Source: Mobula hypostoma (lineage: Eukaryota). From it: 64,000 nt of DNA. Numbering within the stretch: the stretch's first letter is position 1; the number at the start of each line of letters is the position of its first letter. The position numbers were made by a program, and so were the translations under genes. The notes under the pieces are model-generated. The model was not told the DNA's origin. It saw only the letters and a program-made list of their open reading frames with translations, and ran no database searches. This document shows, piece by piece, positions 1 to 64,000 of the stretch. Location of the stretch: contig NC_086108.1 of assembly GCF_963921235.1 (NCBI RefSeq), forward strand, positions 18,414,001 to 18,478,000. Direction: 5' to 3'.

Positions 1-1080
1 ACTCTCTGGCTTCTTCCATCGAGCCAATGTCTAATCCAATTTACCACCTCTCCATGTATACCTAGCGACTGAATTTTCCTAACTAACCTCCCATGCAGGA
101 CCTTGTCAAAGGCCTTACTGAAGTCCATGTAGACAATATCCACTGCCTTCCCTTCATCCACTTTCCCGGTAACCTCCTCGAAAAATTCCAATAGATTGGT
201 CAAACATGACCTACCACGTACAAAGCCATGTTGACTCTCCCTAATAAGTCCCTGTCTATCCAAATGCTTGTAGATTCCGTCCCTTAGTACTCCCTCCAAT
301 AACTTACCTACTACCGACGTTAAACTTACTGGCCTATAATTTCCCGGATTACTTTTCGATCCTCTTTTAAACAACGGAACAACATGAGCCAATCTCCAAT
401 CCTCCGGCACCTCACCTGTAGACAGCGACATTTTAAATATTTCAGCCAGGGCCCCTGCAATTTCAACACTAGTCTCCTTCAAGGTCCAAGGGAACACCCT
501 GTCAGGTCCCGGGGATTTATCCACTTTAATTTTCCTCAAGACAGCAAGGACCTCCTCCTTTTCAATCTGTACAGTTTCCATGATCTCACTACTTGTTTCC
601 CTTAATGCCATAGACTTCATGCCAATTTCCTTAGTAAATACAGATGCAAAAAACCTGTTTAAGATCTCCCCAATTTCCTTTGGTTCCGCACATAGCCAAC
701 CACTCTGATCTTCAAGAGGACCAATTTTATCCCTTACAATCCTTTTGCTCTTAATATACCTGTAAAAGCTCTTTGGATTATCCTTCACTTTGACTGCCAA
801 GGCAACCTCATGTCTTCTTTTAGCCCTCCTGATTTCTTTCTTAAGTATTTTCTTGCACTTCTTATACTCCTCAAGCACCTTATTTACTCCCTGCTTCCTA
901 TACACGTCATGCAACTCCCTCTTCTTCTTTATCAGAGTTGCAATATCCCTTGAGAACCAAGGTTCCTTATTCCTATTCACCTTGCCTTTAATCCTGACAG
1001 GAACATACAAATTCTGCACTCTCAAAATTTCTGCTTTGAAGGCTTCCCACCTACCGATCACATCCATGCCAGAGAACAAC
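1..1080 (-). mobile_element. CR1 LINE ORF2 fragment (linker + start of RT), 5'-truncated, runs off the window
   Basis: Near-identical to 61355-62430, which encodes CR1 ORF2 (PEDWR, NYRPVSLTS, QHGF, VYMDFSKAFDKVPH) on the minus strand; similarity stops at CCAGAGAACAAC (1080). Confidence 0.92.
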
Positions 1081-1147
1081 CATAAAAGATTGAAACATTC
1101 AAACATAAAAGATTTTAAAAGGGCTTGATAGGTTAGATGTGGAGATA

Positions 1148-2774
1148 CGGTGGCATGCAAAAGTTTGGGCACCTCTGGTCAAAATTTCCGTTACTGTGAA
1201 CAGTTAAGTGAGTAGAAGATGAACTGATCTCCAAAAGCCGTAAAGTTCAAGATGAAACATTCTTTCCAACATTTTAAGCAAGATTAGTGTGCTATTTTTG
1301 TTTTGTACAATTTTAGAGTGAAAAAAAGGAAAGGAGCACCATGCAAAAGTTTGGGCACCCTAAGAGATTTGAGCCCTCAGGTGACTTTTACCAAGGTCTC
1401 AGACCTTAATTAGCTTGTTAGGGCTATGGCTTGTTCACAGTCATCGTTGGGATAGGCCAGGTGATACAAATTTCAAAGCTTTTTAATACCCTCACTCCTC
1501 AAACCTTGTCTCAACAATCAGCAGCCATGGCATCCTCGAAGCAGTTGCTTAGCACTCTGAAAATTAAAATAAATGATGCCCACAAAGCAGGCGAAGGCTA
1601 TAAGAAGATAGCAAAGCATTTTCAGGTAGCGTTTTCCTCAGTTCATAATGTAATTAAGAAATTACATGGCAGTTAACAGCAATGGTGGAGGTCAAGTTGA
1701 GGTCTGGAAGACCAAGAAAACTTTCCAAGGTAACTGCTTGTAGGATTGCTAGAAAGGCAAATCAAAATCCCCGTTTGACTGCAAAAGACCTTCAGGAAGA
1801 TTTAGCAGACTCTGGAGTGATGGTGCACTGTTCTACTGTGCAGCAACACCGGCACAAATATGACCTTCATGGAAGAGTCATCAGAAGAAAACTTTTCCTG
1901 CATCTTCACCATAAAATTCAGCGTCAGAAGTTTGCAAAGGAACATCTAAACAACCCTGATGCATTTTGGAAACAAGTCCTGTGGACTGATGAAGTTAAAA
2001 TTGAACTTTCTGGCCACAATGAGCAAAAGTATGTCAGGAGCAAAAAGGGTGCAGAATTTCATGATAAAAACACCTCTCCAACTGTTAAGCACGGGGGTGA
2101 ATCAATCATGCTTTGGGCTTGTGTTGCAGCCAGTGGCACAGGGAACATTTCACTGGTAGAGGGAAGAATGAATTCAATTAATTACCAGCAAATTCTGGAA
2201 GCAAACATCACACTATCTGTAAAAAAACTGAAGATGAAAAGAGGATGGCTTCAACAACAGGATAATGATCCTAAACACACTTCAAAATCCACAATGGACT
2301 ACCTCAAGAGGCGCAAGCTGAAGGTTTTGCCATAGTTCTCACAATCCCCCGACCTAAACATCATCAAAAATCTGTGGATAGACCTCAAAAGAGCAGTGCA
2401 TGCAAGATGGCCCAAGAATCTCACAGAACTACAAGCCTTTTGCAAGGAAGAATGGGTGAAAATCCCCCAAACAAGAATTGAAAGACTCTTCACTGGCTAC
2501 AGAAAGCGTTTACAAGCTGTGATACTTGCCAAAGGGGGTGTCACTAAGTACTGACCATGCAGGGTGCTCAAACTTTTTCTTCAGGCCTTTTTCCTTTTTT
2601 TGTTATTTTGAAACTGTAAAAGATGGAAATAAAAGAGTACTCTTGCTTAAAATATTAAAGAAATGTGTCATCTTTAACTTTATACCTTTTGGAAATCAGG
2701 TCATCTTTTACTTGCTTAGCTATTCACAGTAACAGAAATTTTGACCGGGGTGCCAAAACTTTTGCATGCCACTC
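1148..2774 (+). mobile_element. Full-length Tc1-family DNA transposon, IR/DR type (about 1.63 kb)
   Basis: TA flanks at 1146-1147 and 2775-2776; about 210-bp imperfect TIRs starting GTGGCATGCAAAAGTTT(G/T)GGCACC; inner repeat of this motif at about 1340-1360 and about 2560-2577. Confidence 0.93.
1527..2554 (+). pseudogene. Tc1 DD34E transposase, disrupted
   Basis: MASSKQL...GEGYKKIAK HTH, GRPRK, WTDEVK, QQDNDPKH, SPDLNIIKNLW (catalytic E appears as K), ends KGGVTKY*; frameshift near 1665 and stop at 2333-2335. Confidence 0.9.
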
Positions 2775-2799
2775 TATCTTCAGTTGTGGAAAGTTGTAC

Positions 2800-3510
2800 A
2801 GTTTCTATCTCACTCTCGCCTTATGATCTCTCATACTCTCACTCTCGCTCTCCTCTCTTACTCTCTTTTTCTTTCTCCAACTCTCCTTTTTCTCCCTTTT
2901 TCTTTTTTTTGCTTTCTCCTACTCTTACTCACTCTCTCATTTTCTTCCTCCCTCTCTCCTCTCACTCTCTTTCTCCCGCTTTGTCCTCTGCTCTCATACT
3001 CTCTTTCTTCCTTCTCTCTCTCATCTCTGCTACACTCCCACGCACTATTCCTATTCTCTCCCACACTCTCTCCCCTTCTCCCTCAGTCTCTCCTCTCCTA
3101 CACTCACATTCTTCAACACTCCCTATTCCCTCCCATACTCTCTCTCTCCCCTTCTCCCTCACAGTCCTCTCTCTCCTACACACTTCAACACTCCCTATTC
3201 TCTCCCACACTCTCTCTCTCCCCTTCTCCCTCACAGTCCCCTCTTCTACACACTTCAACACTCCCTATTCTCTCCCACACTCTCTCTCTCCCTTTCTCCC
3301 TCACAGTCCTCTCTTTCCTGCACTCACACTCTTCAACACTCCCTATTCTCTTCAACACTCTCACTTTCTTCTTCCACACATACTATCCCTTCCCTTTCAC
3401 CTTCTTTCTCTCTTCTCTCCCAGATTCTTTCTATCTTCTCCTCCTCATCGTCTCTGTCTTCTTCCCCACACCCTCTATGTCCCTCGCTGTCCCTTTCCCA
3501 CACCACAGTA
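2800..3510. repeat. CT-rich low-complexity tract with about 70-bp imperfect tandem units
   Basis: Almost purely C/T/A; CTTCAACACTCCCTATTCTCTCCCACACTCTCTCTC recurs about 4-5 times between 3110 and 3360. Confidence 0.85.
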
Positions 3511-3627
3511 TTTCTAAGCTGGAGGGCAGAGCTGGCACCCTATAGAAGCACCACTTGTCATGTCTCCTGAACCGTGCCTGTCAGACGATTTGCCCGGATG
3601 CCACAAAGGAGCTTGCCGAGAGCTCAC

Positions 3628-3754
3628 TTGAAACAGCTGCGCTGCTGTGTGGCGGCAGGGGGTGGGACAGAGCTGACAGCAGGAAGGCGAGAGAAGCCAG
3701 ACTATTGAAGTGCCTCATCCGTGTCAGCCCCAGCGGGTGCAGGCTGAGCACCAT
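3628..3754 (-). CDS. Candidate first coding exon of an unidentified host gene (signal-peptide-like)
   Basis: ATG at 3754 gives MVLSLHPLGLTRMRHFNSLASLAFLLSALSHPLPPHSSAAVS, then donor CAA|GTGAGC in phase 1; non-repetitive GC-richer context. No homology recognised. Confidence 0.3.
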
Positions 3755-4287
3755 GTGGAAGGAGCAGGGAAGAGAGGGCAAGAGTGGACTAGAAATGTAA
3801 GGACAAAGCCTTGTTTCCAGGTGTTTTTGTTCTGATATGACCACTCCCTCCATTGCTTCACCCATCCTCTCCTCAACAAAGACTGAACACAGCAGCCCAC
3901 TCCTCCCACAGACCTCTCTGATCTTCACCCCCCTCCACCTTCCAGGCCATGCCAGCACTTTGCTGTATTGCTCGTGCTGCGTGGGCTTGCAAATTCACAG
4001 CGACAAGCTGTGTGGTGCTGGGGAAAATTGATAAGACAGAGACAGCTAGAGCCTGGTTCCAAAGAGGACAGCAATCGAATTGCATTTCTCAGATCACACA
4101 TCCCACCTCTCAGCGGGTGTGACAGCAAGCCGGAGGGAGTGTAGTCCACTCACACACACACTACACCAGGACAGGCCGGCTGAACCCATTACACACTACT
4201 CAAGTCCCCCTTGCCAGACATCGCTCAGGATCAAATTTTCTGTTTTGCTGGGAGATGTTGAAGAATTTTTTTATTAGGTACTCTCAC

Positions 4288-4507
4288 CATATTTAAAAAT
4301 ATATTTTAGAATAACATTTGCAAATTTGAGACCTTCCTCCTGATTCTTTGCAATTGTTTTCACATCCTTTGCCCTTGCCAAGCTGTCATGGTTTTTGTCT
4401 GAGAGGGCTGCCCCAAAGTCCTTCATCAGTTCCAACAAAGGGTTAAAGAATAATGGGATCTTGACATTCCCACAACCGCTTAGCACATACGGGCCACCAG
4501 AATGCAT
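4288..4507 (-). CDS. Candidate coding part of an exon (exon 4288-4650) of an unidentified host gene
   Basis: Acceptor TCAATCCTTTCAG| at 4651, ATG at 4507 in GCCATTATG context, 73 open codons (MHSGGPYV...KYIFKY), donor ATG|GTGAGA in phase 1. Confidence 0.35.
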
Positions 4508-5279
4508 AATGGCTGCCGGATGACTGGCGTGTTACTGGAGGTGGAGTGTGTGCAAATTAGAAATGATCAAGCATCTCCTTCGTTGATGAGGTTAACAATG
4601 AAGCGTGTGTTTGTCCACAGTAAGTGTTCAATGTGAAATTTGCATGGAACCTGAAAGGATTGAAGTTGGATTTTTAGAATGTCTCCAAGCAGAAGGGAAA
4701 GGGGAACATCAGAACATCCAGAGAGTGTTGAAGGCATGGCTGAAGTCGAGAGTAGAACCACAACAGAGATCCTGGGGACTTGTAGGCTTTGAGGAGGCAA
4801 TGGGTTCAGGTTGAAATACAATCCACTTTAACAGATGGAGAACTGAGGTGGAATCACAGCACTTTTTAAAGAGAAGATTATCTTATTACAACCACAAGAC
4901 ATAGATGTTTATTCCTGACTGGGTTGTAATGGCCATTGAGTCTTTTTTCTGCCTGTCACTTATCTGAATTTCCACTGACAGTCTCATGCAAAGGGAATTC
5001 TCTGTTTCAGAACTTACTTCAGAATGTGCTAAGAGTACCATGAGATATGATCTCACTGAACCAAGTTCTTCAGTCCACTGAGTCCATATCAACCACCAAG
5101 CTCCATTTACACTAAATCCTTCACTGATCCTGTTTTATTTTCCCACATTCCTGTCAACATCTCCCAAATTCCAGCACTCACTTACACCACTAGAATTCCC
5201 AACTACATCTCCCAGAACCTACTATTCACCAACACATCAGGGGCAATTTGCAGCAGCCAGTTATCCCACTCAAATCTGG

Positions 5280-5430
5280 GATGTGGAAGGAAACTGGAAT
5301 ACCTAGAAAAGTCCGGTGCAATCACAGGGAGAACATGTAAACTCCACATAGGCAGCACCAGAGATCAGGATTGAAACTGGGTCGCTGGTACTGTGAGGCA
5401 ACTGCTCTACTGACGTGCCACTGTACTGCC
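5280..5430 (-). mobile_element. tRNA-derived HE1/V-SINE-like SINE, diverged
   Basis: Minus strand CAGTGGCAC..GTAGAGCAGTTGCCTCACAG..GACCCAGTTTCAATCC..GTGGAGTTTACATGTTCTCCCTGTG, the tRNA head plus V-domain-like core; similar to 33586-33902. Confidence 0.7.
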
Positions 5431-6449
5431 CTGAGGTAAATGATTGTAAAGAATGGGTTATTTGATGCTTTTGGATCCCAAATTCATTCACTTTCCTTAC
5501 CCTGTGTTGGGGTCTGCCCTGATACTGTACCTGCTTATTATATTGATTAGTTAACAGTTCCAATATGGCGGTAGGATGTTGGGAGCAGAACAAAGCAAAC
5601 AATTTTTTGCTATTGCTATTATTATTCTCTTTAGGTTGGAGGAGCTTGACGTGAGCCATTTTTTTGACATGGCTGATTTGATCTATTTTCTCTATTGATG
5701 TTAATCTAGTTCCAAGGCATAGTCACTCATTAACTCCTACCCCCAGCATCTCTGTAGTTTGACTGAATTTAATCCATCTTCCTCTGTACATTAAACCCTC
5801 TTTTCAGCACCCTGTGTTATTGTGCATGTGTGTCTCTAGTGATCCACACACACAACTACTCATTCACGCTTTGCCAGCAGCCAGCAGTCTGTTACTGAAT
5901 GTGACCGCTGTCTCACAGTTATGACCAGAATGTGTGTGGTGTCAACTCAATACCTTTACTTCCATGCCTCTCTCCTTCATTCTCGTCCTCTCTACCTCCT
6001 TACATAGCTTCTCCCAGCCCCCACTTGCCCTGTTGACATCTCCTACTGTAGACACTGACAGTCAGGAGGGCAAGAAGATGTCATGGAGGCAAACACCCTT
6101 GTCGACCTATCGTATGGTATCACATCAGAAGCTAGTCAATAAGGTTGTACGAAAGCTTTTGTAGTGGAGTCCTGTCATGGTAAATGAAAGTCACAATAAT
6201 GACCAATATCAGGAGAGATCAATGAAATGTGTCTGAAAGAACCCATCCAGCATTTGTAGTTTCACTTAGTAATGAGCCGTCAAATCTCAGCTCACCAGGT
6301 CCTGCAGCACACATGCCTGTGCCAGCTTTCTGAAGGAGTTCGGAATTACTCCTTACTTTCTGCTCAATCCCCACTGCACTGATTGGTTTCCTCTCAGTCA
6401 CAGTTCCTCCTGTCACTCAAAACTATTCGGCTGTCAATTGCTATCAGTA

Positions 6450-6930
6450 TTGGTTTATTATTATCATGTACAATATAGCACGTTGCAATGAAAAACTCTG
6501 CATGCCATGCTGACAGATCATGCCATATATGATTAGATCAAGGCAGTAAAAAGAATGCAGAATGCAGAATATAGAGTTATTGCTGCTGAAAGAACGTAGT
6601 GCAGATAGACAAATAAAGTGCAGGGACCATAAAAAGCAAATTAGGAAGTCAAGAATTTGTCTTCAGCGTTGAGGAGTTTGATTGCAGCAGGATAGAAGCT
6701 GTCCTTCAGCCTGGTAGCATGTGTTCTCAAGCCTTTCACTATCTTCTTCCCAACAGGAGAGGGCAGATGAGAGAATGACCAGGGTGGAAGGGGTGGTGGG
6801 GGGGGGGGGGTCCATGACTAAGGCAGCAGAAATTGTAGACAGAGTCACTGGAGCAGGGACTGGTTTGAGTGATGGACTGGGCTGTGTTCACTGCTCCTTG
6901 CACTTTCTAGTGGTCTTGGGAAGATTCCCC
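6450..6930 (-). mobile_element. Rex1/Babar-like LINE 3' remnant
   Basis: Minus strand resembles the ...LPSGRRYRSL... C-terminal motif seen more clearly at 40081-40314 (LFSLLPSGRRYRS). Confidence 0.55.
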
Positions 6931-7699
6931 CATCCAAGGAAAAAGGCCCCTAGGTTCAAGGCCACTTAGCCCAGGGGAAGCACCCTCCCTGCTTCCAGTA
7001 TTCCCACCCCCTTCAGAATTGTATTGATTTCAATATGTTCCTCTCACATTCTCCTGAATGCTAATGAGACCATGCCCAGTCAACCTAACCTCTGCTCCTA
7101 CGACAGACACCCCACTCCTATTCCTGGAATCATTCTGGTGAAGGGCTAGGGCTCACAATTGATTTGAAATGCCTTTATTCAATTCAATTTTCTGATGAAG
7201 GGTCTCATTTTTTTATTTCTGTGCACCAGTACAAAGTGGATTCAGGTTGTCCCAATGGATGATATCCAGTCTTTTGAAAGTGGATGTGGGTAAGGCGTGA
7301 GGATGCTGGTCACCAGATCTCCTCCAGGCCACTGCTTGTAGCTCTGCCTGATGCCAATCATTGCGGAGTGAGGCATGGGGCAGGTACCTTGTATTTGGCT
7401 TGTGGTGGGCATACATCATCCCAATCGGGCCTGTAGATGTGACATGAATGGGTCCATTGGGTAAAGATGGCCAACACGATTTACACTTCAATGGAGTGGC
7501 TGGGATTTCAGTGCGCTCGTCTTATAGGGAGCACAGATTGAAGATACCTTCATTCTCCAACCCCCATGTGCTCTCAGCTCACCCATAAGGATATGAATGC
7601 AAATAGAACATAAATCTATTGTACCCAGCTTTGACCCTAACCAGAGGAAAGATAAAGAATGACTAAAACAGGTGGAATAGTGGGCAATAAAGAATGCTA

Positions 7700-8060
7700 T
7701 CAAAAATTACAGGAGGATCTTGATCAACTGAGCAGAGGGATAGCAAATGGAGTTTGATTCAAGTAAGTACAAGGTGTTGCATTTTGAAAAGTCAAATCAG
7801 AGTCACACTTTCATAGTGAGCAGTAAAACCCTGGGGAGTGTTGTAGGAACGGAGTGGGCTAGGAGTACAATAATGTGGTAATTATGTATAATTATGTTCC
7901 TGAAAGTGGTGTTACAGATAGACAGGATGGTGAAGAAATGAAATGTTTTGGAGAGATATGGGCCAAATGCATACAAATGGGATTGGATTGGATGGGAGTT
8001 TAGGTCGGCATGGGCCAGTTGGGCTGAAGGGCCTGTTTCCATACTGTATGACTATGGTAT
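7700..8060 (+). mobile_element. Old CR1 remnants (RT thumb + 3' tail)
   Basis: LQEDLDQL..QMEFDSSKYKVLHF-like coding remnant and GGGCTGAAGGGCCTGTTTCC tail. Confidence 0.65.
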
Positions 8061-8769
8061 GGGCCTTCATAGTATCTAACAGCCAGCTGGCAGTGCAGGA
8101 ATCCATTACCACTCAATTAATACAGGACAATGTAGCACGATATGAGATTTAAAAAAAGATGGATTTGCTTAGGAGGATTCACTCAGGTGGCCTAAACTCT
8201 TAATCAGAATGTGGGGAGTATAGGCCAGTATGGACCAATTCAATTTGGTCATGGCTGGTCTTTCTCTATGCATGTTCCTACACTGATCCCATAACTCTTC
8301 ATCCCCTTAATTCCTAACAATTTAGCCATTGCTAACACTCACACACAACAACTGAGTCTGCACAGCCCTTGTGTGTAAAGAATTCCAAAGGAAGTGGTGG
8401 TGAAGCTGTTTCCCTTCTCCTCTGTCATGAATGGCTAACCCTTTACATTGAGATCTTAGATGCACCAGTTAGGAGTAACATTTGGAGACCCGTAAGAATT
8501 CTGTGAATTCCAGTAACCTGAAAGAGTTTGGCCCAGTCTGCTTAATCTCTTTTCAGAAGTCAAAGCTTCCCTTCCAGGAGCCATACTTTAGAAATTTCTG
8601 CATTGCTGTTGTTGTGTTATTTTTGGGCCTGGTTATGTTCTTTTGAGCTTATTGAATGTTGGAGAAAAATACAACATTGTTCTAAGTTGATTACCTCTGC
8701 AAATTAATGGCTTGTATAGCTGGGATATTTGAAGTTGTCAGTTTCTATTCCACTGTTATGAGACTATTA

Positions 8770-9261
8770 CTCCACCTTTGGTCCCCACCTGGCACTTAGC
8801 TCTCACCTGTGGCTCCCCGTAGCTGTTTGCATGCGACAGCGGACACACCCCGGGCAACGGCTTCGACAAGCCGGCTAAACCAGGTGAGGATAGCCGACGG
8901 GTCTCAAACCCTCGGTGAGATAGGGAGTTGTCTGTCCCAGCATGTGAAGACATACTCCGGCGGATTGAGTGGACGAGACCAGCGGAAGGTCCAACTGTCA
9001 AGAAGGCGGTCTCTGCAAGCATCGTGGAACGTGTAGAGCAGGACAAGACACAGAAGACGTCCTGGTCATCCACTGCGCCTAGTCCCATCTCCAGCCGCCT
9101 AGACTCTGTCTTGCCACTGGATCCAGATGGGAATTGGGAAGAGAGAGTGAGGTTGATGCTGCGCAACTCTCCCTCACTTAAATCCAAATCAAGCGCTAGT
9201 CTCGACACCATCATTATGGTGTTGAGGTCCTCTTCGACATCAACAATGGACGAACAACAAC
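8770..9261 (+). mobile_element. Non-coding, non-autonomous retroposon (probably RTE-mobilised), 492 bp
   Basis: Perfect 12-bp TSD ATGAGACTATTA (8758-8769 / 9262-9273), (CAA)n tail, 11-bp 3' stem-loop 9201-9226, CpG-rich body, no tRNA A/B boxes seen. Confidence 0.85.
8802..8888 (+). ncRNA. HDV-like ribozyme core (P1 5' strand missing in this copy)
   Basis: P2 CTCACCTG/CAGGTGAG; P3 GGC/GAC; L3 TCCCCGT; 7-nt P1 3' strand ACACCCC; GGGCAAC junction; P4 CGGCTT-CGAC-AAGCCG; J4/2 G-C-T-A-A. Confidence 0.7.
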
Positions 9262-9579
9262 ATGAGACTATTAAATGGACCTCTTGTACAGTAAGATAGA
9301 CCTACTATTTCAATATAACTCATTATGGCTGTACACTTTATTGTCTGCTTGCACTGTATTTCATCTGTACCTGTAATACTATATTCTGCATTCTCTTGTT
9401 GTTTATCCCTTGTCCTACGTCAGTGTACTGATATCAGAGTTATAGAATCAGACAGTATGGAAACAAGCCCTTTGGCCCAATTGTCCCATGTGACCAAAAT
9501 TCCCATCTAAGCTAGTCACATTTGCCCAAATCCATCTAAACCTTTCCTATCGATGCACCCATCCACATACCCTTTAAAT

Positions 9580-12415
9580 TCATAAGGAATAGGGAATAAG
9601 GTGGATCTTGTCGTACAGCTACAGATTGGCAGGTATGATATTGTGGCCATCACTGAGACATGGCTAAAGGATGCATATCTCTGGGAGCTGAACGTCCAAG
9701 GATACATGGTGTATCAGAAGGATAGGAAGGTAGGCAGAGGGGGAGGCGTGGCTTTATTGGTAAGAAATGATATTAAATCATTAGAAAGAGGTGATATAGG
9801 ATTGGAAGGTGCAGAATCTTTATGGGTTGAGAGAAGAAATTGCAAGGGTAAAAGGGCCCTGATGGCAGTTATTTATAGGCCTCCAAACAGCTGCAGGGAT
9901 GTGGACTACAAATTACAACAGGAAATAGAAAAGGCTTGTCAGTAGGGCAGTGTTATAATAATTGTGGGGGATTTTAACATGCGAGTGGATTGGGAAAATC
10001 AGGTTGGCACTGGATCCCAAGAGAGAGAATTTGTAAAATGTCTGCAAGATGGCCTTTCAGAACAGCTTGTTGTTGAGCCCACTAGGGGATCGGCTGTACT
10101 GGATTGGGTATTGTGTAATGAACTGGAGGTGATTAGAGAGATTGAGGTGAAGGATCCCTTAGGAGACAGTGATCATAACATGATTGAGTTCACTGTGAAA
10201 TTAGAAAAAGAGAAGCTGAAATCTGATGTGTCGGTATTTCAGTGGAGTAAAGGAAATTACAGTGGCATGAGAGAGCAACTGGCCAAAGTTGACTGGAAAG
10301 GGACACTGGCGGGAAAGACGGAAGAGCAGCAATGGCTGGAGTTTATGCGAGAAGTGAGGAAGGTGCAAGACAGGTATATTCCATAAAAGAAGAAATTTTC
10401 GAATGGAAAAAGGATGCAACCGTGGTTGACAAGAGAAGTCAAAGTCAAAGATAAAGCAAAGGAGAGGGCATACAAGGAAGCAAAAATTAGTGGGAAGACA
10501 GAGGATTGGGAAGTTTTTAAAAGCTTACAAAAGGAAACTAAGAAGGTCATTAAGAGGGAAAAGATTAACTACGAAAGGAAACTAGCAAATAATATCAAAG
10601 AGGATACTAAAAGCTTATTCAAGTAAAAAAAGAGTAAAAGACAGGTGAGAGTAGATATAGGACCGACAGAAAATGATGCTGGAGAAATTGTAATGGGAGA
10701 TAAGGAGATGGCGGAGGAACTGAACGAGTATTTTGCATCAGTCTTCACTGAGAAAGATATCAGCAGTATACCGGACAGTCAAGGGTGGCAGGGAAGAGAA
10801 GTGTGCGCAGTCACAATTACAACAGAGAAAGTACTCAGGAAGCTGAATAGTCTAAAGATAGATAAATCTCCCGGACCAGATGGAATGCACCCGCGTGTTC
10901 TGAAAGAAGTAGCTGTGGAGATTGCGGAGACATTAGTGATGATCTTTCAAAAGTCGATAGATTCTGGCATGGTTCCGGAGGACTGGAAGATTGAAGATGT
11001 CACTCCGCTATTTAAGAAGGGGGCAAGGAAGCAAAAAGGAAATTATAGACCTGTTAGCTTGACATCGGTGGTTGGGAAGTTGTTGGATTCGATTGTCAAG
11101 GATGAGGTTACAGAGTACCTGGAGGCATATGACAAGATAGGCAGAACTCAGCATGGATTCCTTAAAGGAAAATCCTGCCTGACAAACCTATGACAATTTT
11201 TTGAGGAAATTACCAGTAGGCTAGTCAAGGGAGATGCGGTGGATGTTGTATATTTGGATTTTCAGAAGGCCTTTGACAAGGTGCCACACATGAGGCTACT
11301 TAACAAGATAAGAGCCCATGGAAATATGGGAAAGTTACATACGTGGATAGAGCGTTGGCTGATTGGCAGGAAACAGAGAGTGGGAATAAAGGGATCCTAT
11401 TCTGGTTGGCTGCCGATTACCAGTGGTGTTCCACAGGGTCCGTGTTGGGGCCGCTTCTTTTTAAATTGTACATCAATGATTTGGATTATGGAATAGATGG
11501 CTTTGTGGCTAAGTTTGCTGATGATACGAAGATAGGGGCCAGTAGTGCTGAGGAAACGGAGAGTCTGCAGAGAGACTTGGATAGATTGGAAGAACGGGCA
11601 AAGAAGTGGTAAATGAAATACAATGTTGGAAAGTGTATGGTTATGCACTTTGGCAGAAGAAATAAACGGGCAGACTATTATTTAAATGGGGAAAGAGTTC
11701 AAAGTTCTGAGATGCAACGGGACTTGGGAGTCCTCGTACAGGATACTCTTAAGGTTAACCTGCAGGTTGAGTCTGTGGTGAAGAAGGCAAATGCAATGTT
11801 GGCATTCATTTCTAGAGGAATAGAGTATAGGAGCAGGGATGTGATGTTGAGGCCCTATAAGGCACTGGTGAGACCTCACTTGGAGTACTGTGGGCAGTTT
11901 TGGTCTCCTTATTTAAGAAAGAATGTGCTGACGTTGGAGAGGGTACAGAGAAGATTCACTAGAATGATTCGGGGAATAAGAGGGTTAACATATGAGGAAC
12001 GTTTGTCTGCTCTTGGACTGTATTCCTTGGAGTTTAGAAGAATGAGGGGAGACCTCATAGAAACATTTCGAATGTTGAAAGGCATGGACAGAGAGGGTGT
12101 GTCAAAGTTGTTTCCCATGATGGGGGAGTCTAGTACGAGAGGGCATGACTTAAGGATTGAAGGGCGCCCATTCAGAACAGAGATGCGAAGAAATGTTTTT
12201 AGTCAGAGGGTGGTGAATCTATGGATTTTGTTGCCACGGGCAGCGGTGGAGGCCAAGTCATTGGGTGTATTTAAGGCACAGATTGATAGGTATCTGAGTA
12301 GCCAGGGCATCAAAGGTTATGGTGAGAAGGCGGGGGAGTGGGACTAAATGGGAGAATGAATCAGCTCATGATAAAATGGCAGAGCAGACTCGATGGCTTC
12401 TTTGTCTTATGGTCT
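9580..12415 (+). mobile_element. CR1 LINE, nearly complete ORF2 (APE + RT) with 3' UTR, disrupted
   Basis: VAITETWL, GGGVALLV, YRPP, GDFN, SDHN (APE); SPGPDG, NYRPVSLTS, QHGF, YLDFQKAFDKVPH, FADD, RPHLEYC, ERVQRRFTRMI. Several stops and frameshifts; inserted into an older minus-strand CR1 tail (9445-9575 / 12416-12530). Confidence 0.95.
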
Positions 12416-12809
12416 AAATGTTGTTCTTGTATCTGGCCCAACCACATCCCCTGGTAGTTCATTGATCACCCCACTCACCTCTGGGTGAAAAAGTTGCCCT
12501 TCAGGTTCCTATTAAATCTCTATCCCCTCTCTTCGATGTGATAAAATGATCTGGCATGCAAAGCAGTTTTTCATTATACTTCTGTACATGTGATATGAAC
12601 AATATTAATAGCAATGAATTTTACCTTCCTCTTCCTTAATTGATGAAGCATTCAGTGAGGAGAGCAGCAAATTTAAAGGAAGAGTGGGCTACTACTCAAA
12701 GATGAATAAACTTAGCCAGGGCCAGACCAAGAGACTTGAGATTATCATATTTGCATAGCTAAGAGTGGCTACCACTCCAAATGTGTGCCATATATCTATT
12801 CAAATACAT

Positions 12810-14235
12810 AAGAGATGTTGGAAATCCAGGGTAGCATACACAAGACGCTGGAGGAACTCACCAGGTCAGGCTGTATTAACCAAGAGGAATTAAGAATCAA
12901 CATTTCAGCAGAGACCCTTCATTGGGACTGGAAAGGAAGGGAGAAGAAGCTAGAATAAGAATTGGGTGTGGGATGAGTGGAAGGTGATAGGTGAAGCCAG
13001 ATGAGGAGGAAGGTCAGTGAGTTGAGGAGGAAGGATAAAGTTAGAAGCATGGAAGTGATAGGTGTAAGAGGTAAAATGCTGAAGAAAAAGCAATCTGACA
13101 GGAGATTAATGTGGACTACAGGAGAAATGGAGGGAGAGGGACACAGGGGTTGGGGTTGGGGTTGGGGTTGGGGTTGGGGTGGGTTGGGGTTGGGGTGGGT
13201 TGGGGTTGGGGTTGGGGTGGGGTGGGGTGGGGTGGGGTGGGGGGGGGAACAGCTGATAGACAGGTGAAGGGAGGAGAAGGGGTAATACAGGAGCCAGAAT
13301 AGTGAATGGAGAAGCAAAGAAAGGGAGGGGAAGAAAGGTTACAGGAAGAAGGAGAAATCAATATTTATGCCATCAGTTTCGAGTCTACCTAACCTCATAT
13401 ATGGTGTTACTCCCCCAACCTGAGAGTGGCCTCATCATGACAGCAGAGGAGGCCATGGACTGACGTTGGAATTGGACTGAGCAGTTGAATTAAAATAGTT
13501 AGCCACCAGGAAATCCTGCCAGTTGCAGATGGAGTAAAGATGCTCAACAAAGTGGTACCCTGATCTACACTGGGTCTCATCAATATGGAGCAGGCTGCAC
13601 TGAGAACACAGGGTACAATAGATAACTCCAACAGACTTGCAGGTGAAGTATTGCCTCACATAGAAGGATGGTTTGGGGTCCTGAATGTTGGGGAGGGAGG
13701 AGGTGAATGGACAGTTGTGCACTTGTTCCACTTTGCAGGGATAAGTGCCAGGAGGGGAGTCAATGGGGAAGGACAGAGGATGTGATTCCTGTGGAAAACA
13801 GAGATGTACTTGATGGTCAAATCCCATTGAAGATGGTGGAAGTTGTGTGGAATATTGTGCTGGATGTGGAAGCTCATGGGGACAAGGTGCGGACAAGAGG
13901 AAATCTATCCCTGTTAAGGCAGTTGGAGATGAGAAAGGGAAGAGATGTGGGTGAGGGCACCATCAATGGTAGAGGAAGGGAACCCCAATTTTTAAGAAGG
14001 TGGGCACCTCAAATGTTTTCAAAAGGAAAGCTTCATCCTAAGACCAGATGCTGCAGTAACAGAGGCACTGAGAAAAGGGAACAGCATTTTTACAAGTGAC
14101 AGGATGGGATGAGGTATAGTCAAGATAGCTGTAGGAGTCAATAGATTTATAAGAGGTAGAGAGTCTGTCTCCGGAGATTGATACAGAGAGAATGAGAAAG
14201 GTGAGAGAGGTGTCAGAAATGGACCAAATGAATTT
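12810..14235 (-). mobile_element. Penelope-like element (GIY-YIG endonuclease end plus pLTR), decayed
   Basis: ORF 13435-13896 reads PGTYPC..CP..FTCKSVGVIYCTLCSQCSLLHIDET..EHL..VANYFNS, the GIY-YIG pattern with a Cys-rich linker; pLTR-like end at 12810-12930. Confidence 0.85.
13146..13247 (+). repeat. (GGGGTT)n / (GGGGT)n G-rich microsatellite
   Basis: Direct reading: GGGGTT units grading into GGGGT units and poly-G. Confidence 0.95.
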
Positions 14236-14807
14236 AAAGTGGATTTGTCTTAATGACCACCATCCAAAGGCACTGACCTCAACAATAATGAAGACCTTTC
14301 AGTGGCTGGTCATGGGTCATATTAAATCCTATCTTCCATTGGGCCCTTTCCAGTCTGATTATTACTCAAATTGGTTCACTGACAATGCCATTGCCTCTGC
14401 CCTCCATTCTATTCTGTCCCATCCAGAAAATGATTCCTCATATACCAGATCGCTGTTTGTCGACCAGCGTGGTGTTTAGTACAATCTCAGCACAGACTAG
14501 AAGGGCCGAGATGGCCTGTTTCCGTGCTGTAATTGTTATATCCCTCAGAAGCTGGGTAAACTATCCTCTTTGGGTCTCAAAATCTCTCTCTGTAAATGGA
14601 TCTTTGACAGAAAAACCACAGTCAGTCCATGATGGCAGAAACATTTTTAGGTCCATCAAGCTGAGCACTGGCAACCCCAGGGCTGTATACTCGGCCCGCT
14701 TCTGTTCACACTGCTGACACATGACTGTTCTGCTAGATCTAGCTCAAACCAAATTATTAAGTTCGCTGATGACACAAGAAAGATTGACCTTATCAACAAC
14801 AATGAGA

Positions 14808-16155
14808 GGGAACGTGATGATGGTAAGGACAATATGAGTGAGGTTGATGTTCTGGAGCATGTTGATATTAAGGGAGAGGAGGTGTTGGAGTTGCTAGCAT
14901 ACATTAGGACGGATAAGTCCCCGGGGCCTGACGGAATATTCCCCAGGCTGCTCCACGAGGTGAGGGAAGAGATTGCTGAGCCTCTGGCTAGGATGTTTAT
15001 GTTCTCGTTGTCCACGGGAATGGTACCAGAGGATTGGAGGGAGGCGAATGTTGTCCCCTTGTTCAAAATGGCAGGAGACTTGGAGGAGCAGAGGGATCTG
15101 GGGTTACATGTCCACAGATCCCTGAAAGTTGCCTCACAGGTAGATAGGGTAGTTAAGAAAGCTTATGGGGTGTTAGCTTTCATAAGTCGAGGGATAGAGT
15201 TTTAGAGTTTAATGATGCAGCTCTATAAAACTCTGGTCAGGCCACACTTGGAGTACTGTGTCCAGTTCTGGTCGCCTCACTATAGGAAGGATGTGGAAGC
15301 ATTGGAAAGGGTGCAGAGGAGATTTACCAGGATGCTGCCTGGTTTAGAGAGTATGCATTATGATCAGAGTTTAAGGGAGCTAGGGCTTTACTCTTTGGAG
15401 AGAAGGAGGATGAGAGGAGACATGATAGAGGTGTACAAGATAATAAGAGGAATAGATAGCACACATCAAAAGTGCTGGTGAACGCAGCAGGCCAGGCAAC
15501 ATCTATAGGAAGAGGTGCAGTCGACGTTTCAGGCCGAGACTCTTCGTCAGGACTAACTGAAGGAAGAGTGAGTAAGGGATTTGAAAGTTGGAGGGGGATG
15601 GGGAGATCCAAAATGATAGGAGAAGACAGGAGGGGGAGGGATAGAGCCAAGAGCTGGACAGGTGATAGGCAAAAGGGGATACGAGAAGATTCCTGTCGAA
15701 GGGTCTCGGCCTGAAACGTCGACTGCACCTCTTCCTACAGATGCTGCTTGGCCTGCTGCGTTCACCAGCACTTTTGATGTGTGTTGCTTGAATTTCCAGC
15801 ATCTGCAGAATTCCTGTTGTTCAAGAGGAATAGATAGAGTGGATAGCTGGCGCCTCTTCCCCAGGGCACCACTGCTCAATACAAGAGGACATGACTTTAA
15901 GGTAAGGGTTGGGAAGTACAAGGGGGATATTAGAGGAAGGTTTTTTACCCAGAGAGTGGTTGGTGCGTGGAATGCACTGCCTGAGTCAGTGGTGGAGGCA
16001 GATACACTAGTGAAGTTTAAGAGACTACTAGGCAGGTATATGGAGGAATTTAAGGTGGGGGGTTATATGGGAGGCAAGTTGTGAGGGTCGGCATAACATT
16101 GTGGGCCGTAGGGCCTGTACTGTGCTGTACTTTTCTATGTTTTCTATGTTTCTAT
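14808..16155 (+). mobile_element. CR1 LINE with internal deletion of the RT core
   Basis: DKSPGPDG..PEDWREANVVPLFK joined directly to EEQRDLG..RPHLEYC; (TTCTATGT)n tail; ATGAGA on both sides (14802-14807 / 16156-16161). Confidence 0.88.
15460..15822. mobile_element. Penelope pseudo-LTR insert with inverted arrangement
   Basis: 15-bp TSD AAGAGGAATAGATAG (15445-15459 / 15823-15837); 15460-15553 is the reverse complement of about 15691-15783; both arms carry hammerhead-type cores. Confidence 0.88.
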
Positions 16156-18129
16156 GATGAGATGGTGTACAGCAAGGAGGTAGAGCAGCTTATTGAGTGG
16201 TGCAAACAGTTTGACCCTCAACGTGGACAAAACTAAAGAGATGATTATGGACTGTAGGAGGGTGCAGGCTGACCACTCCTCACAGCACATGAATGTCTCC
16301 TCCATGAAGAGAGTTAGGATCACCTAGTTTCTTGAAGTACACATAACGGACAATCTCACCACCTCGTTAGTCAAGAAAGTACAGCAGCGTCTCCACTTCC
16401 TGAGGAGATTGAGGTGAACTTGGCTCCCCCCACCCCCACCCCCCCAACCAACCTTAGCCTAACCAATTTTTAGAGGAGCACCATTGAGAGTGCCCCAACC
16501 AGTTGCATCACTGTCCGGTACGAGAATTGCAAGACATCTAACTGTTAAGACCTGACAAAGCATTGCAAGCACTGCTAAGAGGATTATCAAGGTCCCTCTT
16601 CCACCCACCTGAGATATTTATCAGGAGCACTGTTTATACAAAGCCCTTAGACTTGTCAAGGATCACTTACATCCATCCCATAATTTCTTTGACCCCCACC
16701 CCACTATCAGGCAGGAGGTACCATAACATTAGAACAAGGACTGTTAGGATGGGAAATATCTTCTGCCCAGGCTGTGAGACTACTGAACACCCAAGTTTGT
16801 CCCATGTGAAGCACCGGTAGCATTATACTGCTTACTTTTTAAAATGTGTCATGAAAGCTTCTTATGCTAAGTGTCAGTCTTCATGAATATATTTTAGTAT
16901 TTGTTAATTCACTTATGGTAATATTACTTTGTGTTGTGGGTGAGTTGTATGTGCTGCCTTGTGCTCCTTGGTCCAGAGGAATATTGTTTTCTTTGGCTGT
17001 ATACATGTGTACGATTGAATGATGATAAACCTGAACTGGAAATTGAGCTTGAACCTGAACTTAAATGCAGGGTGGAAACTGGAGACAAAGTTGTTGAAAT
17101 TTACAAGCTCAGCTTACATACTGACCTACTTAAGACCTTTGAGGTAATTTTTCGTATTGCACTTTGCTGCTGCTGCAAAAAAAAATTCATGAGATATGTG
17201 AGTGATGATCTGGGTCTCTATTGTGGACTGAGATTGGGAAGGGGCCAGGGAGAGGGGAGTCGTGGTTTGGAAAAGGGGAAGGGAGAAGGGAGGGAGAAGG
17301 AAGCACCACAGAGACATTGAGACATTCTGTAATAATCAATAAACCAATTGTTTGGAATCAAAGGATCTTGCCTGGTGTCTCAGAGATCAGTGTATCTGCA
17401 CCCATGCAAATCCCCACCACAGGCACTCCTTCTCTGCCACCTGCCCTGCACCCCTCCCACAGTGCTCCACCCTCACCATTCTCTTTGCTCCCACCAGGTT
17501 TACAAACTCGCTTTTCTTTCCACGTTGACAAATACAGACCTGTGCAAAAGGCTTAGGCTTCTGAGCTATTTGTATCTAAGACATTTTGCACAGTACTATA
17601 GGTTCATGAAGCAACACAATGCAGTCTGCAATGTAATGCAGAAAGAGTTGGAGAGGATTATGAATGAAGGCTTGGAACATGGACTGTTCCACATAGCCAA
17701 TGAAAAGGTAGGCATAGCTAGGGTCTATGCTAGGGGCATAGCTAGGGTTTAGTGAAAGTGGGAGGAGTCAAAAGAGAAATTGTTGAATATGAGGGCCATT
17801 TCCACCAGATGGAAGAGGGTGATGGGGGCAAGGAACTGGTTAGGTCTGTTGACTATTCAAATATCTTTTGTTATCAAGTTTGTGCAGTGAATAAATGAGC
17901 AGTGGGGAGGAAATATAAAGGGCAGAGCTTTTATAAAATAACATCTAAAAATTTGCCAGTACCAAAACGATTATATTTCTGAGGGATGAGAAGCTTTAAG
18001 TTATAAGAATTATTGACTGGAAACAGTCTATTCAGCCCACCATCTCCATTCTAACCGGTGGCCACCCATCTATACTAATCACATCTTCACAGCTTTGCCC
18101 ATAAGCCTTCTATCTTCCAAAGATGTGGC

Positions 18130-18960
18130 CTTCACAGGCTGAATTTATTGTTCATCCCAAATTCCCCTTGAGAAGGTGATAGTAACTAATGCAGGTGTGG
18201 GTACACCCACAATATTGTCAAGGAGTTCCAGCATTTTGACTCACTCAGTGAGGGAGCAGTGATATATTTCCAAGTGGTTATGGTGTGTGACTTGGAAGGC
18301 AACTTCAAGGTGATGGTGTTCCCTATGCTTTTGGTGCCCTTGCCCTTCCAGCTGGTAGAGGTCATGGGTTATGAAGGTGCTATCTAAGGAGTCGTAGTGA
18401 TTGGTTGCAATCGATCCTGCAGATGCTACAGATGTTGTGCATCAGTAGTGGAGAGTGTGAACGGTTGTAGACAGGGTGCCTGTCAAGCAACATGCTGTGC
18501 CCTGTGAATGGTGCTGAGAGTTGTTAAACTGCACTTATCCAAACAAGTGGAGAGTATTCCATCACAATGTTAGATTTAGGGAGTTAGTAGGTAAGTTCTC
18601 ATCACAGCATTCTGACCCTCTAATTTGCTCTTGTAGCCATATTGTGTTTATAGGTAGTCCAATTCAGTTTCACTGCCCTAAACACCAGCAGCATAACAGG
18701 CAGTTTCTGGTTAATCGTAACCCCAGGATATTTTTAGTGGGGGTTCCATTGACTGTCAGGGGGGTGGTAGTAGCCAAATTTTCTCTTTTTGAATACCACC
18801 GTTGCCTCAGCCTATCAGCCCAGTCCTCCATATTGTCCAGAAATTATTGCATTTGGATGTCACTGTTTCATTATCTGAGGAGTCATTGTGCAATAATTAC
18901 CAGGCATTCCTGCTTTTGACCTTGCAGTTGAAGGAAGGCGATTGATGTAGCTGAGGCTGT
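18130..18960 (-). mobile_element. Old CR1/L2-superfamily LINE 3' portion
   Basis: Shares TTTATTG..CATCCC..CCCTTGAGAAGGTG end and internal motifs with 25420-25840 and, in the opposite orientation, 27850-28110 and 38620-38860; heavily decayed. Confidence 0.55.
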
Positions 18961-20656
18961 AATGAGGTCAGGGCAGAACCCAAAGTGAGCTTCTGTGAGA
19001 TTTTATAGATCTATCTACGAGTTGTTATTGAATCTAATAGTGTGGGACTGCAGGCTTCAGTACCTCCTACCCAATGGTGAAAAGATAGCATGGTCCAGAT
19101 GGTGGTGACCTTTGATGAATAATGCTGCCTTATTGAGATAGCACTTCATGTAGGTACTACCATTAATAGGGAGTGATTATTGGGCTGAGTCCACTGCAGT
19201 TTCTTGCATTCCTGTACATTTGAATTGGTGTGCCAACCATGTTGCAGCCATTCAGAATACAATCTCTATAGTACATCTGTAGAACTTTGTTGCACGTTCA
19301 GTGAAAAACAGAACTTTCAAAAGTAATGATGCTGGTGCATCTTCCTTGTTTAAAGATTAAGTAATAGATTGATGTATTAAATCTCACATGTGACAGGTGA
19401 GAGTGATTAACTGATATCCATAGATTATGCTCAGCATCTGCCTTCCCCATCACTGTCTTAATTGCAGTCAATCCTTGTTTGTGAAAGCTCAATTGAATTC
19501 CATCAGGCACACATGGCCTTCAGAGTCTCCTCTTCATTTTTCCCTATTCCACAGTGGGGGTCTGATCCCAGAACTGGTTGATGAAATGAACATATTCCAA
19601 ATCACCTGGTTTTAAAAGAAAGACCCCAGGGTTCTGGCTGCATCAAATCTACTGGGATCTGCAGGAAGATCACAAGCCAAGTGATCTGTGTCACATTTAC
19701 ATGCTTTTCTCACCAGTTTGACTGGAAGCTATGTCTAATCTTTCTGCTTTTCACTGGAGGCTGTCTCAAGCAGATATACTAGCAATCAGACATACCATAC
19801 CAGGCTGTTTCTTCTCCCCAGTAGAAAGGCACTGAGGCTGGTGGCATGTGGCTAGCATGGTGTGAAAGAGACCTTGCTTCCACTGGTAGCTCCTGGGAAA
19901 CTATGTCCAATTGGGTCATCTCTCAGTGAGGAATGCCAGGCTTGTTTGATGAAAGGTCATTCACCCGTAACCTTTCCCTCTCCACAGATGCTGCCTGGTT
20001 GACTAAGTATTTCCTGCCTTTACTGTTCTATTTCAGATCCCCAACCTCTACAGCAGTTTGGCTTTGGGTGAGTTGCTTGAAAAGAGTGTTCCACAGTCCC
20101 CGTCAGTATTTATCTCCGTAGACTGTATCCTAGGGCCAGACCTGCAGGTTAGAAGTCTCCACCTCCAATGGCCCACCGAAGCCATTCAACCTTGTAAAAG
20201 ACTGGTGCCTACCTAAACCCATTCACAAGCCGCAGGTTCCTGAAGCAACATCGAAAGTTGAACAGGAAGAGCTCCGGTGATTCAGAATACGGAAGCTGGC
20301 TATTCGCACCCTCCTCATACTCCCCTTCACTGAACACCCATCCTGGAACCCTTCCCCATATGGCTTCTCCTTAAACCCATCATTACTCTTCATCCTCACC
20401 ATGTTCCATATTCCCATATTGATGATTATCTCTATAGCTCTCCAACATTGGATTACTCACATCCAAAAGCCCAGCTCTTTCATCATCTTAAATACATCTA
20501 ATAATCTAATCTAATTTTAGCAGGGATAGAAGGGAAGATGGAATCTTTTTCCCTTGGCAGTAAGAGGGTGTAAGTTTAAGATAAGTTGGAGATTTAAAGG
20601 GAATCTCAGTGGGAAGATATAGAACATAGAATAGTACAGTACATAACAGGCCCTTC

Positions 20657-22650
20657 TGTCATAAGCTGGTGGCTGGGAACAGACCGAAGTGCAAGACACA
20701 GACACTGAAGTACTAGGGACAGGACTAGGATACAGGGCGATGGCAAGTAAATGGACAGGAAAACCAGGAACCTGGAACAGGACTGAACAAGAGAGCTAGG
20801 AGCCCGGGCTTGAACTCCGAGCCAGAGACCGGACAAGGACTCAGTACCTGGGTCTTGCCTCTGGCTCGGACCCCAGACTAGGAAAGGACAAGGCTTGGCA
20901 GGCAGGCAGGACGAGGCTGGAGTCTCCAGGCTAGAAGCTGGAGGCGAGAGACTTGGCTTGGCAAGAGGCTCAAGGCGAGAGACTTGGCTTGGCTTGGCAA
21001 GAGGCTCGAGGCTGGAGTCTACAGGCTCGAGGCTAGGCAAGAGACAAGGCGAGGCTTGACAGGAGGCTGGAGACTTGAGACTAGGGGCGAGGCGGGGCGA
21101 GACGCGAGGCTGGAGACTTGAGACTAGGGGCGAGACGCGAGGCTGGAGACTTGAGACTAGGGGCGAGGTGGGGCGAGACGCGAGGCTGGAGACTTGAGAC
21201 TAGGGGCGAGGCGGGGCGAGACGCGAGGCTGGAGACTTGAGACTAGGGGCGAGGCGGGGCGAGACGCGAGGCTGGAGACTTGAGACTAGGGGCGAGGCGG
21301 GGCGAGACGCGAGGCTGGAGACTTGAGACTAGGGGCGAGGCGGGGCGAGACGCGAGGCTGGAGACTTGAGACTAGGGGCGAGGCGGGGCGAGACGCGAGG
21401 CTGGAGACTTGAGACTAGGGGCGAGGCGGGGCGAGACGCGAGGCTGGAGACTTGAGACTAGGGGCGAGGCGGGGCGAGACGCGAGGCTGGAGACTTGAGA
21501 CTAGGGGCGAGGCGGGGCGAGACGCGAGGCTGGAGACTTGAGACTAGGGGCGAGGCGGGGCGAGGCTGGAGACTTGAGACTAGGGGCGAGGCGGGGCGAG
21601 GCTGGAGACTTGAGACTAGGGGCGAGGCGGGGCGAGGCTGGAGACTTGAGACTAGGGGCGAGGCGCGCGAGGCTGGAGACTTGAGACGAGGGGCGAGGCG
21701 CGAGGCTGGAGACTTGAGACGAGGGGCGAGGCGCGAGGCTGGAGACTTGAAACTAGGGGCGAGGCGCGAGGCTGGAGGCTGGAGGCGGGGTGAGGAGAGG
21801 CTGGAGGCAGGGCGAGGAGAGGCTGGAGGCTTGAGTCTTGAGGCGGGGCTTGGCAGGCTCCTCCTGGGCAGGGCGTGGATCACCACCCAACAGAGGCAAG
21901 GGACAGAACCAACCTCAGGTAACGGCAAGACGGCCTGGCTTACCTGAGCGGAAGCAAGGGACAGGAAGGGACAGAACCAACCCCAGGTAACGGCAAGATG
22001 GCCTGGCTTACCTGGGTGGAGGCAAGGGACAGGAAAGGAGCTAGGTACAGGGTGGCTCCAGGACCAGACAGCAAGACAAGACAAGGCAAGGCTACTGGCA
22101 AAGCAGGGCAAGATGAGAACTTCAGGCGAGGCGAGAGTTACTGGCAAGACAAGGCAGGACTTCAGGCGAGGAAACAGAAGGCAGGGGAAGGGATACAAGG
22201 AGTAAGGACAAGAACGATCTAGCCTCCACGCCCTGCTCTCTGGAGGTATTTATGCAGCCAGCCCCAACTAGCATCAGCTGCCTCAATTAGCTCAACAAGG
22301 ACAGAAACAGGGTAAATAGGAAAACCTGGAGCAAGGGTCGATGGACCAGACCGTGAACCGGAATACGGACTTCACGGACCGGACTATGACACTATGACAG
22401 TACCCACGCCCCCACCCCCCCACGGGAGCCTCCGGGCGACCAAACAGGGTATCCAGACTATGGACGACCCGGGCAGGTGGGAGGGTATGTAACAGAAAGG
22501 AACCCCGGGTGCAAGAGGAAAACGACAGTGTCTGTGTCGCTGGGTCCATGGTTGGCTGGATCGTTCTGTCATAAGTTGGTGGCTGGGAACGGACCTAAGT
22601 GCAAGACACAGACACTGAAGTACTAGGGACAGGACTGGGATACTAGGGAC
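20657..22650 (-). mobile_element. Miniature non-autonomous Tf1/sushi-type Gypsy element: 3' LTR 20657-22399, internal 22400-22566, partial 5' LTR 22567-22650
   Basis: TGTCATA...TATGACA termini; LTR start repeated at 22567; internal part has GAACGATCCAGCC PBS, ATG GAC CCA GCG (MDPA gag start at 22549) and a G-rich PPT next to the 3' LTR. Confidence 0.85.
21063..21780 (+). repeat. 43-bp GC-rich minisatellite (with 33-36-bp variants) inside the LTR
   Basis: Unit GAGGCTGGAGACTTGAGACTAGGGGCGAGGCGGGGCGAGACGC, about 10 near-perfect copies followed by shortened units. Confidence 0.95.
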
Positions 22651-22654
22651 CATT

Positions 22655-23600
22655 TATTCTGCTTCTCTTTCCTCAAAGCCTCTTTATATGTTAGATCTGG
22701 CTTTACTCCATGCACTTCTTTCACTGCTCTATTGCTCTGGGTCCCATCCCCCTTGCAAATTAGTTTAAACCCTCCCGAACCGTGCTAGCAAACCTAATTG
22801 CAAGGATATTGCTCCCCCTCGAGTTCAGGTGCACCCATCCAATTTGTACAGGTCCCACCTTCCCCAGAGGAGATCCCAATGATCCAAAAATCTAAAACCC
22901 TGCTCCCTGCACCAACTCCTCAGCCACGCATTCAACTGCCATCTCCTCCAGTTCTTACCATCACCATCACGTAGCACTGGCATCAATCCTGTTCTTCAGC
23001 CTTCTGCCTAGTTCCCGAAACTCACACTTCAGGACCCCATCCCTCTGCTTGCCTATGTCATTGGTACCAACATGTATCATGACTTCTGGCTGTTTTCCCT
23101 CTCGTACCAGAATGTCGTGCACCCGGTCAGAGACATCCCCGACCCTGGCACCCGGGAGGCAACAAACCATGTGGGTGTCCTTCTCACGTCCACAAAATCT
23201 TCTGTCTGCTTCCCTGACTATAGAGTCTCCAATGACGACAGCTCTCCTCTTCTCCGTCCCACCCTTCTGCTCCACTGGGTCAGACTCAGTGCCGGAGGCT
23301 CTGCCACCATGGCTCACACCTGGCTGGTCATCCCTGCCAACAGTATCCAGGACGGTAAACTTATTATTCAGGGGAATGGCTACAGGGGTGCTCTACACTA
23401 CCTGTCTGCTCAACTTCGCTTTCCCCCCTCTGACTGTCACCCAACGACCTGCTTCCGACAGCCTAGATGTGACTACCTCCCTGTAGCTCTCATCTTTGAC
23501 TGCCTCATTCTCCCTTATGAGTCGAAGGTCATCCAGCTGCTGCTCCAGATTCCTCACATGGCCTTCCAGATCGCCCAGCCGTATGCACTTCTGGCAGATA
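22655..23600 (-). mobile_element. CR1 ORF1 fragment (SGNH/GDSL esterase domain)
   Basis: RRAVVIGDSIVR..VCCLPGARV.DV..PEVMIHVGTNDIG in ORF 22967-23317. Confidence 0.88.
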
Positions 23601-23628
23601 TTTCACACAAAGAATCATTTACATCTGG

Positions 23629-23787
23629 TCAGGATATCCTTACTCACTCACAGTTAGTCCTGACGAAGGGTCGCAGCCTGAAACATCGACTGCACCTCTT
23701 CCTAGAGATGCTGCCTGGCCTGCTGCATTCACCAGCAACTTTGATCTGTGTTGCTTGAATTTCCAGCATCTGCAGAATTCCTGTTAG
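23629..23787 (+). mobile_element. Penelope pseudo-LTR short insert
   Basis: 10-bp TSD TTACATCTGG (23619-23628 / 23788-23797); same sequence family as 15691-15822 and 45058-45201. Confidence 0.85.
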
Positions 23788-26700
23788 TTACATCTGGAAT
23801 TGGTTGTGATGTAGGTGGTGACCTCACAATATTGAAGTTAACTATTTGAATAATCATAAGGCTGCAGAGTAAATGCAGGTAAATGGGACTTGTGTAGATC
23901 AGAGCTTATGGTCGTATAGTCAAGGGGCTCTCCTCTCTGCTTTAAGACTCCATGATGTGTAAACTAGAGCCCAGAATTGTGAATAATGTCCCTGTACATA
24001 TGAGAGACAAGATCCCTTCTGGTGCTTTCCCCCTCATACCTCAGTGCTCAGCATAAAAAGGAGCTTGCTGGGGCCATTACGAATGGGTACACTGATGGGA
24101 GGTGATGAAGGAAAGTGGATGAGGCTCCGGTGAAGCAGAAACATTGTCGTTGATCAACTAGGGCAAATGGTCTGTAAAATACAATGTAACTCAGTGTAAT
24201 TACACCTCAGTGTTTCTCTGTGTTACAGTCACTGTAGCAAACTAAATCACCAGCGCTACTATTCTAAAATACAGAGAGAAAAATCAGTAAAAATATTGAA
24301 AACACAAGCACTGAACAGATTAAATGGAGAAGTGCCCATCAGCCATCTATAGAGTCCCATGACCCAATCAGAACTGTTTTATTAATATTCAGTGCTTCAG
24401 GGACTAAATTACTTCAGCCACCAAGGAGCTAATGGTCAGTGAAACCAAGGTATCAGTCAGCATAAGCCCTGTGTTTAAACACTTCCATCATTTGTAGAGA
24501 AAGAAGTATGTGTGTGTGTGTGTGTTTTTTTTTTGTATAAATGCATTGGTGTATCCTGAACGTGTTGTTGTGTGTCTTCTGTGTGTCTTAGCGTGTCTAC
24601 AGATGCAGATGTGTGCCTGCATGTATTAGCTAAAATTGGGATGGACTCTCCTTACCATAAAATAATAGGCTTCTCAGTGAGAGACTGCCAAGAGACATTT
24701 ACCAGTTCTGGTCAAATGATGCCATTTAAATTTTGACTAATGTCCCCAGTGCACGTTAATCTGCCTGCTCTCAGACACCAGATTGATTCTGCTTTCTGCC
24801 CCATATACTTAGCTTGCCATTGTGAAGCAATAATTTGTTGTAATAGGCTGTTTGCAGAGTTGTTCCACCATGACCTTTTGTGAGAGGGCTTGCAGGATAC
24901 GTTCCTTTTTAAAGGGACAGAGTCTCCTTGTCAGACAGCATGAAGTGATGTCAGCACAAGACAAAGGATGGAGGTTCGAGGTGCAACCTGCCCACATAGA
25001 TATAATGAACAGGGCCCCAACAATATGAGCAACAACTTCATTGCTGCTGCATTACTCCTGACACCTGTCTCAGACTGCAGGGAGCTCAGTGTATTACTTC
25101 ACATCAGGAAATACTTGGCCCCTCTCACCCACAATATCTGGCACCACAGTAACTGAACAGACCTAGGGTGTCTATCAAGTTGAACTAGCTCCTCACCATC
25201 CCCATGTGGAGTTGGGCTTCAACCTGCAAAGCCATGAGGTGATGCAGGGTTGGGGTGTGTGTGCAGCCCCACAGGGAAAGGAAAGGTTGAGCCTTTACCT
25301 TTACCTACACTATTTATCAATCAGCTCAAAAATACACCCACATTTACTCATTGGAACTGCTCCAAGAGCACCAAGGAGAGGCCTCAATGATTTCTCTTTC
25401 ATTGAGTTTTTAGTGATATTGCTGGCAAGACCTGTATCTCATTCTTGTCCCCAAATCTCCCTTGAGAAGATGATAGAGTAAACTGCTGCACTGCAAAGGT
25501 GCTCCTGCAGTGCTGTTGGGGAAGGCCTTCTGAGGTTTAGACACAGTATCAATGAAGGATCATAAAATAACTTTAAACTGGGAAAGTGTGTGACTTGGAG
25601 GAGAATCTGGGTGAGTGACAGAGCACACACTGCAGCTATTGTGTATTAGTGATGGAGGGAATTACTATTTCAGATGGATAGGATGCCAGTCAGGTGGGCT
25701 AATTTGTCCCACAAGGTTCTTGAGAGTTGATGGACCTACACTGATCCAGGTAAGCAAAGAATGTTCCATCATACTCCTGGCCTCCTCTGCTGATGGTGGA
25801 AAAGGACTGGTGTATCAGGAGGTGAGTCATTCATCATGCCTCTGTCTTTATTTGGCTCTAGGATGTTGATGATAGTGATGAATGCTTTCTCTCTGTCCCT
25901 CACTTCATTCAGCAGCTGGTTCTCCATGTCACGGTGGGACCATCATCCAGCTCCTGCTGAAACCCGTCTCGATGCCAGGCCTGCAGGGACTGGTCCTGGC
26001 TCTCCTCTCCCATGCTCAGTAGCACAAGGTTCTGAACCCCAAAGGCTTGACAAGTACCAGGGACGGATGGAAGGCCTTTAGCTTAGTAACCCTGTGTTCT
26101 GTCCATAGCCTCCTTGCCTTCTTGCAGAAGAAACAATCTATGTCTGTGTGATATCAACAAGTCCCCTCCAGACCCCAGCAGAACCTGTTGCAAGACCCTC
26201 TCACAGTCAAGATGTGTGATACAAAGGCCCAGAGGGAGAAGGTTGCTGAATGTAATCACCTGCACCACCTTTCCTTTGCGTAGTGTGTGGGGTTGGTCCA
26301 TGCATTACTAGTAAAGGGATTTACAGTGTTTTTTTGTGTGTTAACTACATGTACAAATATTGCTGTGGTGTTTAACATTAAATGAAATGCTTAGTTTCAT
26401 TGAAAGAGGTAGCAATTAAGGAGAAAGGGCGTGGACACCAAAGGCCAACTCAGGAACCATCCATTCCGCAAATGTGTCTGCATTGGCTTTGTGGCTCTGG
26501 GCTACGGTTTAAGGTTCATTTCAGAGATCAGAGCATGTGATTTAGAAGTCACGGCAGTGCAAAGTTGAGAGGGCTGGCTCAAGAGACTAAATGGTAGACT
26601 CCTGCCTTTATGATCCTGTATTCCTGCAGAACATTACGTCCAACAATCCAGCACCATGAGTAAGAGGTCTCCAATGAAAAAAAAAACAGAAGGAAACTGA

Positions 26701-27559
26701 CTCATCACAAGTAAGCATTCAGTGCAAATGTGGCTGATCTACCCCAGGCCTCATTTCCCCATCTGTCAGATCCTCATAACCTTCAATTCTCTGACCCTTG
26801 AAAATGTATCCACCTCCAATTTAAATCCAACACTGTGGCTGACATCTCTAAGATTTATCATCATCTGCAAGAAAAATTGTCTATGTACCTCAGTTTTAAA
26901 TGACCAGCCTCCTGAAACTCTGTCCCCTTGTTCAGGATTCCACCAAACATTTGGGCTTTGCAGCTCCTACATCTCAGTAGGTTACAACAAATATAGTTGT
27001 AGAGTCATACTGCACAGAAACAAGCCCTCAGCCCAACTGGTCCAGGATGCCCATCGAAGCGAGTCCCATTTGCTCATGTTTGGCTTATATCACTCCCAAC
27101 CTTTCCAATGCACATACCTGTCCAAGTAGCTTTTAAAGGTTGTTAATGCACCTGCCTCAACTATTTCCTCGGCCAGCACATCATACAGTATATACTGACC
27201 ACCTTAGCTTCCTATAAAATCTTTCCCCTCTCACTTTAACCCTATATCTTCTAATTCTTGATTCCCTAACCCTAGGGAAAAAGTCTGTATATTCTCCTCA
27301 TGATTTTGTAAGATCACTCTTTCTTCTCCTACGCTCTAGTGAACTACTGTAAGTCATTCATAACTTTAGTGAAGCAATAGGTCTAGGGTATAGATAGCCT
27401 TCAGTAAATCCTGTACAATGCCGGGGCAACAGGAAATGGTGAATTTGAACTGTTACAAAGCTATTTCTGCAGGACCATTTTAAATATTTCATCAGTATGA
27501 TTTCCTGACTGTTGATACTGCTGACATTTGCTGTTCTCTCAGATGTTTCTTTCTCCCTG

Positions 27560-27810
27560 CAGACCAATGGCAGCTGGCAAGATGCAGCCACTCCATCCTC
27601 AGTGACTTCACCAACAGAAGGGCCTGGAAGTGCCCAGTCTGATACCTCCAATTGATCTCCTCACAACAGGGCATCATGACAACCAATGAGCCAATCAGAC
27701 AAAGGGAAAGGAGGAGGGGTGGAGGATGTCCAGGGGGAGGGGTGGGTCAGTGAGCCAACTCAACTAAACACCCAATCAGCTTTCTGTTTTTAGTGGGTGA
27801 TGGCCAATTG
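27560..27810. promoter_or_regulatory. Candidate CCAAT/GC-box promoter or enhancer
   Basis: CCAAT at 27564, 27648, 27683, 27691, 27772 and 27804 on the same strand, plus GGGGGAGGGGTGGG at about 27733-27746, in non-repetitive sequence. Confidence 0.4.
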
Positions 27811-30599
27811 AGACAGTCCTTTCAGTCTTTTCTCTGTCCGGGTACAGAAGTACTGGCCTGGATAAATCCAACTCCAAACAACTCTGAAGAAGCTTGACAC
27901 CATCCAGGACAATGCCGCCCACTTGAATTGCACCCATCTACCACCCTAAATGTTCATCCCTTCTGCAGCCAGTGAACAGTGCCTGCAGTGTGCACCATCT
28001 ACAAAATGCATGGTGGCTACAATGTGCACCATCTTCAAGAGGTACAGCAATTAGTGACCCAATCTACAGCAGCTGTACTTCCCAAACCTACTGAGAAAGT
28101 AGGTGCCTGGGAAAACTCTTTGGGTTGATTAAGAAGACTTTCTGGTGACATTGTGTACTGGGCTGCAGGTATTATATGACCTTTGCCTCTCACGACTGGC
28201 CTACAGTTTGGTCCTTCCTCTTTGCCAGCAAGTGACTCATTGGTTTTGCTGACAATAAGATGCTCTGGTCCTGCCTGTCCTTAAAGCTTTTCTCAGCAGT
28301 GAGACCCTCCTTAACAACCAATGGGACCTTGCACTGTCAGTGACCTGGAACACATTGTGTTATCCCTCTGTGCCTGGATGCTGGCCAGTATCCTGCAGTA
28401 CAGCTGGTTTGTAGCCAACCTCTGCTCCCAAGCCCAACAATTCTCTCTTTTGACTTCGGCTAAACATAGGATCAAACCCCCTCCGATCACCTTCCCCCTC
28501 CTCCAACATTTGCTATTTACTCAGAAGTAGTGCAGGAAAGCGGAAGCAGAGGCATGGCATCTGCAGTTAGTGCTGTGACAGTCGCAGAGATGGGGTTGGG
28601 TGGATAGGCAGTGAGGTGGTTTACTTCTTCTGATACTTGTGCGGAGCCTCTGTGTGCTCCCATTTGAATATTCCTTCCCTGCTGAGACCAGTGATGGGCT
28701 AAAGATTCCCAGTAGATACTGCACCAATGTCATGTCGTCAAACACATCCACCAAGACCATCAAAGTAACCAAATAAAAGGCAAGCGAAAGGACAGAAAGG
28801 ACATTTAAAGGTTAAAAACATTAGACGTAGGTCTCCTTGCAGCTTTACAGAAATGTTCCTCACACATTTCCCCACCCCAGAGTTAATTTTTGCAGCAATC
28901 GTTCGAACATTTAAGTGTGAATGTTCTTGTACAGGGGACGGGGGAGGGAAAAGACAGGAGGGGAGTGGGTTGGGAGAGGGTGGGGAGCTAAACAATGAAC
29001 CAAAAATTGTCATGAATACCACGTGTAATTCTGACTCTCACTGGCATGTGAATCCAATCTGACAGTTGTTTGCCAATCTCTGTGTCACAAGTGGAATTCT
29101 GTCCTACTAGCAGTGCTCCATTTCTATGTGAATCTCTTGCTTGTGTTGAACAACCCACATTTCCGATAGCTTCTTGGGTTTAGTGGTGACTGAGTGGAGG
29201 ACTTTGGGTTCCCATTGTTTTTATCTTGTGCTCACGACTAACTCCTTAGGTGATGTGGAAAGCAGCAACTTCACTGAAGTATGATTGACTGTGGGTTAAG
29301 AGGCTCTGAATTCTTAGCATTGTAACCCCTAGAATTTTGCTTTCTTCTGCTCTCTCCAATTTTCCACAGTGCACACATTACAGACAATCCCATAATCTTG
29401 CCCATTATGGCTACTTTTTTGGGTCAGCCATCTGCCGAGTCTACTGAAGTTCAGACAAGTTAAACAAGGCATATTTGTTTTATACTAGAAATTCCACAGA
29501 AAACAGAAATGGAGCAGAGGAAGGGGAAACTGTTCAGCAAGCTACGGCTGGAGGTGGAGAAAGATTGCAGGGAGTTGGGCAAGGGGTCATAGTGGGAACC
29601 TCAACTGTCAGACTGGGAGCATGCAGCAGCAGGGTTACAGTAGCAGTGGGAAAAGTAAATACATCAGGACCATGGAGAGCTGCCTCAGAAGCCCTCTGCT
29701 TTACACATCACCTTTCACAAGAAGCTTCCAAAGTGCAAGCAATTATATTTTATTCTTCTGGTACAATTAAGAAGACAGGTTTAAATTAATTTTGAGTGGG
29801 AGTGCTTATTATTTCAGAAGAATCGTGTAACATTAGCATGTTGTTTTTCAGTGTATAATACCACAGAGATGATCTGCTTTTATTTTCTCACTGCAATAGA
29901 ACCATTTGTAATTAATTTAAATTCTTTGTATTTTCATGTTCAGCAGTCAATACTGGGTAATGCATCATTTTGAACTACAAATAATGCCAGGTTAGGGCAC
30001 ACACGGTAATGAGGTGTAGGTTTGTTGGGCTTTGAATTTGTATTTGTTAATGCATAATGCAAATAAATTGTTCCACTTGTTGCAAACAGCTGGTGTGCTG
30101 CTGGTTATTGATATAGAATGAATGCAGTGTGGAGTGAATAGAACAGTACCCTGTCCCACACTCATGCTATAAAACCTATAACAACTCTTTGTTAAAGGGA
30201 ACTCAAGTCTTAAGAGTTCTAAACCTTAAACACTCTGGTTCATGAGAAGATTGATGAGCATGAGCAGCTCTTTCTTCCATTAGGAAGTACCATCCTGGCC
30301 ATTCCTTTTTTCCCTTTCCACCTTCTGGGAGGAGATATTGGAACTTGAAAGCCCAGATGACCAGAATTAAGACAAGATTCATTTCCCACTGCTACCTAAT
30401 TCTTGAACCACCCCGCTTTTCACATCCCCTTCCCTGTGTTGCAGGCACATTCTCAAACCCTTAATTCTATCTCTTCCATTGTGGCACCATACCATTTCCA
30501 CTTCAATTTACATAACTGTATTTTGCACCATTCCTTTGTTTTGTCCTCAACAACATGTATATGATGTAGTTCTTGTTCTGTCTTTCCATTCATCAAGCT

Positions 30600-32070
30600 T
30601 ATGGCTTATCTTCTACTTCAGCTCCAGATTCCCCATATCCCTTAATATCAGAAGCCTATCAATCTCTGCTTGGAACTAACTCAGTGACTGAGTCCTCACA
30701 GCCTATAGGGGTTGAAAATTCTCAAGATTCACCACTCACTGAGTGAAGAATCAGCCAACCTCTTGCTCTGAGACTCGATCATATCCTCCACTACTCAGGG
30801 AAACATCCTTTCTTCATCCAGCTATTCAAGCCCTGTAAGAATTCTGTAAGCTTCAATGAGATCTCCTCTCATTCTCCTAAGGTTGCTCAAATTCTCCTCA
30901 TTTGATAAACGCATCATCCCAGGAACCAGACTGATGAATCTTTGATGAACTCTCTCTGTGGTAAGTAGATCCTGACTCAGATGCGAATCTAAAACTGTAC
31001 ACAGTCCTCCAGTTGCGATCTTTCCTAGATCTAATAACATTGTAGAAAGGCATTTTCACTCTATTACTTAGATCCTCCTGCAATAAATGCCAATATAAAT
31101 CTTGCCTTCTGAATTACCAGCTATAATTGCATGTTGGTTTTCAGTGCCTTGTGCACAGGTTCCTTTGAATTTCAACATCTACTAGTGTGCCACCATTTTA
31201 AAAACACTGTTTTTCTGTTTTGTGCACTCAAAAAAAGTGGGGAAAAAAATCTGCTGAAGGAACAAGTGGGTTGAGCTGAATCTGAGGGAGAAAAGGAATT
31301 GTCAACATTTCGGATTGAAACCCGCATCAGGATAAGGTGAAACTATGAAGTAAATGGCAGGATCTTTGATGCACAGAGATTTTGAGGTCCAAGTCCATAG
31401 CTCCCTGAGAGGGGCAATGAAACTAGATAGAGTGGTAATGAACGTATATGGCATACTAGCCTTTGTCACTAGGGGTATCGAGTGTATGGGTCAGGAAGTC
31501 ACTTTGCAGTTGTAGAAAACTTTGGTTCAGATGCACTTCAGTTATTGTAAGCAGATCTGTTCATTTTATTGCAGCAATGATGTGGAATCTTTGGGAAGGA
31601 CATAGGGAAGTTCACCAAGATATTGCCTGGATTCAATGGTTGAGCTGTAAGGAGAGACTGGACAAACTTAGGTTATTTCCTCTGGAGCATTGAGAGAAAT
31701 TGACAGAAATTTATGAAATGATGATAAGCATAGATAGGGTAGGTAGTTGAAATCTTAATTCTAGTGTCAGATATGAGAGGGCATAGCTTTAAGGTAAGAG
31801 GGGGAAAGTTTAAAAGATTTGTGCTGAGCAAATTTTTAAATGGAGCATGCCAGGTGCCTGACATGGACTGCCAGGGATAGTTGTGGATGCAGATACAGTA
31901 CTGATGTTCAAATGGCTTTTGGATAGACACATGAATATGCAAGAAATGGAGGGTTGTGCATCAAGTTCAAGTGGAAGAGATTTAGTTTAATTTGGCAACA
32001 TAATTGGCATAGATATTGTGGGTCAAAAGGCCTATTCCTGAATTCCTGGGCTGTACTGTACTATGTTCTA
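30600..32070. mobile_element. Two decayed CR1 3' fragments (minus about 30600-31230, plus about 31340-32070) flanking a degraded Penelope pLTR remnant
   Basis: ERVHQRFISLVPG..RRMRGDLIEAYRIL (minus); KERLDKLRLFPLEH and CR1-like tail (plus). Confidence 0.7.
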
Positions 32071-33585
32071 TACTCTCTAACCCACCTAGAATCCCCAAAA
32101 TCCTTCTGATATTCCCTCTCATTGTGCCAGCCTCCTATGAGTGTTAACAAGTCTAACTTAAGCTTTTCTTCTCATACAAGTCTCTCATCCCAGGACTCAG
32201 GCTGATGAACCAAGACCTAGGATTCCCTCCTTGAATGCAGAAACCAAAACTGCACACAGTGGAGCAACTGTGGCCCTAGCATAGGCTTGCTTTCTCTCAG
32301 CATGTCTTGCCTCCAAAATCCATTGTACCAATGATCATAATAACACTGGCTTTGCTGATTGCCTGTTGGCACTGCAGTTACCTTCTGTGCTCATAGCTCT
32401 CTCTGCACACCACACATTATATTGTTGCTTGAATAGGAGTAGTAGAATCTCATTGCTAGATGGAGGCTATTTTCCCATTATATCTGTGTTACCTCTATAA
32501 TAATAGCTGCCTTGTTAGTCCTGGGTCTCTGCTCCTCCAAAATCCTTCAAGTTTGCCTACTTAATTATTAAGGCTCATTGTCTCAATACCTCCAGTTTGC
32601 AGGAGAGCAATCCCATCGTTTGGTTTACATCTTCTCCTTATTTCCCTGTTCCCCTGAAACTGTTTTCTACTCCCTTTTGATTCATCTTGAATTCAACTGT
32701 ACACTAGGGGCAAATTACAGCAGCCATTAAACCTAGCATGGCCAAGCATGGGATATGAAAAGAAACTTTCATGGACACAGGGAGAACTCACAAATTTCTT
32801 TCAGCCAAAACTTGAGATCAGGATTGATCCTGGGCCTTGATTAGACATAACTTGGGGCTAGGTGGAGCCTTGTAACTTACTTTGAAGTGTTACCCTGGCT
32901 AATAGTGCAAGAGATGGCAAATCTGGGGAGACCAGGGAGATGTCAAGATAAGGGGACTGACAGATGGGAGATCAGATGGGAGATTGGTAAACTGGGGTTG
33001 GAAATGACACTCAGTGTTTGTGGAGTGATCAGTGTTGAGGTTGGTAGGGAGATGAGAGAAACTACCCAGGAAGGGAGATAGAGAATGACACTTGGAATTG
33101 GAAATGGGATGAGTATGGGAATGCCATGAGATTAGGAAGAGACAAGGATTAACAGCAGTGGAAAGAGTTCAGAAATGGCCCGGATTCAAGAGGGGGAGAA
33201 AGGATATGACAGTAATGATGGGACAACCCCATGACAGTGGCAGTGAACAAAATTGGGAGAGGAGGGCTTAGGGAATGCCATGAGAATTTGGGAGGAATTC
33301 AAGCTCAGGAACAGATTGTGGTCAGGAATGAAAATTGAGACTGGAGAGAGAAGGATTTAAGGACAAAAAGAGGAGGAAATGGGGAATGGGTAAAGGTGGG
33401 AAGAGGGGACAATCAGAACAGTATGGGGTCAAGAATGGCTTTGGATTTGGAATGGGACACAATGAGGAAAGGAGAAAGCATGATGACCTTTTCTGTGGGA
33501 TGAGGAGGGGCACTTGGAATACTACATGAGCAGAGGCTATAGGAGTGTTTGCACGTTGGGGAGGCGAGAGTGCTTCAGCCAAAAA

Positions 33586-33902
33586 TAGCACAATGGTGCA
33601 GTTAGTTGAGCTGCTACCTCACAGCAATGGAGACCCTAGTTTTATTCCAACTCCAGCTGTCACCTATTTGGAGTTTGCACATTTTCCCTGTGACTCTATG
33701 GATGCTTCACTTTCCTCCCACATCTGAAGGAAATGCAGGTTGATTGGTTAGTTAACTATGATAAATTGACTCCAGTGGGTAAATGAGTAGAGGAATCACT
33801 GAGAATGTTGTGGGAGGGGTAGATTAAATGGGATTGGTGGAAACTTAGGTTAATAGGTGGTTGCAGGTCAGAATGAAGTTGGTGGGCTGAAGGACCTGCT
33901 TC
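33586..33902 (+). mobile_element. HE1/V-SINE-like SINE, full length, diverged
   Basis: tRNA-like head (TGGTGCAGTTAG..CCTCACAGC..GAGACCC), TGGAGTTTGCACATTTTCCCTGTG core, CR1-like tail TGGGCTGAAGGACCTG. Confidence 0.75.
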
Positions 33903-34175
33903 TTCACCAAATCACCCTATAGTTCTGAGGCTCTTGATCCTTACCTTCAATTCTATCAGACCTACATGGTTTTCAAGTGTCACACGTTGATACTTGAATA
34001 CTTGGCCCAATTTTCCTTCTTGAAAGCTATTTATTTGCCCCCTTTTGGTGCGGGAGTAAAAGAGGCCAGTCTCCTCACACAGAATTTGCTTAATCACATC
34101 CCCATACTCCTTAAGCCCATGGAGCAAATGGGATGATTAATTCTGGATCCAGCTAATTCCAAATATGATCTAGAC

Positions 34176-34255
34176 CAGGGTTTCCCAAACATTTTTATGC
34201 CATGGACCCCTACCATTAAGCAATGGGTCCAAGGACCCCAGGTTGAGAACCCCTG
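34176..34255. mobile_element. 80-bp hAT (Charlie/Buster-type) MITE
   Basis: TIRs CAGGGTTTCCCAAAC / GGTTGAGAACCCCTG; perfect 8-bp TSD ATCTAGAC (34168-34175 / 34256-34263). Confidence 0.9.
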
Positions 34256-35448
34256 ATCTAGACTGATCTGAATTAAGATTGCATGGGAACAGAAGGAGAC
34301 CATTCAGTCCTTTTACCTGCTGTCCTGTGAGAGTCAAAGTTGTCATAGCTAGCACAGCCCTGGTCTTGCAGTTCCAATGACTTGGGTTCAATCCCAACCT
34401 CCAAGGCTATCTATGTAGAGTTCAGACATTTTCCCTGTGGGTGTTCTGGTTTCCTTACACTAGCCACTCTCAATATTTTCATTCTGCATCTGCCTTTGGA
34501 AGCTATTAGTTCAGTTCTTTATTGGCATTAAGGATGGCATGCAACTTAATCAACTTTGAGTGGTTTTTGAGCCTGGTTCCTTGTTCAGATTCTACAAATG
34601 TTGCTGCCCTCATTTACAGCTCAGCCTATGAGCAATCGGTGATGATGAACAAGTTTTCCGATGTAGAATATGCAACAAGTTCAATATGACAATCAGAACC
34701 ACCAGAGCAGACATGCCCATGTCACAACAAGCACCCCTCCACCACTATTGACAAAATCTACTACTCTTCAATACAATTACCCTCATATACTCAGTTCCTT
34801 CTCTGTGAAGGTAGAGTCATACTCTCCAAATGGAGCCAAAGGTGTTGTACCATCTTCACCGTCTCAGGAGAATTGAAGTCAATTGACCAACTCCGAGGAG
34901 TAGTCCATGCAATAAGAACCAGCCTAACTAAGATTTTCCTTTTGTCATTTCCAGCTACCCGCCCACCCCATCCTGCCATTCTTTTCTGCAGGTTAAAGCT
35001 AACTTTGTAATTCTAACAAGGAGACTTCACCCTGAAACATTAAATCTATGTTTCTCTCTCCACAGTTGCTTCTTGACCTGCTGAGTGTTTCCAGAATTTT
35101 CTCTTTCAGCTTTCCAGCATCTGCTGTTTCTTGACAGTCCCTATGAATCAATGCTGGCTGCAGGCACCATTTATACAGACAGAGCTATGTGCTCCACTCC
35201 ACTTCCTTTTCAGCTCTTCTGTTTTGCTGAGGGAAAGGCTGTTGTCTTGACACCATGCCACTATGCCCTCTATCCCCTTCCTGCACTCCATCTTGTCGTG
35301 TTTGAGGTCTGACCGATTTTAATGGTGTCATTTGTGAACTTGTGAATGGAGTAAGAGAAGAACCTGTCCGTACAGCTGTGAGTGTATTGAATATAAAGTA
35401 AGGGGGCTGAGAATGCACCTGAATTGAGTATAATAATAGGGGAGGAAT

Positions 35449-35649
35449 TATTGTTATTGTTCCTTTCCATGCCTTGCAGCACATTGGGTGGCAACCTTGC
35501 CATTTCTTCAGCATTTTTGTCTGTTTTTACAAGGCTGAGATGCTAGCTTGATGCTCAACCCAGCACTGATGCAAGGAGCTGGCTGGATTCGGACCCAGGA
35601 CTAGTCATCTCGAAAGTCCAGTGCGGATGCCACTACACCTCCGGCCGGC
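35449..35649 (-). mobile_element. tRNA-derived SINE with CAA/TAA tail
   Basis: A box GGTGTAGTGG (35639-35630), B box GGTCCGAATCC (35595-35585), tail GGAACAATAACAATAAT; sits within a Rex1-like remnant. Confidence 0.75.
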
Positions 35650-35774
35650 ATTAATTAATGCTATATTAATTTAAATAACATTCCATAATCTCATCTTCCC
35701 CACTTTAATCACTTTCAAGGAGCAGAAGTTTGAACATCACTGACAAAACCACAGATTGTACCCATCGGTAGTTT

Positions 35775-36500
35775 CTCAAGGTGACACAACCAAGTGCTGA
35801 GGTGTTTGGCAGCTGAACTTGAGTGTAAGAGAGTAACCACCAACACCAGGCCTCTCAATGCCCAGACAACGGCTCCACAACTACTATCCTTCATGCGGGA
35901 AGGAGAGAAACCGGGTGCTAACCCCTTGCCTCATGACTCATGCCCACTGAGTGCAGCCAGGGAATGGGAAATGCGTGTTGATTTAGGCCAGAAACTTACC
36001 TTCCCATCTGAAATTGCAATGACCAACCTGCGGCCTGACCTGGTCCTTTGGTCCAACTCCTTATCATTGAGCTGACGGTCCCCTGGGAGGATGCTGTGGA
36101 TGAGGCTTACGAACGGAAAAGGCTGTGATATGCCAAACTTGCAGCTGAAGCAGAGGAGCGAGGCTGGAATGTAAAAGTGCGCCCAGTTGAGGTGGGGTAC
36201 AGGAGCTTTGTAGCCAGTTCCACCGTAAGGCTGCTGAGGGAAGTAGGAGTCAGAGCGCAGGCCCATAGGAAGGCAATCAAAGCACTTGCTAATGCCACCA
36301 AAATGAGCAGTCACTAGCTGTGGCTGAAAAGAAGGGATGCTGTCTGGCCTGCCAAGTGACTATCTAGAGACTAACCATGTTACACACACACAAGTCTGAT
36401 CAGCCTGTGCTGGGCCTGCCTCGGCTGAAGGTGTCTTGTGATAAAAGGCCGTACACCCAGTGATGTCGAGGTACACAACTGAGATGTGTCGTAATGGTAA
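35775..36500 (+). mobile_element. Hero-type non-LTR retrotransposon 3' fragment (restriction-like endonuclease), disrupted
   Basis: HNQVL...LRPDLVLWS, then in a shifted frame IIELTVPWED..YERK..YAKL..RGW..PVEVG.RSF..LWLKRR, the PD-(D/E)xK RLE pattern; stop at 36357-36359. Confidence 0.82.
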
Positions 36501-37154
36501 TAACATCATCTAGTAGTCATCTTTAAGAGCTACTTCCACTCAAGTCAAGTGCAGTGCAGAAACTTTTGGGATTGTAACATCCAGTCCTATTAATCAAACT
36601 AAGGCAGGAAATTATTCGGTCCTCTCTGTCGGAGGTAGTTCCATGGATGGGAATTCCAAGACTTTGACCATGAAGGGGTGAAGTATCTCACTTGTTCATA
36701 CCATTGCCTCCACCTGATTGGAGCTCTTCTCACCATGCCAACCACAGACAACTGACTACTCTTCCTTCCAGAAAACAGCCTGATTTCTCGCCCAACAATG
36801 CTAACCACTGCAGTGAGAGTGCTTTCATTGTAATCGAGCCACATCAGTCGGTGATCTCCCTACTTGCACCTCACCAGTGCTAATCAGCCTGGCTTCACAG
36901 TTGCCTTTTTAAACAGTCCATCACACAATGGCAAAACCAGCTCCTATCTTTCTCTTCAATGCAAATCATGCTTGTTATCAACAGAACAGCAAGAAAGCTG
37001 TTATCTTTATGTCCTGCAGCCTTTAAACCTTCTTCACTCAAGAGGCTTATGAGAATCCTTTATTGCTTTGAATCAGTAACTGCATCAGTAATGCTAGTAT
37101 TGATTCTTGCATAATATTTGCATAAAAACAATTACTTTAGAGAGTTACCTCAAT

Positions 37155-37390
37155 TGTTATGTTTTGTAACTCCAAAACTTAATCAAAATAAAAATACAGG
37201 AGCCAGGCATACGAGTCTACTTACGTTCCTTTTAGTAAGGTGCTCACACATGTTGTGGTGATGTAATGACATGTGTCATTCACGTACTTCTTACATTTAA
37301 CCCATAAAGAATTATGCAAAGAAAGAATGCCACATCAAACAATATATTTACAATATTGTCAAATATTACTGAAATATAGAATACACCACA
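37155..37390. mobile_element. Small solo LTR (236 bp)
   Basis: TG...CA termini (TGTTATG/CACCACA) with perfect 5-bp TSD TCAAT (37150-37154 / 37391-37395). Confidence 0.7.
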
Positions 37391-37599
37391 TCAATCTTTA
37401 GTAACAGCTGGTAAACTGTTGACATTGTTAATCAATACCTCAGATGCTGTTGGTTGAAAATATATGGAGGGATAGGGCTCAATCTCAGCACTGATCTTTC
37501 AGCTGTCAAGTTCTTCCGGCCTTTCAGATCTGCTTTCCTACTTATCTCTGCTCTCCATTCAACACTTTAGAGTGATTATCTGAACTTCCAGTCTTCACA

Positions 37600-38440
37600 C
37601 TCCCACTCTAGATATCAAATGAAGATCTCAGCCCAAAATGCCAACTGTCCATTTCTCTCCATGGAGGCTGCCTAATCCACTGAACTCCTCCAGCAATTTG
37701 GTGTTGCATATAGCTACAATCACAAGGAAGGCACACCAGCATCTTTACTTTCATAGGAGGTTTTGTTTTTCTCCAAATACTCCAACCAATTTCTACGGAT
37801 GTACTGTAGGAAGTACCATGACTGGTTGTATTACAGAGAACGTGCAGGAACATAAAGAACTGCAAGGAATAGTGAAAACAGTCCAATTCATCACAGGGAC
37901 ATCCCTCCCCACCATCAGTAGTATCTACCGGAGGCACTGCCTCAAGAAGTCAACATCTATCATCAACAAACCCCACCATTTTGCCTTGCCATCTTCTTGC
38001 AGCTACCACCAGTTACAGATACCTGAAGTCTAACACCACTAGATTCAAGAACAGTTACTTCCCTTTAACTATCTGGAATATTGTGTGCAGTCTAATCATC
38101 ACAGGGCAGGAAGGATGCGGTTGATTGTGCTGCTGAGAGTGCAGAAGAGATTCATCAGGACATTTGTTGTGGAGAGAGGATGGATAGGCTGGGGTTGCTT
38201 TCTCTGGAATAAAGGAGGCTAAGAGGTGGCCTGATAAAAGTATAAAACATTAAGAAAGAACTAGATAGGGTAAGATGTTCAGAATATTTTTCCCCATTGA
38301 TGTAGGTGTAAAAAACAGCAGGTCATAAGTTTAAGGTAAGAGGAATGAGGTTCAAAGGGGCTTCTTTAAACAGGCAACTTTTATTTTAGAGTGTGGTTGA
38401 TATCTGTAACGTGCTGCCAAAGGAGGTATTGGAATCAGAT
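37600..38440 (+). mobile_element. Cluster: degraded Penelope pLTR, Rex1/Babar 3' fragment, CR1 fragment
   Basis: RKAHQHLYFHRR..FYGCTVGS..ITGTSLPTI..CLKK (Rex1 C-terminus); RVQKRFIR-like CR1 remnant from about 38075. Confidence 0.7.
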
Positions 38441-39789
38441 AGCTCCTTTTCCCATACTACATAATTCAATGGGAGTCCATCCATCATCCTAAACACACAG
38501 GGGCTGCACTGTGAACCATTTAACAAATGCATTACAGTTTTTCAGTCAATCTACTCTGCTCCAACGGAACTTTCAAAACCATCAAGAACAGCAAGCACAT
38601 GGTCTCAACCACCAAGAACAGCAAGCACATGGGAATACTGCCACCTGCAGGTCTCCTCCAAGCCAGGCACCATCTTAACTCTTGGGTACTGCCATCATTG
38701 GTCTAAAGCCTGGAACTCCCTCCCCAACAGCCCTTCAGCCCTGGAAGCAGCTTCACCAGAATGACTGCAGCAGTTGAAGGCAGCTCACCACACCCTCTCC
38801 AAGGGCAGTAAATGGCAGTGATGCCCATAATCTGAACAAGGACCACAAGTCAATGAAAGTAATATTTTGCAATTTCTTCAAGTCAAGAATAAGATTAAAC
38901 AAATTTAAATTAAAATAATATTTAGGTTTTTGGTATTGTACTATCACACACAAGGCAAGGACAGAGGGTTAGATACAGAAAACACTCCCTCTACACTGCC
39001 CCATCACATACTCCCTAGGCAGAGATAGATATGCAGCCCCTTTTTGCATATCTGTGGGGGTTGCTCCTTGCCTTCTGGTTGCGTTTTAGTCCCACCCTAT
39101 TTACATGTAGTATTGAATAAGGTGGGGGGGGATGGGGAGGGATGAGGATGTCCTGGAAAACTTGATCCTGTGGCTGACAAAGACCTGTGGGTCCTGGAAA
39201 TGGGTAGCAGAATGTTGAGCACAGACAGATTGCCTGGTGATGTTTTGGAGGTATGCCTTTGCCCGGGTAACCATGGAGAGAGAACACACGGTGTCCATGG
39301 GCACCATAGTAGTGTTCCAGGTCCATTAGGTACTGTAGGGGATAGACACCATCCTTGATAGAGATTGGAACATTTTAATTTAATTTAGTTGGTGTCAGTA
39401 ATTGTGATAGTCACCATTGTTTTCTATGTGCTTGTTGCAGTATTTTGTAGGATTGTAGAATGTAATTTGAAATGAAGGTATTTTTGTAAACCAAAATGGT
39501 CAGGGAGATAGGTTAGATACACTGTCCCATTGAGGTTTATTATTCTGTAAAATGAGTGCATTCTCAGCTGGGGAATGAAATGCACTTGCACCAGTTTGGA
39601 AGTTGGTGATCTCATCTAGTTTCAAGGCCCTTGGATCTGCGGACAAGCTGAAGTTGTGTTGCTCTCTGAGGTTGTTGCACTGTTCAACTGGAGCAGACGG
39701 TAAGTTAATAACCAGTGCCATCTGCTGGGGACCAACAACACCCTCACCCTTCCTCTCCTAGAATAAGGTACCAGTGATGTCGTTTTTCT

Positions 39790-40580
39790 AAGTTTAGAGT
39801 AAATTTATTATCAAAGTACATTTACAGTATGTCACTATAGACAACCTTGAGATTCATTTTCCTGTGGGCATACTCTATAAATCTATAATAATCATAATAG
39901 AATCAATGAAACACCACACCAACTTGGGCATTCAACCAGTGTGTAAAAGTCAAAGACTGTACAAATACAAATAGAAATAAATAAGCAATAAATATTGAAA
40001 ATATGAGATAAAGATTCCTTGAAAGTGAGTCTATTGGTGTGGAAACATTTCAGTGTTGGGGTAAGTGAAGTTGAGTGAAGTTATTCATTTTGGTTTGAAA
40101 GCCTGATGGTTGAGGGGTAATAACAGCTCCTGAACCTGGTGGCGCAAGTCCTGAAACTCCTGTACCTTCTTCCTGATGGCAGCAGTGAGAAAAGAATATG
40201 CCCTGGGTGGTGAGGGTCGCTGATGATGGATGCTGCTTTCCTGTGACAAAGCTCCATGGAGATGTGTTCAATGGTGAGGAAAGCTTTACCCATGATGGAC
40301 GGGGCTGTATCCACTATTTTTGTAGGATTTTCTATTCAAGGACATTGGTGTTTCCATACCAGGCCGTGATGCAGACAGTACACCTCTTTAGACGTTTGTC
40401 AAAAATTTTGGTATCATGCCGAATCTTCACAAACTCCTAAGGAAGTACACAATGCTGCTGTGCTTTTCCTGTCATTGCACTTTAAGTACTGGGTCCTGGA
40501 CAGGTCCTCCGAAATGATAACGCCATGGAATTTAAAGTTTCTGACCCTCTCCACCTCTGATCCTCCAATAAGGACTGGTC
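39790..40580 (-). mobile_element. Rex1/Babar-like LINE 3' end
   Basis: CHRKAASIISDPHHPGHILFSLLPSGRRYRS..TRFRSCYYPSTIRL in ORF 40081-40314. Confidence 0.85.
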
Positions 40581-41203
40581 TCTGTCAACCCCTCTGCTAC
40601 TCGTCTGGGTAAAGGTTACGAAGTGACCCTCTGGGCAACCCAAACTCCCCAATGGTCTGTAATGTCAATGGTTGTTTTACCTGCCTGTAGACTTCCTTTG
40701 CTGACAAGTGGTGATGCACCATCTCCAGAGAACTCGGACAGGTACTCATAGCAAAACTGGCTGGGCAGAGTTTGTGACATGGGGAGGAGTGGTCAGTGAA
40801 GAACATTATCGAGAATTAATCAGCTGGTTGAGTGGGCCAAGGAATGATAAATAGAGTTTAATTCAAACAAGTGCGAGGTGTGACACTTTGGGGAGATAGG
40901 TCAGTGTAGGACTTTCACAGAACAGTAGGGTCCTTCATAGAACAGACAGACTACACGTACATGGTTCCCTGAAAGTGGTGTCACAGGAAGACAGGGTGGT
41001 GAAGAAGACACTTGTCATGGTGTCGAGGATTGAGTACAGAAGTTTGGATTTTTTTTGTAATTGTACAAGGTGCAGGTGCACGATATATTTGTAATGCCCT
41101 GGTTTACATTTTTACTGCTATGCTGTAGGTATTTCATTTTAGCAGTTCTATAAGGGCAGTCTGTTCTACTTTCAGCTGTTTAGGCTATCATTGAAGATAA
41201 AGG

Positions 41204-42581
41204 TGTCATACGGAGGGAGGCTGGGAACGGATCCAAGTGCAAGACACAGACACTGAAGTACTAGGGACAGGACTAGGATACAGGGCGATGGCAAGGACAT
41301 GGACAGGAAAACGAGGAACCTGGAACAGGACTGAACAAGAGAGTTAGGAGCCCGGGCTTGGACTCCGAGCCAGAGACTGGACAAGGACCCAGTACCTGGG
41401 TCTTGCCTCTGGCTCGGACCCTAGAACTAGGCAAGGACGAGGCTTGGCAGGCAGGCAGGACAAGGCTGGAATCTTCAGGCTTGAGGCTAGAGACTAGAGA
41501 CTTGGCTTGGCAGGAGGCAGGAGGCTGGAGTCTTCAGGCTTGCGGCTAGAGGCTAGAGACATGGCATGGCTTGGCAAGAGGCCAGAGGCTAGAAACTTGG
41601 CTTGGCAACAGGCTAGAGGCTGGAGTCTTCAGGCTTGGGGCTAGGCAGGAGGCTGGAGTCTTCAGGCTTGGGGCTAGGCAGGAGGCTGGAGTCTTCAGGC
41701 TTAGGGCTAGGCAGGAGGCTGGAGTCTTCAGGCTTGAGGCTAGGCAAGAGATGAGGTGAGGCTTGGCAGGAGGCTGGAGACTTGAGACGAGGCGAGGCGA
41801 GGCTGGAGGCTAGAGACTTGAGGCGAGGCGAGGCTGGAGGCTTGAGGCAAGGTGAGGCTGGAGGCTGGAGGCAGGAGACGAGGCGACGCGAGGCTGGAAG
41901 CTGGAGGCAGGAGACTTGAGGTGAGGCTGGAGGCAGGAGACTTGAGGCGAGGCTGGCAGCTGGAGGCAGGAGACGAGGCGAGGATAGGCTGGAGGCAGGA
42001 GAATTGAGGCGAGGCTAGAGGCTGGAGGCAGGAGATGAGGCGAGGCTGGAGGCTGGAGACTTGAGGCAAGGCTCGACAGGAGGCAGGAGACTTGAGGCGA
42101 AGCTTGGCAGGCTCCTGCTGGGCAGGTCGTGGTACTCCTGGGCAGGATGCGGATCATCTGGGCAGGGCGCGGATCACCACCCGACAGAGTCAAGAGACAG
42201 GAAGGGACAGAACCAACCCCAGGTAATGGCAAGACGGCCTGGCTTACCTGGGTGGAAGCAAGGGACAGGAAGGGAGCTAGGTACAGAGTGGCTCCAGGAC
42301 AAGACTGCAGGCGAGACGAGACGAGAGTTACTAGCAAGAGAAGGCAGGGTTTCAGGCGAGGAAACAGAAGGCAGAGCAAGGGATACAAGGAGTAAGGACA
42401 AGAACAATCCAGCCGCCACGCCTAGGTCTCTGAAGGTATTTATGCGGCCAGCCCCAACAAGCATCAGCTACTTCAATTTTCTCAACAAGAACAGAAACAG
42501 GGTAGATAGGAAAACCTGGAGCAAGGGTCGATGGACCGGACTGTGAACCAGAATACGGACTTCACGAACCGGACCATGACA
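41204..42581 (-). mobile_element. Solo LTR of the Tf1/sushi-type family (homologous to 20657-22399)
   Basis: TGTCAT...ATGACA termini, 5-bp TSD AAAGG (41199-41203 / 42582-42586); internal GAGGC-rich tandem arrays. Confidence 0.92.
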
Positions 42582-44465
42582 AAAGGATGCTGAGGAATGT
42601 GCGTCATCCAATTAGGAACTGGGATAAGGTTTCAGAGAATGCTGAGAGGAGAGGTTATGCTAGGAACACTAAAGTTGGTCTTGGCTTTTTATTTGGTGGG
42701 AAAAGAAGAGAGAAGACGCTAGAGGAAACCAGTTGTAGGATTCAATCCGGTTGAAAAACATGATTCAATGGAGTCAAGGCACAGAGGTCTACCAAAGGAT
42801 CAGTTCATATGGATTTTGGAAGATTTGAGCTCCAACCTGTGCATATTTGACTGTTTAATCATAATGTGCCCTTTTTGTTTTTTTTCCTTTTCTTCACTAA
42901 CTCTTTGGTTAAGTTAATGTTTATAAATACACTTATTTATAATTGTATGCAGTGTGTGATCTGTTAATTAATGCTAATAGGCATTTTCAGAGGCAGTAAA
43001 TCACAAAGTGTTCACACAATCCGGGATCTGGGTGGTCGAGACATCCCAACCCCACAGATTTGGCAGGACCAAAGTCATATACTCCGTAGATGTACAAAGC
43101 CAGAGAAAGGGGGGTTCCTGCTGTAGAATCCAGTGGCTGTAAGCGAGGTGTTAACAAGGTGCATTTCCAGAGACACCCAGAGAAAGGGAGTTTCATTATG
43201 GGGGCTCATCTGGGATTGAATTTGTTTGACCATGTGTGATTGCCCTAAGAATTGATTAAATGGGTTTGTGTTTAAGCTTGTGTTAAACTATTGTCCAATA
43301 AAGTGATTAAGAAATGTGGTTATGGACACTGCAGTGTATGTAGGTGAGGGTGCCAAATAAGAAGCCAAGTTTCGTGAAGCTGGGGGCAGAGACATCAAAG
43401 ACAAGTTGCGCTCATTTCTCTGAAGCGTATGAAAGGACTGGTCTGATGTGGAAAGTCTAATTAATTGTAAGGGGTTTCCTCTTTTATGTTATTGCTAAGG
43501 CTAATAAAATAGCTTCTTTGTTATGTTAACAATAAAATGGCTTCTCTGTGATGTTAACTGGTGAGACAGTAGTTCTCTCTCTAGCAGCTTGTTTGGGTTA
43601 TAATTACTGATAACGAGAATTGTATTCATTTGCTAACCAATTGGGATAGATGTTATTCTTTCTTGTGTGTCTGTAAGCTATTCTTTTCATGGGCTTTGGT
43701 GCAGAAGGTGCGGTGGGGACAGAGAGAGGAGACGTAATGCTGCAAGCTGGCCGACGGAACGGACCCTGTGCGGGAATCCAAGGCCCAGGGTCTTCGGCGA
43801 GGAGAGGAGATGAGGACAGACTCCTGTGGAGCATTTGGTCGATCACTGAGGGTGGTCCCATTCGAGGGTCAGCGGAGTTCTGAGGACATCGATTGGAGGA
43901 AGGGGGTCCCGGTTCTTTAAGAGCTCCAACGATGTGTGCACAAACTGGTTAGTAATAATGGTGCCTTTTTCTTTTAACAGTTAAACAGTTCTTATTTTGT
44001 TCCTTTACTATCTACATAGTCAAAGTATGGGTTATAAAGTGTAATCATTTAATCACATATGGTGTACTGTCTGTTATTTGGCGTGGTGGGGTACATCACA
44101 CAGCATCTACACAAACTTGATTACCCAGTTTGGCGGAGCCAAAGGCTGCTCCCCTTAGACTTGGGGTCACCAACCCGTCGATCGCGATCGACCGGTCAAC
44201 CTTTGAGACTTTTCCAATAGATCCCGAAAAAATCAAAAATAAATACACAAATACTGTTGTAATGTGAGCATTATAAAAATAAGTAATACTGATAATATAG
44301 CAATACTTTTGCTACAAAGCTGCTTGTAAAGAGAGATTGTTTCTGGGTTGTGGGGTTTTAGTTCCGTTCTTTCTGCCCAGTGCTCATGTGTGTAGCACCC
44401 CTACCATGAACTGCGTTTTCAGCGTAGCTTGTGCTGCATCAAAGTGACCAATTAAATTAGATACG

Positions 44466-44698
44466 TAGTGATCCCCAACCACCGGGCCGTGAAGAATGCA
44501 GCGGTACAGCGGTAGTCGGAACACATCCAGCACATCTTTAAGAAAAAAGCTGAAATAAACAAGCTAATTAATTAGGTGCTGCCTGGCACGTAATTAATTA
44601 GCTTGTTTTTCGGCTTTTTTTCTTAAAGATGTGCTGGGTGAGTTCCGGCCACCACTGTACCGCTGCATTCTTCGCGGCCCGGAGGTTAGGGACCACTG
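44466..44698. mobile_element. Hairpin MITE with hAT-type ends
   Basis: About 105-bp arms forming a near-perfect palindrome around about 44575-44590; ends TAGTGATCCCCAACC / GGTTAGGGACCACTG; no clean 8-bp TSD. Confidence 0.8.
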
Positions 44699-45057
44699 GA
44701 TAAGAGTACAGAATGTCGCAAACATCAATATACGGCACTCGCTCATGATATCCTGATAGCATGGTAGAGGCTCCACAAAAGGCGGCAAAAACGTACAAAT
44801 TCCATCCAGAATGGGAAGAGGAATTTCTATTTACCTTGGTGAAAGACAAGTGTGTATGTATGTTGTGCCACCAAACACAAACACTGACTAAAAGAGGGAA
44901 TCTAGAACGGCACCACAACACCAACCACCAGAAATTTAAAGACACCTACCCCCCAAAGAGCGCAATTCGTGCCAGGAAAGTTGAGGAGCTGAAATCAGGG
45001 TTGAAGGCCCAGAAATTATTTTTCACAAAACATGCTGCTCAAAATAAAGCTGCTATT

Positions 45058-45201
45058 CATCCTTCAGTTAGTCCTGACGAAGGGTCTCGGCCTGAAACAT
45101 CGACTGCGCCTCTTCCTATAGATGCTGCTTGGCCTGCTGCGTTCACCAGCAACTTTGATGTATGTTGCTTGAATTTCCAGCATCTGCAGAATTCCTGTTG
45201 T
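45058..45201 (+). mobile_element. Penelope pseudo-LTR short insert
   Basis: 8-bp TSD CTGCTATT (45050-45057 / 45202-45209); removing it restores transposase QNKAAIEASFRVNH. Confidence 0.9.
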
Positions 45202-45522
45202 CTGCTATTGAAGCATCATTTCGTGTAAATCACCTTTTGGCTAAACACAAGAAGCCTTTTACAGATGGCGATTTATTCAAGGAACTAATGGCCATTACCG
45301 CAGGGACTGTTTTTAATGCCTTTAAAAACAAAAATGACATCACAACTGCAATACATAATATACCACTTGGCCCTACAACAGTGACAAGGTGGGCAGAGTC
45401 ACTGTCAGAGGACGTGGATATTTTTCACTGCAATTCGATGAATTCCTGGATGTAATGCAAACAGCTCAGCTTGTTGTATTTGTCAGAATAGCTTTCCAGG
45501 ATTTTACAACAAAGGAAGACTT

Positions 45523-46998
45523 AGAAAACCATAGAAACCATATAAAAACTACAGCACAGAAACAGGCCTTTTGGCCCTTCTTGGCTGTGCCAAACCATTT
45601 TCTGCCTAATCCCACTGACCCGCGCACGGACCATATCCCTCCATACACCTCCCATCCATGTATCTGTCCAATTTATTCTTAAATGTTAAAAAAGAACCCA
45701 CATTTACCACCTCGTCTGGCAGCTCACTCCACACTCCCACCACTCTATGTGTGAAGAAGATCCCGTAATGCTCCCTCTAAACATTTCCCCCTTCACCCTT
45801 AACCCATGTCCTCTGGTTTTTTCTCCCCTTGCCTCAGTGGAAAAAGCCTGCTTGCATTCACTCTATCTATACCCATCATAATTTTATATACCTCTATCAA
45901 ATCTCCCCTCATTCTTCTACGCTCCAGGGAATAAAGTCCTAACCTATTCAACCTTTCTCTGTACCTGAGTTTCTCAAGTCCCGGCAACATCCTTGTAAAC
46001 CTTCTCTATACTCTTTCAACTTTATTAATATCTTTCCTGTAATTTGATAACCAAAACTGTACACAATACTCCAAATTCAGCCTCACCAATGCCTTATACA
46101 ACCTCACTATAACATTGCAACTCTTATACTCAATACTTTGATTTCTAAAGGCCAATGCACCAAAAGCTCTCTTTACGACCCTATCTACCTATGACTCCAC
46201 TTTTAGGGAATTTTGTATCTGTATTCCCAGATCCCTCTGTTCTACTACACTCCTCAGTGCCCTACCATTTACCTTGTATGTCCTACCTTGGTTTGTCCTT
46301 CCAAAGTGCAATACCTCACACTTGTCTGTATTAAACTCCATCTGCCATCTTTCAGCCCATTTTTCCAGCTGGTTCAAATCCCTCTGCAAGCTTTGAAAGC
46401 CTTCCTCACTGTCCACTACACCTCCAATCTTTATATCATCAGCAAATTTGCTGATCCAATTTACCACATTATCATCCAGATCATTGATATAGATGACAAA
46501 TAACAATGGACCCAGCACACCACTAGTTACAGGCCTCCACTCAGAGAAGCAATTCCCTACCACCACTCTCTGGCTTCTTCCATCGAGCCAATGTCTAATC
46601 CAATTTACCACCTCTCCATGTATACCTAGCGACTGAATTTTCCTAACTAACCTCCCATGCGGGACCTTGTCAAAGGCCTTACTGAAGTCCATGTAGACAA
46701 CATCCACTGCCTTCCCTTCATCCACTTTCCTGGTAACCTCCTCGAAAAACTCCAATAGATTGGTCAAACATGACTTACCAAACACAAAGCCATGTTGACT
46801 CTCCCTATTAAGTCCCTGTCTATCCAAATGCTTGTAGATTCTGTCTCTCAGTATTCCCTCCAATAACTTACCCACTACCGACGTCAAACTTACCGGCCTA
46901 TAATTTCCTGGATTACTTTTCGATCCTTTTTTAAACAACCGAACAACATGAGCCATTCTCCAATCCTCCGGCACCTCACCCGTAGACACCAACATTTT
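45523..46998 (-). mobile_element. CR1 LINE, 5'-truncated, young subfamily
   Basis: RT ORF 46189-46995, highly similar to 60321-61790; (TTCTATGGT)-type tail; ACTT duplicated at both ends. Confidence 0.95.
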
Positions 46999-47739
46999 AC
47001 TTCCTCACTCTTTTGCAATTAAAGGAGAGAACGAGGGGTGAGGATATTTACAATGATTTTTTAAAATATGTCCGTGAAAATGACAACCCCATTCATAAAC
47101 TGGTGGCAATTACTATTGATGGGGCCCCAGCAATGCACAGTGTGCGTGTTGGTTTTATAGCACTAAAAGTCAGTGCCTACTTTGGGTCAACTTATCTATA
47201 TGAAATTGCATTTTCACAGATGAAAATTTATTAAATCTAAGTACAGGAGCTGTCTTACTGACACCTCACGGACTGTCTCAGACTGTCTGTCTGTAGTTAT
47301 GAGCCAAATTTCAGGGAACTAGCAATAAGTATTCAGCCCCAGTCATCACACTGAGTGCAACAGTCAATTTTTATTCATTTATTTTTCATGTTGAAATAAA
47401 TTAAATAATGAAACTTAGAATTAAAGGTGTGAAGTATTGTAATATTCTTAAAGAAAGATATGCCAGTTACAGTGTTTTCTTTTTTGAATTAATTTGAAAG
47501 TTTGACAAAAGTATTTTGTGTAATTCAAATACAATTAGCCCAAATAAAAGGCCTCAAGTTGGCAGTACAATCTGAGCTGTTTTTCTCTAAACGATTTGGT
47601 AGGTAGATCTTGCCTTTCACTAAGGTCGAGGTAGGGGATCTTGGGCTTAAAAAGGTTGGTGACCACTACCCTAGATGAAAGTGAGCTGAGCGAGCTTGAG
47701 GCTCTCCAGGGGGCTACAATGTAGGGGCTTGTCCGGGAT

Positions 47740-49592
47740 ATGGATTTTGGTAGCGTGCTGTGTGATCGGCCTGTTTAAATCAGTGGCACTGTGTCTCTGT
47801 GAGATTGCAGTTAGTGATGTCTACCTCCGTGGGATGGATGTAAGTAACGTGGGTGGGGTGAATAGTTGTACCCCAGAGGAGTTGATAATTCAATTTTTGA
47901 GTATGTTTAAAGCTGATGGCGAGTTTGAAATTGCAGAGCAAAAAGTTGATGAAATGGTGGGCTCAGACCGTGCTTCAGTGTGGGCTAGCGCTGATGTCAC
48001 GGAGGTGGGATTGCCAGTGTCTATTGGTGCCCCGGGTGAGGTGGGGCCAGGGGCTGTCCATACTGTCAGGAGGGAGGGAGTGGAGACGTACAAGATGCGG
48101 GTGGAACGTACCTCTCAGTTGTTAGATGAGTGGCAGTGCTCGGTTGAAGGAAAGCTACAGAGATTGGTTGGAGGTTTGGATAGGCGGGCTTTTGACGTTG
48201 TCAGAACTGTCAGGGCCAATTACCCTGTAGTGACAGCTGCTAGCTATCTGAAAGCCGGGGAAAATGGATTTGGTTCGACTGAAAGTAAAATGCAGCACCT
48301 AGGGGGCTTTCTGTACCAGTGTCAGGAGATTGGGGAAAGCTTTCAATGTATCTTCTCTGGCTAGGAGGGCAGCTAAATTGCTTGCAGTGCTAGTGGGATC
48401 ATTTAAGGGGATCAGCCCCTCCCTCAGTTGTTCAGCTGATCAGAGAAGTGTCGGGAAACTTAGTGGAGGACCAGTGGGAAAACGGCTTGGGGTCTCTGGG
48501 AGTGCAAGTTCCCAGCAATGTACCAAGGAACTCCTGAAAGGAAAAGACCCTATTCCTGAAGGCTTAGAGGGACCATGCCCTCGGGTGTTGTTACGGATAG
48601 ATGGAAGCTATGCTAAAGACATCCTCGACACTGGGGTACAAGTGAAGTTGCTGTACAGTTTGTTTTACAACTGGTATTTGAAACATTTACCCTTGACAAC
48701 ATTAAGGGCACTGTAGATTTGGGGTACCAATTCCAGTGATTATCCAGACGATGGTTATTGGTCAGTGAAACTGGAGTTCTTGGAGGCCAATGTGTGGGTG
48801 TCAGAGGGTCGTGAATCATTAATTCTGATGTGTCCGGACCCTGGTGCGATGGGCAGTGTTTCGATTCTGGAGGGGACCAACACTCCGCTGATGAGGAGGC
48901 GCATGGGGGCCTGCCAGGAGGAGGCGGATGAGAGCTGTTTGGGGGCATTGTCTGTGCACCCTGTGTTTCGAGCTGCTTGTGCGGACGTGTTGGGCCAGTA
49001 CCAAATTTAAACGGGAGCCAATTGTGGTACGACCTGGGGTAAGTATCTGAGAGTGAGACCCTCTTAGTGGACGCTCTGGAATACCACGAGGGAGGGGAGT
49101 TGATCGCTGAAGACACCTCGGTGAGAGAGAGGTCGCGGCAAATGGCCCCTGCAGCCGTGGAAGATGTAGGCAGCATGTGTGTGGATTATAGGACTCTGAA
49201 CAGGCGCACTGTCATTGACCAGTATACGGCCTTGAGGGCCGAAGACGCGATGGTCTGTCTGAGTGGTGCAACGTGGTTTAATGTGCTGGATCTGAGGAGT
49301 GGATGTTGCCAGATCCCAATGAGTGAGGCCAACAAGGAGAAGACGGCCGTTATAGGTCCCCTACGATTCTTCTGGCCCGAAAAGATGCCACAGGGCATAT
49401 CCGGAGCCCTTGCAACCTTCCCGCGAGGCATGGGGAAGACCATGGGGTATGTGGAGGTTTTTGGAGTTTTTGCATATGTGGATGATCGCTTAGGGTTTGG
49501 ATTCGCCTTGGAGAACTATGATGCAAGGCATGTGCCGGAACCCGGGCGACAAAGAATTAATGAAGTAAAACTTTCTTTGGACGAGTGCCAGG
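47740..49592 (+). pseudogene. Gypsy C gag (PNMA-like), protease and RT, decayed
   Basis: QLLDEWQCSVEGKLQRLV..YLKA..GFGSTES (gag); ILDTGVQV (protease); [43 protein letters not shown] (RT). Confidence 0.85.
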
Positions 49593-49594
49593 TC

Positions 49595-49908
49595 TGGAGA
49601 AGGATACAGATCCCGAGTGTTTGGCTGAGAGAGGAGATTTGCACCGCTGAACTGAACGCTCAGAAATGCAGGCTGGAGACCGAATGCTGCAATTTTGGGA
49701 CAACCATTGAAGAATTGGAGTCCACGATCGTCAAAGTGGAGATGGGGAAACGGAATTCTGAGCGAAAACGACGGTCATTCACTGATGAATTAATCCAGAG
49801 AGACGAAACAATGACCAATCTTCGAAAGGATCAGCAGAAACTCAAGAAACCAATCCAGAACAGATTAGAAGAAGCTGGTGGTGAAATTGCGTCCCAGATG
49901 GAGATGGA
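49595..49908 (+). pseudogene. Captured sarcomeric myosin heavy-chain rod fragment, part 1
   Basis: [71 protein letters not shown] aligns by eye with MYH S2 ([53 protein letters not shown]..); then [15 protein letters not shown]. Confidence 0.8.
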
Positions 49909-52900
49909 CCTGGTGCCAAGGTCCGCGATATCTTGGATTGAGTTCTCAGTATTCTCAAGAGGGAGGGTGAGCAGCCAGATGTCGTGGTCCATGTAGGGAC
50001 CAATGACATGGGTAGGAAGAGTGAGGAGGTCCTGAAAGGCGAGCTTAGCGAGTTAGGTGCCAAGTTAAAGGACAGGACCTCCAGGGTAGCAATCTCAGGA
50101 TTGCTACCAGTGCCACGTGCAGGGGGGGTTTAAAATAGTAAGATAGCGCAGATCAACACATAGCTGAGGGCATGGTACAAAAGGGAGGGCTTCATATTTA
50201 TAGATAATTGGGCAGTTTTCCAGGGAAGGTGGGACCTGTTCCAGTGGGACGGTTTACATCTGAACTGGAGGGGGACAAATATTCTTGCAGGTAGGTTTCC
50301 TAGACAGGCTCCAGTGGATTTAAACTAGATACAAGGGGGGAGGGGAACCAGAGTGTGGGAACAGATGTAGGGGAGAAGGATGAAGTTGTTTGCGCCATTA
50401 GTGATAAGCAGAGAGTAAGAGGTGGAAAATTTCCTAAATATATTTATTTTAATGCTAGGAGCATTGTAAGAAAGGTGGATGAGCTTAGAGCATGGATTGA
50501 TACCCGGATGTATGATGTTGTAGCTAATAGTGAAACATGGTTGCAGAAGGGGAGTGATTGGCAACTAAATATTCCTGGATTTCATTGCTTCAGGTGTGAT
50601 AGAATCAGAGGGACAAGAGGGGGAGGTGTTGCATTGCTTGTCAGAGAAAATATTACAGCGGTGTTCTGGCAGGGTAGATTAAAGGGCTCGTCTAGGGAGG
50701 CTATTTGGGTGGAATTGAGGAATGGGAAAGGTGCAGTAACACCTATAGGGGTGTATTGTAGACCATCAAATTGGGAGCGAGAATTGGAGGAGCAAATTTG
50801 TAAGGAGATAACAGATATTTGTTGTAAGCACAAGGTTGTGATTGAGGGAGATTTTAATTTTTCACACAAAGACTGGGAAGCCCATATTGTAAAAGGGCTG
50901 GATGGTTTGGAGGATACTTTTTTTGCAGCAATACATAGAGGTACCAACTAGAGAAGGGGCAGGGTTTGATCTCCTGTTAGGGAATGAGATAGGTCAGGTG
51001 ACAGAGGTTTGTGTTGGGGAGCACTTCGGGTGCAGTGATCACAATTCCATTAGTTTCAGTATAATGATGGAGAAGGATAGGTCTGGACCCAGGGTTGAGA
51101 TTTTTGATTGGAGAAAGGCCAACTTTAAGGAGATGCAAAAGGATTTAGAAGGAGTGGGTTGGGACAATTTGTTTTATGGGGAGGCTGTAATAAAGAAATG
51201 GAGGTCATTTAAAGGTGAAATTTTGAGGGTACAGAATCTTTATGTTCCTGTTAGGTTGAAAGAAAAAGTTAAAAGTTTGAGAGAGCCATGGTTTTCAACA
51301 GATATTGAAAAATTTGGTTCGGAAAAGGAGAGATATCTACAATAAATATAGGCAGCATGAAGTAAACGAGGTGCTTGAGAAATATAAAGAATATAAAAAG
51401 AATCTTAAGAAAGAAATTATAAAAGCTAAAAGAAGATATGAGGTTACTTTGGCAAGTAAAGTGAAATAAATCCAAAGGGTTTCTACAGTTATATTAATAG
51501 CAAAAGGATAGTGAGGGATAAAATTGGTCCCTTAGAGAATCAGAGAGGGCAGCTACGTGTGGAGCCAAAAGAGATGGGGGAGATTTTAAGCAATTTCTTT
51601 TCTTTGGTTTTCACTAAGGAGAAGGATATTGAATTGTGTAAGATAAGGGAAACAGATAGGGAAGTTATGGAAACTATGATGATTAAAGAAAAGGAAGTAC
51701 TGGCACTTCTAAGGAATATAAAAGTGGATAAGTCTCCAAGTCCTGACAGGATATTCCCTAGGACCTTGAGGGAAGTTAGTGTGGAAATAGCAGGGGCTCT
51801 GACAGAAACATTTCAAATGTCATTAGAAATAGGGATGTTGCCAGAGGATTGGCGTATTGCTCATGTTGTTCCATTGTTTAAAAAGGGTTCTAAGAGTAAA
51901 CCTAGCAATTATCAGCCTGTGAGTTAGACGTCAGTGGTGGGTAAATTGATGGAAAGTATTCTTAGAGATGGTATATATAATTTTCTGGATAGACGGGGTC
52001 TGATTAGGAACAGTCAACATGGATTTGTGCATGGAAAGTCATATTTGACAAATCTTATTGAATTTTTTGAAGAGGTTACTAAGAAAGTTGACAAGGGTAA
52101 AGCGGTGGATGTTGTCTATATGGACTTCAGTAACGCCTTTCACAAGGTTCCACATGGAAGGTTACTTAGGAAGGTTCAATCGTTAGGTATTAATATCGAA
52201 GTAGTAAAATGGATTCAGCAGTGGCTGGATGGGAGATGCCAGAGAGTAGTGGTGGATAACTGTTTGTCAGTTTGGAGGCCGGTGACTAGTGGTGTGCCTC
52301 AGGGATCTGTACTGGGTCCAATGTTGTTTGTCATATACATTAATGATCTGGATGGTGGGGTGGTAAATTGGATTAGTAAGTATGCAGATGATACTAAGAT
52401 AGGTGGAATTGTGGATAATGAAGTAGGTTTTCAAAGCTTGCAGAGAGATGTAGGCCAGTTAGAAGAGTGGGCTGAAAGATGGCAGATGGAGTTTAATGCT
52501 GTTAAATGTGAGGTGCTACATTTTGGTAGGACTAATCAAAATAGGACATATATGGTAAATGGTCGGGCATTGAAGAATGCAGTAGAACAGAGGGATCTAG
52601 GAATAATGGTGCATAGTTCCCTGAAGGTGGAATCTCAAGGTGGATAGGGTGGTGAAGAAAGCTTTTGGTATGCTGGCCTTTATTAATCAGAGCATTGAGT
52701 ATAGGACTTGGGATGTAATGTTAAAATTGTACAAGGCATTGGTAAGGCCAAAATTGGAGTATTGTGTACAGTTCTGGTCACCGAATTATAGGAAAGATGT
52801 CAATAAAATTGAGAGAGTACAGAGGAGATTTACTAGAATGTTACCTGGGTTTCATCACCTAAGTTACAGAGAAAGGTTGAACAAGTTGGGTCTTTATTCT

Positions 52901-53304
52901 TTGGAGCGTAGAAAGTTGAGGGGGGACTTGATAGAGGTATTTAAAATTATGAAGGTGATAGATAGAGTTTACATGGATAGGCTTTTTCCATTGAGAGTAG
53001 GGGAGATTCAAATAAGAGGACATGAGTTGAGAGTTAAAGGGCAAAAGTTTAGGGGTAACATGAGGGGGAACTTCTTTACTCAGAGAGTGGTAGCTGTGTG
53101 GAATGAGTTTTCAGCAGAAGTGGTTGAGGCAGGTTCGATATTGTCAGTTAAAGTAAAATTGGATAGCTATATGGACAGGGAAGGAATGGAGGTTTATGGG
53201 CTGAGTGCAGGTCGGTGGGACTAGGTGACAGTAAGCATTCGGCGCGGACTAGAAGGGCTGAGATGGCCTGTTTCTGTGCTGTAATTGTTATATGGTTATA
53301 TTAT
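49909..53304 (+). mobile_element. CR1 LINE (ORF1 esterase end + complete ORF2 + tail), disrupted
   Basis: [53 protein letters not shown] on both sides (49904-49908 / 53305-53309). Confidence 0.95.
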
Positions 53305-53309
53305 ATGGA

Positions 53310-53470
53310 ACACGAAGCATGAGTCCGAACTGCTGCGACTGCAGCTGGAGGCAGAGGAGTCAAAGAAGAAGCTGACGTCTCGATTGCAGGAGGTTGAAGA
53401 GGCCGCAGAGGCAGCCCAGGCCAAATGCTTCAGTTGGGAGAAAATCAAACAGCAGCTACTGATAGAGGAA
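53310..53470 (+). pseudogene. Captured sarcomeric myosin heavy-chain rod fragment, part 2
   Basis: [11 protein letters not shown] (cf. NKKREAEFQKM) then [35 protein letters not shown] (cf. [35 protein letters not shown]). Confidence 0.82.
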
Positions 53471-55549
53471 ATGGGGAAGAATACAGGTTCGAAGGATGAT
53501 GTGCTGGATGTGTGGTACATGCTGCCTTTCGCTAACTTCCCCTTGATTGAAGAAGAGACTTTTGGCCCTTCTCCCAATGAGTCAGGTGCAGTGGGGAGAA
53601 CTAGCTGTGGGCAGCCTCGGTTACTGCAGGACCCTGACGGAGAGACAGGGGTGCCTGGACACAGGACAGGAGGCTCTGAGTTACAGTGGGGGCACCAGTA
53701 AGAGATTGAGCGAGGATTTGGCAAGCAGACCCAAGGTATCCCTAGTAGTGTCCGAGCCCGAAGGGTTTAGGTGAGGGGGTATGGAAGTCTCAGAGGATTA
53801 GGAAACTCCCAGGTAGGTTGGCCTATGTAGCACATGTGGAACAGTAAAGTCTACTGTTTGGGAAGCAATGTCACTGTTTGTACCTGGATTGGGTTTTTGT
53901 GTCTGCAGGAAGGGTTGGCGAGTTATTTAGAAGTCATGAGGACATGACTAAATTTGATGGGGGAAAGAGTGTAAGGGGTTTCTTCTTTTATGTTGTTGCT
54001 AAGGCTAATAAAATGGCTTCTTTGTTATGTTAACAATAAAATGGCTTGTCTGTGATGTTAACTGCTGAGACAGTGGCTCTCCCTCTAGCAGCTTGTTTGG
54101 GTTATAATTACTGATAACAAGAATTGTATTCATTTGTTAACCGATTGGGATAGATGTTATTCCTTCTTATGTGTCTGTAAGCTATTGTTTTTGTGGGCTT
54201 TGGTGCAGAAGGCGCGATGGGGACAGAGAGAGGAAACGTGATGCTGTAAGCTGGGCAACGGAACGGACCCCGTGCGGGTATCCGAGCCCAGGGTCTTCGG
54301 CGAGGAGAGGAGATGAGGACAGACTCCTGTGGAGCGTTTGGTCGATTACTGAGGGTGGTCCCATTCGAGGGTTGGCGGAGTTCGGAGGACATTGACTGGA
54401 GGAAGGGGGACCCGGTTCTGTAAGAGCTCCAACGATGTACGCACAAACTGGTTAATAATAATGGTGCCTTTTTCTTTTAACAGTTAAACAGTTCTTATTT
54501 TGTTCCTTTACTATCTACATAGTCAAAGTATGAGTTATAAGGTGTAATCATTGAATTGTATATGGTGTACTGTCTGTTATTTGGTGCGGTGGGGTACATC
54601 ACACAGCATCTACACAAACTTGATTACCCAGTTTGGCGGAGCCGAAGGCTGCTCCCCCTAGACAAAAGCGAGCTGAGCGAGCCTGAGGCTTACCAGGGGG
54701 CTACATAGTACTCCAGTGAGCGGTGAAAATTCTGAGTTGGTATCGACCCTTATGTCCCTGGCAGATAAAGGGCAAAGTGCACTGGCGGAGAGTCAAAGTT
54801 ATCGTAGGCTGAAGCTGTTCTCAAGAGTGAAGCTCACCCCCCAAGGGGGAGGAGGAATATGAAATATGGGCGGAGAAGACCTCTCTGATGCTGGATGAGC
54901 AGCAGTGCTGTGATAATGTGAAAAGTCAGTGACTGGTAGAGAGTCTAAAAGGTCTGGCTGCTGAAGTAGTGAGGTTCTTAGAGGCATAGAACCCTTAGCT
55001 ACTTCTGCAGGCCACAAGCAAGCAATAGAAAAAATTTTGGTATGACTGAAGCTTATAATGGGATTTTAGAGCATGCTTTAGGAGAAAAGGGAGCAACTTA
55101 CTGCCTACATATTCGGCAAGAGAGACAATTACGTCGGCTGTGGAGGAAAATGTGATGGAAGAGCGGGAGGTCTCCATCAGCAGGGTACAGTCCTAGGTGG
55201 TAGCTTCTGTTGCTGAAGTGACTCCTGATATCCCACAACCAGGGGTGTTACAGGAGTTCATGACAGATTTGAGAGTTGAGTTATCTCGGTTGATAACTGT
55301 GGGTGCTGTCACCAAGCATGACAAAGCCGATCAGGAGCCAGACTCACTAATGGACCGTACCAAGCAGAGGTTGCTATTGAATGGGGTCTCTTGAAAAGGG
55401 GAGCATGCAGTATTGTCTGTTACAACTGTGGTGAGGAGGGACACTAGACAGGAGTGTGAAAGACGGGAAAACTTTGGAAAGTGAGCCCCTGGTTGCGTAA
55501 ACAGAATGGGAAGTCGGGAAGCTTTGGAGAGACCCAGTGAGGGAACAGC

Positions 55550-58500
55550 GTGATGTTCTGGACGGGAACATGTTCCAATCAAGGTATCAAGGAAAAAACT
55601 AAAGTGAAAAACCCTATTCCTGAAGGCTCACTGGGGCCAAGCTCCAGTGTATTGCTGCAGGTCGAAGGTATTTATGCAAGAGCCATACTTGACACAGGTT
55701 CTTGGGTTACTCTGCTGTACAGATCCTTCTACAACTGGTATTTGACCCAACTCAGTGCCCTAGAGCTTTGGGGTCTTAGTACTGATGATTACACTTATGA
55801 TGGCTACTTATTTTTGAAGCTGAAGTTTTCAGATGCAGATGTGGGAGTAGCTGAGGTCCTTGATTAGTGTTGGTTTGTCCAGACTCAGTCGAGAAGTGTG
55901 AAGCTTCAATTCTTGTAGGAACAAATTGTGAGGAGGCTACTGGGAGCCTGCAAAGAGAGAGTTGGGAGAGCTTTCTGAAAACCTTGTCCATTCACCCGGT
56001 GTTCAGAGTTGTTTTTGAGGAACTGCAGGCCTATCCTAGGCTGGATGATGACCACAAATGAGGAACTATGTGGTACACCCAGTCCAAACCTGTCCTGTTA
56101 CGGCCTGGGGAAGTAGATAGAGTGATGGGAAGCCCCAAATTTCTCAGAATGCCTGATGCTGAGGTCTTCTGGTGGATGCTCTGGAAAACCACAAAGAGGT
56201 GTCACACTTACCTGCTGGGGTACTGGTGAGGCCCGAACTGCAGAAGCCATTGGTTGTACAGGTAAACAGGATAACAGTGATTGTCAGGAACACCTCATAG
56301 AGGGAGGTCACCCTCAGGAGGAGAATGCTAATGGAACGTCTTCCTCCAGTGACTGGAATGTCTAGTTTTCCCGTGAGACAAGCAGAAGAGAAACCATCTC
56401 CTTCAAAGGGAAAGTTGACAGCCGTCCTTCAACTTTGATGACTCCCCAGTACCTGAAGGTTGGAAGGGGAGATTGACAGAGAAGTTGTTGAAATTCTAAG
56501 GTGTCTTTCCTACTGACGAGTTTGATGTGGGTTGTTCCAAGAGCACTCGCCACACAGAGGACATCCCGTTCAGAGAAAGATATCGGCAAATGGCACCCGC
56601 CGAAGTGGAGGACAGTCGACAGTGTCCGCAGAAGCTGAAGGAAGCTGGGATCATCACTGAATCCAGAAATCTCTATGCATCCCCCATAGTGGTGATGAGG
56701 AAGAAGAATAGGAAGGTGCAACTGTGTGTGTACTATCAGACTCTGAACCGACGCACAGTCCCCGGGGCATATCAGCAGTCCCAGCTACTTTACAGCATGT
56801 CATGGAGAAAATGTTGGAGGATATGAACTTGCTTGAGGTGCTGGTGTACCTGGATGATCCCATAGTGTTCAGGAACTCCCTGAAAGAGCACGAGGGGAGG
56901 CTACTGAAGGTGTTGGGCTACCTGAGAGCTGAAGGGTTAAAACTGTCACTGGACAAGTGCCAGTTCTGCAAGACATCTGTCAACTATGTTGGGCACATAG
57001 TCTCACAGATGGAATAGCTACGGTTCTGTCAAAGATAGAGGCGGTGACACATGGCGAAGGCCCAAGAATGTAAGTGCCCTACAGTCTTTTTTTGGATTCT
57101 GTGGGTACTATCAGAGGCTCATGAAGGACTACTCTAAAGTGAGTCACCCTTTGAATCAGCTTCTGTGCAGCTACCCTTCTTTGGGAAGAACGGGAAGAGG
57201 ACAAAAGGAAAAGATGGTAAAGATTATTTTAGCTCTTCAGAGCCTTTTGGAGCAAGATGGGATACAAAGTGTGAAGAGGTCTGTCAGTTGCTGAAGGAGC
57301 TGCTGACGAAAGCACCTGTGTTGCCTTTTGCATACAGACGCCAACCAAGAGGGCTAAGTTCTATATCAAGGTCAGGGCACAGGATTGAGACCTGTCACTT
57401 CTGTCACCTAGAGTAGCCTGTGATTTCAGCTTGAAGTACCAGCCATGGTGCCAGAACACTGATGCAGATGTGTTATCCCAACGTGTGTAGGAAGGGCTGG
57501 AAATGGGTGGAGAGTGGGAGAGCGTTCTGTATCTGGAGTTAAAGCAACGTGCCAGTTTTCCGTCATGGGGAAGTCAGAGACAAGGCAAAGGGAGGATAGA
57601 GCGGTGGATCATTTGGGAGCTTCTGATTATGCCATTCCACAAGTTTATTGCAACTTGACTGCACTGAATACAAAGCAGTTGCCTCAGCTGAGTCTAGAGG
57701 AAGTGGCAGTCGCTCAGCGTGATGACCCTTTCATAGGTACCGCTTGGTCAGCTGTTGCAAAAGGTGATATGGCCAAGATGAAACACCCTGCTGTATCTTA
57801 CTGCTGAGAGAATGAAACAAACTGGAGTTGAGGAACCAGGTTCTATACCGGTTCGCATTTCCTTCAGACAGGGCTCTGCCTAAGGAATATCAGAGGATAG
57901 TGTTGAAGTCACTTCATGATTATTCAGGTCATTTGGGGGTTGACAAGACCTATGGATTGGTCAGAGATTGTTTCTATTGGCCCCGAATGAAGTCCGAGTT
58001 GAAAAGTACTGTAAGTCATGCTTTTGATGTATTCTTAGGAAGAAGCTGCCTACGAGGGCAACTCCTTTATCACAGTTGCAGAGTGCAGGGCCACTTGATC
58101 TGGTGTGTATGGATTTCATCTCCACAGAGCCTGATTCCAGCAACACGGTGAATGTCTTGGTTATTACAGATCACTACACCAGATATGCTCAAGCCTTCCC
58201 TACAAAGGATCAGAGGGTGTCCACTGTAGCCAAAGTGTTATGGGAAAAGTATTTCATTCATTATGGCCTCACCAGATGGATATATAGCAATCAAGCAAGG
58301 GATTTCGAGAGTAGCCTCATACATGAGCTATTGAGCATGCTTGGAGTCAAGAATTCTCGGACACTGCCTTATCACCCTCAGGGTGATCCCCAGCCCAGGA
58401 GGTTCAACCGGACACTGCTAGACATGTTCGGAATCCTGGAATTCAGCAAGAAAAGCAAATGGAGTCAGAATATTAGGTATTTGGTTCAAATGTACACAGA

Positions 58501-58960
58501 ATGAAGCTACTAGATACTCACCATATTATTTGATGTTTGGGCATGAAGCAAGGTTGCCTGTTGCCTCCTTTGGGATTGGTGGGGAAGAATTGCCTATCTT
58601 AAGTATGTGTCTGACCTGAGGAGAGAATTGCAAAAGACTAATGAACTAGTGGAGGTCTCTGCTACAGGCAGGATTGTGGAAACAAGAATGAGATATGTTC
58701 AAAAGATTAGGTTCTCCCAAATGATGCCTGGAGACAGAGTTCTCATAAGGAATTTGGGCTACCTGGGAAGCACAAGTTGGCTGACCACTGGGTGGCTATG
58801 CCTTATGTAGTGAAGAGTCAGATACCAAATGTGGCAGAAGGTGGGAATAGACCTGTCAAAATTCTCCATCGGAACCAACTTCTACCCTTGAGACAAGAGG
58901 TACGTGTTGACCCAGAGCCTAACATAGATCCTACACCTAGTAGCTGGACTTTGTGGTGAC
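55550..58960 (+). pseudogene. Gypsy B pol (protease, RT, RNaseH remnant, integrase), decayed
   Basis: AILDTGS; YASPIVVMRKKN; VYLDD; LHDYSGHLGVDKT..FYWPRM; CMDF, ITDHYTRY, YHPQGD..RFNRTL. Confidence 0.9.
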
Positions 58961-60301
58961 ATAGGAGAACAGAAACACAAGCAGTGGAGAGAACTGAAGG
59001 GGACTTAACCACTGAATGTGGCATGGACTCAGAGGATGAAGAAATGGGAGTATTGTATATGCTACCTTATGCAAACTCCCCAATAACTGATTCCTAAACC
59101 TCCCCACACTGACGCAGATGAAACGGGGGGAGGGGGCTCGCAGTGGACATGCGGGTTTGTGGTTGGATGAATGGAGACTGGGCTCTAAAGTAACTGGGAA
59201 TTAAGCTGAGCTCAGCCGAGTGACAGGGAGATCTGAGTTGCCAAAACGCAAAGTAATGGACAAGGGGAGACCACTCCATGGGACAGGAAAGATCCCAAGG
59301 AGTGTCTGCAGCTGAAGAAGTAGATGAGGTCTGTTCTGCTTTCAGCCTGTTTGGGTTATCTTTGAAGATAAGGGATGCTGAGGAATCCGTGTTATCCAAT
59401 TAGGATAGTGGAACTGGGAGAAGGTTCTAGAGAACACTGAGGGGAGAGGTTTTGTGAGGGACACTAAAGTTGGTCTTGGTTTTTTGTTCGGTGGGAGAAG
59501 AGAGAAGATGCTGGAGGGAACTGGTCGTAGGATTTGATCTGGTGGGAAAACGCAAGTTGATGGAGCCAACGTGCAGAGGTTTACCAAGGATCAGTACACA
59601 TGGATTTTGGAAGACTTGAACTCCAACCTGTGCACATTTGACTTTTTAATTATAATGGGCCTTTTTGTTTTATTTTTCTTTCTTTTCTTTACTAACTATA
59701 TGGTTAAGTTAACACTCATAAATGTACTTCTTTATAATTGTATGCAGTGTGTGATCTGTTATATTTGGTAAGAATGGCTTGATGAGGGGAGACCTGACAG
59801 AAGCTTATAAACTTATGAGAGGATTAGATAGAGTAGACAGTTGGTATCTTTCTTTTTCTAGAGTGGTTGCCAAGGGTAGTGTTGGAAACAGGTACATTAG
59901 TGGTGTTTAAGAATATGCCATGAATAAGACCATAAGACATAGGAGCAGAATTAGGCTATTTGACCCATCAAGTCTGTTTCACCATTTCATCATGGCTGAA
60001 ATTTTCCCTCTCGACCTCATCCTTCCACCTTCTCCCTGTAAACTTGATTAATCAAGGATCTATCAACCTCTGCCTTAAATATACCCAATGATATGGCCTC
60101 CACAGCTGTACATGGCAATGTATTCCACAGATTCACAATTCTCTGGCTAAAGAAATTCCTTCTCATCATTCCAAGTGAATGACCCTCTATTTTGAGGCTG
60201 TGTCTATTTATCCTAAACTTCCCCTTTATAGGAATCATCCTCTTCACATCCACTCTGTCTAGAGCTTTCAATACTCAATGGGTTTCAGTGAGATCTCCCC
60301 T

Positions 60302-63191
60302 CCCATAGAAACCATAGAAACTACAGCACAGAAACAGGCCTATTGGCCCTTCTTGGCTGTGCCGAACCATTTTCTGCCCAGTCCCACTGACCTGCACACG
60401 GACCATATCCCTCCATACACCTCCCATCCATGTATCTCTCCAATTTATTCTTAAATGTTACAAAAGAACCCACATTTACCACCTCGTCTGGCAGCTCATT
60501 CCATACTCCCACCACTCTCTGTGTGAAGAAGCCCCCTCTAATGTTCCCTTTAAACTTTTCCCCCCTCACCCTAAACCCATGTCCTCTGGTTTTTTTCTCC
60601 CCTTGCCTCAGTGGAAAAAGCCTGCTTGCATTCACTCTATCTATACCCATCATAATTTTATATACCTCTATCAAATCTCCCCTCATTCTTCTATGCTCCA
60701 GGGAATAAAATCCCAACCTATTCAACCTTTCTCTGTAACTGAGTTTCTCAAGTTCCGGCAACATCCTTGTAAACCTTCTCTGCACTCTTTCAACCTTATT
60801 TATATCCTTCCTGTAATTTGGTGACCAAAACTGAACACAATACTCCAGATTCGGCCTCACCAATGCCTTATACAGCCTTATCATAACATTCCAGCTCTTA
60901 TACTCAGTACTTTGATTAATAAAGGCCAATGTAACAAAAGCTCTCTTTATGACCCTATCTACCTGTGTCGCCACTTTTAGGGAATTTTGTATCTGTATTC
61001 CCAGATCCCTCTGTTCCACTGCACTCCTCAGTGCCTTACCATTAACCCTGTATGTTCTATGTTGGTTTGTCCTTCCAACGTGCAATACCTCACACTTGTC
61101 AGTATTAAACTCCATCTGCCATTTTTTAGCCCATTTTTCCAGCTGGTCCAAGTCCCTCTGCAGGCTCTGAAAACCTTCTTCACTGTCTACTACACCTCCA
61201 ATCTTTGTATCATCAGCAAATTTGCTGATCCAATTTACCACATTATCATCCAGATCATTGATATAGATGACAAATAACAATGGACCAAGCACTGATCCCT
61301 GTGACACACCACTAGTCACAGGCCTCCACTCAGAGAAGCAATTCTCTACCACCAGTCTCTGGCTTCTTCCATCGAGCCAATGTCTAATCCAATTTACCAC
61401 CTCTCCATGTATACCTAGCGACTGAATTTTCCTAACTAACCTCCCATGTGGGACCTTGTCAAAGGCCTTACTGAAGTCCATGTAGACAATATCCACTGCC
61501 TTCCCTTCATCCACTTTCCTGGTAACCTTCTCGAAAAACTCCAATAGACTGGTGAAATATGACCTACCACGCACAAAGCCATGTTGACTCTCCCTAATAA
61601 GTCCCAGTCTATCCAAATGCTTGTAGATTCTGTCTCTTAGTACTCCCTCCAATAACTTACCTACTACCGACGTTAAACTTACTGGCCTATAATTTCTCGA
61701 ATTACTTTTCGATCCTTTTTTAAACAATGGAACAACATGAGCCACTCTCCAATCCTCCGGCACCTCACCTGTAGACAGCGACATTTTAAATATTTCTGCC
61801 AGGGCCCCTGAAATTTCAACACTAGTCTCCTTCGAGGTCCTAGGGAACACCCTGTCAGGTCCCAGGGATTTATCCACTTTAATTTTCCTCAAGACAGCAA
61901 GGACCTCCTCCTTTTCGATCTATACAGTTTCCATGATCTCAATACTTGTTTCCCTTAATTCCATAGACTTCATGCCAGTTTCCTTAGTAAACACAGACGC
62001 AAAAAACCTATTTAAGATCTCCCCCATTTCCTTTGGTTCCGCACATAGCCGACCATTCTGATCTTCAAGAGGACTAATTTTATCCCTTACAATCCTTTTC
62101 CTCTTAATATACCTGTAAAAGCTCTTTGGATTATCCTTCACTTTGACTACCAAGGCAACCTCATGTCTTCTTTTAGCCCTCCTGATTTCTTTCTTAAGTA
62201 CTTTCTTGCACTTCTTATACTCCTCAAGCACCTTATTTACTCTCTGCTTCTTATACATGTCATACAACTCCCTCTTCTTCTTTATCAGAGTTGTAATATC
62301 CCTTGAGAACCGAGGTTCCTTATTCCTATTCCCCTTGCCTTTAATCCTGACAGGAACATACAAATTCTGCACTCTCAAAATTTCTGCTTTGAAGGCTTCC
62401 CACCTACCGATCACATCCATGCCAGAGAACAACCTGTCCCAATCCACGCTTTTTAGATCCTTTCTCATTTCTTCAAATTTGGCCTTCTTCCAGTTAAGAA
62501 CCTTAACCCTAGGACCAGATCTATCCTTGTCCATGATCAAGTTGAAACTAATGGTGTTATGATCACTGGAACCAAAGTGCTCCCTTATACAGACTTCTGT
62601 CACTTGTCCTAACTCGTTTCCTAACAGGAGATCCAATATTGCCTCCCCTCTAGTTGGTCCCTCTATATATTGATTAGGAAACTTTCCTGAACACATTTTA
62701 CAAACTCTAAACCATCTAGACCCCTAACAGTATGGGAGACCCAATCAATATATGGAAAATTAAAATCCCCTACCACCACAACTTTATGTTTCCTGCAGTT
62801 GCCTGCTATCTCTCTACAGATTTGCACTTCCAATTCTCTTTGACTATTGGGCGGTCTGTAATACAATCCCACTAATGTGGCCATACCTTTCCTGTTTCTC
62901 AGCTCCACCCATAAGGACTCAACAGACAAGCCCTCTAATCTGTCCTGCCTGAGCACTGCTGTAATATTTTCCCTAACAAGCAATGCCACTCCCCCACCTT
63001 TCATTCCTCTGCCTCGATCACATCTGAAACATCGGAACCCTGGAATATTAAGCTGCCAGTCCTGCCCCTCCTGTAGCCAAGTTTCACTAATTGCTACAAC
63101 GTCATAATTCCACGTGTCAATCCACGCCCTCAACTCATCCGCCTTACCCCTAGCATTGAAATATATACGCCTCAGAAGATTTTTACCACCA
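60302..63191 (-). mobile_element. CR1 LINE, near-complete ORF2, young subfamily, inserted in an older CR1 (59920-60301 + 63192-63950)
   Basis: APE 62663-63133, linker 61920-62696, RT 60321-61892; 7-bp TSD CTCCCCT (60295-60301 / 63192-63198). Confidence 0.95.
60321..61892 (-). pseudogene. Uninterrupted 523-codon CR1 reverse transcriptase frame (separated from upstream ORF2 parts)
   Basis: NYRPVSLTS, QHGF, YMDFSKAFDKVPH, QGSVLGP, FADD, RPNLEYC, all in one frame. Confidence 0.9.
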
Positions 63192-64000
63192 CTCCCCTTA
63201 TTCTAAATTCCAATTGTACAGGCTTAGAGCTATCAATCACTCCTTTCATTCCCTGAATCATTCTTGCGAACCTCCTCTGAACCCTCTCCAATCCCAGGTA
63301 TCCTTTTTTAGATAAGGGACTGAAAACTGCTCACAATACTCCAAGTGAGGCTTCACCAATGCATTATAAAGCCTCAACATTACAGCCTTGCTTTTATATT
63401 CTGGTCCTCTCAAAATGGATGTTAATGTTGCATTTGCCTTCCTCACCACAGCCTCAACCTGCAAGTTAATCTTTAGGGAATCCAAGGGTCCCTTTGCACC
63501 TTGGGTTTTTGAATTTTTTACTCATTTAGAAAATAATTCTATGCTTTTGTTCCTCCTACCAAAGTGCATAACCATACATTTCCGACACTGTACTCCATCT
63601 GCCACTTCTTTTCCCAGTCTTCTAATCTAACTCCTTCTGTAGCTTCCCTGCTTCCTCAACACTACCTACCCCTCCAACTATGTTCATATCGTCTGCAAAT
63701 ATGGCCACAAAGCCACCAATTCCATCATCCAAATCATTGACATATAATGTAAAAAGAAGTGGACCCAACACAGGCCCCTATGGAACACCACCAGCATCCA
63801 ACCAGAAAAGGCTCCCTTTGTTCCCACTCTTTGCCTCCTGCCAATCAGCCAATGCTTTATCCATGCTAGAATCTTTCCTGTAATACATGGGCTGTTATCT
63901 TGTTAACTAACCTTGTCAAAGGCCTTCTGAAAATCCAAGTACACAATATCCTCCTTTATCTAAGGCAACACTCACAAACTGCTGGAGGAACTCGGCAGAT

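Follow-up and report, generated by a model that had tools for sequence, protein, structure and literature searches.

The element at positions 8770-9261 (forward strand) of the window, meaning the whole 64,000-nt stretch of Mobula hypostoma DNA that was analysed, was a 5'-truncated copy of a 564-nt non-autonomous family, here termed family A. With good confidence, we regard this family as a LINE derivative clipped to its leader and tail, the intact copies of which are headed by a predicted self-cutting double pseudoknot of the HDV type. An earlier interpretation made from the letters of the window (the sequence-only reading) had proposed that an HDV-like fold heads a non-coding retroposon family and that this copy had lost its 5' end, and both proposals were borne out by the alignment of the family and by a fold that covaried between lineages.

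The copy differed from the family consensus by 20 substitutions, ended in (CAA)n and was present once within the 64-kb window. It was bracketed by a 12-bp target-site duplication (ATGAGACTATTA at 8758-8769, duplicated at 9262-9273, both on the forward strand). The last bases of the 5' duplication, TTA, also match the element, of which the alignment starts at consensus position 71, and appear to be microhomology at the truncation point. The first ~70 nt were missing including the 5' strand of P1 and the 5' arm of P1.2. Downstream of the ribozyme core were the non-coding remainder of the kept LINE 5' leader (8891-9213, forward strand) and a LINE-derived 3' tail with a terminal hairpin and (CAA)n repeats (9214-9261, forward strand), the latter delimited by comparison with copies of the parent LINE. 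The copy itself did not form all five helices of the fold as the P1 5' strand was absent and P3 mismatched, and the folding of the window strand alone was not unusual (z = -1.35). The best substitute for the P1 strand gave 6/7 pairs 580-960 nt upstream and was not credited. As the P1 5' strand would have been lost during insertion and P3 broken later, this copy is likely inactive.

Family A was abundant. A first look yielded 756 genomic candidates for the 5' part of the element, the best 40 of which had 95-100% identity, and 2,102 candidates for the 3' part. A gapped pattern of the ribozyme core had 1,450 exact genomic matches (726+724), a minimum that also counts some copies of the sister families, while the reversed control had none (0+0). 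The ribozyme core is therefore not a chance occurrence, the stretch being a repeat. The 564-nt consensus built from aligned copies was non-coding, and independent retrotransposition was indicated by many copies scattered through the genome that had target duplications and truncated 5' ends.

Full-length copies opened with GGGGTGT, the exact partner of the P1 3' strand ACACCCC, as the sequence-only reading had predicted for the missing strand. The predicted cleavage site precedes the first base of P1, G1, which is also the 5' end of the element: 34/84 copies started at position 1 and 49/84 within 3 nt of G1. Among 29 copies chosen by their 3' end only, 14 started within 3 nt of G1, four at positions 7-10, eight were further truncated and three had inverted 5' parts. 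The bases upstream of G1 had nothing in common except a T at -1 (32/49). A second GGGGTGT at consensus positions 10-16 was rejected as P1 since it is an arm of P1.2, and only 5/84 copies started at 9-10. Copies with an inverted 5' part were seen at L020, L047, L052 and L059, presumably as in twin priming. P3, the L3 residues, the GG of P1.1 and the catalytic C were all intact in 33/50 copies covering the core, a sample that leans toward well-kept copies.

The parent LINE was found through the deletion junction. Contigs from two other organisms continued into other sequence to either side of consensus position 517, and a motif from this junction-flanking sequence led to a LINE ORF whose 3' end had the family tail directly after it. 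The tail was present in 30/30 LINE 3'-end loci and in all five long LINE copies fetched, and consensus 1-521 was present in four of these five (in one from position 13) at 86-94%. One LINE (L242) was 4.1 kb in length with a 1,109-codon open frame including endonuclease and RT domains. Around leader position 731 of L242, the long frame had no start codon near its start, and an ATG in another frame opened a short overlapping upstream ORF. The parent LINE encoded AP endonuclease and RT in a single long ORF, lacked a detected RNase H domain and had short 3' tandem repeats. One long AP endonuclease and RT ORF without RNase H, together with short 3' tandem repeats, characterizes the RTE clade, and it is on these features, not on its place in a tree of named reference proteins, that we take the parent LINE to be RTE-type. 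Close protein relatives occurred in a frog, turtles, a shark and a ray; no relative was found in viral contigs, and solved structures offered only L1 and R2 proteins.

Family A comprises a 521-nt LINE leader joined to a ~46-nt LINE tail and has no ORF. Since leader and tail both match one autonomous LINE, family A is by sequence comparison an internal deletion of that LINE, joined at a short shared sequence. The sequence-only reading had taken it for an independent, ribozyme-headed SINE, which gave way to a two-ended internal-deletion derivative of an autonomous LINE carrying the same ribozyme. A classical SINE was likewise rejected, as the head is a LINE leader with no tRNA-, 5S- or 7SL-derived part and no Rfam match. 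The parent copies found were older than family A (about 92-93% alike), ended in (CAC)n and had a 3-nt difference from the family A tail, so the exact mobilising subfamily was not found among the parent copies recovered. A LINE with a DUF6451 domain was also considered as a partner and rejected: it had 145 matches with one near-intact ORF, and 28 loci were without similarity to families A, B and C. The near-intact ORF (L111:2257-5259, minus strand, 1,000 aa) belonged to a different LINE family with endonuclease, RT and DUF6451 domains and a (GAA)n tail. Three shortened LINE copies (L227, L235, L219) had leader pieces joined close to the truncation point, which suggests one-off internal deletions or template jumps.

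Two sister families had their first 380 nt in common with family A and differed from it in their bodies and tails. Family B (L061-L090) was 537 nt with copies 87% like their own consensus, and family C (L149-L178) was about 530 nt with copies 94% like theirs. Starts within 3 nt of G1 occurred in 23/30 copies of B and 25/30 of C, fractions that are biased upward because the loci were found by queries including the 5' end. The 3' part of family B weakly resembled the leaders of other LINE lineages (L280, L257; E 0.01-0.04), and the parent LINEs of B and C were not found.

All the core elements named in the sequence-only reading were located in the window copy where it had placed them (all on the forward strand). 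The 5' strand of P2 was at 8800-8810 and its 3' strand, with a bulged C8880, at 8879-8890; the pairing of CTCACCTG (8802-8809) with CAGGTGAG (8881-8888) stood as proposed, and the helix was longer than proposed at 10-11 bp. Between these strands, sequence and lineage comparison placed the P3 5' strand GGC at 8811-8813, followed by L3 (8814-8821), which consisted of TCCCCGT at 8814-8820 and A8821 and contained the U, both cytosines of P1.1 (8815-8816) and, at 8819, the conserved G. An extra hairpin, GCTGTT/GACAGC (8822-8840), and a single G8841 separated L3 from the P3 3' strand GAC at 8842-8844. Position 8843 was C in 48/50 other copies covering the core, in agreement with the predicted family sequence GCC; GAC is therefore a mutation (C8843A), which breaks the middle pair. 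The P1 3' strand ACACCCC (8845-8851), which would pair with the opening 7 nt of a full-length copy, absent here, was followed by the P1.1 GG (8852-8853) and J1.1/4, together spanning 8852-8857 by lineage comparison. The junction GGGCAAC lay where it had been read, except that its last C is already the first base of the P4 hairpin CGGCTT-CGAC-AAGCCG (8858-8873). J4/2 was GCTAA (8874-8878) with the predicted catalytic C at 8875, again from sequence and lineage comparison. A further helix, P1.2, which lies in J1/2, had been overlooked; its predicted 3' arm was at 8788-8797 with a C8797T change, and its 5' arm was absent from this copy through the truncation.

The fold was followed across lineages. 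A structure descriptor scored the three family consensus sequences at 27.5-30.5 and 111 control stretches at no more than 21.5, and of 71 loci of metagenomic LINE relatives, 37 had leader sequence and five of these exceeded all 111 controls, the descriptor missing L253, L260 and L312. The same hairpin-bearing ribozyme was present in L245 (62% protein identity) and L280 (49%). P1, P1.1, P2, P3 and P4 were in nested double-pseudoknot order in consensus A and C and in L245 and L280, and in family B the GG of P1.1 reads AG in the majority of copies, a pattern of CpG decay. The L3 U and G (reverse wobble), the P1.1 cytosines and the J4/2 catalytic C were present in all five lineages (A, B, C, L245, L280) and match the defining residues of a published descriptor for HDV-like ribozymes (PMC6326823). 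J1/2 was 88-98 nt, closed by a P1.2 helix of at least 10 bp with four two-sided changes.

In nine natural sequences, 11/44 pairs changed on both sides and 95.7% of cells paired; 0/500 shuffles reached this, a test inflated by the relatedness of the nine sequences, and slid controls gave 0-3 pairs. By helix the two-sided changes were P1 1/7, P1.2 4/10, P2 1/11, P4 4/6 and P3 0/3. P1 was compensated in L245 (position 2) and in L280 (position 1, read by hand as the automatic alignment was off there, and extra to the 1/7), P2 at one pair in L280, and P4 throughout the five lineages. The covariation suggested as a check by the sequence-only reading was thus found for P1, P2 and P4, while P3 was invariant and the stem of the extra hairpin had no lineage-level compensation. 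Identity between family A and L280 was 81% in the core versus 58% and 55% in the flanks, and between A and L245 90% versus 79% and 73%; between A and family C it was 82% versus 88% and 81%, the core being no better kept. Rfam gave no gathering-score match in the window (five unrelated weak matches only at 8000-10000, E 5-9) and no HDV-type match in seven loci including three with canonical L3. Since these canonical-L3 loci were missed too, the result is uninformative on the hairpin.

The best-surviving alternative, which we consider unlikely, is that an internal promoter in the leader sets the 5' end and that the HDV-like fold, though real, mostly shields the RNA in the manner of a cap, assists translation or binds a protein, cutting only rarely. 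P1 position 6 was a mismatched A in 15/49 full-length family A heads and P1' was changed in only 4/50 copies, so a P1-mismatched subfamily has multiplied, which speaks against a strict need for cleavage and for this alternative. A further point in its favour is the strong primary-sequence conservation over the first 380 nt of all three families, much further than the ribozyme extends, and there are precedents in the L1Tc Pr77, which is both promoter and ribozyme (PMC3383444), and in the cap-like protection described for such folds (PMC13708176). Against it, all five lineages retained P1.1, both L3 residues (U and G) and the catalytic C, and P1 was compensated at positions 1 and 2, which fits selection on cleavage geometry. 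Promoter and ribozyme roles are moreover compatible with each other.

The extra hairpin between L3 and P3' was supported as a persistent part of these predicted ribozymes. L3 was 26-28 nt rather than 7-8 nt: its first 8 nt were canonical and were followed by a 17-19-nt hairpin and a G before P3'. The hairpin was kept in all five lineages with an almost invariant stem, and its loop varied from 9-11 nt and in sequence. As the stem hardly varies, the pairing has no covariation support; the sole two-sided change in it was in a single family B copy, and L250, whose hairpin had a two-sided change and whose L3 was deleted, was left out of the count. A nested model gave a pair probability of 0.45 for the hairpin, 0.36 for P3 with the family GCC and 0.00 for an alternative P3. 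The L3 hairpin is thus supported by its persistence and by predicted folding, not by covariation.

It is improbable, more so than a promoter origin of the 5' end, that the insert disables or slows catalysis, or that its GCT pairs as P3, leaving these leaders as fossils of or switches from a canonical ribozyme. Consistent with such a loss, L3 contributes to the active site (PMC4908430, PMC3774820), a canonical 7-nt L3 was present in LINE relatives (L257, L288 and L303 by the descriptor, with HDV-like folds and a canonical-looking L3 by eye in L253 and L312), and the near-invariant stem leaves its pairing without covariation proof. The opposing evidence was that the alternative P3 had no probability in the nested model, that the stem was kept as the loop changed, and that the insert persisted in LINEs down to 49% protein identity. 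In an AU test on the endonuclease region, a single clade of hairpin-bearing LINEs was rejected (p = 2e-60); its 11 rows included L264 and L279 with undefined ribozyme type and L260 as canonical by eye only. L280 fell outside a fully supported group holding L242 and L245 along with L253 and L260, which look canonical, and the RT region agreed. As the hairpin-bearing LINEs form no single clade, head exchange or repeated loss would explain their scatter.

A ribozyme-headed SINE of separate origin with a merely borrowed LINE tail is scarcely credible even though A, B and C have 380 nt in common and diverge behind it as SINE heads do, as it is refuted for family A by the match of the entire consensus 1-521 to the leader of a full-length LINE and opposed by related leaders on distant LINEs. 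A chimeric subfamily was also observed, in which family A 1-517 was followed by a 140-nt tRNA-like SINE segment and an older LINE tail, and which had multiplied as a unit (L134, L146, L022, L008 and 16/30 among L179-L208). The 140-nt junction insert was rejected as LINE interior given that it is this tRNA-like SINE segment; ARAGORN found no tRNA gene in six loci. The same segment also heads other SINEs with different 3' parts.

The deletion junction coincided with a potential pairing of the two LINE ends. An 11-bp junction helix, CTCGACACCAT / ATGGTGTTGAG (9201-9226, forward strand), takes its left arm from the LINE leader and its right arm from the LINE tail; these arms are 3.5 kb apart in the LINE, and the deletion junction falls within the helix loop in family A. 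In the chimeric subfamily the 140-nt SINE segment occupied the same loop, and families B and C had a helix at the equivalent place before the terminal hairpin. Over 22 full-length LINEs (21 metagenomic and L242), mean helix scores were 7.95 with the own tail versus 6.55 with other tails (permutation p = 2e-5), the related LINEs among the 22 not being independent. Scores of at least 8 were reached by 12/22 own pairs versus 16% of mismatched pairs, and ten of the 22 LINEs including L280 and L250 scored below 8. The 60-nt leader window was placed by the family A junction and had been narrowed after a 420-nt window gave a marginal excess (p = 0.04); four shifted leader windows gave differences of 0.03-0.32 and no such excess. 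Free-energy duplexes gave no consistent own-tail excess. The paired sequences differed between elements and were mostly located just before the terminal hairpin.

A clipped two-ended LINE derivative headed by a ribozyme would be expected to propagate as follows. A family copy would be transcribed by Pol II as read-through from an upstream host promoter and the ribozyme would cut the transcript just before G1, resulting in a uniform 5' end. P1.2 would aid by pulling P1 toward P2, an effect measured in drz-Agam-2, and the extra hairpin would bulge from L3 downstream of its conserved residues (U, C, C and G) and thus leave the active site intact. Leader and tail would then pair into a helix beside the terminal 3' hairpin, forming a paired-end unit that would be bound by the LINE protein and copied in trans by target-primed reverse transcription. 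The deletion would have kept both ends because the paired ends, as proposed, are bound and copied by the LINE protein.

The element type itself is ordinary. Bipartite ORF-less RTE derivatives include RTESINE1/2, WALLSI3, RTE-N2_Lch and Bov-A (Kojima 2018, PMC5786205; Kojima 2020, PMC7245038), both they and predicted RTE ribozymes have already been described (PMC5786205, PMC7245038, PMC3747384), and the cause of bipartite derivatives is given as unknown by Kojima (PMC5786205, PMC7245038). Like these elements, family A consists of joined LINE ends with an internal deletion, short 3' tandem repeats and target duplications. Unlike RTE-N2_Lch with its leader of 214 nt, it retains 521 nt of leader, and its two ends meet within the loop of a leader-tail helix, a feature not mentioned for the described bipartite elements in the portions of those papers at hand. 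HDV-like ribozymes occur on RTE, R2, L1Tc/NARTc and SIDER elements including non-autonomous derivatives (PMC6765202, PMC3774820, PMC4035085). The predicted family A ribozyme resembles these in its order P1-J1/2-P2-P3-L3-P1.1-P4-J4/2, in a first base of P1 that is the 5' end of the element, in the U and G of L3 and the C of J4/2, and in being carried by non-autonomous derivatives too. Its long J1/2 closed by P1.2 is like that of drz-Agam-2, in which P1.2 raises the speed by nearly three orders of magnitude (PMC4908430). It differs from known HDV-like ribozymes in the hairpin-bearing L3 of 26-28 nt, as elsewhere, in the portions of the sources at hand, L3 is conserved and J1/2 and P4 are variable.

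No L3 helix and no RTE leader-tail helix were found described in the literature searched, and an L3 insert may be shown in Ruminski 2011 or Webb 2009 and 2011. Family A may already be deposited in Repbase. We tentatively put forward as undescribed, with belief a little short of evenly balanced, an L3-helix subclass of HDV-like ribozymes as a head swappable between LINEs, together with RTE leader-tail pairing as a two-ended reverse transcription signal. If true, such a signal would account for the retention of both ends by RTE parasites, and the leader bases that matter would become known for RTE-based gene-insertion templates, a use to which RTE-1 leaders and tails are already put (PMC13708176). 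The leader-tail helix also makes it testable why RTE and a few other LINE clades yield two-ended parasites. If the ribozyme cleaves, a whole helix can be accommodated in the HDV active-site loop and a new engineering site is on offer, and search descriptors would be widened, as those with L3 fixed at 7-8 nt would miss the hairpin form.

Other repeats were noted in the window. Directly downstream of the family A copy, 9580-9900 was judged by eye to be the start of another LINE-like endonuclease region. Related G+C-rich tandem arrays with 43-nt and 31-33-nt units were located at 21063-21700 and 41441-42104 inside two similar elements.
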